A stretch of DNA of 63,970 nt, counting the filler, from Licmophora abbreviata (lineage: Eukaryota), in the NCBI GenBank assembly GCA_900291995.1. It is 18 parts of 18 records of this genome, joined end to end, with 100 filler letters (N's around TTAATTAATTAA, not from the genome) between each part and the next. Parts side by side here need not be neighbours in the genome. Positions count along the whole stretch, not along the records: positions 8,149 to 17,968 come from OLMU01006142.1; 17 more parts are not named here. One strand, written 5' to 3'. Positions 1-63,970 of the stretch are shown here, piece after piece. Made by a program: the position numbers and the translations under genes. The notes beneath the pieces are model-generated. The model was not told the DNA's origin, did no database searches, and saw only the letters and a program-made list of their open reading frames with translations. Position 1 is the first letter of the stretch, and every line of letters starts with the position of its first letter.

Positions 1-1311
1 ATCTCTCGAGATACCTCACAGTCGACAATCCAGTCAGCCTCAGCAACTTCTTCCTTTCACCGACGCCTTGCAAGCACTTCTGCCGTATATGCAGATCCCA
101 AGACGATTCAGAGCAAGAGCTCGTCTACTGCTATCAAGAAGCTTGCATCATCATCATCATCATCATTGTTGGTCGACTTTCAAACCATCCAGATAGCTTC
201 CGTTGCCAAGTACAATTTCGTCGCCAAACAGGTTGAGCAACGGCAATCTACCCTGATTGAGGCCATGAACTTTCGGAATGATGTGACTCGCTTTGACTCT
301 CGTATCTTGTTTGTTGGGGACTCGGTCGGAGAGCATCTGGCGGAGAACTTCGCCAAGGAAGTATTCTTTGGGAATGATCGGCAGCAGCAGAGCGAACGAA
401 TTCGACTCAAACAGGGAAGCGATCTTGTCATTACAACTGGACAACGAAAAACTAGCAGTGCAAGTAGTGGAGCTGTAGGTCTCGTCAAGGTATATTGCAT
501 GCCGCGCAAGAGGCGAAACCAGGCTCGATCTATCAAGATGGGCATCGTCTGCGAATACGACGACGTGGAGGTGCAACAGATTCACGAGCAGCCGCAGACA
601 CGCTTTGATGTGTTGGTCTATCGACTTCCCTGGCCGCATGCGTATACGGAACCATTCATTGAGCGGGACTATGTACCAGATATTGGACTAACCAAGGAGC
701 AGATTGATGAGTCCCTGTCGGTCCTGCACGCCATGTTTGGTGTCACTACTGTTATTTTCCCCACCAATCCGTACAGCAATAATGTTGACCAACACGATGA
801 GTGGTTCCATCGCGACAATTCTGTAATACGGAACTACGTTCAGTCGTACAAGCCGCCCTCCGACGGTAGCGGTATTCGACGAATTGTAATGATGGAGTGG
901 GAAGGATTCACGAACGAACTGATTGTTGAGAATGGCAGACTCATGGGTCTTGATGACACGCAAGCATTTCAAAGAAAGCTCAACCAGCCCTATCATCCCA
1001 TTATTGCCATGAAGTGTTCCGGTCTAAGTCCTGGGACCCCTCCTTTGCATCTGGCGGCTTCCTGCAACAACGTGCGAACACTCAAGGACGCGTTCATTAG
1101 CAAGGACGGAATGCACTGGAACGATTTGTTCGTGGGTCGTCGGTCGAATGCCGCAATACTTTGTCTAATGCAGTGTCTGTATACCTATACAGGCGACGAC
1201 CAATACAAATTGCTGTCGGTCTGCCAAGACGAATGCAACGGTACATACATGAATCTTCGACCGTTGGTGTCGCCGACTGACAACGACGTAGAAGCTATTC
1301 CAGCAAAGTAA
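1..1311 (+). CDS. SGNH/GDSL-like (PC-esterase/TBL-type) putative O-acetyltransferase/esterase, 5' partial
   Basis: Frame is open from base 1. Contains ILFVGDSVG (GDS) and a C-terminal SKDGMHW (DxxH) motif with flanking Cys residues. Confidence 0.55.
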   Translation: MSRDTSQSTIQSASATSSFHRRLASTSAVYADPKTIQSKSSSTAIKKLASSSSSSLLVDFQTIQIASVAKYNFVAKQVEQRQSTLIEAMNFRNDVTRFDSRILFVGDSVGEHLAENFAKEVFFGNDRQQQSERIRLKQGSDLVITTGQRKTSSASSGAVGLVKVYCMPRKRRNQARSIKMGIVCEYDDVEVQQIHEQPQTRFDVLVYRLPWPHAYTEPFIERDYVPDIGLTKEQIDESLSVLHAMFGVTTVIFPTNPYSNNVDQHDEWFHRDNSVIRNYVQSYKPPSDGSGIRRIVMMEWEGFTNELIVENGRLMGLDDTQAFQRKLNQPYHPIIAMKCSGLSPGTPPLHLAASCNNVRTLKDAFISKDGMHWNDLFVGRRSNAAILCLMQCLYTYTGDDQYKLLSVCQDECNGTYMNLRPLVSPTDNDVEAIPAK

Positions 1312-1443
1312 AAATAAATCGACACTATGTTCTATGTATAATAGAAATACAACAGCAGCTCCTGCACCTAGCTACCCAGTAATAGGATCCGAACATGACA
1401 ATCCACGACGACCCTCTGCCATACTCTCTCCAGTCCCGCAGCG

Positions 1444-2925
1444 TTATTGCTTCATGAGCAGCGGCTTTTCCTGCAAAACATTGTACAATGCCGTCAGTCC
1501 ACCTCTCACAGTAGCATGTACCAACACATAGGGCCACACGCCCGGCTCCAGCTGCCCTGGCAAGTAGTGCTTGCGGCCTGCTCGATTCAGAATCAAACAG
1601 TGTTCGGCCTGCTCCTTCGGAGGCGAAGGCCATGTCTTGATGTCACTTATCTCTCGCAATTCCGTATTGTTGTGAAGCATATGTAAAAAGGTCTGAATCG
1701 TTTGCTTCGTCCATATTGGAGACGCGTCACTCATCAGATGCGTGCCAAACGACAGCGACTGCAACGTCCGATTACGGACATGAAGCGCATGGCAGAAGGC
1801 CAAGATCCCTTCACTCCCGACTCCCACAAGTCGTAGGGCCAAGTGTCGCAAGGACGTCCGGGATGAATCCAGCGCTATTGCAATCGACTTGACTCCTTCA
1901 TTGCCCAGGGGATTCTTGGACAAATCCAAGGTTGTCAAACAACTATTCTTTTCCAAGACAGTCTGGAGAACTGGACCGACGTTGGTAATACGATTCGATG
2001 ATAGATCGAGCGCAGTGAGGCGGGGGTTTCGTTGTACGGCAGCGACGATGGCATTCCATCCATGATTGCCAATGTGATTGTTGCAGAGTTTGAGCACTCG
2101 CAGACTGGAACAGCCTTCGACAAACGTGGCAATCCGAATCGCATCGATGCAATCCAGTTTGTTATTGGACAAGTCCAAATGCCGAATCGAACTTCCATTG
2201 GACAGTCCTCCCAGAAGCGCATCCAATAGTTGACATCCCGACAATCCACATCTCGTGAGCGACAATTCTTGCAAGGTCGAATTATTCGCAACGGTCTCTC
2301 GTACCGACGCAAGAGATGCCCGCGAGGTCGGTCTCTGTCCCAAATCATCCAAATTGCGAATCGTCAATCGCTGCAGTCTCAACAATCCACTAAAGGAGCG
2401 CACATCCAAATCATTGTGCGTCGTGCCCGCATCCAAGTCGAGCGTACGGAGCGTCGTCTTGGTCTTGGCAATGGCCTCGCAAATGGGCAACATGGATGAC
2501 TCACTGTAGTAGGGGAACTCCACACTTTGCAATCGCAAGTGCTGTAGAGACGACGAGCGATGGTTCTGATGGGAGATGAGGTCTACCACGGCCTTCACTT
2601 CCATGGTGGTGATTTCAAAGTTGCGAATATCCAAGGTGTGGACTGCCCTGTTGTGTCTCAATCCCGACAGCACTTGGTACAATTCAGACCCCCAGAGTCT
2701 CCCATACACCGTAAGCCTATCAATGGTCGTATTGTGATACAGCATATCTTGTAGAAATTGCCTTCGTGCGCTATCTCCAAAGCGCAGCGTGAGCTTCCGG
2801 ACCGTGGTATTGCTGCTGAGCTGACGGCAGAGACGTTCCTCGTTTTCGTGTTTCAAGGTGAGATCGGCCTCGTCGACGGCACTGATTGCCTCCACGTGCT
2901 TGCGTTTCCGCTTTTCGCAAGTCAT
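1444..2925 (-). CDS. RNI-like leucine-rich repeat protein (NLRC3-like LRRs)
   Basis: Repeats of about 28 aa such as LRHLDLSNNKL, LKLCNNHIGNHG, LDLSSNRITNVG and LDLSKNPLGNEG. C-terminal LNRAGR...WPYVL tail is typical of diatom LRR proteins. Likely start MTCEKRKRK at 2925. Confidence 0.85.
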   Translation of the reverse strand: MTCEKRKRKHVEAISAVDEADLTLKHENEERLCRQLSSNTTVRKLTLRFGDSARRQFLQDMLYHNTTIDRLTVYGRLWGSELYQVLSGLRHNRAVHTLDIRNFEITTMEVKAVVDLISHQNHRSSSLQHLRLQSVEFPYYSESSMLPICEAIAKTKTTLRTLDLDAGTTHNDLDVRSFSGLLRLQRLTIRNLDDLGQRPTSRASLASVRETVANNSTLQELSLTRCGLSGCQLLDALLGGLSNGSSIRHLDLSNNKLDCIDAIRIATFVEGCSSLRVLKLCNNHIGNHGWNAIVAAVQRNPRLTALDLSSNRITNVGPVLQTVLEKNSCLTTLDLSKNPLGNEGVKSIAIALDSSRTSLRHLALRLVGVGSEGILAFCHALHVRNRTLQSLSFGTHLMSDASPIWTKQTIQTFLHMLHNNTELREISDIKTWPSPPKEQAEHCLILNRAGRKHYLPGQLEPGVWPYVLVHATVRGGLTALYNVLQEKPLLMKQ

Positions 2926-3957
2926 ACTAACTGAATTGACTCGTTTATACTGGACGGATGAATAAAGGAAGCCTCGTGGTAGCAGTAGTATTCTAGAAAG
3001 GAACGAGACAGACGAGAGAGAGTGAGAGGAGTAGGCGCGAAAGGTCCTTTGAACGTTGGAATCTGGAATTCGCCGGAAAATCGGCGATCTCTGGTACACT
3101 CGTTCTTTAGGAACTTGTGTGTGAGTTGTGTGAGTGTTTGGATCTGCAACAGGGTAGTTTGGCGGGTACACCACTGGAGAGGAGCGTGGCTTGAATGGGG
3201 GGATGTGAATAAGAAAACGAAATTTGGCGACTCGTGCTGGCATCGAGGATGAGGAATAGTTACCCTCGATGACTTCACGCTGAATGTACATATATACCAA
3301 GTCAAAGAATACTTCAAGACCCCTTTTCTGCAGTCTCCTTCTTGCTCGACTGACTCTCTCTCGCTCTACCTGGCAAACAGGACTTACCTGGAGAATAGCG
3401 CAAATCGTGGGTGGGTGGTGACTTGATGGTTGCGAGACACCCGAAAAGAAGTGAGATATCAACGATTCAGGATCATCACCCCCAAGCGTGTGGCGTCTCT
3501 CAGTGCGCGATACCGGTACTTCCAAACGAACAAACGCACGTTTCATGACACAAACGGGTCAAACACTCCTAACATCTCTAGGCGTCAGGCTACAATATTG
3601 ATAAAATCATCTTACACAAATAATTTGTAAACGTTAGGTTGTGCGTGCAATCTTGTTTAGAGGCTTGGCGGTAACAGAGTTCGATTCATACGAATACAAT
3701 TACTTATTGTTGATGACGTCTCATGTATTCCGCGGGAAAGCTCATCTCCTCCATTTTGGCGGGAAGCGACGGTCGGTCGACAGGCAGGAGAGTTCAAAGA
3801 AGTACTTTAGAAGGTTAATGAGGCGCACGCACTCCCCTCATCATTGGTTTCATAGACACGATCTATCTTTCCGCGGTTCAGTATTGTCTTGTCTGACAAA
3901 CACAACTAACTTTATACTCGCAATGAACTTCCATAACATCCTACCGTAGCATCGATA

Positions 3958-5301
3958 TTACTCGCCGTCCTTCCTCAGATAGGTCTCCAACTCGTCCACA
4001 TCGTCAGGACTGCCCATGAAACACGGTGACTTTTGATGCACTCGTTCTGGTTGAACTTGCAACAAGTCTCCCGTTTCGCCATCAATCGCTCGACCCCCCG
4101 CTTGATGCACAATAAACGCCATGGGCGCCGACTTGTACAACAATTGCAAATTCCCATCGGGATGTTGAATACTGTCTCGAGGATAACCAAAGACTCCGCC
4201 ATACAACAACGTTCGATGAATGTCTCCCACCATACTTCCCACATAGCGATGCGCGTATCGCTGTTTCGACTGATTCTCTCCCGTCTTGATTGCTCGCAAA
4301 TACGACTTGTAGCTCTCGTCCCAACCCTCACTGTTTGCCTCATTGCACGAATACACATTGCCTCGTTTCGGGATGGTAAGATGCTTGTGTGTCAATATGA
4401 ATTCCTTCAAGGACGGATCTAGCGTAAAGCCATTCACGACGCCGTTTCCAAGTGTAAAGATAAGAACAGTAGCCGACGAATACAGACAGTACCCTGCCGC
4501 CCGCATATTACAGGCTGGTTGCAAGACAGCATCAATCAGTGCCTCGTCGCTAGTAGTGTCGACCGCTTCCTTCGTACCATCATCACTGTCCTTATTTTGC
4601 GGCTGTGCAAAGACTCCAAAGACCGTGCCGGTGCAAATGGCCGCGTCGGCGTTGCCACTTCCATCGAGTGGATCGAGGCATGCCACATAGGGAGAGTCGA
4701 TCGCCTTGGCAATCAATACTCCCGGCTGGTGCAGAGCAGGTGTTTCGGCGTCAATGATACTCTGGGGCGCTGTGACGTGCACCTTGCCAGTAAACTCGAG
4801 CGCGTTCCTCAAGACTTCCGTACTCAGCGTATCCAATCGTTTCATACTGTAAAAGCGACCATCTCGAATACTCTCTTGCGTCGTCGTGTCGAATCGGTCC
4901 GTTCCATAGACCAATCCTGCGCGATTGACTAAATTACTTATCGTTTTGCATGCCATTTGGATGCTGAGGAGGAGGGATTCGAGATCGCGCAGTTCGGGCT
5001 GTTCCTTGACGACCTGTTGTAGGAATCTCGTCAACGTAATGCGCTGCTGGCCGCTTGTACTGACGTTTGGAGAGAGCGAGGAAAAGTACTGGGGGTCGGC
5101 TCCGAAAATAGAAGATGAATCAGAAGTAGCGGACGCAGAAGAAGGAGACTTCGTGGCCGTCAAGGAAGAAGAGAAAGAACATCGCGGATGAAACCGGCGT
5201 GTTGGTTGCCTCGTCGATGATGATGGTGCCAAGAAAGCAGATTCAGCAGCAACGCCAAGACAGCATAGAACTACTAGTATCAAATGAAATGCTTGGTTCA
5301 T
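3958..5301 (-). CDS. FBP: Plastid-targeted class I fructose-1,6-bisphosphatase-like protein (divergent)
   Basis: DPLDGS, AAGYCLYSS, GFTLDP and RYVGSMVGDIHRTLLYGG motifs. Signal peptide followed by AESA-FLAP (ASAFAP-type) presequence. Confidence 0.9.
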   Translation of the reverse strand: MNQAFHLILVVLCCLGVAAESAFLAPSSSTRQPTRRFHPRCSFSSSLTATKSPSSASATSDSSSIFGADPQYFSSLSPNVSTSGQQRITLTRFLQQVVKEQPELRDLESLLLSIQMACKTISNLVNRAGLVYGTDRFDTTTQESIRDGRFYSMKRLDTLSTEVLRNALEFTGKVHVTAPQSIIDAETPALHQPGVLIAKAIDSPYVACLDPLDGSGNADAAICTGTVFGVFAQPQNKDSDDGTKEAVDTTSDEALIDAVLQPACNMRAAGYCLYSSATVLIFTLGNGVVNGFTLDPSLKEFILTHKHLTIPKRGNVYSCNEANSEGWDESYKSYLRAIKTGENQSKQRYAHRYVGSMVGDIHRTLLYGGVFGYPRDSIQHPDGNLQLLYKSAPMAFIVHQAGGRAIDGETGDLLQVQPERVHQKSPCFMGSPDDVDELETYLRKDGE

Positions 5302-5382
5302 CGTCGTCGTGTCTTGGTCATCGAACGCGACGCTGGGAGCACACAACAATCATCGTCCAACGGAACTGAACTGAACTGAACT

Positions 5383-5407
5383 GAACTTTGAAAGATCCTT
5401 CTGTGTG
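5383..5407. repeat. (GAACT)5 pentanucleotide repeat upstream of FBPase-like gene
   Basis: gaactgaactgaactgaactgaact directly visible. Confidence 0.85.
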
Positions 5408-5811
5408 GTCCAGAGTATCTCTGATGTGATTGATGGATGGAAATATATGAAGACCTCGTGAACAAAGCTCGTGCACTGATAGAGACGCGCGATTGAGATT
5501 TGATTCGATTCATTCTTCATCAACTCTCTCGGTGAACATATACTACTAGTATCATAGTCTAGATGAAGCAGTCCTTGTCAGTCGACGTAACTCGCAGTGT
5601 TTGCGAATTCTTTTTGTAGTGTACGAGTAGCAAAGTCATTGTTCACTGCGCCTTTTCGAGACTCTTTTTTACTAACGTACGCCCAAAGACTTGAATGTCG
5701 AGCCGATAGTACACCTGGTAGGAGCGGATGGCCTGTGCATTGTCTGCTTTATGACGCCAACGCGTCAGTCAATAGGAGCAACGCCTCCTATACATCGAAT
5801 ATTTCTTTCTC

Positions 5812-6882
5812 TCAGTCATGCTTGTACGACGTGTCATAGTTTTCTTCGCTATCCAGTATCTGATGATGTTCTTTTTGCGGACAGACGAATTCCAATCTAC
5901 CGTCACTGCTTGCAGTTTGCGTCACTTGAATGACGGGAATGTCACTTCCCATTAGTTTGGCCTGTCGCTCCGCAAACCACCTAGAGCCACCACCGCCACC
6001 ATCCACTCCATTTGAGTAATACACGACGGCTTCCACGATATCCGGCATGCCATGAGGAGGCAGTGGTATCACAATTTCGTTCCAATGATAGGCCTTGGGA
6101 TAGCGTAGTAGAAAATCGCGTTGTTGCCCCAATGCATCCCGCCAGTCTTTGTTATCTACCGTGCCCCAAGATTCCGCTCCAACGTAAATGAAAAAGGCAT
6201 CTTTTCCCTTTCCAGCACTAGGGAGCGTCGATGGACGACACACGGCGTGTCCCATGAGGGCTTGATTTTGCTTTTGGAAGGTTCCCAGAAATGATTCAGG
6301 ATAGACTCGCAAGTCCCCCTTCGTTCCTCTATAGACCGCTCCACCATGATTATACAGGAGCGTATCGAAAAAGAAATCACATGGAATGTCCTTCCATTCC
6401 GTAACGTGGCCAAAGTTGAGTTCCTTGTAAGCTTGCAGTTTCGCTTGCGCGGCATTGCGCTCTGCCGGCGCAAGATTCTTTGCTCCCTCAGAGCCAAGGT
6501 CGGGATCCATCTTCATGGGTCCACAACCACTCTCGTCTCGTCCATCCGTACCCCCATCCGTGGGGTACATGCACAACAAGGCTTGGTCCTTTCCAAAGGC
6601 TTGTACGAGTTTGGTAGGACTCAATACCATGCCCACTTTGCTGCCAGGCATCACACCACTGCTACTACTTTCATGTATCCAAGAGGATGCAACGTGCTGG
6701 ACTTGCGGTGTGATGGCACACGCCTGACCGGGCATGCACATGGTGAGTAGGAGTCCGTGATTGTCCAACAGGACGTCCATGAATGTGGTGTTGTTGTTTT
6801 CTATGTGTAGTGGATCAGGCGAGTAGTAACGACTCATCAAGGTCGCAGCGACGGAAACGCACTTGTCCATCGTGGAAACCAT
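5812..6882 (-). CDS. Hypothetical protein
   Basis: 356-aa ORF with globular-looking composition (CMYPTDGGT..R..GCG; WNEIVI). No family recognised. Confidence 0.6.
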   Translation of the reverse strand: MVSTMDKCVSVAATLMSRYYSPDPLHIENNNTTFMDVLLDNHGLLLTMCMPGQACAITPQVQHVASSWIHESSSSGVMPGSKVGMVLSPTKLVQAFGKDQALLCMYPTDGGTDGRDESGCGPMKMDPDLGSEGAKNLAPAERNAAQAKLQAYKELNFGHVTEWKDIPCDFFFDTLLYNHGGAVYRGTKGDLRVYPESFLGTFQKQNQALMGHAVCRPSTLPSAGKGKDAFFIYVGAESWGTVDNKDWRDALGQQRDFLLRYPKAYHWNEIVIPLPPHGMPDIVEAVVYYSNGVDGGGGGSRWFAERQAKLMGSDIPVIQVTQTASSDGRLEFVCPQKEHHQILDSEENYDTSYKHD

Positions 6883-7550
6883 GATGAGGGGATTTCTGCT
6901 TGTCTATTCAACGGTCATTTAGAATGAGGCGATCGTCAGGGGTACGTCGCAGCGATCATCGTCATGGTCGAATTTCGAATTTGGAACTGAGTTTTTTCAG
7001 TTTTGTTAGAGACTGGACGTTTGACCCGCGCGATTGTCCTCATGACCTGCGCGCGTTGCGATTGTACTGGAATCCAACGTATTGTTGAACGTACCTAGGT
7101 ACAGACAAGCTCCTACACTTTCTACACAGGCCAATTCCACTGCGAAGGAGCCGAAAAAAAGGCACACTCGATCGGAGCGACGATCTCTTGGGAGTGAAGT
7201 GAGTCGAGTCTTCGTTTTCGTGCGGAGTCTTCCCTGTGCAATCGCTTCGAGGTCCACCCGATTCCACCAATGTGTCGCTGTTTTGAGACGAGAGAGCCTA
7301 TGATTTCGCCCATGGCGGGGCGAGAAATTGACATGCCCCCCGAGATGCTTCTGGCGAGTGTTCGGATTGGTGTGTGTTTTGCATGAAGATTCCAGATTCC
7401 GTTATGGATGTTAAGAAGACTGTAACAGTCGTTCGTTGCGATGCATCGTTCGACTATATATTACTTTCTCTCGGTCGACGTTGTCTCACCAGCTTCCTCT
7501 CATTATTTGCGTTGCTTGCACAGAAACGCCTTGATTACTCTAGTACCATC

Positions 7551-7874
7551 ATGGGCGAGTTGAAAACTACCATTAACAAACACTTTCGCGACAATCCTCT
7601 TCCGGACTACAACAAGGAAGAGCAGGCCCAGTTCAACGTGGTCCAGCAGACTCGCACGACGCCTCGCGACGCTCGTTTTCCTTCCTCCAACCAGGCTGGT
7701 CACTGCTGGAATCGTTACAATGAATGGTTGTTGTGTGTCAAGGAAGCGGGCGACAATGAAGCTTGCAAGGTCTACCGACAGCGTGCATTGAGTGTCTGTC
7801 CATCCATTTGGACGGAGCGGTGGGATGAAGAGCGAGGCGAAGGAACCTTTGCGGGTGTCAAGACTCCCGAGTAG
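7551..7874 (+). CDS. COX6B: Cytochrome c oxidase subunit 6b
   Basis: DARFPSSNQAGHCWNRYNEW..C...C..Y.....VCP..W.ERWDE.R.EG.F signature (twin Cx9C/Cx10C). ATG at 7551. Confidence 0.92.
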   Translation: MGELKTTINKHFRDNPLPDYNKEEQAQFNVVQQTRTTPRDARFPSSNQAGHCWNRYNEWLLCVKEAGDNEACKVYRQRALSVCPSIWTERWDEERGEGTFAGVKTPE

Positions 7875-8048
7875 AAAGAGGGGCACTGGAGGAGTTTGAG
7901 GATGGAGTATCCAGCACTCACAGCCTGAGTGCGGCCAATCTGGAGTAGTATCATAGTAAGATGATAGGTACCTGAAAATTAGTTTCGAGCTCATACAAAG
8001 CAGTGTACCGGTAGTCATGGTATGTGTGGTGATGCATCGTCGCCGCTG

Positions 8049-8148
8049 NNNNNNNNNNNNNNNNNNNNNNNNNNNNNNNNNNNNNNNNNNNNTTAATTAA
8101 TTAANNNNNNNNNNNNNNNNNNNNNNNNNNNNNNNNNNNNNNNNNNNN
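8049..8148. other. Artificial 100-nt gap linker N44-TTAATTAATTAA-N44 (first of 17; others start at 17969, 19741, 24448, 27415, 29258, 31625, 35063, 43169, 45078, 46815, 48472, 50166, 52393, 54892, 59949, 62743)
   Basis: Same N-run with a palindromic six-frame stop sequence at every occurrence. Confidence 0.99.
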
Positions 8149-8837
8149 GGCTTTTGGGCAACAAAGCGAGATTCGTATTTCTTGATGAGATCCTTTTCCT
8201 TTCCAGACAGTCCGGGGATACTGTACAACTCGCCGACGTTGTTGTAGGGACCATTGGAGGCAATCTTGCCCGCGACGGTGGGGTAAAGTCCCGGCATTTT
8301 CAAATAGACCCGAACATTGGCATTGTTGACATCGACGACCGATCCTCCGCCCAAGAGAGCGATATTGTCGTAATCACGAATGGCAAAGGCGGGAGCGGCA
8401 AGTCCGGCCGTGGCAACGGCGCCCGCAGCAGCGGAGAAGAAGTTGCGGCGGGACGAGGCGGCTTCGAGGCTGGTGGCAGCGCGCGTGTTGGCGACGTTGG
8501 GAGCCACAAAGGCAGCCACAGTTCTGTATCGAATAATGGAAAGGAAGCAGGGGGGTAAGTCAGAATAGAAGTTTCATTTCGGAACGAGATTTTCATCACT
8601 AGTCCCTGGTCGGCCGTGTACGTTCTTCGCCAGGCCAGAAACACAGAACTTGTACGAAGAGCTGTAGGAATGGCTACGGAGAAATCCAAAAGTGGGGATC
8701 CTTCCAAGACATTCCGTCTTTTTCGACTTTTTCGAGCCCTTCTTTCAACGCCCCGTCCCTCTCGCACTCCCAAATCATTTCAAGAGCCACTGGATCAAGA
8801 CTTACGAGACAAGAACGGCAAGAATGGCGAGCTTCAT
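8149..8837 (-). CDS. psbU: Photosystem II extrinsic 12 kDa protein PsbU, 3' end in gap; intron 8524-8805
   Basis: Spliced N-terminus MKLAILAVLVSTVAA-FVAP (ASAFAP), twin-Arg lumen transfer SSRRNFF...AFA, and mature VDVNNANVRVYLKMPGLYPTVAGKI..NGPY. Confidence 0.93.
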
Positions 8838-9480
8838 GGTCAAGAATCGTATCAGCGGCAGAGAAACAAGATGTGCCCACTCGTACCGAATTACGCACTT
8901 CGACTGACACTTCTACGTACAACTCTACCAGCGTTCTACGAGAGCGTATCTTCTGCGTTCAACTTGACCGCGCGAAACGAGCGCGACTGAACGGTTCAAT
9001 AGTCGACTCATTCGACTACATTTCAACTTCAACCTCCAGCGACCATCTGCGCGCCGTGCTGACGTTGTGTCGAACACAGACAGTTGAAGTTCGGGAGGAT
9101 AGCTTCGCTAAGTATACGAGGTCATACGTAAGCTTCTACAGTGACGTTTTGGAAGTTCTCAAACCGTCGAGGGAAACGGGAGAATCCATCTGTCCAGCGC
9201 ACACGAAGCTTCTCTTTTTCCCTCTTTGCTCGAGCAAGTCGATGTGACGAGAATAAGGATGAGCAAAATGTTACGAAACGAAGCATAAGACTAGCTCGAT
9301 CTGAATCACAGAGTCCCCATGAGCGTTGCGGATCGACGTCCCTAGCCAATCGAAAAGTAAGCTTTCCTAGCTTGCTCTTGTAGACTAATTCAAAGTATGT
9401 AATAGTAGTACGGTTCTCTCTATCAGCTTTTAGCCAGACATGTATTCTATGGCCCTACTCATTCATAAACGTACACACCA

Positions 9481-9504
9481 TGTGTGTGTGTGTGTGTGTG
9501 TGTG
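9481..9504. repeat. (TG)n microsatellite
   Basis: tgtgtg... run directly visible. Confidence 0.9.
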
Positions 9505-9511
9505 ATATCCA

Positions 9512-10072
9512 TCATGCTCTCAGCAATCGATTCATACTTCGCTGCGTGGCAATCATTCTGGGATGCGACGAGTTCATTTGCGTCTGTCTCAGCAAATTCA
9601 GAGCCCGCTCATAGTACTTCATGGCTGTATCTCGTTCCAGTAACATTTCATGGCAGTACCCCAAGTCATGACAGGTAATGGCAGACTCAATGGGCCGCTG
9701 CAGTTGTGTGTAGATCGAGAGTGCGTGTTCGTGGCAGACGCGGGCTTGGACGCAGTCTTGTTGCATGTGGAGTCGAATGAGGCCGAGGGAATTCCAAGCC
9801 TCTGCGACAGACTCGTGTACTTCGCCGTGTCGCTGTGTTGCGAGAGATAGATTCTGAAGGGCACTGGAAAGTAAGATGACACCGTTGCCGTCTTCTGTTG
9901 TTTCGTCCTGTGAGGACGTTGAAGTTCTCGTAGTGGTCGTTGTGGCGGTACTGGCACTGGTTTTGGAATGCTCGCTGCTGCCGCAAGACGAGTCTGACGA
10001 CGAGTCCTCCATCATGACCAGATCAGAATGCAAGATCATTGTAGAAGACGAGGAACTGCGACTCTCACACAT
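9512..10072 (-). CDS. TPR-repeat protein (kinesin-light-chain-like TPRs)
   Basis: HESVAEAWNSLGLI...A..CHEHAL and SAITCHDLGYC...AMKYYERAL. Ser/Thr-rich N-terminus. Confidence 0.75.
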   Translation of the reverse strand: MCESRSSSSSTMILHSDLVMMEDSSSDSSCGSSEHSKTSASTATTTTTRTSTSSQDETTEDGNGVILLSSALQNLSLATQRHGEVHESVAEAWNSLGLIRLHMQQDCVQARVCHEHALSIYTQLQRPIESAITCHDLGYCHEMLLERDTAMKYYERALNLLRQTQMNSSHPRMIATQRSMNRLLRA

Positions 10073-10448
10073 GCTACTATAGTAGAGTCTCCTGTTCGCT
10101 TTTCGTGGGGCAGCGTGACTTGATTTGTGAAATCATACAAAAGGGGAATGAGTGGCTTTTGGCACCAGCGTTCAATGTTCAATGTCGTGGCAGATTGAAG
10201 TTGTGTCCGTGTTGAAGTTGGTTTTACTTATGGCGAGTGTGACGAGATTCGAGATTTGAGATTTGATTCTTCACCTGGAACGTGGAACGATGACGCCTAC
10301 CACGACTGAATGAATTACCCGTGACTGACTGAACTCGAGATACCGTTGGAAAACAGAACAACCGAAACGAACGAAAACAAAAAATCAGACAGCTTTGTTG
10401 TGCTTGATTACAAGTTCTCCCCCTTTCTAGCAAGCATTCATCTTCCTA

Positions 10449-13400
10449 ATGATGATTCGCAACAACAACAACAACAACAACAAGAACAAAACAACGAAGA
10501 AACGACGACCCTGGCTGCGCTTGCCGCGGCTTGCCAGGCGCCCTGCATCATCCACAACAGACAAGAAGCGTGCTGTTGCGTCTCCCGTGAGTGTCGTGGA
10601 CGACGACGATTCCTCCTCCTTCTTTGGACAAACGTACTATTATACTGAGAATCACGCAGCAACAGACAACACTCCTCAGTATAGTGTTGGAACTACAAGT
10701 CCGGTGGCCGCATCACCGACCGATTCCTTCCATGACATACTGCCGCTGGAGAATGAGTATTTTTATGACGACCTTTCCTTGGAGAACCATCTCTCGCAGG
10801 AAGACCTTGTCCAGCCACTTTGTCCAGTTTTGGAGGCGAACATGGAAGATAGTGGAACGAAAGAGGTGGCGAGATCATCGCCGTCCCCAAAAGTTTCTGT
10901 TCTCACCAGCGACATGGAGAGCAAAGAGAATGCCATTCCATCCAATACCATACAGACGACAAAGACGCCTTCGAACGGATCCACCATCAAATATTCCGTT
11001 CCTGCACCTGTTGCAGCTACACTGACAGAGGCTGACTTTACGACTGGGCAGGCTGTTGTTGTGGTCTCCAAACAAGCAGGCTCTGCCAAGATGGGAAGAA
11101 TTTCGAAACGCGTGCGGAAAGGAACCTTTCGGATTCGTCTAGATACGGGCGGGACAGTCAACAAGCGGTGGACGAGTCTGCGTCCGATGAGCGAGGCATC
11201 GCTGTACGACAAGAATAATCATGACGCTAGCGATGTTCCAATGATTGCGACAACAAGCCCTTCGTCGCCACAGGTGCAGCTGGAATTGAAGAACAAGAGC
11301 CCCTCGGGGGCTCGTCAAGATGATTTTTGCGACGGCCAAGAGGTCATCATTACCACCAAGGACTATTCTGGACAGGTGGGAATCATTGTTGGGCGCATCA
11401 AGAAAGGTACCTACAAGGTTGAGGTTGAGGGCGGTGGTGGGACGACAAACAAGAGATGGACAAGCCTACAGCATCACGTGAGCAACATGTCGAGGATGAC
11501 GAGTGACAACAATAAGGTTATGTCCACCGCCAGCAAATCACCTACGGATGGTATTGTGGAGGAATCTCGGTTGAAGAATAGCGACAACGCGTCGACGCAC
11601 GAGACCCGAGACAGTCTGTTGGTGCCCAGTCCGGTCAATATTCGGGAATCGTCAATCAGAGGCCATGCACAAATGTCAACTAGCGACACTGCATCTGAGA
11701 CGACCGTTTCTGTTGGTGCAACGGTGAGAATCGTCGGGGGTTCATGCAAGAATGAGATTGGTCGTGTTGTTGGCCTCAAGGGAAAAAAGACGTTCGTCGT
11801 GGAGCTCTCTGGGGGGGATACAGTAAACAAGCGGGCCAACAGTATCCAACCGATCGGCGGTGACACTTTATCTTCCTCGAGTGCTTCCACTGCGGGAGAA
11901 GCATGGCGAGTCGAAGATGCAGATCGAGGTGGTACTAGATTTGGATCTCGCGTGATTGAGAAGATTCGTTTCCGCAACGACAAGAAAGCTCCAAAGGACC
12001 GATGCTTCCTGAACCACATCCTTGGTGAGCGTTTTCTTCTGATCGAAGAGCCTCTGGATGGCAGAGGAGACAATGAGCCATTCGCCACACAGGTCGAAGA
12101 GTGTGGATGTACCTATGAGCTCGTCTCTGCGAAGGTTCAAAGTGACACGGATGCTCAAGCCGGAGCTTACCACGCATCGAAATGTGTTCATCTTACCTAT
12201 GCGAAGGCGAGAGGGCCCCGTCTGGAGACGCTTGACATGAAAAGTATGCTCTTGAAGATTGCTGATTTCGGAAGCCTCAACCCACGCAAAGTCATGGCGC
12301 GTTTGGAACTACTACAGAGTCCGGCGTTCTCGTTTCCGGGGACGAAAGAGACTGGTATGTTCTTTCAAAAGCCGTCCGACTTTAATTACATTCCAGACAA
12401 AGGATACGTAGGTTGCGGCTTTGTTGAAGAGGGCTTCCTGATGAACCTCGCCAAGAGTCGCGGTATGGGGCAAACAGCTGCGAGTCGGTTGCTGGGAATC
12501 CAAGTGCGCTTGTTTCTCCCTTCGATGGGCATTTTCAAAGGGATGCTCTGTCGCAAGCGCATCGCGTCAGGACCACCCGTTCAACTGTGCGATTCCATGC
12601 TTAAAGTTGGCCCTTCTAAGTACCCAGACCTTGCAGAGCAAGCATGTCTACTGGTGACTAAGAATGGTTTCCATTCCAACAGCAAGATAAATGGATACAT
12701 TAGTCAGATGCTCGATCCAGAAGCCAAGGATCCTCCCAAGAAGTCGTTTACTCATGCAATCAAGCCTCTAAGCGACATGATTCTCCGTTTGTGGCGGGGC
12801 TCAGGCGTTCCGAAGGAGGTGTGCGACCTTTACGCAAAGAAAAGTGTCAAACCACTGCACTTGAGTCACGCGTGGATTGTTGGACTTGCGGATCCTACAG
12901 GATTGTTGCCCGACGGACACGTCTTCGTCACAGGCTTGAAAGGATTGCGTGCTACCCAGGAAGACATTTTTGTGACGCGCTCCCCATGTGTGAAGCCTAG
13001 CGACGGAAAAGTTCTCCCGTGTGTCACCAGCAAGCCCATAGACATGTCAGACGACGAATGGGAATGGCTCAATGGTCTTCCCTTCGGGGGTATCATCTTT
13101 GCCAACCCCAAGGAAGCAATGGCGTCAATGCCGGAACGTATCGCTGACGGCGACCTCGACGGAGATCTCTACTTTGTCTGCTGGAACGATCAGATTCTCC
13201 AGCACATTCAAAAAGTGCCGATGGAAGACATTCCTGCAGAGAACGACCCCAGTTCCATGGACGAGAATCTGGGTTGGTTCGAAGACGCCCAGAAACTCAT
13301 GACCAATTCGTCGGCTGTGCAAGAGATGAGCACCCTGACAGGAAAGCTGTACACTGCATCGAACAAAGTTGCCGACGAATCAGCTCTCTTCAACAACGAC

Positions 13401-13547
13401 CCTGACGCGATAGCCTTCGGCAACGCCTACAAACAGGCACTCGAGTTTGGAAAGCATGGCGGAACCATCACTCTCCCGGCGCATTTGCACAAGAAGCTCC
13501 CTCCACGTCTTCGAAAGCTTGTTGCGGCACCACAGAGTGAGGGCTAA
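10449..13547 (+). CDS. RDR: Cellular (RNAi-type) RNA-dependent RNA polymerase with three N-terminal KOW/SH3-like repeats
   Basis: Ordered RdRP motifs K..ARL, GCGF, QVR..G.FKGML, SMLK, GLADPTG.L..G.VFV, VTRSPC..P.D and catalytic GDLDGDLYFVCWN (DLDGD at 13152-13166). Confidence 0.88.
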   Translation: MMIRNNNNNNNKNKTTKKRRPWLRLPRLARRPASSTTDKKRAVASPVSVVDDDDSSSFFGQTYYYTENHAATDNTPQYSVGTTSPVAASPTDSFHDILPLENEYFYDDLSLENHLSQEDLVQPLCPVLEANMEDSGTKEVARSSPSPKVSVLTSDMESKENAIPSNTIQTTKTPSNGSTIKYSVPAPVAATLTEADFTTGQAVVVVSKQAGSAKMGRISKRVRKGTFRIRLDTGGTVNKRWTSLRPMSEASLYDKNNHDASDVPMIATTSPSSPQVQLELKNKSPSGARQDDFCDGQEVIITTKDYSGQVGIIVGRIKKGTYKVEVEGGGGTTNKRWTSLQHHVSNMSRMTSDNNKVMSTASKSPTDGIVEESRLKNSDNASTHETRDSLLVPSPVNIRESSIRGHAQMSTSDTASETTVSVGATVRIVGGSCKNEIGRVVGLKGKKTFVVELSGGDTVNKRANSIQPIGGDTLSSSSASTAGEAWRVEDADRGGTRFGSRVIEKIRFRNDKKAPKDRCFLNHILGERFLLIEEPLDGRGDNEPFATQVEECGCTYELVSAKVQSDTDAQAGAYHASKCVHLTYAKARGPRLETLDMKSMLLKIADFGSLNPRKVMARLELLQSPAFSFPGTKETGMFFQKPSDFNYIPDKGYVGCGFVEEGFLMNLAKSRGMGQTAASRLLGIQVRLFLPSMGIFKGMLCRKRIASGPPVQLCDSMLKVGPSKYPDLAEQACLLVTKNGFHSNSKINGYISQMLDPEAKDPPKKSFTHAIKPLSDMILRLWRGSGVPKEVCDLYAKKSVKPLHLSHAWIVGLADPTGLLPDGHVFVTGLKGLRATQEDIFVTRSPCVKPSDGKVLPCVTSKPIDMSDDEWEWLNGLPFGGIIFANPKEAMASMPERIADGDLDGDLYFVCWNDQILQHIQKVPMEDIPAENDPSSMDENLGWFEDAQKLMTNSSAVQEMSTLTGKLYTASNKVADESALFNNDPDAIAFGNAYKQALEFGKHGGTITLPAHLHKKLPPRLRKLVAAPQSEG

Positions 13548-13867
13548 CATGTAGTGCTAGAGTGAGACGAAGCACCAGCAGATTGGATCTGCTGGTTCAA
13601 AGACCTGCGGAAGGGGTACGCGTAAACTAAGATGTATGTTTGTTTTTTACGTGTATTCACGACTCCTTCCTTGCTCTCTAGTAATGAGAATACGCCACAA
13701 TCGTCCCTCCGGCGATAGACATGTTACATTGAGTGCCTCTACGTTCACTGGCAATCCACATTCGAAATCATGTATGACGAGCGCGCTTAAGTGCCTGCTC
13801 CGTCGCATGATTGTATTCCTCCTCTAATCGTGAAATTGACTCACCCATGGTTTGTTGTTCCCATTTT

Positions 13868-15014
13868 TTACCCGGGCACAGTCATGGTGCACTGACCGCA
13901 TTCGGCAGTCGTAGTTACATTGTAATTACACCACTCGTCAGGTTCCGGGCACCACCACATAGTGGGACACAACGTGGTCGGAGCACAGGGGATGCTGCAG
14001 TACAATTCAGTGGTCGTGGCGGGGATGCCGGCGGCGACATCGCCGTTCGGGTAAATATTACCGACTTCGCAGTTGGGAACGTAGTTTGCCAAATTGCATT
14101 TGATGGAAAAGAGTCCCGTGAGGACTCCTCCGCGTTGTGCCATGAGGACCAAGGACATGTACTCATTGAAAAAGCCGTCGTTCGAATAGATGGGACTGCC
14201 CTGGAGCCAAGAAAACGTCTGGTAGGTTGGATTCTCACTGTACAAAAGAAAAAGAGAGGTTGTCAGTTTAGAAAGCAGAGTGATCGTTCCTTCAAGCGCA
14301 AAGTATGTAATAATCGACGTACCAATGCTCAATGATAAAGTACGAGTGTCCTGTCCTTTGGCACCAGTCGCTTTGCGGAACAACGTTGGCCGCTGCAAAA
14401 TCCAGGTTGGGAGGGACATTTGAGCAGAGTAGATCCAGTAACTTGACGACCGACGTCTTTGTCACGCTCGACAGCTTGGTCGACAACCTTCGTCCACCCT
14501 CATCCGTAGGAGTCGCCGACAGATCCTCCTCCAGCATCACGGAGAGGGTCTGCGGCGTGACGGCAAGGCGCTCTCCCGTATTCTTGTCCACGAACTGACC
14601 CGATTCCACTCGCGTGTCCTTGGCCAGGGTGGCAGCTGCAAATGCCGTGCCAATGTTCGCCAGCGACAACAAGACGGCAAAGACGGAGAGGGCAATGATG
14701 ATTCTTCGGTTCGTGACGTTCTTGGCCTGCGCGTCGTGGAGTTCGCGAAACATGCGGACGGCCTTGTTGGTGTCGAGGTATCCCAGGTTTTGCGAATCCA
14801 TGTTTCGGAGGGCTCTTTCTTCTTCATCGAGAAAGCCCTTGTCGCCTCGATCGTAAGCTTTGGAAATTGTGGAGAGCTTGCGATTGGGAGAACGGGGGAT
14901 GATGTCGATACTGTCTTCATCGTCGTCCAGGTTTCCCTGTCCACCGGCCGCAATGGCCTCGTGTAGCTCCTCTTGTGTCTTGCTTGCGTCGTTGCTTTCG
15001 ATATCGGGTGACAT
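13868..15014 (-). CDS. EF-hand pair, transmembrane helix and Cys-rich C-terminal domain; intron 14238-14322
   Basis: DRGDKGFLDEEE and DSQNLGYLDTNK loops, TM IIIALSVFAVLLSLANIGTAFAAA, and GGRRL motif. A GT-AG intron joins the two ORFs in frame (..EHC/ENPTY..). Confidence 0.7.
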
Positions 15015-15637
15015 GGTGGTGATGGTGAGTACTGTGATATCTCTCTTTGTCTTTCGAGTTCGATTGAATGATCGGCGTCAGACTCCAACTTTTGTTTGTG
15101 TCTTGTTTACTCATTCATTGGCACTCGCATCAAATTGAAAAAAAGAAATACGGCACTGGCGCTTCGCAAAGCCGTTGGATGCCAAGACTGGAATCGCGGC
15201 AGAAAAGCGCGCGCCTCCACGGTTCCACGACTAATGACGTCACGAGATGTGACTGAAAACAAGTCTGCACTGACAAACATCGGGACTGCTAATGGTGCAA
15301 CCATCATTGCAATCCTGCCACAGCCGCGTTTGTACGAAAGACGAGAAAAGCGGAGAAGTCTCCTGTGAAACAAGGGGGAGGAGGAGGAGTACGACGAAGG
15401 TGATTGAAAGCCCAGGAGTCGACTGCTCCGAAGTTTCGTGAGTGGTCGTGGATGGTTAGTACACAGACCGACGGTACGATCGTCGTGAGTAGTTCGATGG
15501 ATGGAATGAATGCTAAAAAACAAGGAGTAGAACATATCGTAAGCATTCCTCTGGTTCAAGAATCGAAGAGATCAACGACGGTTGCTTCGACAAGAAGCGC
15601 ATCAGTAAAATCAACGTATGCTAAAGAACTATTGTAG

Positions 15638-16747
15638 CTAGCAATTGTCATCATGATAGACCCATCCCTTTTGATACTGTCCAGGCTTTTCTTGCGAATG
15701 CCGTGCATTGTCCATGGGCAACGATTTAGTTTGTGCACTGCTCAGTATTGACAAGATACTCACGGCAATGCTCTGTGCCGTCATGCTGGGTCGCCATCCG
15801 TCTCCAAGTAGACTTAAACAGATATCACCATTCGTGTAGACGTGTTCGTGCTGAGGCGGGGGTGCCAAGAAATAGACTGACGGTGGTACAGTAGGATAGG
15901 AAGCGGGAAACTGAACTCGCAACTTGTAGGTTTCGCCTTCGTACACGGTACCCTTGGCGCCCGTCAGTGTAATGATCCAAATCCGGATGTTGCTACCCAC
16001 CTTGACAGCCAGATTGGGCGGCGGGGACTTGATGAACTCTTTCAGTTCCCGCTGAATACGATAATTGGCATGTTTCGACGTGAGAGGCTTGTTCAAGTGT
16101 TTCGCGGTCGCCTGGGTGGGCTTCGAGGACTTTGCGACAGACTTCTTTTTTGTAGGAGATACATCGTCAGACTTGGCCTTTGCTTTCGTTTCAGCTTTGT
16201 CTATTACTGCTTTCTTTTTCTGTGTTTTCGACTCTGCCGACGAACCTCTCTTTGACTTTTTCTTTTTCTTTGGCTTTTCTATTGGCAGCAGTCGTACCCC
16301 GGTAATGCTCTCGAGTGTCTTGAGAAAGCTACGCGCCACTCGCGCCACAGTTGGAGATTTGCGCTCGCTCATGTCAAGTAAGGAGCGAAGAATATTCCGA
16401 AGTTTGGACACCAGGAATGAACTCTCCTGAAGATCCTCGTCATCCTCGATGGATATGGCTTTGCTCGAATACGTAGCACCACCTCGTAACACAATCAAGA
16501 GGTCGTCATTAGTAGAATGGCGATGAGTCTTGGACGCATCCGCGTGCCGTCGTCGTGGCGAGGATGAGACGGCAGGGGATTTCCGTGACTTGGATTTCTG
16601 GAGCTTTCGATGAAGCGACGTACTGGGGCGACTGGATGCTCTTCCGTATACCCCCGGACAGCTCAGCATCAGTATCAAGAGTGACCCGACTGTCGTCATC
16701 ACCAAAGTTTGACGCCAACGCACTACAGGGTGCGGCGAAATTGTCAT
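15638..16747 (-). CDS. UBE2W: Ubiquitin-conjugating enzyme E2, UBE2W-like, with long N-terminal extension
   Basis: RIQRELKEF, GTVYEGETY.L..FP..YP..PP, and HEHVYTNGDICLSLL.DGW.P. The HxH-for-HPN change and NGxICL are UBE2W-type. Confidence 0.8.
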   Translation of the reverse strand: MTISPHPVVRWRQTLVMTTVGSLLILMLSCPGVYGRASSRPSTSLHRKLQKSKSRKSPAVSSSPRRRHADASKTHRHSTNDDLLIVLRGGATYSSKAISIEDDEDLQESSFLVSKLRNILRSLLDMSERKSPTVARVARSFLKTLESITGVRLLPIEKPKKKKKSKRGSSAESKTQKKKAVIDKAETKAKAKSDDVSPTKKKSVAKSSKPTQATAKHLNKPLTSKHANYRIQRELKEFIKSPPPNLAVKVGSNIRIWIITLTGAKGTVYEGETYKLRVQFPASYPTVPPSVYFLAPPPQHEHVYTNGDICLSLLGDGWRPSMTAQSIAVSILSILSSAQTKSLPMDNARHSQEKPGQYQKGWVYHDDNC

Positions 16748-17502
16748 GTTTTCGAATCCAGTGAGCCACCGAGCTGTTTGGCTTCTCTACGACCAACCAA
16801 ACGACAATGGGAGTCCAAAAAAGGGGCTCCAGGTTGAGATAACAAGGAAGACAGGAGGAAACGGGGCACAGCAGCGATGATGTGATATTTTGATGGCACT
16901 TCATGCGTCTCGTGTTTCCGCGTTTCCCGCCAGAAGCCACGTGGAGGCACGCTCGAGCTCTCACATGACTTCATCACAGCCGATAGCTCGCCGATGCCAT
17001 CGCCGAAGTTGTTGGAACATGGACGATTGATTCGGCACGTGCGTCAGTTTAAATAAGCTATACTTTGCTGCTTAGCTGGAACTATGTATTACGCCACACG
17101 ACTAGGAGAGTAAGTCATTGTGCAACTGTCGCTTCATAAAATCATACGCGATTGCAAGCCCTAAGTAGTTTCCTGTGCCTCATTGCATGGTTTGAGTCGT
17201 CTCTTCATGGCAAGTGCTTGTGGTCCATAATCATGCTTTGTTGCGTCTCCGGCGTCGCACAGAAAAACGTATATCTCTCGTACTTGCAAGGTGTGCTCAA
17301 ATGAAGTCAGCGCCAGTCTCTGTGTCAGCCCATATCCACGGCCAAAGGACTACTCAGAAATGGGAAAGTTGTCCGGAAGATCGGTCGTATGCGTGCACCG
17401 CATCGACTTCGTTGCCTTTGAAGTGGCTTTCTGAGAGGGAACTAACATAACAAAGTTCAACAAATCAAAGCAAAACAGTGTTAGCAGCGATTTTTTTACC
17501 AA

Positions 17503-17802
17503 TCACACGATTACTTCCCATTGACTCTCCTTCATTGTTTCTATTATTCGCCATCGCTCCATACCATCTTTCTTTGAAATTGCCTTGCCCATTACATAAA
17601 GAGGATCGTTCGGGAGTCCCCATCCATACCGATATCTCACGTAATACCGTTTCGACACGCGTTGTACTTCGCTCGTGCTCTTCTTATTTGTGTTTCGTCG
17701 CTTGCCTGCTCCTGCCGGCGCGGCCGCATTCGGGTTTGTCGCGACCGCTATCGTGATCAGGAGCAGGAACGCAAGGCAAAGAGCTATAAAGGAGCGGAGC
17801 AT
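17503..17802 (-). CDS. Small basic secreted hypothetical protein (99 aa)
   Basis: Clear signal peptide MLRSFIALCLAFLLLITIAVA followed by a K/R-rich, aromatic domain. Confidence 0.5.
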   Translation of the reverse strand: MLRSFIALCLAFLLLITIAVATNPNAAAPAGAGKRRNTNKKSTSEVQRVSKRYYVRYRYGWGLPNDPLYVMGKAISKKDGMERWRIIETMKESQWEVIV

Positions 17803-18068
17803 GGTGAGTAGTGTGAGAGGGTCGAACGTTGGAAGGAGTCGTGTCGTGACGTTATTTGTTGAAACACGTGCGCTCTCTTGAGAATCATGGGGAACTGTTC
17901 GCATCAAAGAACTTCGGTGTCTCATCGTAATGGAAAACCAAAGACGCTGCAAGTCCCGTGAAAAATGTNNNNNNNNNNNNNNNNNNNNNNNNNNNNNNNN
18001 NNNNNNNNNNNNTTAATTAATTAANNNNNNNNNNNNNNNNNNNNNNNNNNNNNNNNNNNNNNNNNNNN

Positions 18069-19094
18069 GCCGCTGATGCCGCCAAGGAGGCCGCTGCCGA
18101 AGCCAAGAACGCCGCGCAGAGCGACGCCGACTCGAAAGCCGCCGACGCAGCTCAGGCTGCCGCCAACGCAGCACAAAAGGCAGCCGATGCTACGTCTGCT
18201 AAATCCTCCCAGCAAGCCATGGACGCCATATTGAGTGGTGATGGCACTGTCATGAGTGCAGTGCTGACGCAGTGCATTACGAATCCACAATACGAAATCA
18301 ATGCTTCCCATGCGTACCTTTATTTGGACGGAGCCTACTATTACAAGTTGAATCTTACGGCGCCATACATGGACGTGGTGAGGCTAGATCGAGACATTCC
18401 CCAACCTCCGTCGTTTGCGAGTGGCACGGGAGGAGACTTTGTCGACTGGACGTTGGCGTTCATGCTGTTTGGATTGCTTGGGAGTTGTTTTCTCATTACA
18501 TGTCAGCAGATTGGCCTTCCGATTATCCCTCCCATGTTTCGATTTCAAAAGTGGTTCTTTTCACCGCGGCATTATGAAGAGGACGCTTTGGACGCGACGC
18601 GAGGACAGGGTTATGAGCATGCATTTGGAGAAGACGTGATTCCGCTTAGCATGGGAGGCCGACGGCCGCAGCACCAAGAGAAACAGGGCCACCTCATCGT
18701 CCCATCCGACGATCAGGAGGATCTCTTTGAAGAGACGAATGATTATCAAAGTCGCGGTTCTGACAATGGACCAGTGGTGATTGAATTACCGGACGTGGCC
18801 GGGATGCGACGGACTTTCAGCAATACGAGTGCCGAGGAGTCGCATCTCAGTCGACGACGAGAGAGCAATAGCTCATCCCACCACAGTCGTCGAGAAAGCA
18901 GTGGCATGTTGCCAGAAGTACCAGAGCGCTTCTCTCGTGACCCTGATCTGGTGGACCTTCCGCATTTAGTGTCCAAGACCAAGGTTGCCGTTCCCGTGGG
19001 CCAACGTAGTCGCGGGGGCAGTAGTAGCAGCAGTAGCGTCGATGAGGAGGAGGGCGAGCTAGCGTCGAGGAATGGAGGTGGCTATTTCGACTAG
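18069..19094 (+). CDS. Single-pass membrane hypothetical protein, 5' end in gap
   Basis: Open frame from the gap with an Ala-rich helical stretch, a TM (WTLAFMLFGLLGSCFLI) and a Ser-rich cytosolic tail. Confidence 0.65.
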   Translation, partial: AADAAKEAAAEAKNAAQSDADSKAADAAQAAANAAQKAADATSAKSSQQAMDAILSGDGTVMSAVLTQCITNPQYEINASHAYLYLDGAYYYKLNLTAPYMDVVRLDRDIPQPPSFASGTGGDFVDWTLAFMLFGLLGSCFLITCQQIGLPIIPPMFRFQKWFFSPRHYEEDALDATRGQGYEHAFGEDVIPLSMGGRRPQHQEKQGHLIVPSDDQEDLFEETNDYQSRGSDNGPVVIELPDVAGMRRTFSNTSAEESHLSRRRESNSSSHHSRRESSGMLPEVPERFSRDPDLVDLPHLVSKTKVAVPVGQRSRGGSSSSSSVDEEEGELASRNGGGYFD

Positions 19095-19494
19095 GCCCTG
19101 AAAAACTCGCCTGCTTCTGCTAAATACCCATGAAACTACCTAGAGGGGTTAAGAATTATTCTTTAAAGAAATAAAAAAGGAGAAGGCTAGTCACATACTG
19201 ACGTATGATGAATCGTTGCAATCAAGCATACGAATGCGACGGTACCTGGTACCGGTGAACCAACGACTGGTCGAAAATGGAAAATTCGTCCGGGCGACGC
19301 GCGGTAGCGTAGCGTGAAAGCCATTCACAAAATTCAAAATTGAACAAGATACCTCATACCAGCCATCAGTGATCGATACATCGATTCATCATTGCAGAGA
19401 TAGCATTTGTCGACAGAGATTTTCACTTCTGTTTCGCTGCTGCTTGAAAAGTTCGCACGTCTCTGTTTGCCATCGCTAGACCTACTCTGAAAAA

Positions 19495-20495
19495 ATGTGG
19501 GGCAGTCCTGCTAACTTAAACACTGTCCCGTCTGGCGCACTCTTTAACGCTGTTCATTTCGGTCATCTCGAGCAAGTGGACCGATATCTGAGAGACAGGA
19601 CAGTAGATCCGAGTGCCCATGACAATTGGGCGATCCGAGACGCGTCCAAGAAAGGCGACGTTGAGATCGTCAACCGATTGATGGAGGATGCGCGAGTAGA
19701 TCCGAGTGCCCATGACAATCAGGCGATCTATGTCGCGTCCNNNNNNNNNNNNNNNNNNNNNNNNNNNNNNNNNNNNNNNNNNNNTTAATTAATTAANNNN
19801 NNNNNNNNNNNNNNNNNNNNNNNNNNNNNNNNNNNNNNNNGAACCGATTGCTGGAGGATGCGCGAGTAGATCCGAGTGCCAGCAACAATGAGGCGATCAG
19901 TGTCGCGTCCGGGAATGGCCATCTTGAGATCGTCAACCGATTGCTGGAGGATGTGCGAGTAGATCCGAGTGCCAGTGACAATGAGGCGATCAAAAACGCG
20001 TCCAACTATGGCCATCTTGAGGTCGTGAACCGATTGCTGGAGGATGCACGAGTAGATCCGAGTGCCCGTGACAATAGGGCTATCCGTTTAGCAGTCGGGT
20101 TGTTTGGTTTCACGGAGATCGTTGAGGTCCTGATCCAACAACCTCGAGTCTATCAAGTCGAAGCTTTTGGCGACCTCCCGGACCGGATTCGAGATGAGGC
20201 CTTGTCTCTGTTTATGAGCAATCGAATGCCATTTGACTTCGCTTTCGTGCTCTCGCAGGCAGACAATCTCAACAACGCGCAACTTCGAAACGCGTTCCAC
20301 TCTTCCCACGATGAAGCTCGACATTTAGTTTTGACGCTGCTGCAGGATGGTACCTTCTCCGAGCATCTTCCAGAAGATGTTCAGTGCTCGATTGTGTGGA
20401 TGTGCTTTGGTCATGTGTTGTTCCCCTTGTTCCCCTTGCAGGAACGTCGCCTCCGAGTGGGTCGTCTGGTGCACTCGATCAATGGACGACGATGA
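19495..20495 (+). CDS. Ankyrin repeat protein (RVDPSA-type 34-aa repeats), interrupted by gap 19741-19840
   Basis: Near-identical 102-nt repeats encoding LLEDARVDPSA..N.AI..AS..GHLEIVNR on both sides of the gap. Confidence 0.85.
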
Positions 20496-20993
20496 TCTCC
20501 TCCCGACTACTGACGGCTTTGCATATCAGCAAACCTTAGTGGACACATAGTAGCGATGACAACTGTAGTATTGTTATTTTCTGTTGAAAAAGCAAGTTAG
20601 CCGCTCGTAGAATTACGATAGGTCTAGCTGATTTTTCATTTTTCTTTAGGAACCTAGCGTCCGACCGAAAGCGATGTATCATGTATCATACGAGTAGTCA
20701 GTCTAAAGTCGAGTGAGTCGAGTGAGTCAATCGACGACTGAACAAAGGGTGCGCGTTCGCGCGTTCACTGTTCACAGGGTATGTATGATACCAGGCAAGC
20801 AGTCTACACAGATTCACTACTGACTCCTACGTGGAGCGCAGATGCTTGACAATGAAGTGAGTACGTCATCACTGACATTTTGGGACGCTGCCCGAGCCGA
20901 AACAGACTGCGCCTTCCACGCCCCACATTTTTGAAGATTTGGAACGATCTTTCTCTGTTGAGAGAGGCGATCTTTGATTTCTCTGCGTGAACC

Positions 20994-22806
20994 ATGATGA
21001 AGTCTCTCGTTCTACTCTTTCTCGCGGCTCTGGCCGCTACCCATGCCCACGACGATGTGATGTCGGTCCACGGGAGTGGTACGACGAACCCGTCCAAGTG
21101 TTTTTGGCTCCTGATGCAGCAAATTACGGAACGTGCCAAATGGCCGATTCGACTCTCGTACCGCGCGGTCGGCAGCGGCACGGGACAGGCTGAATTCATC
21201 GGAACGACTGTGAACGAGACTGACTTTGTGCCTTCCAATGACTTTGGTAGTGGGGATATCCCACTCAGTACTGAAGATTATGATTCGCTTCAAGGTGAAG
21301 GCATCGGAGTAGCCCATTTTCCCTTTGTTTTGGGAGCCATTAGTGTGTTTCACTCCGTGCCGAATGTTCCCAAGGATGTTCCTGGACAAGGATTGAACCT
21401 AACGGGATGTCTCCTGGCCAAGATTTTCCGAAGATCCATTGTCTTCTGGGACGATCAGGAGATTCTCGATCAAAATCCCATGCTGGAGTCCTACTTGCCG
21501 TCCGCGAACTTCCCCATCAATGTCGCGCATCGAGTGCATGGCAGTTCCAGTACTGCCAGTGTCACCCAGGTATGTCTCGACAGAAGCGCTGTGTGCGAGG
21601 AATTTTCTTTTACCTTTTTTCTCATCATCCATCTCTCTCTCTCTCTCTCTCTCTCCTTCCGTACTCCAGTACCTTCACAAGAAGTGTGATACCGAGTGGC
21701 CCGTAGATCTCGTCGGAAAGAACATCACCTGGCCCGCCGACACGGAAGGCTGCGAAGGCAGTGCCGGTATGACGACCTGCATTCTTCAAACGCCTGGTAC
21801 GATTGGATACATTGATAGTGGACACGGTCACGAGGAAGGCTTGAATGAAATTGAACTACAGAATTTCAACAAAAAGTATCTGACTTCCAAAGATGCAGCA
21901 GAGAATGGAGGCATTGCAGCGGCAGCGACGGCCGTGCCGACTTCGGTCTTTGAAGACTTTGGACAAGTCAGTCTGTTGGATCAAGTGAGTAGGAGATGGG
22001 AGATGGCGTTTTGTCTGTCTTGCTGTGGCTGGACGCAATGTTTGACTCACTGGTATTGCCCATGCGTCCGTGTCTCAATATCTCTCTACACACACTTCTC
22101 TTAGCCTGGCGACTTCACATGGCCCATTGTCGCCATGTCGTATGTTTACGTCAGAAAGGATCTATCGCACATTCACTCTCCCGAAGAGCAGACACTTCTC
22201 AAGGCTTTTCTCAGAACCCTCTACGAACCAAGCTACATTGATCAGTGCGTCGATCTATTTCGATTCAGCAAAGTTCCTGACTCTGTGCGGCAGCAAGCGC
22301 TCGATGGTATCGAACAGCTGGAACTCACTTCCGATACAGTGGAAGAATGGATTTTGGAGAGTTCGCCTCTCGAGAATGTGGGACAGGGCGACTTTGTCAT
22401 TTCGGAGAAGCGACGCACTTTCGCTGAGTATGAACGTACCAACTTGGCAACAGATGCGGGAGCTTTGGGCAATCACGTCGGGACGCTGCGAGAGCGTCTA
22501 GAATCCCTACAGCAGAAAGTAATTGATTTGGAAGAGTTGGTTGAGCAACAACAAGCTATTGCGGCTCAGGCGCAGCAACAGAATGGGGTCAATGACGAGT
22601 TGGCCGCCGACCAGCTGTTGGATGAGATCGAGCAATTCACGGAAGAAGACGAGCAGAGAGTGACGACGGCTCTGGTGTTGGCTTCCTTGTCGATCGTCTT
22701 TTCGGCAATTACCATGATGGTGATGATTGGAAGGATCGTTGGAAACAAGAGGGCGGGTGATGCCAGTAGTGATGCCAACGGAGTTCCAAAGGGGGTCGCA
22801 ACTTAA
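20994..22806 (+). CDS. pstS: PstS-family phosphate-binding protein with signal peptide, coiled-coil stalk and C-terminal TM; introns 21570-21669 and 21985-22104
   Basis: HGSGTT, YRAVGSGTG, DFGSGD, HRVHGSSST, GTIGYID and WPIVAMSY motifs. Both GT-AG introns restore a continuous frame. Confidence 0.85.
21632..21655. repeat. (CT)n microsatellite in pstS intron 1 polypyrimidine tract
   Basis: tctctc... run directly visible. Confidence 0.9.
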
Positions 22807-23488
22807 ACGTGACGCGAAATGATGGAGAGTGTGAGGTTAGAAATTGGCATTTAGTAGGTTAGAAGGAGTAGCTTTAGAGACATAACAATAGGAGTAGTCT
22901 ACTCGAAGAAGGTTACTCTATCGTGCGTCTATGGTGGTTAGAGTCAAGTCCACCATTGTATCTCCAACTGCTGCTCTACAGTAGAGCTGCCCGGTCTTGA
23001 CCAGTGGTTTACACAGCGACTTTCGACTCTCGACCCCTGCTAGAAAGACCTTACCGGTTGCACACGAGGAATACCACTGACGGTGTAGCATAAAGTGGTC
23101 CTGGGACGTGATAGCAAACGTCGCAGACGTGAACCTCCACCAATCAATTTGTCGCTGTACATATTCTTTGTGTTTCATTGCTGAATTGGTCTTCTGTAGG
23201 ACATAAGTAAATTGACGACACCAGCCATCTAGGGCATAAGTAAATACAGAGCCTGTCTCACCCATGCAAAAATCAAGCGGATTTGCTGGTTTGAAACGGG
23301 ATCGGGCCACGACAACGAGGGGACGTGAAGCTCTCGTCTCTCCTCATATGGGAATTGAATCTTCGCGCTGTTTCATATTCTGGAAGGACGAGCCCATGTT
23401 TGGAGAATCCTTGGTTACACTGAAAACAGGCAAGCGCAGAGCGAATCGCCGAGAGAGGCACAAAACCTCAAAGTTTTGAAAAATAAGA

Positions 23489-25770
23489 ATGAGCATGACG
23501 AGAAGCTCACGAAAACGCAAGATCATCCTGACTTGCTATTGCACCTTCCTCGGGGTTTCGTCTTGTTGCGGTCGACTGGGGGAGTTCGCTGCTGACGATA
23601 CGAATACCGGTTCGATCGCTTTGAACCAGACAACAGCCTCTCTGCTTCAAAAGAGCGAAATGAAAAAAGGAGAACCCCTCAACGACAAATCTTTTGCTCC
23701 GAATTTATCACTACTGAATGGCACTTCTTCGGGGCCACTTCGTCCAAGTGAGACGAGCATAAAACTTCTAGATGCACCGTTATCGCTAAACTCTACAAAG
23801 TCAACACTTCTCGGCTTGCCGCCGCTCTCTGAAGTCAATCATCCTTACGGTGAGGCATCACCACCCATGCCTACTACTACTGATACACAACACATTGTCG
23901 GTGGCGACATTGTGGCTCCCGGTACCTTTCCGTTCTTCACAGACTTTGGACCATGCGGAGCAGCTCTGATTCATTCAGATATCCTCATCACTGCAGCGCA
24001 CTGCAACGTTGTCACCAGTCGCAAGGTCTATGTCAATTCCCACTACTCTCCGCACAGTGGTGGTGAGGGCTTGGGTCCATCCATCGACAGCAGCAAGGGT
24101 GACATGGAAGAGCGGCACATTCTTGCCAGACGAATACACCCCGATTACAATAATCGAGCCACCAAGGGCCATGATATCATGCTGCTTAAATTGGATTCAC
24201 CGAGTAACCATACTCCCGTCGCCATCAATTCGGACCCCGACCGCCCCATTGTTGATAGGAACGTGATTGCCATAGGCCACGGCGTGGTTGATACTGCGAC
24301 ACGTGAGTCGTCGTCCCTTCTTCGCCGAGTTTCACTGAGCACATACTCCAACGAAGAGTGTCATGATATCTATAGTAGTATGGGGCACTTTGATGTCATT
24401 CGGGACAGCATGTTGTGTACCGGAACCCTGAGCGGGGGGCGTGACGTNNNNNNNNNNNNNNNNNNNNNNNNNNNNNNNNNNNNNNNNNNNNTTAATTAAT
24501 TAANNNNNNNNNNNNNNNNNNNNNNNNNNNNNNNNNNNNNNNNNNNNGCTTGTTGCTTCTGTTTGAGATACAACTCGTCCATTCATTCGTTCACTCTTTC
24601 GTGACTTCCACAGTCTTGCCAGGGTGATTCAGGTACGTCCATCGCAAAGATCGCTTGTCATCGCCTTTGCCTACCCTCCGCTACGTATGTATGGAGCAAG
24701 CACCGATTCACGAATTTGCCTCTCGTTCTCTCCTCTTTTCAGGCGGCTGCGTCTTGGAACGGCAAACATCAGCCTCACCGTCGCAAAAAGTTGAGTTTGC
24801 GCTAGTAGGCATAGTATCGTTTGGAATAAGCTGTGCCTTGCCCAACGTACCGGCTGTCAATACAAGAGTCAGCTCGTACTCGCAATGGATCCAAGAGCAG
24901 ATTTGTGATTTGTCCGAGAATCGACCCAGCGATTGCCCACCGATCCCAGAAAATGCAGTGGCAGTACGAGTCAATGTCGTGTTGGGTCGTGAGTTTCAAC
25001 AGACATCGTGGTCTATACGGCGCAACGAGGACGGTCTCGTGGTCTTTTCGTCACGGGGATACTCGCCGGGACTCACGTCCGAACGAGTTTATCTCACGCC
25101 AGACACATACGTGTTTGCTCTGGTGGATACGACTGGTGGAGCTTCTGCCACGTACGAGCTTACGGCCGACAAGGGAGAGAAAGGTGAAGTGCTGATCAAG
25201 AGTGGCGGAGGTTACTACTCTGACATAGGACCTCATACATTCATCCTGACACCACCTGAGATCGACGTCGAAGAGGATGAAGGAGAAAGAGGAGGCACGG
25301 ATGGCGCTAGTACAGCTTCTTGCCACGATATTTCCGGTGACGGCTTCTATGTCAACAAAATGTTCGGTACCCAGAGCTGCACATGGCTGAAACAGAATCG
25401 AGGCTGGAGTCGAGTGTTGTGTCGACCGGGCAGTCGAGTCTACGAGACGTGTGCAGAGACTTGCGGAACGTGTTCGACCAACGGCGAAAAGGAAACTTCA
25501 GCGGAGACGACCGTGGAATGTGAGGACTCGAGAACAGGTCTATTTACGCTAGACGGAAGAGGGGGCTACACATGTCGATGGCTATCATCATTGCGACGAG
25601 ATGCTGGAACGATGAAACGTATCTGTGATATATCCAGCGGAAACGCAAGAGAGGTGTGCCGAAAGTCGTGCCAGACATGCGGGGCGGACGAAGTGGAACG
25701 GAAATACGCCCCACGTGCCTATGATCGACATATATTCCCCACCAGGAACCAGTCGATGCAGCGATCTTGA
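23489..25770 (+). CDS. Trypsin-like (S1) serine protease with C-terminal ShK-like Cys-rich domains; microexon 24614-24632, intron 24633-24742
   Basis: IVGG, ITAAHC, HDIMLLKL, spliced D-SCQGDSGG and VGIVSFG..C. Two C.WL...C...C..[ST]C..C modules follow. Confidence 0.88.
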
Positions 25771-26152
25771 GGCACGGGGGGCACTGATAGAATAACTTTG
25801 TCGATCGGGCAGTAGATACCTTAAACATGAAACATTCTGCATTTTGTTGCTAGCTTGTGGAAAGCAGTGCTTTCATGCTTGTTCCTGGTACCATTTGGTG
25901 TCTGTTACTATTTGTACACGGTCCAAGGTACGTGCTGCGACCGAAGTCACACGAAGCAGGTGAAGAGGCTGGGAGGTCGCCAGATCTGTCCCTTCATCCT
26001 ACGATTCGTGCGATTTGACACTCTCTGCAATGCGTGCTAGCTAGAAGCGCAGTCGTTGATTGAACCAGTAGTGTCTCCTTGCTTGCTGTGTGAAAGCATA
26101 CTGCGTACTATTTCTTAGTCTACACTACAGTACTCCCTCTCTACACTCGCGT

Positions 26153-26425
26153 CTACTTGGTTTTCTTCGTTTGCCCGCTCTTCTCTGCCGCAGTGGAAGC
26201 AGACGGCTCCGGGGGAACCTCGCGCCGAGGAGGATCGCCACCGTCCAGCCCAGTAAAGCCGGCGAAAATGAGAAAGGCAAAGGTGCAAAGGGCAACGCGC
26301 TCCATCGTCGGGCGTGCTTCCCAAAAGGCAACTATCCAATCCACGACTGCATTGGCGGAGACGCCAAGACAGAGGGTCGCGAATACGAGCAGAGGTAACA
26401 GCGTTGAGGTCTGAGGCATGGTCAA
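26153..26425 (-). CDS. Small membrane hypothetical protein
   Basis: Signal-peptide-like N-terminus plus a second hydrophobic helix. Short ORF only. Confidence 0.35.
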   Translation of the reverse strand: MTMPQTSTLLPLLVFATLCLGVSANAVVDWIVAFWEARPTMERVALCTFAFLIFAGFTGLDGGDPPRREVPPEPSASTAAEKSGQTKKTK

Positions 26426-27006
26426 AGAGGGGCTTGTTGTCGTCGTGGCTGTCGTTGTCGTTGTGGCTCACATCGCATTGGTGTCCGCACGGCGTGAAAA
26501 ACGCATCTTTTGGCGCGCGCGCGGCGGTCCTCGATGTGTCTTCTACACGTAGGCACTTCTCTAGCGCTCATATTCCTCTTCTTTTCTATTGACTATATTC
26601 AATACTGTACCGACAGCAGATAAGAAGTGTTGAAATCGACTGGTGGAGCACCGACGAAGGGAACGCGCGGACAGCAGACGAGTTTGGCTCGCTCCAAGTT
26701 GCGACCTCGTATCGTGTTGAATGCATCATTCAGACATGAGTGTATTTTATAATATGGTATATGATATAAAGAGTCAATACGAAGATCGATCGACTCCAGG
26801 GCTTTCGAAGTTCGGAGTTCGGCCACTCTGGACTTTAGACCGAGGACATATTTCAATATCCGTTCAAAAGACGGCTTGCGCTCTTGATCATTCACAAGCC
26901 CTCTCCTGCAAATTTCAAATTTCTTCAAATTTTTCGTCATGCGATGACATTGCTCTCACAATTTCACAATTTCGCAAAGCCTCGAATCTCGCAAACACGG
27001 TAAAAC

Positions 27007-27414
27007 ATGAGGAGCGCAACTGGTTTGCTCGCTGGTCTTACTACCAGTCTGATCGTTGTATCTGCATCGGCCCGTCTTCTGAGAACACCGCTCCCTGAAC
27101 TCGGCGGTCTGAACGACAAGCCTCCGAAAGCAGTCAGGAAGCTCAAGAACTCGAATAGAGCCGTCAAGTCTCAGAAGTCTCTCACACCTCACTCACACTT
27201 TTTACAAAAACCTCATGAGAATGTGGACAGCCGAATCGTTGGTGGGGAGCTTGCAGACCCCGATGAGTACAGTTTCTTTGTGGATTTTGGAGGCTGTAAG
27301 TGTATAAAATTATCTTTCGTGTCGCCTCTGTCTCGTCATGAATGGAACATTGCTCACTTCGCTCGACGCCAACCGACTCGACAGGTGGCGCGTCGCTCAT
27401 TTTCAAGCTTGTCT
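27007..27414 (+). CDS. Second trypsin-like protease, 5' fragment; intron 27296-27384
   Basis: Signal peptide and DSRIVGG activation site. Spliced FFVDFGGC-GASLI matches the neighbouring paralog (FFTDFGPCGAALI). Confidence 0.8.
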
Positions 27415-27514
27415 NNNNNNNNNNNNNNNNNNNNNNNNNNNNNNNNNNNNNNNNNNNNTTAATTAATTAANNNNNNNNNNNNNNNNNNNNNNNNNNNNNN
27501 NNNNNNNNNNNNNN

Positions 27515-28883
27515 ATGTCTTCTACTCCTCTTTCCTCTCTACAAGGCCAGCACGTGAATGTGGCCATGATGACGAGCGGCGGCCTGGCTCCGTGCTTGAG
27601 CAGCAGCGTCGCGCAGCTCATCAAGCACTGGGTGGCGGCCAAGGAGGCGGGCACCATCAGTGGACTGACCTTTCGCATGTACGTCGATGGGTACAAGGGC
27701 ATCCTCACCAACGACAGCTTCCTCGTCGCTCCGGAAGTCTACGACAAGACGGATGCCTTGAATGACCTCGGAGGATCGCCCATTGGCAATTCCAGAGTCA
27801 AGGTGAGACACACTATATAAGAGACTCGAGAGTACTTTTGGTGTTGTTGAAATCATGCATGAATACTCACTCTCTATAATCATCATCACCATCATCATCA
27901 CCATCATCATCATTACACAGCTCACCAACGTCAAGGACTGCATCGCCCGCGGCTTTGTCGGACCCGACGAAACTCCCCTGGAAAAGTCCGCCCAACGCCT
28001 CATTGCCGACGAAATCCACGTCCTGCACACCATCGGCGGCGACGACACCAACACCCAGGCCGCCGAACTCTCCAAGTACATTCTCGACAGCCACGGAGGC
28101 AAGGTCGTTGTCATTGGGATGCCCAAAACCATCGACAATGACGTTTACCCCATTCATCAGACCTTTGGTGCCGACACGGCCGCGCACCAGGGCGCCATCT
28201 TCTTCACCAATGTCGTCTCCGAGTCCACGGCCAACCCGCGCATGTTGATCCTCCACGAGTGCATGGGGCGGGACAGTGGCTACCTCACGGCGGCCACGGC
28301 ACGTGCCTACCGAGACTCTCTCTCCCGACAAGTCTTTGTGGAGGGATTCACCACCACCCAGGCTTCGCGCGACGTGCACGCCATTTGGATTCCTGAACTG
28401 CCCTTGGACATTGCCAAGGAAGCCGAGCGGCTCAAGGTCCTCTTGGACACGCACGGGTGTGTCAATGTCTTTTTCGGAGAAGGCACGGGCGTCAAGGAAA
28501 TCGTTGCGGAAATGGAAGCCAACGGTGAGGACGTTCCCCGCGATGCCTTTGGACACGTTACTCTGGCCAAGATCAACCCCGGACAGTACTTTAGCAAACA
28601 CCTCAGTGCGAGTATTGGAGCGGAAAAGACGTTGGTGCAAAAGTCGGGCTACTTTAGTCGAGCGGCGGCGGCCAATGACTTTGATCGGGAGTTGATTGGA
28701 GAGTGTGCCAAGGTCGGTGTGGAAGCGGCGATTCAGGGCATGTCTGGGTGTATGGGACAAGATGAAAATAAGGAGGGTATGCCGATTCGGGCGATTGAAT
28801 TTGAACGGATCAAGGGTGGAAAGCCTTTTGATATTCAACAAGAGTGGTTCCAGACCATGCTCAAGGATATTGGACAAAAATAA
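27515..28883 (+). CDS. PFP: Pyrophosphate-dependent phosphofructokinase (short, Propionibacterium-like clade); intron 27803-27920
   Basis: TSGGLAPCLSS, GGSPIGNSRVK, GGDDT (Asp marks PPi specificity), PKTIDND, MGR.SG and KSGYFSR. Confidence 0.9.
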
Positions 28884-29093
28884 TACTATGTGAATGAGTG
28901 CGCGATTTTGGTACAGTGAGTGGGTGGGGAGGTGGTGGAGAGTGCATGTGAAGGTGACCAAGAGATGGAACGAGGGAAGAAGGCAATCGCCTCTTGTTCG
29001 TACTACAGTAGTAGCCTAGTTTCACATCAATACAAGCTTTTTAAGTTTCCTATCGTTCCGTTCCGCTTCCTTCGTCCGTTCGCTAATACTAGA

Positions 29094-31624
29094 CTACGAC
29101 TGAAAGTTCCGTGCCTTTTCAAGAATACCTTCCATATGATTCATGCCCGGCACGGTGAACTGCGCACTGTCCTTCTTACCACCGCCCTTACCGCCAGTAC
29201 CCTCTGTGACGGCAGCGACCCAGGCCTTGCAGTTGACGTCTCCCATACCCTTGGGAGNNNNNNNNNNNNNNNNNNNNNNNNNNNNNNNNNNNNNNNNNNN
29301 NTTAATTAATTAANNNNNNNNNNNNNNNNNNNNNNNNNNNNNNNNNNNNNNNNNNNNCACCAGCATGAGCGCCTTGTCCTTTATCTTTTTGCCATACGCG
29401 GCCGTGACTGCCTTGGCAACCTTGCCTTCGACGCCAAAGTCGGACCGACAGACAACCTTGTTGCCTTCCGTGTCGGCGGCAGCGGCGAGCACCGTTTCGA
29501 CAACTTGACCGGTTTGCGCAGCAGCCTTTTCCTTCTTGTACGCAACGACCTTTCTGGACAGCGAGCCGAGCGTTTCGCGAAAGTCCACCTTTTTGGAGGC
29601 CGAAATGGACAGACTGTTCAGCTCGGTAGTGAGCTCCTTGACCAGTCCTTCCAGCTGGTCGCCGCCGACGTTGGCGGCGGCCTTGAGCTTGGCGTCGAAT
29701 GTCATGGCTTTTTCAATCGCAATCTTGGCGTCGCCCATCGTCACTGCTGTGATACGACGAATGCCCTTTGCGATACCTTCCTCGCTGAGTAGTACAAAGG
29801 CTTCAGCGTCCTTGGTATTGGTCAAGTGCGTGCCTCCGCAGAACTCAATGCTATACTCGTTCCACGAGTCGTCCTGTGGGTTTCGAAGAATGTCCACAAC
29901 GGGAGTAGGGGCGACTGACACTACGCGGACTGGGTCCGGATAGGTTTCTCCAAAGACGGCACGTAGCGATGAAATTTGCTGGGCATCGGCTAGGGGAGCC
30001 ACGTAGGCATCCACAGGGACCTCCCTTTCGATACGGTCCGAGCACAGCTCTTCAATTTTTGCAAGCTGTTTGGGCGACACGGGTCCGTTCCACGAAAAGT
30101 CAAAGCGAAGCTTGGATTCGTCCACGAGCGATCCCTTTTGGTCAACGGTCATGTTGGGAGCCTTCTCGGCCTGGTTCACAAGCACTTCTCGAAGGGCATG
30201 GTTGAGCACGTGAGTCATGGTGTGGTTGGCAGCAATGGGCAGGCGTCGCGTGAAGTCGACCTTGCACGTGACCGAGTCCTCTGCAGTAACTGTACCGTCG
30301 ATCACTTCACCAACATGCAAGACAAACTGCCCATACATTTGAACGTTGTCGACCCGCACGGTCGCGCCACTCGTAGTTTCCAACACACCCGTGTCAAAGA
30401 CTTGCCCTCCCGCCTCAGCGTAAAAGCTCGTCTTGTCCAAGACGACGCCCACAGAACCGTTCGCCACCGAAATGGAAGACACAAATCCGATCTTGTCTTC
30501 GGTCTCTCCTCGTCCCACAAATAGCGCCTTGGCCGTACATCCGGTCAGATCCTCATTCCATACGTACTTGAGAGAATCGTCCGTCGCCTTCACTCCCTGC
30601 CCAACAAGATGAGCCGTCTGCTCGGCAACGAGTCGCATGTCCTTGCCGCTGCCGCCGCTCATCTTTGCCTGATGGGCCGCAGCGCTCAATTCTTGCTCCT
30701 CTCTCATTTTATTTTCAAAACCATCCTTGTCAAGCGTCAGTCCCTTCTCTTCCGCCATGAGTTCCGTCAGGTCGACTGGAAATCCCATGCTCGTGTACAG
30801 AAAGTGAGCATCTTCACCCGAGAAGACCTTGTCTTCTCCCACCTTTTCGGCAAGCTCATTGAACTTCAAGAGACCCTTATCGAGAGTTCGCGAAAAGGAT
30901 TCTTCTTCTTCCTGGATGATGGCCGTCACGTATTCTTGCTTTTCCACCAATTCGGGATAGGTCTTGCCCATGAGCTCGACAAGCGCTGGAACGAGCTTGC
31001 TAAAGAATCCCAATTCAGCGCCAAGGTTTTGTCGTCCATACCGCACCGCGCGCCGCAGTACACGTCGCAGCACATATCCCCGGCCATCGTTACTGGGCGT
31101 TGCTCCATCGGCAATGGCAAACGAGAGGGTCCGAACGTGATCCGCCACGACTCGGTATGCCATGTCGACATATCCAATATCCTCTGCCGCACCCACTTTG
31201 CCTGCATATGGTCTAGCACCCGTCAATTCTTGGATTTTGGCAAAGAGTGGTTGGAAAATGTCAGTGTCATAGTTGCTGTCAAAGCCCTGCAGAATACTGG
31301 TGAGACGTTCAAATCCCATGCCCGTATCAATGTGCTGGGCCGGTAGCGGACGCAACGACTTGTCGGCCTCCCGATTGTACTGAATAAAGACATTATTCCA
31401 GATTTCAATGACATCGGGCAAGTCGGCATTGACCAGGGCCGCCGCATCACGGTTGCCAATACGATCGTAATGGATTTCGGTACAGGGCCCGCAGGGGCCC
31501 GTGGCGCCCATTTCCCAAAAGTTATCCTTGGCGTCAAAGGGAAGGACGCGTGAGGGTGGAAGGTATTTGAGCCAAAGATCGCGAGCTTCTGTGTCGCATG
31601 GCGTCATTTCGTCTCCTCCAAAGT
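29094..31624 (-). CDS. AARS: Alanyl-tRNA synthetase, 5' end in gap, spans gap 29258-29357
   Basis: [38 protein letters not shown] and GIRRI.A. C-terminal GGKGGG (DHHA1) lies beyond the gap, with stop at 29094. Confidence 0.97.
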
Positions 31625-32042
31625 NNNNNNNNNNNNNNNNNNNNNNNNNNNNNNNNNNNNNNNNNNNNTTAATTAATTAANNNNNNNNNNNNNNNNNNNN
31701 NNNNNNNNNNNNNNNNNNNNNNNNCGAACCTTGTCCATGGGCCACTCCGTCGTTGGCTGTTCCGAAGACATACTGATGAATCTAAACTCTAAAGCTGACA
31801 CTGAGAAACTGTTCTTTGACACAAAGCAACAAACTCTGCTCTGTGCTCTTGTTGTTGTTGTTGTTGTTGTTCAGAATTCACCGACTTCCGAATTGAGTCG
31901 AGTCATGGTGCTCATAACCGATATTGCTTCCACGTGTACGGTGACCGCACAGAAGGTCAAACGAGTATCCAGCTTCAACATCCGGGTATCATCACACCGA
32001 AGTTTGGCGGGAACTCGGATGTGTTTCTCAAATAATTCGACC

Positions 32043-33040
32043 ATGAAACTAAGTACTCCCTTGCTGCTCTTCGTCGCAGCACTCACCACAGCAACGGACG
32101 CTTCTTGCTACTGTAAAAGACAGACATCCTTTCATTGCAATGTACCGTGCTTTGCTTGGTCTAGACAATGGAAAAAAGAAGCTACCTCATGTTACACGAA
32201 GAAGACTCAGTCGTCGTTGTCGGTGGCGCTAGCAGTAGTTGTGGTAGTTTAGACGGCTTTCGATCACGCCACTGGAAGGACGACGCCTTGTTTCAAGAGA
32301 CAATTGTCAACCAGATTGCTGTCGATCTTACTCAACATACAGTGGTATCAAGAATATCAACAAAGACCATCATCATGGAGCCATCGGTGAAAGCGATGCA
32401 TCGAAACAAAAAGGATGGCACTGTCGTTGCTGTTGAAATAGAAGCCGCAATTACCAACCATGACGCGTCTTTCGTAAAAGCGCTAGCGCAAAGTATCCGG
32501 ACAAACTTGAAAGAGACGCAGTGGGAGCATCGCAGCTTTGGGGAAGGCAAGGGGGGCAATGATTGTACGTACCTGTCACCTTTCCTCCAGGCACTGCAAC
32601 CCAACATTGCCAACCAAGTGCGTAGCACGGTGCGTCTGGCGTATCAAGCTGCAGGTTGGAACGAGCTAGAGGAATGCCCAGATCCATTTTCACTGGGAAT
32701 CCGCACTTCGGAACACCTCTCGTATCAAGGCTGGAAAAGCCTGGAAGCACATAAGGATGTGGGGTCTGTTTACACATGTATGATGGCTCTGGCAGAGCCA
32801 ACGGACTATGTCGGTGGGGAATTCTTTGTGCATACTTCATTTTTTGAACAAACTGATATTCAACCAACAAGGCTACAGGCGATCGTCTTTCTAAGTGACA
32901 CGACGCACGGGGTGCGACCAATTACAGCGGGCTGCCGGGAAAGTTTTGTGACGGAATTGTGGAAGAACGACGATGCGCCAAGGGGGATGAATCGACCCAC
33001 GCCAGAAGAGTGGGACGAATTTCTTGCTCAACGATCATGA
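32043..33040 (+). CDS. 2-oxoglutarate/Fe(II)-dependent oxygenase, probably secreted or organellar
   Basis: HKD...Y.GGEF...HGV.PI..G.R motif. A signal peptide MKLSTPLLLFVAALTTATDA at 32043 can be joined by a possible intron 32113-32252; this splice model is uncertain. Confidence 0.75.
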
Positions 33041-33123
33041 GGGCCGGTACAGGTTGAGTAACGGGTTTTCCTTAAGAATACTGTAACAATAGTTAGAAGG
33101 ATTGTTTATTTTGTTGCTACTAC

Positions 33124-36100
33124 TCATTCGTTCGGCGCGCCGAACGTGACCGTCTCAGCTGCATCGTTGTCGTTCTTTCCGGCCGACATTGGATCGCGGT
33201 CGACAATGGTCATCATACCATCATCGCTGCCAATAAAGAGATATTGAGGAATGGGATTCAAGAGGCTGGAAGTCATGGAGAGGCATCGGACTGGACCGTG
33301 ACGGTGCAAATCGAGTCGGGAGCAAATCTGCAAGTCGGACAAGGTACGAATCACGACCTGACCAGACTCGCCGCCAGTGACAATCATGTTTTCTCCACAG
33401 AGCTTCATGTCATGCAAGAGTTCGCCAACTTCTGTGGTGGCCAAATGGACGCCATTTATGGTGTAAGCGAAGAGACCCCCGTCCTCCGTATGGATAGCCA
33501 TGGTACCATGAGTCTCGAGAACAAGCTTTCGCACTCCGGCCGAGTCTTGCGAGGGTTCAAAGGATCGGATGAATTCACCACGACGCACAGTGTGTATGCA
33601 TAATACACCGCCCAGCGAGCCACTGATAGCGACGTCAAGATCCGAGGAGAGCGCGACGCAAGAAACGGGTGTGACGTGTCCCCAAAGGACGTGGCAGCAA
33701 CTCAGTAGCTGGTCTCGATCGTGTGAGCCACCAAGAGCTGTTTGAACATATCCGTCGGAAAGAGCAGCGGCCATGTCTGGATGATCAACTACCCACACTC
33801 GGCACGTGCAATCCTCACCCCCAGTCAACATCAAGCCACCATCGTCTCCCAGAGCTAGACATCGGATCGGGCCTCGGTGACCACCGCTTGCCGTGCCAAG
33901 CAACTTAGAACCATCCATCGAGTGGATTTTGACTGTATCGTCCCAGTATCCGCAGCTGACCATAATAGAAGACGGTTCAGCGGAGGACAGCATGTCTTTG
34001 ACTGCGGTGTTTGTGAGGCGGTTGAGGGGAGTTGCAGCTTTCCGACGAAGATTTTCGCGCACTGTACCGCCGAGAGTGAAGGCAAACGACCAGCTTCCAA
34101 CGGCCCGGCAGCTTTTGCTGTCCTTCATCGACAAGGGTAAAGCGGACCCGCGCTTCATGGCAGCACGTGAGGTACTCAGCTCTCTTCTTGCTACCTGTCG
34201 ATGCCTGTCCATCTGAATCGAGAAGGGGTGGTGTCTATTTCCAGCGCGAAGGCGATTTGGGTTCCACTTGTATGACCCGATGCTCAAATCAGCGTATACA
34301 ATCAGCACGGACTCAGTCATGATATGGATGCAGCAGACAGCGCCTCGGGCCAAGCCGCGTCCCCCAAACTGCCTTCCTGGCGTATTGCACCTCAAATGCT
34401 TCGGTACGGTGACCTGGGCGGGTGAAATACAAACCGGGTCAGTTTACTTCGGTTGCTCTACGCTACGAAACGAAAACAAAACTTACATCGTGTATGAGCG
34501 GTTTCCAGCTTTCCTCAACAGAATTTCGGTGCGGATGAGGGTCCTTCACCAGTAGCTGACTCGGTGTCTGACCAAAGTTCTGAATGTGACTCTCGGTAGC
34601 TTTCCGGTCAACCTCGTCTGTGATCTTGTCCAAATCCACAGAGCCTTCATAGGAAAGGTAATGAAAAACGTTGTACGCTTTCTCCGCTTCTGGTCCACGT
34701 TGCTTGAAACCAAAGATAAGGTCAACCCAACGGTTGAGATGACGGCTCACATGATCTGACTCGAGCGCAAGTCGGTGTATCCTCACAAATTCATGGGCTG
34801 ATCCCTTCGCCCACGGGGGCAGGGCGACGTTGTCGATCGCCTGATGGCTCTGCGTGTGACCGAGAGGGAAACGGTTGGAGTTTAGGAACATTTCAGGAAA
34901 AGTAAAGAATTCCGGAATGAGTTCTTTCACGTCTGATGTTGAAGTCAGACAACTCTTCCAGCATCCAGCCAGGTCAAAGAATAGTCGATCTGGGCAGTCG
35001 AAGCGACCGGACTGTAGTTCAACTGCCATTGAGGTGAACGGCTCCTGGCGTAACATAAAGTGNNNNNNNNNNNNNNNNNNNNNNNNNNNNNNNNNNNNNN
35101 NNNNNNTTAATTAATTAANNNNNNNNNNNNNNNNNNNNNNNNNNNNNNNNNNNNNNNNNNNNTCGAAGCGCGCAAGTACAGACTCTGTGTCCGACCAGAT
35201 GAACTTCCTTGCCCATGAGTCCTCATTCATATGAACATCCTTATCCAAAACCTCTTCTGTTTCGACAGTCTTAATCTCGTCACCGTTTTCCTCAGCCTCG
35301 TTCTCGTAGATTTTCACGGCAGGCTCTGGTGCGGTCTAGCGCTGGTTCATTGTGCCCCATGGCAGGCCCATTATCACCGTTAGTATCAGAAATATGTTCA
35401 TCGCCGCCTTCCTCGTCATCTTCCTCATCTCTTGACATAGCTCCTTGTCCTATGAATGCAGACGTATTGCGCCGCATGACATCTGACAACTCCTCCTGAA
35501 GTCTTTTTCTTGCGCGCTCTGCTCTTCCCTTTTCCGCTTTTTCGCGCTCTTGAGTGAGCATCAGCTCGTAGCTTGCATCTTCGTGGTTGTCAAAATTACT
35601 ATTGCGAACAACGAGGATCCTCCTATGCAGTCGGTCGGTGTGCTTGGCAAGTTTCCAATGCGATGAAGAGCGCCAGAGCTCACATACTCTTCGTTCGATA
35701 GCTTCCCATCGGCTCTTTGCGGACACGGCTCGCATTCCCATGAGACGAACAGACTCGTTTCTGTCATTTCGGAAACGCCCCGCAAGACGCTTCACAGTCG
35801 CATCGCCGTCGAATTCAAGATCACGGACGGCCTCCGTCTCCGCCCACTGGCGCTGATCTTCACAGTATTCTTCGAACGGTGCATTGAGCGCGCGGTGCAG
35901 CTCTGCTGTGATGGCGTTCGTCTCCGTAGCAAGAGCTTCAATCGCCAACATCCCTTCATTTGACACCATTTCTGGAATCGCGTAACCCTCCCCAAGGTCA
36001 ACGTCATGAAATTCGCGGACCCAGTTGCTTTGGAGAAAGGAGCGAACTACTACCTCTTTTGACACCGAACCATTTCCTGTTCAAGTCCCGCTTTCAGCGA

Positions 36101-39100
36101 TTCGTAAGCGTCCACAGACAGGGCAGTTCTGAGCACCACATTTCGACCACGGTAAGCAGCGAGAACTATTTCCCGAAGTTCGAATGCGACACGTAGTAGA
36201 CGCCTGAAGTTCTTCTTCTGAGCTATTTTGTCCGGAAAGTACTTGCACGCGTCTGACCCTTCAAGTTCCATTAAAACGCCAGAACAACGGCTCAAAGCGC
36301 GATGACACAGCAAGAGAATCGCAAGAATGAGGCGATCTAGAGGGGCGGATAGGTCGTCAAACGCGGCAGAGTATCCAGCAAGAGTCGCTGACTCCCGTAT
36401 CAGCTCTATGGACCAGTACAGAAAGCAACGCAGTCGGCTGCAGCACTGAAGAAACTTCAGGCTGCTTGGCTCAAGGTGAGACATCAGCACAAGCGACAAC
36501 CGGATCAAGGACGCGAGCAAGGGCCCCTGTGAATTACCAAGGCGCGGCTCGTTGCTACGGACAAGAGCCAGCCCGTGCAATTGCGAGGCTGGTTGTGATA
36601 CATCGAGAGAATCTGGAAAAATGAAGGCATCGAGAAGGGACAGCACCTGACTTGTTAATGCCACGGAGACCCGCTTCTCTAACTCTCGTTCTCGTCGAGA
36701 CCGATCACCGGGGGGTCTCTCACTGGTGATCCCGAGAATGTTGACATACTCGCAGCCGTCAATTCCCGGCACGTCTCCCTCAGGAAGTCGTATTCCGTGT
36801 AAGCCTCCAGAAATGTCATCGACGGCAGAAGCTTGTTGGTTTCTATAGTCGAGCAGTTGTACCACTCCAAATCTGAAAGAGTTCAAGGGTTCAACGCGGT
36901 CAGTTCCATCAAAGTGGTTAACCGAAGGATTCGATTGGACAAGGACAAGGACAAGGACAAGAACAATAACGGAAACGTACCCACTGTTGGTTACAACAGC
37001 TGCCGTGAGCGCTGTCAGGTGTCGTAAGCAACGCCATTGATCGACAGCGGACGCAATATCTATATCACCGCCTCCAGCAGAGACTATAGCGTTCGTAACG
37101 ACATGTGCGCTGTGTCTGAGAAGCGTTTTCCGCTCGCTACCGTCCCCAACAGGAATTGTGCCAATAGTCTTCACATCGAGAGTCCCGTAATCGATGAGAT
37201 TTTTCAAGAGATGGTTGAGAAGAAGGCTGAATACCTCGTGCCCGTTCACACAGACGCGCTGCAAGGAGGCAGCTTCTTCGATGGCATGCAGAGCCTAAGA
37301 ACAAAAAATATGCAGAATGAGATAACAGCTTCACGGCTGACACAGCAGCTCACGCCGTCGACATACCTGATCGCCACCTCGTCGAATACAGTCGCCGAGA
37401 AGACTTGAATACAGTTTCACTGAAAGGTCAAACAACATGTGTTTTTGCGGTAAAGAGCCGGTCCCAACCGCTGGATCAGACTTGAAGTTCGAGTTTCGTT
37501 GCGAGCCTGCATCACGCGCACGCGACTCTACAGTTTCCTCCATGCTGGTTCTGTGTAGGTAAGGCGCTGCACCCGCCTCTTGTTGCGTGTTGTTCAGCGA
37601 GCTGTCGTCAGTGGGGATATATTTAACTTTGAGTTCCTCCACAACATCTGACTCAAGGTGAAATAGCGACGGCTGCCACTGTGGGCACTTGAGTAGCAAA
37701 TTCAGATTCGAATGGCTTGTCAAAACCATTCCAACTAGTTCAAGCAACCATCGTTCTTTCGTGCTGTCATCAAGGAATCGAAGAAGTCGCAGGATGCTGT
37801 TGATGGCACCATTGTCTTGAAACTTCTTTCCTTTGATAGAGCTGAGCTGCAATAAGAGCATGTTGGATTGGTCCACACTGAATCGATATCCAGTCCGCAT
37901 TACCTCGTCTTTGACAACCACTGTTTCTACCACAGTTTCTGCCGAATACTGCAGTCCGCGGTTGTCAAGCATCAACTGAACAAGCGCGTCGTGACTCCCT
38001 GAACCTAGGCGAGAGCGATGGGCCTTTAACAGATGCCAAAGAAGTTTGTAGACTACCTTGACACTACTCCCCGACGAGTGAATCATGCTCGACAGGACGT
38101 TGCTGCTCCCTATATCTGCTAACCCCTTTCCAATGTTCGATATTCTTGCAGTAAAACGCCTGGCAGGCGTCGCTCGAGCCTGCGACAAAAAGCTGATGGG
38201 GGCCTTGGTATCCAGGCCGGTCGCACCTTCGGATTGGGACGAAATCGAGTTAGTACCGCATTGGAGCTGGGGCCGATCACGTCCAAGTAAACCGAAAGAC
38301 AGCGGATTCCGATCGATCTAACCTCGTCGTCAAATGAGTTTCCTAGGCCACAAAGAATCCAGGCAGCAACTCCATGAGCGCCTCCGCAACACGCGGCGAA
38401 GCCTTCGTAAAGACCTACAATAGCAGGTCGCGTCTGTAGCAAAAAGTAAGTAATAGTCGCAGCTTTCAGAGAACAATCGTGCATTTCGAGTCTGGTGCCC
38501 GTCCGAAGTGACGCGTCTCTTCCACAGCTGACGTCCACTGAAGCCCTCCCAAACTCGTATTCTAAAGTGTAGGAGATGTAATTCAAAAGAGGCGATAGAG
38601 ACCGCGAAGACGTTCCGGCCAGCAACATCTCGACAATCATACCGAAGATCACATCAATAACGTGTCGTCGCTCGTTGAGCGTAAGAACCGCGTCGGTCTC
38701 CAGGCCGGAAAAGCGGCTCCTGTCGAACAACTCAGTTCCCGGTTCTCGCGAAAGCTGTTTTTAAAGGTTCAACAGAGAAGAAAGACAAGGAATGAGAACG
38801 CAGCTTTAACATTTCTGCCGGAGTTGTCGCAACGAAGATCAACCTACATCCATGCCGTCTACATTCGTGTATTCCTTCAGTGAGTCGACCAACTGCCTGA
38901 CACCGACGCAGTCCCTAGCTTTCCCTGGATTCGTCTTAACTATTGATGAAAGTACTGGGAGCAGAATCGAGTAGAGCGAAGTTCCCGGCACCTGGTTACA
39001 GTTATGGAACCAAAGCGGAAAATTGAAAAGTAGACGGGAGTATACAGTCGTCTCAAGGCCTGTGTAATGCGAGCAAGCCGTTCGGAGTTCGAGCAACGAT

Positions 39101-42100
39101 TCTGCTACCATACTTGAAAGCCCAGGATACATCGCAAGAATGTCAATTAATGATCCGGTCTCTACCGATCCTGTCTCTGTGACTGCACTGACGTTTCGGT
39201 TCGATAGCAGAAGCTGCTCAATTATATCGATACCTCCGCATCTCAGCATTTCTCGAGCGTTATTGTCGTGCCCCCGTAGAAAGGCGGTGAGAATCGATAT
39301 CAGTGCGGGTATCAGTGAGAACGATATAGCCTTCCCAGGTAAGTATGAAACCCCGGAACCTCTTTTTGCGTCAACGCCATCTTCGACAAGCCATAGCTTT
39401 TCAATGTCTCCAGAGAGAAGGGTATCGAAGATCGGAAGTAAGGCTTGAATTCCACCGATATTCGCTATCGTATCTCGAGCCCCATCGATCTTCCATGCGA
39501 CAACACTATCTTCGTCGATTCGAACATGAGCACCTGCATGAACGTCAACTAACACAGGCGCTTCAATCCGAGACGGATGCCAGACCAGAAACAGTTTTGA
39601 GCCAAAGGCAGGCCCGGAAAGCTCGGCCGGTAGTTCAAAAAGCTCGGAATGCTCATCTTCGCCGAGGTCCACCACGTCGATTCCAGACAGATGCGTATGG
39701 CCAGAAACAGCCGCCGAGTGACATTCCTGGCTTGATAAAACAATGTCGTCAGCATCGGCACGAGCCATTTCGACCCCCAACGCATTGGACTTCTGTGCCT
39801 TTTCTGCTCGACTAGAATCCCATTGCTGGTCGTCCTGACCGTCCTTCCGAACCATTCTGTCGACTGACCCTGTAGCATCGTACAGAGTCTTCAACGAACC
39901 ATCGGAAACATTACCATTAAACAGGAAAAGTCGACCTGCTTGTCCTTCAAAGTTCGATCCGAATTCAATCCTCATGGCAAATGTTCCATTGGGTTTTGTC
40001 TCAGAAGCTTTCACAGGATGGCGCATCAACCCATCCAATAGAGACGGGACGCTTTCGCCAGAGTTTCCTGGAAGTTCGGTCTTTGGGAAAGGCAGCGACT
40101 CTGAGAGCATTACCTTGCCGTCTAGTAGAATAGATATTTGTTGACGAGATGACAACGAAAAGACACCCTGCAGCCTGGATCGAGTGTGTCGAATTGCGAG
40201 GTGATACCAAACTCGAGGCAACAGGACACATCGTGTCATTTGAATTTGATGCGACAGGTGACCGGACGAGCGACCGTTTGAGTCACGGTTTGAGTCATAG
40301 ACGGATACAACAATCACCATAGCCGCCTCTCCTTTCGGCACGTTTCCTTCCAGCGGCTTCAGCGAGACCTCCATGCCCCCTCCATTGTCAGTACGAATGG
40401 CAAGTAATTTTGGATGGTGCTGTGGGTCCGAATAATCGAAGGTTTCGGCACGAAACCAAAGTGCCATCCCGAAATCGTTCTTGAATGGCCACGATGAGAG
40501 AGGCGTGATCTTTCGGTGAAGTCCCTTCCCATACCCAAAGGAGAAAAAATGACGAGGAATAAATCTTCCAAGGAGCCGGGATGAGCTGGGCGAAACGTCT
40601 GCAGCAGATCGGAGAGCCCGCAAAAGCAGCACTCGGTCCATTCCTGGAAAGTGGCAGTCTCTGTGTGACAATGAACCCGAAGAAGGAGACGGAATAGGTC
40701 GCGACAACAGCTCCAGCATAAAGCGAAGCTCTTTCGTTGATATCGTGGCCGAGCTGAGTATCCCAATGAGTCGAGCTATTGGTGCAATGAGATAGTCTGC
40801 CGTGCATTCTTGTACAATTGTCCCCCAAAAGGTCAGTAGATGGTTGATGGTTTGACTTCCGATTGACTTCCACGCAGTGCCACTGAGAAATCGTACGACC
40901 CCATATACTTGATCCGGACGGTGCGTCGTTCGCGTGTAACTTCCGTTCGCTGACTTCTCGAAAAGCTCTCGTCGCTCCCTCCGTACTTTGTCAATCATTT
41001 CACGCTGTTGACGCACCCGTCGAACTCGTTCGTGCGTACGGGTCTGAAAATCACGGCTGTCTGCACCTCCACTATCTTCCGCACTAGGCGTCATTTCGTC
41101 AGGGCTGTCGTTGTCGTCCCACCATTCGCAAGTTCTTAAGCACGCATTATTGTATTCGTCGTCCGTCTCGTTGGTAAGCAGCCGGATCAATATGCGTAAA
41201 AGAGCGAGAGAAAAGGCAGGCGGAAGACGAATCAATATATGGTGATTGCAAAGCACCGAAATAAGCGACATCTTATCAGCCCCAGCAACCGATATTAGAA
41301 CATCGGTCGGCAATGTAGCATCCAGATCTCCATGTCGCCTCATAGCAGGACCCATCCAGTGTCGAACTTTCAGCATTTCTGTTTCGAGCGCAAGAATTCG
41401 TTGAACACATTCCAACGGCGGTGGCGGTGTACAGAGGGTAGCAAACAATGAGTAGAGCAGAAGAACTTCATCTGTGGTGTCTACCAACAACAACGGCTTT
41501 GCATCACTCTTGTTGTGTCGCAGAAAAGGCAGAAAGATGCGTCGTGTCTTTGGTGACGCTGATGGTGACGCTTCGGACGGAAAACGAGAAGTGCGCAGTC
41601 GAGCTGGGATCTCTTCCTCGGTAGTAGCGGAGCGGAGCTCTGATACCGGCAACGGAAGTGCACCGCATGCATCCAGCAACTCGGCAACAGTCTGATTTGG
41701 TTGCGGTAGTGGTTGCTGCTCGTCCTCGTCGATAGGTATAGTTCGTTCACTCTCGTGTGGATCGTTTTGGGCAGCCGTGTCTGTTGAATCTACGGCTGCA
41801 CTCTCAGGCTCCGACAATTCTTCCTTGGAAGCACTCTTCTCCACAACGTCACTCAAGGCCTCGTCTCTCGGATCCTCCTCCACCTCTTGGAATCGATCCT
41901 CTTCAAACTCGGAAGCTGAGGTCCTAATGGAGGACCTCGACACAGTCGACTGTCTCGAAACATGACGTGCCATTGCGGATGGCAAGGGAAACTCGATGGA
42001 CGCCTCCTGCATATATCGCTCTGTCGTGTGTATCTGTCGAAAGTCCGAGCTACCAACCGAGTCATCATCCTCATCATTGTCCGATGCCAAGACACTATCC

Positions 42101-42339
42101 GATCGTTCCATGCGCGTCGCTGCTTCCACAACTGCAGCTGTCGCCTGTTCGAGTTCGTGTGGGTCCATGCGAGTCTCTTCTAAATCGACGTTTTCGGAAT
42201 CAGAGTCGGATGCCACAGAGTCTTCTTGCATAGTTTCGTCTCGTCGTTGTTGTTGTTGTTGTTGTTCAATTGAATTCATCGTGTCAATTACTAGAACAGA
42301 GGAAGAATCCACGACATGGTTCTCATCATTCTGACTCAT
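33124..42339 (-). CDS. BEACH domain protein (neurobeachin/LvsC-like): ConA-like, ARM, PH, BEACH, WD40; multi-exon, spans gap 35063-35162
   Basis: LQSGRFDCPDRLF, DVKELIPEFF, LPPWA, WVDLIFGFKQRG and NFGQTPSQL, plus C-terminal WD40s and an N-terminal WYHLAI.H lectin-like domain. Several 1-nt frameshifts. Confidence 0.93.
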
Positions 42340-42820
42340 CTTATACACTATACACTATATACTATCGTGTGCTCGTCGTCTATCAGAAACAATGGTACAA
42401 TCATGGACTGGCTGCAGGCATTCTGTTGCCAGGATAGTGTCATCGTCGTATGGGTCTTTTTGTTCCAAACCTGACCAAGAAAGGATACTTGTTGTTGTCC
42501 CAGTTTTGAGAGTGGAAGGACAGACGGTCCTATCATTGTGTGCGTCGTGTCGAAGGACTTGAGTTTTGCGCGCTATTGTCGCGCGCCGCTCACACAACAC
42601 AGCATCCAAATGACACCTACGTCGTCGTCATCGACACTTTCAACTTACACCTAGACAAACATATCGTTGATATTGATACAGACTGACTGACTGACTCTCT
42701 GTTCTTGTTCTTGTTCTTGTTTTTTGTTCTTGCTGCCGTTGTCGTTTCGGGCTACCCTCCTCGATGAGCAGCTCTACTCCTAGTAGTCGCAGTTTTACAA
42801 GACAAAAGCGCAAGCTCACC

Positions 42821-43490
42821 ATGGCAGAGCAAGAAGCGCAAGAACAACAAGGAAACTCTCTTGGACGTCGACGATCCAGTCGGCAAACGAATGTAGGTCA
42901 ACGAACGCAGTTGTGTGTGTGTGTGTGCTCTGGCACGTATACCATCAGAGAAAGCGACTCATCCGTGCTCTGCTCTCTGTGTACGCACTACTCGCTAGCG
43001 CATTGCCACATCGCACCTCCGTCGTTTGAAACAGCTCTTTTGGGACGGCGATGTTCTGTACAGCGACACCAACAATGACGACGACCAAACGAAGCCATCG
43101 ACTACAACCACAACGCACCAGAAGCAAGCGTCGCATGGAAACTACAAGTCCTCTCCCCCTTCTCCAATNNNNNNNNNNNNNNNNNNNNNNNNNNNNNNNN
43201 NNNNNNNNNNNNTTAATTAATTAANNNNNNNNNNNNNNNNNNNNNNNNNNNNNNNNNNNNNNNNNNNNCCACTGCTCAATGGTGGTCAGGGGCTCCGTGT
43301 GCAACCCAAGCGAGGACGAGCCGTCGTCTTTTGTAACATTACAAAGGACGGTACTCCAGATACTCGGACGATTCATGCCGGGGAACCGGTACTGGGGGGA
43401 CCACCACAGAAGGACAACAAGTCTACTGGCAAAACAAGTGGCGTGACGCCTGTCAAGTATGGAATCAATATTTGGGCTTGCGAAGAGTGA
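42821..43490 (+). CDS. Prolyl 4-hydroxylase-like 2OG oxygenase, middle in gap 43169-43268
   Basis: VQPKRGRAVVF.N....G.PD.RT.HAGEPV...KYGINIW at 43299-43490. Assignment of the N-terminus at 42821 is tentative. Confidence 0.7.
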
Positions 43491-43540
43491 TGGAATCATA
43501 GTATTAGAAAAAAATAATGAAGCTTCTCTAGTTTGCTTCT

Positions 43541-45374
43541 CTAAAGCAATACACACCACGCAGCAGCGAACGCCGCAAGCGATACCGCATGCGAGAGGCC
43601 AAGCGTATATCGTGTGGCGGTCGATGAAACTTCGGGTCCGCCGATAGCGCTGGCTATATTGGGTGGTTCTGTGGGTTCGGGTGTCGTCGTGGGACGGAGC
43701 GAGGGCGTCCACGTTGGAAGCGACAAAGGTGGAACTGTCGGTGCACTCGTTGTTGGTTCTGCCGTGGGACCCGGTGTGGGTCTACTGCTCGGCTGCTTTG
43801 TCGGCCCACGAGTTGGAGGAGCGACGGGAATATCTGTCGGCGCTGGAGTCGGTTCCAATGTCGCTTCTGGCGCAATGCCAGACACTCGAAAGGACATGAC
43901 CGTTCCGGATCCACCAATGCTATGGATCTCAATGCCCGTTTGTTTCAACACTCCTCCCTGGTAGCTGTTCGTGTTGGGGTATAGGTCGGGATCGGCAAAG
44001 CCATACTGTATCGGCGCAGGCCCGAGTGTGTTTCCCTGAGTAAAAAAATCAAAGTTGTGGCCGAGATTCCTGCCCAACTCCATATCAAAGACGCGGTCTG
44101 CTTGCACCAACGCGACCCGGTAGTGAAGTCCATTCTCGGGCCAGCCCGGTTGTCCCGGATACCCTCGTTCCATATTATACTCATTCCCCACACTGTCATC
44201 AATGTGATAAATCAGTAGACCTCCGTTCCATAGCAGAGAATCCCATTGCACCGGCTGTCGGTTCTCAATTAACAGGTACTCTCCTTCGGGAAAGTTGTGG
44301 TCGATCCGGTATACCTGCGGCGCCAACGCTGACGCTTCAATCGTATACCGGCCATCTTGCGTTATTCGTGTTGGTTGCACCCAGTTCAAATCAATCTTGC
44401 ACCAGGGACTGAGATTCGAAGGGTATAGCTGCGAAGAGTCGACTCCGTACTGTCGAGAGGAAAAAAGGACGGAACGGAGAAATATATGTGAGCTCATGTC
44501 GAAAAGAACACATTCCCTCCATCATAAGATAGATATCGGTACCATCCATAGATATGCATGTACTCACTGGATTGCTCATGATATCCCAGTGTCCCAACCC
44601 ACTGCCGACCCAGTTTCCATCGTATAAATCAGGAAGACCGACGATATGGAGAAACTCATGCGTCAAGACTCCTATCCGAACTATATCATCCCCACAAGTT
44701 CCTCTCATGGCCGGAGACACCATGTACTGTCCCATTTCAATACTCCCATCCGGAGCTTTCCAAGACGCGTAGCTCTTGGAGATTGCATGAGACCAAATTC
44801 GATGCTCGTGTCGTCTTCCACTGTAGCAATCGGCTCCACCAATCTCGGCAGCAAAACCGGAATGCATCAAGACGGCGTTGTCGATCACACCGTCACCGTT
44901 CGAGTCAAATTCAGTAAAGTTAAATCCCTGTTCATAGTAATAGTCCAAGATCGGATGCAGAGAGTAGCCAAATTCGATGCGCAGTCCCGAAGCATTGAAG
45001 GAATACTCGTACTCCGTCTTGTCCGTGAGAGTCCACGGCAGGATAGTCGTCTCCCATTCCAGCTGATCGTACGAGTTNNNNNNNNNNNNNNNNNNNNNNN
45101 NNNNNNNNNNNNNNNNNNNNNTTAATTAATTAANNNNNNNNNNNNNNNNNNNNNNNNNNNNNNNNNNNNNNNNNNNNTTGTTGTTGTTGTTGTTGTGAAG
45201 CAGTCGTCTCCCACCAGGAAATAAGAGTGACGACAAAGAGTCGTCGGTGTAGTTGGAAGGTAAAAAGTCAGGATGAGGCGGCGCTAGGGCATGCGCGGAT
45301 GGTAGTACATGGTGCGGTGCGATGATGATGCAAAACAAGAGACAAATGGAGAGTGGTAAGGGCGACAGCAACAT
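43541..45374 (-). CDS. M6-family (immune inhibitor A-like) zinc metalloprotease with Pro/Thr stalk and GPI-like tail; intron 44450-44567, gap 45078-45177
   Basis: Signal peptide then APPHP, FD.NGDG.ID, HSGF.AE, IGV..HEFLH..GLPDLYD, DIMSN, EYLLIENRQ and GLLIYHID. Confidence 0.88.
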
Positions 45375-46914
45375 GCAGTTTGTTGTTTCGCCTTCCGAGG
45401 ACCGAGTTCTTCTTCTTGTTCGCCGCCGGGATCGTCGTAGTATCATTCTATCTAGTTTCGTTTCACCTAGGGAGAGCAGTCGAACTCTTGTCAGTTGCAC
45501 GACTTGAAACTGCGGAATGTTTGTGACTGTGGCTCAATTGAACAACACAGTGTAATGCTCATGAGATCGTCGTGAGCCAATCTTGTCACATCTTGAGAAA
45601 CCAATTTGGCTCGTGCATGTTTCGCAGGTCCAAATTTTTGGATACTGACTCTCGTGTAGACTCCACGTACTTATGCCTAGACATATGTAAACTTTACATT
45701 TATGATCAGATACTTGTCTTACTTATCTCGAAGTACCCATTCACACCGATGCCGTCTGTTTTCAATTTTTGGACGGTTGGCTCAAATTTCTTCTCGCGGA
45801 GGAACACAGGACACAGGGCGATGTGACCATAAAGAAAACAGCGTTCGCGATGCTCTTGCAAAGACTTTCCAGGGGTTCAGCTGCCCCCCCTGATCAATCT
45901 GTTGCTGTATTGTGTTTCATAGTGGCCCGTCTGATGTGCGTTGCGCGCGCGCTCCAGGCGAGACGTTCCACGCGTGGCATCCAAAGTCAAACCGGAAGTG
46001 AAGCGGGCCGCTGGCGAATATTGGCTCTTCACGCGATGGCAAATCCGACAATCGCAAGGTCATAATCTCCCAAGGTGGGACTTCTAGGGCAGCCGAGAGC
46101 AAGCTCATGGCAACAATGGCCAGCGTTTACATTGGCAGCGCGAAGATTATGGCGCCTCAACATCCAACGACAGCTCGAAATGTGAGCATCGTTGAAGCTG
46201 CAAAGAGGTATCCAAATCTCACTGCTAAGAGAGTTGAGCGAAATTTCGGGCCAAGGAATCCGGTGTCACTTCCAACGGGTCAACAAGAGTTGATTGTCGA
46301 TGCAAGTCAGATGACGATAGATGCCAACGACGACCACGAGGAGAGAAACGGCAGTATGCCGAAGAGGCGAGCAGAATCACAGCGAGTGCCAGCAATGCCA
46401 AACTGGAGGACGTGATGGCCAAGGGCATGACCGATCGCCTGAAGCAACTCAAGACAGCTTCAGAATGGCGCCCACTTCTTGCGGTGCTCCGCAAAGACGG
46501 GAAGCATTCGAAGAAACAATTAGCGGTGCCTTCGACATCAAGATCTCCACGAGGAGTTGAAAAAAATTGGACTTCACGCAAAATGGCATCTTGGGATCAA
46601 TGATACATGTTACTGCTTCTTGGGTCACACTCATCAAAACAACAGGAAGCTTTTCAGGGTACCGACGCCGTCTATGCTCAATATGTCGACGGGCCGGCTC
46701 AAAGCTTTGCATGTGGGTGTAGTCTATCGCGTCGTAATTGCAAAGCGTTATGTCTATCGTCATAATACGATGCCCCCTTACTAAAGCATATCTTTCAGTT
46801 TTCTATTTCGTATCNNNNNNNNNNNNNNNNNNNNNNNNNNNNNNNNNNNNNNNNNNNNTTAATTAATTAANNNNNNNNNNNNNNNNNNNNNNNNNNNNNN
46901 NNNNNNNNNNNNNN

Positions 46915-48312
46915 CCCTGCATTGAATCCCTTCTCCAAATCGAAGCTTCGATCTGCCTGGATCAAGGCTACTCGATAATGATTGCCATTCCATGGCCAGC
47001 CACTTTGCCCAGGGAAGCCGCTGTTCATGTTGTAGTTTGGTACGTTGTCATCAATGTGATAAATGAGCAAGCCCCCGTCGTACAACTGAGCATCCCAGAA
47101 CAGTGGCTGTCTGTTTTCAATCAAAATGTACTCGTTGGATGGAAAGCCGAAATCCAGTCGATAGACTTCTTGTGTCGTCGCGGAGGCGAGTGCCTTGTAC
47201 TCGCCATCCTTGGAAATGACAATCGGGTCGAGCCAACCCAGTTCCATTTTACACCATGGGCTGAGATGCGCCGGGAAGGTCTGTCCTCCATCGATTCCAT
47301 ACTGCGAGTTTGAACGAGAGAGGCAGGAAACAGGTGAGAATCACAGGCTTTACGTAATACTAGCCAGCCATATTCTTCATGGTACGACTTACCGGATTGC
47401 TCATGATGTCATAGACCCCTAATCCATTTCCAATCCAGTTGCCGTCGTATAAGTCAGGCAGTCCTATTGTATGCAATAGCTCGTGCGTCAATACTCCAAT
47501 TCTGGCGACTTGGTTGTCACACGTTCCCCGTTGTGCTGCTGTCACCATGTACGTTCCTGTTCGTATACGCCCATCTGCTGATTTCCATGACGCAGGACTG
47601 CCGCCGATTGCATGACTCCACACCCTATCAAGGTGGCGATGTTTGCTGTAACAGTCCTCGCCACCGATCTCGGCCGCATATCCCGAATGCAGTAAAAAGA
47701 GAGAGTCGATCACACCATCCCCATCAGTATCGAATTGACTAAAATCGAACCCTTTCGCTTCGTATGCGTTTAGTATTGGGTGCATGGCATATCCTAGGTC
47801 AGGCGTCAGACCCGACATGTTGAAGGTGTAGTACTTTTCGGTATTGTCCGTGACGGTCCAGTCCAGTATCGTCGTTTCCAATTGAAACTGATCGTAACTA
47901 TTTATTCGGAGAAACTCTGCCACAGAGCCGGTAGGAACCGTGTCGGACGTGCCTGTGTAGTGAAACAGGTCTTCAATTTGAGATGCGGAAGGCAGATTTC
48001 GGTTGTTGTGATCGGGAAACTTGATCAGGACGATCAGCGTCTTCACGGTCCCAGATTGCTGCATGATGCGTCTTGTTCGTTGGGTTTGGTTAACAAAGAG
48101 TTATCCATCTCTTGACATTCCTCGACGGAGAGGCCTGAGCAGACCATTGGGTTCAGGAGTCGAGTCGAATAATCTGAGTCGTGTTGCTCACTTAACCTTC
48201 TTCGACTTGGGTGGTCTTCTAACGACTCGTCTTGCAGCAAATCAGGGTGCGGTGGTGCCAGGGCCCCTGCAAGAGATATACACATGCCGATGATCGCTAG
48301 TATACGTCTCAT
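46915..48312 (-). CDS. Second M6-family metalloprotease (tandem paralog), 3' end in gap; intron 47302-47392, frameshift near 48095
   Basis: Signal peptide then APPHP, LIVLIKFPDH, HELLH..GLPDLYD and EYILIENRQ. Intron at the same position as in the first copy. Confidence 0.87.
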
Positions 48313-49124
48313 GGCTCGACCGCTTGTCCCCGACAAGTACAGTTGTGATGCCATAGTCCAGGGCTTTTGCAGTCGCATCAATGAGTAACTTTGCTTCCAC
48401 TTTTCCCTTGCGTCTCACTTTTGCCAGCTCACAGACATTTCTGCCCGGGCCACTTAGAGGCTCACAAGGAANNNNNNNNNNNNNNNNNNNNNNNNNNNNN
48501 NNNNNNNNNNNNNNNTTAATTAATTAANNNNNNNNNNNNNNNNNNNNNNNNNNNNNNNNNNNNNNNNNNNNGGCATAAGTGGCATATATTTATTGGGTTG
48601 ACATCCCCATTTTATGCACGATCAAGTAAGTAAAGCTAGTCATTCTAGACGCTCGTGAACCTATGGATGACCTTTATTTAGGCCTGCATCTTTCTTTCTG
48701 ACTCACTCAATCGAACCGTCCAAATTGCGAACCACGTGAGACTGTGATGGCATCTTTTTCTCGAGCTTTTGCCTCGAAGCATCAGAATAATCGCCCGAAG
48801 AGCACCTGCGCGCGACGAGATGAGAGATGAGGCTTTCGACCGGCGTCCATCCATCATCCGTCATTCACTCAGTCGGAGTGTTATCCAGTCCCGCATCCGA
48901 AGTGCATTCCGGTCCTAACAAACGTACATGAGCATTTCCACGAGCAGTACGTCCTCACAAGAATCTCAATGGAATCGAATCAACTCACCCTTTGATTTGC
49001 AAAAGATTCGGGCAAATCTTTGAAGAAAAGATTCGGACTTCACACAAATGCAGTGCAACCTTACTCACAACTTTAGCGCCAACCGCTAGGATCTTTCTCT
49101 TTCGGATTTCAAACTTGAAGACTC

Positions 49125-50828
49125 ATGAAGCTCAGTTCTTGCCTTGTTGCGATTGCGGCCCTCGTCCCATCTGTGGGGGGTGATGGCACACGCAGCCTAA
49201 CGGGTAAGTTGGAAGATGGAAGTTCCCCGCGGTGAATTTGTGGCCGAGCAACAACTCACTCAATGATTCTTCCATGTTGCTATCTTGCTTGTGTATTCGA
49301 CAGGTAACAGGAAGAAGAAGATTCAGGCGAACGAAGACTATCAGAAGCACTATCTGGTATGTGATATGAGCGAAGCGCAAGGCTACGACGCAGATGGACT
49401 TGTACCACAGCTAAATCCTCACAATTGATTTTGTCTTTCAATCTTCCCCCCGCAGGTAGGACTGTTGAACTACCCGAATGACTATGTCCCTGATATTCTC
49501 GACGGCGTCACGAGTGGAACCTACGATATCTCCGGCGTTGTCGACGGTCCCTACGACTACATTCCTAGTGTTGGTTTCTCTGACATTGAGTTCTACAAGG
49601 ACGAGAATGGAAGTCCAGTACTTGGAGAGTTCTTCTGTCTCTCGGACAATGGATACGGTAGTTCCAGCAACTCCCCTGATTACGCGCTAAACATTGTGCA
49701 TATGAAAATTCAGAAGCCGTTCACCTTTCGCCACGGCGAGTCTACTTTCGAGACGTACACTGAGACTGAGAACTTAAATACCGTGGTTCTTCATGATCCT
49801 AACAAGTACATCAAGTGGGAGAATGGAGCCGATATCCAGGTCGAGTACAAGGTGCCCGACAATACTTGGAAGGAATTCAAGGAGATGCGCGTCTTGACGG
49901 GCCGTGACTTTGACGTGGAAGGCCTGGCCGTCTTGAACAAAGAATGTGCTATCGTGGGCGATGAGCTGATGCCTGCGATCTTTGCCGTCAATCCCTCGAC
50001 GGGCGTTGTCTTGAGTCCATTCGTCCGCACGCCGGACATTAAAAAGGACGGCTCGTTCAAGAGGAATACCTACTTAAGCACGAGAGGCGACAAGGTTCAT
50101 TGCGACGTTGACGTCCTGGAGGATGACGCCGACGAGTGCCGTTCTGTCTCATCTGAGGTCGTCGANNNNNNNNNNNNNNNNNNNNNNNNNNNNNNNNNNN
50201 NNNNNNNNNTTAATTAATTAANNNNNNNNNNNNNNNNNNNNNNNNNNNNNNNNNNNNNNNNNNNNCCTTGGATTCTATCCTTTCGAGCTCAACGCTGGCA
50301 ACATTGCCGACGTGAGTGCCATTCCAGGATCTAGCACCAAAGTCGTTGTGATTGAGCGCAACGGGTTCCCAGGTGGACATGTGTTCCCAGCGCCACGCAT
50401 GCCTGCGAACAAGGTCTGCGTCGTCGATCTCTATGACCTGGACGATGACATGGTGATGAAAAACAAGAAGTGTATTTTGAGTAAGTGCAGCTTGTAGGTG
50501 TGTCTTGACTTTGAACACAAGAATGTACCGCTCACTCACCTCTCCATTGTCTCCAAACTGTGCAGACTACCATGACATTGACGATCCTTGGGATGTGGAT
50601 GGCAATGGCATCTTCAAGTATGCACAAACGCAAGTGACGAATGAGCAACTCATTGTAGTTGATGACTACTGCGTTGTCGCAGGAACAGATACAAACTTTC
50701 CCTTCACGAACCAGTTTGGACTCGAGCCCGACCAGGTTCCATTCTGGCAGGAAGTAACAGACACACGCTTCATGGTGGTGTGCTTTCTGGAGCCGATCTT
50801 TGATGCTCACTACCCGCTCATGGACTAA
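49125..50828 (+). CDS. Secreted 'esterase-like activity of phytase' (phytase-like beta-propeller) protein, multi-exon, spans gap 50166-50265
   Basis: Signal peptide MKLSSCLVAIAALVP, then GFSDI, LSDNGYG, LTGRDFDVEGL, GDELMP, VIERNG and DTNFPF motifs. Confidence 0.8.
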
Positions 50829-51333
50829 GGAGGGAGATAGGTAGATTTCATATCTTACGTCTGCAAAGGTTAAGGTGGCATCTCTCACATAGTTTTTCGA
50901 GTAAGTCTTAAGGACAAGAGTCATTCACGCAGACCGGCTAGAAAAGGTGAACTAGAACTCACGCCGATCATTTCAAATTCGATTCATTCCTCTGGTGGCT
51001 CTCGCTACAGCTTTGCGACGACGTACAGAGGAGTCAAATGAACTTTTCATAGTGTTGATGGAACTTAGCTTGCCGCGATCGAGCTGTTGAGGTCGAAGAG
51101 AAGTGATGCTTCTCTCATTCGTTCGAAACGACGCCCTTTGAGTGCGAGCTCTCCTCTCGTATACAATGAATCGCGAGCGCGCGTGTGTTTGATGGAACAT
51201 TGATGTTCAATGTGTCTCGACTCTCGACATCATCGTCATGTGTGATGACTGATGTCTTGAGCATACCGCAAGGTCGTCGTCCTGGTGGGCTACTTCTGGC
51301 TTTCTCCTTGCTTTCCGTTTGAAAGATTGAATC

Positions 51334-52920
51334 ATGAAGAAAGCTACGAATCGCTGTAGAGGGCCCTGGCGAGCTTGGATAGCCTCCATGCTGCTGCTGT
51401 TCTGTGATGCCCATCCGCGGATTCCCTCCGTCGCCTCGTTTGCCTTCAGACTCCCACAACGTTCGGGGCCAGTCGGTTGCTGCACACAAAAGTGCATCAA
51501 TCCTATACCAAAACTTACCTATCCGATAGACACAGGGCGACCGTATGCTACGAGAAGAAATGATTTTGTGTCCCACATGACGACGAAAGCTCCTCGTTCC
51601 TCCAGAACGAAACTACATTCCTCTGCCACCCTCGCTACTACTTCCGCCTCGCTGCTACAATCTTGGGGCTACATGGTTCTGCTAGCGTTCCAGTTTGGGG
51701 CGCAGCCTATTTTAACAAAATCCTTTACTCCTAAAACGATCGTGAGAAGTACCGTGGTGTTGACCCAAGAGTTGGTGAAATTTGCGGCCGCTGCTGCCTT
51801 CTTGCTGTTGGGGGGCGAATACCGAGCGGCGGTACAAGGTAAGGCGATACGAACTCATCGTATGAAAAGAGCTCCGATGTAAGCTTGTCACTCACCCTGT
51901 ACTATTTCTTTCTATCAAACCCCTGACAGGCTGGAACACGTCGACGTGGATGTTGGTGGCGGGCATTCCCGCCTCACTGTATGTAGTTCAAAACTATTGT
52001 GCCCTCATTGCCTACCAGAATCTATCGCCCGTGACATTTAATGTCTTGAACCAGACCAAGACTCTATCCGCGGCACTCTGTTGTTTTCTTGTCATGGGAC
52101 GAGTCCAGTCCAAGTTGCAGATTGTATCTCTGTACATCTTGCTCTTGTCGGCACTGGTGATTGAAAAAGTTGTGCCGCTGCCGGGATTCTTTCAAAGGAA
52201 GAAGCAGAATAAAATTACGAAGGCGGAGACAGATAACACTGCCACGGACGGCAAAGCTGCGTTCGAGTTGCGAGCCACCAAAGACGATGACTCTCGAAAG
52301 CTGCACTTTTTGGCAGGAGTCCTTCCGGTACTCACGGCGAGTTTTCTATCAGGCTTGGCCGGTGCCTTGTCGCAACGAAGTTTGATGGACAGNNNNNNNN
52401 NNNNNNNNNNNNNNNNNNNNNNNNNNNNNNNNNNNNTTAATTAATTAANNNNNNNNNNNNNNNNNNNNNNNNNNNNNNNNNNNNNNNNNNNNCCGGTGCC
52501 TTGTCGCAACGAAGTTTGATGGACAGGGGTCGCAATTCCTATCTCTTTACAATGGAACTGAGTGCCGCAAGTAGTGGCCTTCTGTTGATAAGCTTGTTGT
52601 TGAACTCTCCCGACGGGAAAAAGATTAGAGAAAAAGGCTTCTTTACTGGATGGACCTCCAAGACGATTGTACCCGTCGTCACCAATGCACTTGGGGGCAT
52701 TCTAGTGGGACTTGTCACCAAGCACGCAGGGTCTGTACGGAAAGGATTTGCTTTGATTTTCGGATTGCTATTGTCAGGTCTTCTGCAAGCACAAGTCATC
52801 GCGACTGATGACAACGAGGATACTCGGATCACCCCCGAACAAGTCTTGGGTGGTATCTTGGCAGCGACGAGTTTGTGGATGCATGCACGATTTCCTCACG
52901 TTTCACTTCCTGCAAGTTAA
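51334..52920 (+). CDS. Nucleotide-sugar transporter (SLC35A, UDP-Gal/CMP-Sia type); intron about 51839-51929, spans gap 52393-52492
   Basis: QELVK, IPASLYVVQN, FNVLNQTKTLSAA, SGLAGA and GGILVGLVTKHA.SVRKGFA. Start codon uncertain. Confidence 0.88.
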
Positions 52921-53124
52921 AATATTATAGAAACGGTGGTACAGTCTAGTAACGCGGCTCACGCAGTCCAACGAAAGAAGGCGGTTCGAGACTGATCGAC
53001 TTGGAAACCTGCACACAAAAATGAATCTCTATTGACAAATCTAATGCATTGGAACGCATCGCTGGGTGCAGCATCGGTGCACTCGGCTGTAACTTTCAAA
53101 CGGTGATCGTTCTCCAACAGCTTA

Positions 53125-53646
53125 TTATATACCGCTGCTCCTCGAGTCCTTGCCAAACAGGCGCAAGATTCGTTTCTTCGTCAGGCGCGCCAGTCTATAA
53201 AGCAGCAACAGAGGATACACCACGAGATCGGTCAAGAATTTGACCAAGAGAACAACGAGAAACTTGCAAAAGAGCGGCACGGATATAAAAAGAATCTTTA
53301 AGATCCCTCCCTTTGCATCGGGCTCATCCGAAGACGACGATACGTTCTCTTCGACCGCTGATACATCCTGGTTGTTTTTGTTGTCGGTCTCACCACCGTT
53401 GGCCGCGTCGTACAATCGAACGTGAGAAATATGTGCTGCGCCACTAGTAGATCCAACGAGTGGATACGTTGGCTGTTGTCGACATGATCCGACGGAACGC
53501 GGAATCGATCTTGTTTGCCCAAACAGAGACGGTACTGGCCCACTTCGAAATGTGCTAGTTTTTCCTGCCAAACTAAAGGCGCAAGTAGTTCGTGACGCCG
53601 CGGCGATCAAGACTAGCAAGAGAAGGCGCTGTACAGAACGTTTCAT
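53125..53646 (-). CDS. Putative plastid-targeted small membrane protein
   Basis: Signal peptide with TTCA-FSL cleavage motif, Ser/Arg-rich transit region and C-terminal hydrophobic helix. Confidence 0.6.
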   Translation of the reverse strand: MKRSVQRLLLLVLIAAASRTTCAFSLAGKTSTFRSGPVPSLFGQTRSIPRSVGSCRQQPTYPLVGSTSGAAHISHVRLYDAANGGETDNKNNQDVSAVEENVSSSSDEPDAKGGILKILFISVPLFCKFLVVLLVKFLTDLVVYPLLLLYRLARLTKKRILRLFGKDSRSSGI

Positions 53647-54084
53647 GCTCAATACACTGTAGAAGAATCGAACAGAAAGGGAGTCACCTGTACTGCTGCT
53701 TGTCGCGTCGAACACTGGTCGTCATGTCAACAACAGGCGAGACGGCCGACAGCTGAACGGCGTCGTGCTTGTCCCGCCTCCTTCGCCCACTCTCACGATC
53801 TTTTCACTTCAACTTTGCGAGCTCCAAATTTCCGATGCTCGCCTGACGAGCTCGATTCTCTTCAGTCATGAATGATGATGTCACTATTGGATCGTGAGTT
53901 CAATCTCTGTTCAGAAGGAATCCGGCATCCATATGAATTATCGTGAGAGCTATTCTCAAACCACGTACGCATGTAGGAATATACTGATTCCTCCGTAGAT
54001 CCTCGGCGCGCGTCTTTCTTTTCTCGTCGCACTCCACGACGGCGCAGACTGAGTGAAAGAGACGACCACACGACCCTCTCGACC

Positions 54085-54688
54085 ATGGCGGACAAAAAGA
54101 CAAAGCAGTTGACGCTTCAAGAAGTGTCGAAGCACAACTCTCAAGAGAGCTGCTGGCTCATTATTGGGAACTACAACAATGGTAAGAAAGAACGATTGGA
54201 GAACGCAACGTGCCTGGCGATGACGAGCATGGCTGTGCGTTGGGCCGTCACACTCCCGTAGAATTCCCATCTCGGATGGCGTACAGACGAGCTGAAACTC
54301 GTCTCACAATTTGAACGGTTCAAGATGGTCTGTCTCACCCTACTCCTGTCTCTTCCTCTATTGTATCATACCAGGCGGTCCAAAGGTGTACGATGTAAGT
54401 AAGTACTTGGACGATCATCCCGGTGGGGCCGAAGTCATGTTGGATGTCGCGGGTCAAGATGCGGATGAATTCTTTGAGGACATTGGCCACTCGAACGATG
54501 CGCGTGAGGAACTGAAGAAGTATCTCATTGGCGACTTGTTTGTCGACGAGGAAACCAAAAAGAGAATGCAAGAAGAGGCGGAAAAAGCGGCGGCCGCCAA
54601 AAACGCCTCGGGAAGTACCAGTCTGTTGATTATTTTGGTGGCTATTCTGGCCATTGTCTACGGATATTACAAGACACAAGCGGAATAA
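54085..54688 (+). CDS. CYB5: Cytochrome b5, tail-anchored; intron 54182-54374
   Basis: [34 protein letters not shown] and a C-terminal TM. Confidence 0.95.
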
Positions 54689-54996
54689 GGACTAGATAGA
54701 GACCACTTTGCGATCATACACGCGATCCTTACTCATGTCCCTTGTAAGATCGTTTTCGCTAGATTGCCTTGACACAGTCGCTCTTACTAGCAAGTACAGG
54801 GGGTGCCATGTTTTCCCTCAGGAATAGCGATCTCTACCCCGTTGATTCTCTATTACAAACGCCCACAAGAGACATGCATGCTCTCTCATCTNNNNNNNNN
54901 NNNNNNNNNNNNNNNNNNNNNNNNNNNNNNNNNNNTTAATTAATTAANNNNNNNNNNNNNNNNNNNNNNNNNNNNNNNNNNNNNNNNNNNNAGGAA

Positions 54997-57756
54997 ATGC
55001 GCGACACGAGGAAAGTGGAGACATCCATCATTTCATCAATCCCATCGGCCATCGGCCATTATACTCCGCCAATGATTGGTAACTCGACCTTCTCCAATCA
55101 TATGGACTCATTGATGCCTTTTCAACGAGAGGGTTTCACGGTTGTTGCGCATGAGCACTTCCCATGTATGTACGATTCTTCTGAAGACCTGCACGTATAT
55201 GGAATGATGGCGGCGTTGCGTGAGGCAGGGCATCGAGTTCTTCCAGTGTTTGGAAGTCTGACATCGTGCGTTGGCGTTGACGAAAGCAAAGCGTTACTCG
55301 ACCTTGGAATCGATGTTGTATACGTGATTGATCCTGTCCAAAATGCAGATGCTCAGGACGGCCGTCTAGTAGGTATTGTCTTCGTGGAGCTGATCGACAT
55401 GCCCAGCTTGACTTTCGAGCTGATCGATCTTGTGTTCGCAACACTCTCCATCAAGTATGTTCGTAGGAATCGAGGCGGCCTACTGCTACTAACAGAGCGT
55501 CTGCGGTACGTATTGGGCTCTAGCGCCGACTTCGTTCTGGTGACTTTTGGTGCCAGCTGGCTCCTCGCCAAGGAATGGGACGCATACCGTCGTGTTGGGC
55601 TTCTACACATTGATCATCTGTGCCATGTTGGAGGTATTGGTGGTGCGGGGAAGGAGCTTCTAGCAGCGCTTACGGACATACCCATGTCGTCCATGTCCAA
55701 CATCAGTTTGTCTCTGCCACACAAAAGGGACCTTTCGGCGGCAGTGACAGAGAGGATTGTTTACGCCGGATCCGATACGGAGTCAATGTTGTGGTTCTTG
55801 GAGGCTTGGCAGTCGCTCTCACGAAACACGGACGGCAGCGTGGATATGAAGGACCGGCAACCGACTCGGCTGGTTCTCGTTGGCAATGAGACCCACGACG
55901 ATTTGGAGAGTATGACTGACCTGGCTGTAAGGGCTGGATTACATCTGGTTCTGGGCGTGGATCCCTCTACGTTATTAGAGGATAATGAAAGTGGCCCAAT
56001 GGTCCTCATAAATCCAGTTGTGGGAGACGAGCCCGCAAGCGCATTTCACCTGGCGAGGATTGTGGCTGTGATTGGCTCCGATTTGCTCATAGTAAGCACG
56101 ACGTCTGGGGCGCGTTCTCTCCGTCAAGCTCTCCGAGAACAAGTTGGGGCCGCGCTCGAGCTTCCGGATATCGCGATTTGTGACGACCCGTTAGAGTTTT
56201 CAAGCATTGTCCGCTCGTTAATGAAAGAAGACCAAACGCCACTCATCAAACAAGTCGAAGTCACGGGCCTCTCTCAGGATCTCGATCGTGTTTTGGACTC
56301 GTTGGAGGAGCAAAAGGCCCGACGTAGGTTCAAAACAACGGATCGAAGCAAGGAGGCTCCCGAACGTGTAAATGATACGAAGCCAGACCTCGTCTTGAGT
56401 CCTCATGCAGTGAAGGTTGCGGAGAATCATGGCCTTATTTCTGTACTGAACGAGAAGTACACGATCAGAGGAGGGATGGCGAATACTAACGTGACATCCG
56501 AGTGGACTTTCCATCTGACACCGTCAATTTCAGTGCTGAAGGAACCTGTAACATTGTTCGCGACGATCGGGCCTCGCATGCCAATGCTTGTGGAGGCCTT
56601 TCTCGATGGTCAATTGATGACAATCTTGTGGGAGGTACCATTCCCAATAAGTCTGATCCCTTGGGACCTTCTACCAGGCGCTCATGTTCTCGAGCTGCGT
56701 GTCCTAGATTGGGCTGGGGAGGCGGTACATGTTCACAAGGTGTACTTCTCAAGTTCCACTTATCCGCTGTTCTCGCCCATATCTCCTTTCTCTGTCAATC
56801 GCACGCTTACAGAGCCTAGCGCTGTCATACATCCGCAGTCACCCTTTCTGGTGCGCACGTTATTGAGTCAGAGCACAGAACCTGCAAGCCTCGATCAAGA
56901 GGATCAACCGTCTGAAAATCCCTCAAAGTTCAGAGTCGACTTGATGGTGCAAGCGCTTTGGGGGGCAGCGCCCACCGGGCCCCAGAGTGTCGATCTGGAG
57001 TATCAACCATTAGTTGATGTATCGAGCTTCAGATTCGACTCAGATCTCTATGGCGCTGAGGTGGTTATCGCAGATGCATCTACGAGGCTGTCCTATGTGC
57101 TTGTTCGCAGGGGGGTGCACGCAGAGCAGCGTATCATTTTGGCACCTTTGCCATTGCTATCGAACAGCGGGGCTGCGCGAGTTCCAATTCCTCGTGTTGT
57201 TTTGGTAGAGAAACACACGGATAAGATGTGGATTTTCGAAAAGTTGCGACTCGTAAAACAAAGTCGTGGCGTGACGAGATGGGAAGCGGAGGAGGTGCTG
57301 ATTGTAGATAATCAGAGTGAGACGATTGGCTACATCGATCGCGCAATGCCTCAGCTCTCACCGCTCGGTCTAGTTCGGCTCGATGAAGTAATCACGTATT
57401 CTGCCGTGCAGCACGCGATTTGCCTGAGTGTGCATCAAGAGAAGGCGGAAGTCCTGCCTATTGGCACTCATTTCCAGCTCTTGGCCGACGGCCCGCTCGT
57501 CCACTACATACCATCGGAACCAATGGCTGTGCTCCATGCCATCGAGCAATATGGTTTGGTTGTGTGCGAATACCATCAGCGCCATTGGAACAAGCAAGCC
57601 GTGTTCGTTTATTTCGAGCAACACCATAATGATGAGGCTGTCCACTGGCGTCGTCTTGTGGACAAGATGACTCAATTCTTCCCGTTATTTCCGTGGCATC
57701 GTCTACGCGCCACCACACTCGAGTTCACGCCACCGCAATGTGAAGAACCAGAGTAG
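54997..57756 (+). CDS. Large hypothetical protein, possibly GT-B glycosyltransferase-like N-half; 5' end probably in gap
   Basis: 919-aa intronless ORF. RIVYAGS....MLWFLEAW...LVLVG resembles the GT4 C-terminal domain, and PGAHVLEL resembles an Ig-like segment. Function weakly supported. Confidence 0.6.
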   Translation: MRDTRKVETSIISSIPSAIGHYTPPMIGNSTFSNHMDSLMPFQREGFTVVAHEHFPCMYDSSEDLHVYGMMAALREAGHRVLPVFGSLTSCVGVDESKALLDLGIDVVYVIDPVQNADAQDGRLVGIVFVELIDMPSLTFELIDLVFATLSIKYVRRNRGGLLLLTERLRYVLGSSADFVLVTFGASWLLAKEWDAYRRVGLLHIDHLCHVGGIGGAGKELLAALTDIPMSSMSNISLSLPHKRDLSAAVTERIVYAGSDTESMLWFLEAWQSLSRNTDGSVDMKDRQPTRLVLVGNETHDDLESMTDLAVRAGLHLVLGVDPSTLLEDNESGPMVLINPVVGDEPASAFHLARIVAVIGSDLLIVSTTSGARSLRQALREQVGAALELPDIAICDDPLEFSSIVRSLMKEDQTPLIKQVEVTGLSQDLDRVLDSLEEQKARRRFKTTDRSKEAPERVNDTKPDLVLSPHAVKVAENHGLISVLNEKYTIRGGMANTNVTSEWTFHLTPSISVLKEPVTLFATIGPRMPMLVEAFLDGQLMTILWEVPFPISLIPWDLLPGAHVLELRVLDWAGEAVHVHKVYFSSSTYPLFSPISPFSVNRTLTEPSAVIHPQSPFLVRTLLSQSTEPASLDQEDQPSENPSKFRVDLMVQALWGAAPTGPQSVDLEYQPLVDVSSFRFDSDLYGAEVVIADASTRLSYVLVRRGVHAEQRIILAPLPLLSNSGAARVPIPRVVLVEKHTDKMWIFEKLRLVKQSRGVTRWEAEEVLIVDNQSETIGYIDRAMPQLSPLGLVRLDEVITYSAVQHAICLSVHQEKAEVLPIGTHFQLLADGPLVHYIPSEPMAVLHAIEQYGLVVCEYHQRHWNKQAVFVYFEQHHNDEAVHWRRLVDKMTQFFPLFPWHRLRATTLEFTPPQCEEPE

Positions 57757-59070
57757 TGACTCTGCACTGAGCTAGAAATATCAGAAAAGTGTTCTTTTTG
57801 CTCAGAATGTAGTTGCTATTTCGATTACATCTAGGTAGGCGTCTTCACCGGAGATGCAAAGCAACTCTTCTGATCGTTCTGCATATGTATCTTCCTGCTC
57901 ACCACCTCCTTTTAGGCGTCACGCATTGAGGACGGCGTTACCTCTTGTGCATGCTGTTTTGGAGTCGACCGATCATGGTGGAAGAGCGGGTACATTATCA
58001 ATCCGTCAGAATCGCGATCTTAGAGGTCCATGCCTCAGGGTCGTGCACACTTGTCGCCATGTAATCATGCCCCTCTTTGGTCGAATGGTTCCACGACAGG
58101 CGGTACTGACCCGGACTAGGTTTGCAAATAAGCCTCTCAAGGCCACTCAGAAAATGTTCCAAACGAACACAGTCCCGAACAATGGCTCCAGAATGCTTCC
58201 CTGGCGCCTCTGCATCTCGATACGACATATTTAACATCGTGCACGAGGCGACAAGGTACGGCTTCCACAAAACAGTCGACCCGGAAAAAAGGCAGTTCAG
58301 GCCTTTCTCAGTCTGGCTTTATGGCACGGGGACACTCTACCAATGAAACAAGCACAAATGAAAAGAGGCACAGCTCTCTCTTTAGAAGACCGCAAAACAA
58401 CAAGCAGCATGTATCATTCTATCGTCGCCAACGTACGGTACATAAACTTCGGCCAAAATAGATTAGAGCCGTCGAATAGTAAAATCTATGAAGAAAGTGA
58501 GAAATTGAACCAAACACGACACGATTTCTACCGCCTCGACACTTCTAACCTAAAAAGAATGAATCAGTCGGACAATGGGGAGTGTATGGCAGCTTTCTCA
58601 GAGCAAGCATGAACAACGAACGCTGTCGTAAGCCCCGTCGTCATCGCCATGGGTCATGATGAGACTTCAGCCTCGAGGCTGAGAGATACGGCATGGAATT
58701 CGGAATCTTTCAAGATGCACTCCTGCGACTCCAGATCCCCGCGCGCGCTTGGGTCGGGGAGAGTATGATAGCGCGCTCCGTTGGCTGGTAAATTACAACC
58801 TACATTCTTGACGTATAATGATATAAATATAAATGTATTCACATACTAATAAGAACATGCATAAATATACGAGCTAATAAATATTCAGAAAATTCCTGGT
58901 ACCCAGGTACCAGTACCAGGTGTCTACTTATCATATCGTACGATAGCAGTGCTCGCACAATGATGAATCCAAAGTTTCGATCTCATATTGAATACTATCT
59001 TCTTTTGTCACCCCACCAACCCTCCAAGCTACAGCATCCATTGAATATCGGCAGTGTAGGCTGGGAGACG

Positions 59071-59948
59071 ATGCGCTGGCTGCTGCATTGTGCGCTCGCC
59101 TATGGGCTGCTCCTCTCAGGATTGATCCAGCTTGTGGAAGGGGATCCATTCTTCACTGATGATGAAGATCTGAAGGAACAGGATTGGAGCACAGACAGCT
59201 CAGACTGCAAAGTAACCGAGATATGGGAAATCGAAGGTGAACTCAAGAAGAAGCAGCCCAACAAGGCAACCGAGCTTTACCCAGACACATCGCTGGGACG
59301 TCTGCGTGCGGAGTTTGTCAACTTTAATGAAGTTGAGGACGTGTCAACCGCTGAATTTTCGTTTCGCGGCTTCGATGGTTGGTCCGAGACGATCACTGGC
59401 AAGCCCGGGAGTGTCGTTTCGCTCTATTCTGACGAATCGTTGCTAATCAATGGCCGCTTCGCATGGTCACCCACTGGCTATGATAGTGATGAGGGTACAA
59501 GGCTCATCGAGGTCGGGATTCGCGCCAAAGAACGCGGCAAAGTCGAGGGCTCCGACGAAATCACCCTCAGCTTCCCGGAAGGATGGTTCTCGCCCGAGTA
59601 TCATTCGCTTCCTGGATTCCGTGGGTTCCAAGGTTTTTCCGAACCGAACGGTGGCGCCATGTTCTTTGACTTTTCGTACGGGCCCGTCAATTGTACACTT
59701 GTCCGTGTGGAGGGACCAAGGGGCGAGCACGTGGTGCTCTTCGACATATCTATCAACCGTGAGAAAGGGGTGAGCTGCCCAAGTGGGATCATTGGTCGCT
59801 CTCTCTGTGAGCCATTCGTGGAAAAGCCGTTGCCTCGCCGTCGTCTTTCTACTTCCTCTTCTCTTTCCGCCACGGGTGATATCCTTGATGAAAAAATGCC
59901 CGACTGTGCCTACCGACGATCGAGGACCGCGAAACTGACCAAATCGGT
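59071..59948 (+). CDS. Secreted hypothetical protein, 3' end in gap
   Basis: Signal peptide MRWLLHCALAYGLLLSGLIQLVEG, beta-rich acidic domain and PRRRL motif. Confidence 0.6.
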
Positions 59949-60822
59949 NNNNNNNNNNNNNNNNNNNNNNNNNNNNNNNNNNNNNNNNNNNNTTAATTAA
60001 TTAANNNNNNNNNNNNNNNNNNNNNNNNNNNNNNNNNNNNNNNNNNNNATAACGGACAGTATACATCCTTATTTGCAGCGCTCGTTTGAATTCAAAAATG
60101 ACTTGCAGACGCGAGTCTGCGTGTCTTTGTACCTGGCAGCCTCGGACTGGCACGCTTGCATACTCTTATTCAAATCTTGTATTCTGCGAGCACAATTCAA
60201 TTTTACGTGACATCGAACAAGACCACCAGAGAGGAAGTTTGACGGGGGGCGTTGAAGCATAACCGGCTCGTTATCTTCAATCCAAAAGGTTTCATAATCC
60301 TTGCTCCAAGGGCCGACGGGACGATTGACTCTCAAGACGATCATCCCTTGCACGGTAAGTAAACGAAAGAGCTGTCACATGTTTCACCATGGTGGCGCGC
60401 GCTCGCCGAGAGCTTGTCGCTCGCTCGTACAGCTCCTACGTGGGTGCCGGTGAAGAGATTCAGTGTCAATGGGTCGCCGTATCTGCGTCTTTGGCACGTG
60501 TCGATTCTCTTCCTATCCGTCTCTTGTCCGTAGCAAGGGTCGAGGGCTTGGAGGGGGGGCTAGCTCTCGGGACAGAGAGTCATACGCTGGGTCATGTTCT
60601 TGGGCGCGTGGACTTCGAAGAAGACGCACCACCGACTTGTCCTTGTGCCGCTTTTCGTGTGGCAGTTTTGGTATCTTGCTCACATTTCCGCTTTATATGC
60701 CTGTCACGCTTGACGACAGACACGACGGTACCAGGAAGAGATACTTTTATTTAAGTTCTCCACCCCTTGATCCGCACACAAACAAGTCGAAGTCGTACAA
60801 CAGACAGTAGCCCCAAGATACC

Positions 60823-61986
60823 ATGGTGCGTCGACCAAAGGAGGAAGATGAAGAAGAAAAGGAGCAAGAACCAGTAGAGGGGGAGAAGGAAGAAGAAAAG
60901 GAAGAGGATCCTGTGGAATCACCTGCGGTGGAGGAAGAGGAGGCCCACATCGATCCAAAGTAGCCGAAGAAATGGAGATTATCAAGAACACAGAGCCCTC
61001 GTCTGACCTAGAGGTCGCTCTCGCCGAAACGCTCAAGCGCCGGGAGGTGCACATTGAGCGTCTCACCGCAGAGGTGACCAAGCTCAAGGCTTTCATCAGC
61101 AAGCGCAAGCAAACGTACAAACGCAAGCGTAAGGACGAAGGAGCCCCCACGAGAGCTCTCTCGGCCTACAACATCTTCGTCCAGGATCGCTTTTCCAAGC
61201 TCGCGAAGGAGAATGAGCAGGCACTCAAGAGTTCGGATTCAGATGCCCAGCTCAAGCGAGTCCCGCCTGCCTCGCTTGTTGCTGCCACGGGAAATGAGTG
61301 GAAGGCTCTCTCATCCGACGAAAAATCACACTACGAGGAAAGGGCCCGTGAGGATCGCAAGCGCTACGAAGAACAGATGACCAAATATCAGCCGCCGGAC
61401 AAACAGTCCAACCGCAAGCGCAACAAGACGGGGTACAACATGTTCTTCTCGGCTCATGTGCTTCGATTGAAGCAGTCAGAGGCAGGGGTGCCGTCGGAAA
61501 GGGGATCAGTTGCTCGGCTGGTGGGGAATGCCTGGAAGGTACGTTCGGTCTCGTTTCCGGGGATGTTTTGTTTTGTTCAGTTCATGATTCTGTCTACAAG
61601 ATTACTAAATCCCTGCTCTTCTCTCTTTCCAACAGCAACTTTCTGCGGAAGAGAAGCAGTACTACGAGAGGGAGGCCGACAAGCAGAACGGGCAGAACCC
61701 CATCGAGAAGGAAGACGAAGAAGAGGACGACGAATCGAAGAGGGTCGCCATGGGTGACTACGGCCATATGCACCCCCAGCACGAGATGCACATGCAAGCT
61801 GGGTACCCACCGATGGCCCCTGGTATGCAGCACGACCCAAGACATGGCTACAACCCCTATCCGCATCATATGGCCTATGGTCAGCCATACCAGAACCAGG
61901 ACTACTACCGCGGCCGTAGCTATCAGGCCTACCCGCCGCAGCAGCGCCATCCCTATGACCAGGCTGGTATGGGCGGTGCCATGTAA
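60823..61986 (+). CDS. Tandem HMG-box protein; intron 61539-61635, apparent frameshift near 60958
   Basis: APTRALSAYNIF...WKALS.DEK..YEE.A..DRKRY and KRNKTGYNMF...VGNAWK/QLSAEEKQYY. Acidic N-terminus and Q/P/Y/H-rich C-terminus. Confidence 0.92.
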
Positions 61987-62295
61987 GGTGGAGCCCTTTG
62001 TTACATGTTTGGATTTGATCCTAAGAATTTATACGTGTGGAAGAGAAACGAAGTAGTAGGATTAGGATCATTGCAGATCCGCGAGAAAGCTCGTCGTCAG
62101 AGCAAAGGAATTTGTCGCGGTGATCTAGTATGCTGTCTGGCTAGTAGGATAAGTACGGATTCAGCTGTTGTACGGGTCAATAATAGTGAAAAAGTGTTTT
62201 GATTTCAAATAACGTCTCTCTAGCTAGAGTACTTCCGGTACTAGTGGTTATCCAGGCCAGGTAGCGATGTCCTGTGGTCGAAATCGGCGTCTCAC

Positions 62296-62742
62296 TTACA
62301 GTGCTCGTGTTGGGGTGTTGTCAAGCTGGGCTGAACGATGATACGGGCTTCTGGGGAGGCGAGCTGGGCTCGCGATTAGAGATGTGCGCGAGTCGTCGTC
62401 CGCGGTGAGCTTTGCAACAACGTCGCGCCACTCATCGAAGCGCAGACGGGAAGAAAACTCGAGCGAAAGCCGGTCCCTACCGCGATGGGAGTAATACTCT
62501 GTCCAGAACCATAAAAGTTGCCGAAAGTTTGCCAGCATGTCGATCTGCTCAAAGGAAACTGAAGTTTCGTCGCCGTGCCCTGAAAGCAGACTGCGGGCAC
62601 CGCTCCCCGCGTTGAAGTGTACATTTGACTGGACCATATTCTTCATCTGTCGCTTCTTCTCCATCTTCTCTTCGTATACCAGTACTCGAAGCTCGTCAAG
62701 TAGCTGCGGTAGCTGGTTTCGTCTGTCTGCGAGCAAATTCAG
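62296..62742 (-). CDS. TRPC4AP: TRPC4AP/TRUSS-like (DUF3689) protein, C-terminal fragment
   Basis: NFRQLLWFWTEYY..RGRDRLSLEFSS..F.EW..VV..L resembles the conserved C-terminus of this family as I recall it. Confidence 0.65.
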   Translation of the reverse strand: MNLLADRRNQLPQLLDELRVLVYEEKMEKKRQMKNMVQSNVHFNAGSGARSLLSGHGDETSVSFEQIDMLANFRQLLWFWTEYYSHRGRDRLSLEFSSRLRFDEWRDVVAKLTADDDSRTSLIASPARLPRSPYHRSAQLDNTPTRAL

Positions 62743-62927
62743 NNNNNNNNNNNNNNNNNNNNNNNNNNNNNNNNNNNNNNNNNNNNTTAATTAATTAANN
62801 NNNNNNNNNNNNNNNNNNNNNNNNNNNNNNNNNNNNNNNNNNTTGAATCTTGCTGCATCATTTAGGGACTCGCAATCGTAGAAAGCGCTGCTCACGTTCA
62901 ACAATTCATGTCGCCCCTTCTTGTCAG

Positions 62928-63970
62928 ATCCACGACGAATATCGTGAATGCAGCACAGAAGGTCATCTCCGGTAGCGCGTTTGCTTCCAAGCAGGATACG
63001 CTTCGTCAGAAAATGAAGCCAATGCGTGGATCTGGACCGACGCCCCGTATTCTAGCGTGCGCGGACGGAAAGGCAGAAGGTACGCACGCATGTGTGGCTA
63101 ACTGGCTAGTGCTCTGACTTCCTTCCTGACCATCTTTTCGTTCCTAAAAAATCAAACGAACAGCTGGCTTTGTTGTGAAGACAGTGCAGGAAATGATCGC
63201 CTCGGGGGAGTATAGCCCCGACAGTACTATTGCTTTCATCTACAGAACAAATGCTCAATCCCGAGATCTCGAGGAAGCGTGTGTCAAAGCCAACCTCCCG
63301 TATGTAATTCGTGGAGCATCCGGCTCTTTCTACAAGAGAGCTGAGATTAAGGACAGCCTATGCTTTCTTCGACTTCTCTCAAACGGTCGGGACGACGCGT
63401 CTTTCGTACGGGTGAGCAAGACTCCGAGTAGAGGTATCGGTGATGCTACGTTGGATGAGTTTCGCCAATACAGTGCTGCGGTGGAAGCGTTCTACGGCGA
63501 GAATCTGCCCGATCAGACCGTGCCTACTCCTTTCGACGTCTTACTGTCACTTGCTGATGAAAAAGACATGCCGCCAGATATCCCTTCTCCAAAGGAATTC
63601 ATATCGACACGAGGGATGAATCGATTCGTCCCTTTTTCTAAGCAAATGCTGAAGATTAAGCAGGCGGCCTACACGCAGAACGTCGCTGATCTCCTCTCGA
63701 CGATCATTGACAATCTTGATCTCAAGGATCATTTCGATTCCATCTCCAAGTCGAAAGCCGAATTTGCCGATCGATGGAGCAACGTCCTCGAACTACGTCG
63801 TGCGGCGGAACGATACAGTGGGGACGGAGCCAGTCTTAAACACGCAACAAACACGACAGATCAGCCAGAGAACTTTGTCGAATCGCCTCTAGGAAACTTC
63901 CTGGATGACGTAGCGCTTGTCACGGATGTGGCGGATGAGTCAACGGACTCAAAGGGCGCTGAGAGGCGTC
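62928..63970 (+). CDS. uvrD: UvrD/PcrA-family SF1 DNA helicase, internal fragment; intron 63080-63163 (mostly missed by ORF track)
   Basis: RSTTNIVNAAQ (motif IV), IAFIYRTNAQSR, FYKRAEIKD.L.FLR, TPSRGIG and R..NV.EL. Confidence 0.88.

Follow-up and report, generated by a model that had tools for sequence, protein, structure and literature searches.

A compact diatom RNA-dependent RNA polymerase with three predicted KOW-type barrels before its catalytic core

A 1032-residue protein encoded by the diatom Licmophora abbreviata (assembly GCA_900291995.1) is, judged from its sequence and modeled structure, a cell-type RNA-dependent RNA polymerase (RdRP) of the RNA-silencing type with an intact predicted catalytic core, and the three related units that precede this core are predicted by profile comparison and modeling to be KOW-type SH3-like barrels. 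Most diatom relatives have the same arrangement, whereas the enzymes of plants, fungi and animals do not. In diatoms, small RNAs serve to silence both genes and transposons, and the conserved KOW array offers a concrete handle on how diatom RdRPs find templates, a handle which is strengthened by the swap of KOW for chromo, Tudor or PHD readers in relatives.

The gene and its polymerase core

The window (the whole stretch of DNA that was analysed, 63,970 nucleotides with filler included) contains a single, uninterrupted stop-to-stop frame of 1038 codons on the plus strand (10431-13547). The first ATG of this frame is located at 10449, and translation of the ORF (10449-13547, +; 1032 codons plus stop) gives the KOW-KOW-KOW-RdRP protein P0001. 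Its N-terminal region (aa 1-195; 10449-11033, +) is of low complexity, with a run of Asn and a basic patch (KKRR), and is acidic overall (pI 5.4; Ser+Thr 23%). No domain was recognised in these residues by the Pfam scan, which gave no family with E below 0.8, and conservation of this region is absent from the family consensus. One sequencing run of uncertain type yielded two short contigs (12163-12446 and 13396-13610) at a depth of approximately 3. A scan of the neighbouring ORFs of the window revealed no RNAi genes.

The compact catalytic core (aa 480-1032; 11886-13544, +) reaches the C-terminus and matches PF05183 with 81 bits against a cut-off of 23.8 (E 1.1e-22, Pfam scan). The first-pass annotation had described an RdRP domain with an intact DLDGD, and this motif is indeed present at aa 902-906 (13152-13166, +; by translation, IADGDLDGDLYFVC); its three Asp and the Gly (core D423, D425, G426 and D427) are invariant in 97 aligned sequences. 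Identity of the core to its best homolog is 51-53% among the matches listed (best 150 of 850), which include no canonical RDR alpha, beta or gamma sequence and no phage YonO-like enzyme. The AF2 model of the core (pLDDT 94.2, pTM 0.92) finds its best Foldseek folds in QDE-1 (2.6e-19, TMq 0.56) and RDR2 (5e-17, TMq 0.53), while multisubunit RNA polymerases appear as weak rows (E 0.04-0.08). The ESM Atlas returned generic RdRP clusters alone, with scores of 0.90 or lower, and a complex prediction for the core plus KOW unit 3, for which alignments were unused, scored 0.00.

Plant RDR2 (7eu0, 7w82) and Neurospora QDE-1 (2j7n) have the same catalytic fold and DxDGD signature as the window protein, RDR2 being matched by phmmer at 7e-8 and both by Foldseek at TMq 0.50-0.58 and TMt 0.27-0.37. 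The core comprises 553 residues, whereas the solved RDR2 and QDE-1 chains have 930-1070, and the protein ends 16 aa past the stretch aligned to residues 779-937 of 1133 in RDR2, so that a C-terminal head domain is lacking. By sequence the same is true of the family, which is compact, mostly diatom, and ends at the catalytic core without such a head; the tail after the core has a median of 1 aa and exceeds 50 aa in 8 of 192 members. An N-terminal RRM is a feature of plant RDR1/2/6. No RRM family came up at E<=10 when the window protein was scanned with Pfam; unlike a canonical plant RDR, it carries KOW units instead. The contrast with plant and fungal RDRs drawn in the first-pass annotation thus holds, since RDR2 and QDE-1 are without KOW units.

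Three repeated units of KOW type

The three units occupy aa 196-245 (11034-11183), aa 292-342 (11322-11474) and aa 419-467 (11703-11849), all on the plus strand, with the last adjoining the RdRP core. They score 30.1, 43.7 and 40.5 bits, respectively, with the family HMM, the coordinates of which lie within one residue of those proposed from the sequence alone for three related modules of about 50 aa. Linker 1 (aa 246-291; 11184-11321, +) is acidic (pI 5.0; Ser+Thr 22%, Pro 11%), and linker 2 (aa 343-418; 11475-11702, +) is 32% Ser+Thr, so that their earlier description as Ser/Thr-rich agrees with a composition of 22-32%. Overall, the linkers of the window protein have pI values of 4.4-5.8. 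Unit 1 is strongly basic (pI 12.0, net +10), unit 3 carries a net charge of +5, and unit 2 is close to neutral (pI 8.1, net +1). Across the family (n=224 units) the median pI is 9.9, with 89% of the units above pI 9, and the median net charge is +5; the units have a median of three aromatic residues, at positions common to the family consensus and the KOW motif.

In sequence comparison the relatedness of the three units is far beyond chance: BLASTP aligns unit 1 with unit 2 at E 4e-15 (43% identity) and with unit 3 at 2e-8, and unit 2 with unit 3 at 4e-6. Their alignment contains 11 invariant columns, among them G, V, G, K, T and N-K-R. A search of 10449-11900 revealed no direct repeat at the DNA level, which indicates that the duplication is old. 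Unit 3 has its best matches among the units of homolog P0002, rather than in its sister units 1 and 2, and among 33 three-unit proteins there are 21 whose core-proximal unit best matches the third unit of another protein.

A KOW/SH3-like assignment had been proposed from the sequence pattern, and both profile and model bear it out. A profile built from 36 units matches Spt5 (E 1.4e-14) and uL24 (E 5e-6) in the PDB, and the best 60 rows are all Spt5, uL24/L26 or KOW-domain proteins. Human SPT5 is matched at residues 706-739 (E 2.7e-12), within the fifth KOW motif, which is spanned by 2e70 at 703-757. On the window's own units Pfam KOW (PF00467) stays below its gathering score and touches unit 3 alone (aa 422-451; 9 bits against a cut-off of 22.3, E 1.7). 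Of the two Pfam families named in the first-pass annotation, PF05183 is therefore above cut-off and PF00467 is not reached, and the KOW assignment of the window units, since Pfam KOW is not significant on them, is by homology through the family profile. The Pfam KOW cut-off is passed by 19 of 24 scanned homologs, a set chosen partly for pre-annotated KOW, and KOW5_SPT5 (PF23290) is above cut-off in P0008 (29.7 bits), P0012 (40.2), P0062 (59.4) and P0208 (44.2).

The AF2 model of unit 2 is an SH3-like β-barrel of five strands (pLDDT 87.1), the fold that had been anticipated for the repeats. Structure comparison matches it with DSIF KOW6-7 (Z 8.8), MjSpt5 (8.6) and NusG (8.6), and Foldseek rows include Spt5 KOW and GPKOW. 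The model also matches the Tudor domains of PHF19, PHF1 and TDRD3 and a PWWP domain, the top PWWP match being a structure with bound ssDNA. As KOW, Tudor, PWWP and SH3 are all tied at Z 8.8 to 8.0, fold comparison alone cannot tell them apart.

The KOW signature and the five-stranded barrel are thus common to the window units, Spt5/NusG and uL24. In the window protein as in Spt5/NusG, KOWs are strung in tandem along flexible linkers and are associated with RNA polymerases. In Spt5/NusG the KOWs belong to an elongation factor, whereas here they are part of the same covalent chain as an RNA-templated polymerase, and the window protein, unlike the Spt5 group including SPT5L/KTF1, is without NGN, CTR and WG/GW repeats. 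That it might be a paralog of Spt5 was rejected, as the Pfam scan (E<=10) gave no NGN domain. Plant SPT5L/KTF1 has a role in RNA-directed DNA methylation.

The family and its N-terminal slot

A word-index search with aa 180-480 gave no match, a sensitivity limit rather than an absence, because later core-based searches found homologs. One to five KOW units are found in 122 of 205 homologs by the family unit HMM, a model iterated over the very proteins that it scores; for 146 of the 205, KOW status is set by this HMM alone, without Pfam. Of the 143 homologs whose core is preceded by 150 aa or more, 109 have the order KOW-then-RdRP. The same architecture had been suggested for a search in other diatoms, and it is present family-wide, including EukProt entries for Attheya, Cylindrotheca, Amphora and Chaetoceros and the RefSeq model of Thalassiosira pseudonana. 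The possibility raised at first pass that it is already common in annotated RDRs is correct in part: the order is the rule within the diatom-type family, and is absent from RDR2 and QDE-1. In an RdRP tree (FastTree, midpoint root, no outgroup) KOW carriers occur on either side of the root, in 31 of 72 rows and 82 of 99. The last KOW is separated from the core by a median of 43 aa (10th-90th percentile 10-110, n=81), and by 6 to 383 aa over the full range of homologs; linkers between KOW units have a median of 54.5 aa, and four homologs have units positioned after the core. The same KOW subtype is also found together with a RING finger, and a four-unit array of it occurs without RdRP as well.

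The T. pseudonana RdRP XP_002290515.1 (UniRef100_B8C1R8) belongs to the same compact family (core match E 8.7e-93) and has two KOW units before its core by the family HMM (21.7 and 36.3 bits), compared with three in the window protein. Pfam KOW is silent on it at E<=0.01; since Pfam misses these units, they have probably gone unnoticed. Automatic annotation already labels proteins of this kind "ribosomal protein L24" or "NusG," which is explained by a KOW array on an enzyme. De Riso et al. 2009 (PMC2724275) gives the diatom RdRP gene models Pt2_45417, Tp3_8685 and Tp3_5028, the Tp3 identifiers not being equated here with XP_002290515.1. The passages on diatom genes in that paper, in Rogato 2014 (PMC4247016) and in Maumus 2011 (PMC3145265) name them merely as putative RdRPs, with the N-terminal domain unmentioned, and the legend to Fig. 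6 of Bollmann 2016 (PMC4791657) gives DEAD-box, helicase-C and RdRP domains only. No account of a KOW-RdRP fusion turned up in full-text literature searches.

Thirty-four homologs have a long N-terminus without KOW, and 33 of these were scanned with Pfam. Above cut-off were Chromo (2), the PTM/DIR17 Tudor (5), PHD (1) and HA (2); one more Chromo match is weak and below cut-off, and an Agenet match in the slot of sister RdRPs is also weak. The remaining 22 of 33 gave no recognisable domain with Pfam, so that the picture of a slot rests on 11 proteins. In the RdRP tree, the proteins with Tudor and those with HA group into subclades. Alignment with hhalign of the 224 KOW units against five Tudor modules of the sister RdRPs gave a probability of 0.6%, so that the Tudor is a replacement, and not a detectably divergent KOW; no Tudor is present among the best 60 PDB profile rows.

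Possible roles of the KOW array

We somewhat favor a reading in which the N-terminus of these compact RdRPs is a slot for targeting modules, filled here by a KOW array that is predicted to act as a multivalent tether. Flexible, acidic, Ser/Thr-rich linkers would carry the basic barrels before the polymerase, and the targets of the array may be single-stranded nucleic acid, whether template or nascent RNA, a component of the machinery for transcription or RNA processing, or both. Such a tether would bring the polymerase to its template and hold it there, and the second strand that the polymerase makes would pass to Dicer and Argonaute. Because sister enzymes hold chromo, Tudor, PHD or HA in the slot, chromatin-associated nascent transcripts are the likely site of action.

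A tethered enzyme of this kind would be a one-polypeptide counterpart of systems which recruit RdRP through separate reader proteins. These include RITS/RDRC of S. pombe, with the chromodomain of Chp1, and C. elegans EKL-1, a Tudor protein which serves RRF-1. Both combine a targeting barrel with RdRP activity, as does the window family, but there the reader is a different polypeptide from the polymerase, whereas here the two form one chain, and the commonest module of the family is KOW, which is not known to read histones.

It is possible, if rather doubtful, that the diatom-type RdRPs are a separate compact branch with an exchangeable slot, in which KOW is perhaps ancestral, and that the array engages the Pol II elongation complex or nascent RNA in the manner of Spt5, so that one polypeptide would couple second-strand synthesis directly to transcription on chromatin. 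If true, KOW arrays would be a widespread occupant of the slot, with chromo, Tudor, PHD or HA taking their place in subclades, and such coupling would give heterochromatic or transposon siRNAs without a Pol IV-type partner or an adaptor complex of the RDRC/RITS type. The undescribed small-RNA or transcription pathway envisaged in the first-pass annotation is speculation.

Unlikely, in our opinion, is a built-in processivity clamp, in which the KOW barrels, like those of Spt5 on Pol II, would settle in cis against the two-barrel core close to where RNA or template leaves it, and so raise processivity. The double-psi barrel common to the core and multisubunit RNA polymerases would suit such docking, as would the match of the unit profile to the fifth KOW of human SPT5, the four homologs with KOW5_SPT5 above cut-off, and the tendency of third units to match third units. 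In Spt5/NusG the polymerase clamp is bound by the NGN domain, which was not found in the window protein among Pfam hits at E<=10, whereas the fungal Spt5 proteins recovered by the unit profile do have it (PF03439). The number of units ranges from 0 to 5 across homologs (1 to 5 where present), and both this variation and that of the distance to the core fit poorly with a fixed docking geometry. The slot can instead hold chromo, Tudor, PHD or HA, and four homologs have their units after the core. The analogy with Spt5/NusG processivity factors offered at first pass therefore fails, as there is no NGN at that threshold and unit number and linker lengths vary widely.

We also regard as improbable a reader of the royal-family type, whose barrels would behave like Tudor, chromo and PWWP domains, recognising histone tails that bear methyl marks and so placing the RdRP on marked chromatin. 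The fold matches with PHF19, PHF1 and TDRD3 Tudor and with PWWP are consistent with this, as is the finding in sister RdRPs of Chromo, Tudor, PHD or, weakly, Agenet at this position. The profile, however, recovers KOW proteins only among its best 60 PDB rows, the hhalign probability against the family's own Tudor modules is 0.6%, the strong basicity of the units is what a nucleic-acid binder would show, and the top PWWP match is to a structure bound to ssDNA. The Tudor-like chromatin-reading alternative of the first-pass annotation is unsupported for the KOW units, although sister proteins carry chromo, Tudor or PHD in this slot.

Finally, a gene-model artefact, with the KOW region and the RdRP separate in vivo through an internal start, splicing or read-through from an upstream gene, is highly improbable, as the 1038-codon frame is unbroken, the units are conserved in the same frame at 30-44 bits, and the KOW-then-RdRP order of the 109 long homologs comes from independent assemblies and predictors.

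Polymerase core and repeated units

An uninterrupted open frame on the plus strand spans 10431-13547, and its first ATG (10449) yields a product of 1032 amino acid residues. An AAC/CAA triplet run on the same strand (10461-10490) encodes an N-terminal poly-Asn stretch; positions 10449-10501 were treated as a repeat in read placement. The first-pass annotation had assigned the downstream part to an RdRP with an intact DLDGD motif (13152-13166, plus strand). This is confirmed by Pfam PF05183 (RdRP), which scores 81 bits against a cut-off of 23.8, and by the Asp and Gly residues of the motif, which are invariant in a 97-sequence alignment. The model of residues 480-1032 exhibited a pLDDT of 94.2, with QDE-1 (2.6e-19) and RDR2 (5e-17) as top structural matches, although these chains are larger and are matched by the window core over only about one third (TMt 0.27-0.37). 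These closest solved structures lack KOW and carry extra domains. The nearest relatives of the window protein are other diatom RdRPs. The protein terminates 16 residues past the stretch aligned to RDR2 779-937 (of 1133), and the tail beyond the core has a median of 1 residue across 192 homologs; the window RdRP belongs to a compact family without a C-terminal head. A library-wide phmmer search returned 850 representatives at E≤1e-3, 299 of them at E≤1e-30.

The three modules proposed ahead of the core are real: pairwise BLASTP gave E values of 4e-15 (units 1-2), 2e-8 (units 1-3) and 4e-6 (units 2-3), and 11 columns of their alignment are invariant. A family HMM, seeded with these units and iterated over 121 proteins to give 224 units, places them at residues 196-245, 292-342 and 419-467 (30-44 bits), within one residue of the original boundaries. 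Units 1 and 2 are reciprocal best matches, and no DNA-level repeat is visible across 10449-11900. Net charges are +10, +1 and +5 for units 1, 2 and 3, respectively, and the linkers, described earlier as Ser/Thr-rich, are indeed so (Ser+Thr 22-32%) and acidic.

Assignment of the units to KOW

Within the window protein the Pfam KOW model merely grazes unit 3 (E 1.7, 9 bits), so the identity of the units is not provable from the window alone. It is established, at the level of sequence, through their relatives. Searching with the RdRP portion retrieved 163 homologous proteins; among the 120 matches listed, identity is at most 51%, the named organisms are diatoms (Attheya, Cylindrotheca, Seminavis, Amphora, Cyclotella, Chaetoceros) and 28 carry a pre-computed KOW-type Pfam family. 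Some homologs are automatically named "ribosomal protein L24" or "NusG." The Pfam KOW cut-off was passed by 19 of 24 homologs scanned, a sample selected partly for pre-annotated KOW. A profile of 36 units (three from the window and one from each of 33 homologs) matches Spt5 (1.4e-14), including human SPT5 706-739 (2.7e-12), and uL24 (~5e-6); its best 60 rows are all Spt5, uL24/L26 or KOW-domain proteins. Unit 2, modeled using the 36-unit alignment, forms a five-stranded barrel (pLDDT 87.1), for which Foldseek and VIA-align retrieved KOW domains of DSIF, Spt5 and NusG, and also GPKOW and KIN17. These results bear out the KOW/SH3-like reading of the repeats, with the proviso that PWWP and Tudor barrels tie structurally with KOW domains (Z 8.8 to 8.0); the structure thus indicates an SH3-like barrel only, and the KOW call comes from the profile matches.

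An RdRP bearing KOW domains did not come up in full-text literature searches, nor in passages of papers on stramenopile RNAi. Automatic annotations already show the combination, which is therefore not hidden yet appears undiscussed. It may have gone unremarked because Pfam KOW is silent (no match at E≤0.01) on the Thalassiosira pseudonana RdRP XP_002290515.1, where the family HMM detects two units (21.7 and 36.3 bits). The 90%-identity cluster of this T. pseudonana RdRP also contains P0288, which EukProt assigns to the dinoflagellate Alexandrium tamarense but which appears to be a diatom contaminant in the data set.

The N-terminal slot across the family

KOW units occur in 122 of 205 homologs (one unit in 30, two in 54, three in 36, four in 1 and five in 1). 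Where 150 residues or more precede the core, 109 of 143 homologs have them. In a midpoint-rooted FastTree phylogeny of 171 near-complete cores, carriers lie on both sides of the root (31/72 and 82/99 rows), and the window protein adjoins the homolog P0002 within a well-supported set of 68 rows, 52 with KOW. Since the tree has no outgroup, we only infer that KOW was ancestral in the family. Among three-unit proteins, the core-proximal unit best matches another protein's third unit in 21 of 33 cases; units 1 and 2 intermix. Four homologs (P0071, P0108, P0143 and P0183) carry units C-terminal to the core, instead of or besides N-terminal ones. The KOW subtype is also found outside RdRPs, in P0207 (808 aa) and P0209 (441 aa): one has four near-identical units with Pro/Ser-rich repeats and no RdRP, the other a unit and a C-terminal RING finger.

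The 224 units are basic (median pI 9.9, above 9 in 89%; median net charge +5). Their spacing is free, with 6-383 residues between last unit and core (median 43, n=81) and linkers of median 54.5 residues. The slot itself is exchangeable. Thirty-four homologs have a long N-terminus without KOW; in the 33 scanned with Pfam, Chromo (2), PTM/DIR17-type Tudor (5), PHD (1) and HA (2) domains exceed their cut-offs, one further Chromo match is weak and below cut-off, and 22 show no recognisable domain. A sixth Tudor match, below cut-off, lies in a short-N fragment (P0117) outside the 34. Tudor and HA bearers constitute subclades of the RdRP tree. Profile comparison of the family's Tudor modules with the KOW units gave a probability of 0.6%; having no detectable relation to KOW, they are regarded as replacements. 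Clustered with the HA form are sequences from the diatom Proboscia alata in MMETSP and EukProt. P0202, the PHD-RdRP, is recorded under the green alga Cymbomonas tetramitiformis, which means that the family reaches beyond diatoms unless this sequence is a contaminant.

Functional readings and genomic surroundings

The N-terminus of the window protein would represent a targeting slot filled by a flexible, multivalent and basic KOW array. Most likely this array acts as a tether, anchoring the RdRP on RNA or on some transcription-linked partner at chromatin. An Spt5-like processivity role, an analogy drawn in the first-pass annotation, is weakened by the failure of the Pfam scan to find an NGN domain in the window protein, by the free geometry between units and core, and by the exchangeability of the slot. 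The idea that the units read histones is likewise made less probable, though not refuted, as they are positively charged and their sequence matches (best 60 rows) are to KOW only. A gene-model artefact, in which the KOW region and RdRP would not form one protein in vivo, is improbable: a single frame runs through both, and this architecture recurs in independent data sets.

Neighboring ORFs are ordinary nuclear genes (LRR, FBPase, TPR, ubiquitin-conjugating enzyme, trypsin-like, PFK, alanyl-tRNA synthetase and BEACH/WD40 proteins), with no RNAi partner among them. A TPR_12-containing ORF (9512-10132, minus strand; 43.8 bits) is divergent from the RdRP gene, and the gap of about 317 bp (10133-10448) may be an upstream region common to both. 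The trypsin profile is divided over the adjacent plus-strand ORFs 23489-24499 and 24691-25770 (positions 1-174 and 180-220), which are probably parts of a single serine-protease gene interrupted by an intron or a frameshift. On the minus strand, a neurobeachin-type WD40 propeller and DUF4704 solenoid (33124-34320 and 38839-42339) are probably exons of one BEACH-domain gene of about 9 kb. The Pfam match of the alanyl-tRNA synthetase ORF (29310-31607, minus strand) begins at model position 129, and its N-terminal part probably lies in an upstream exon.
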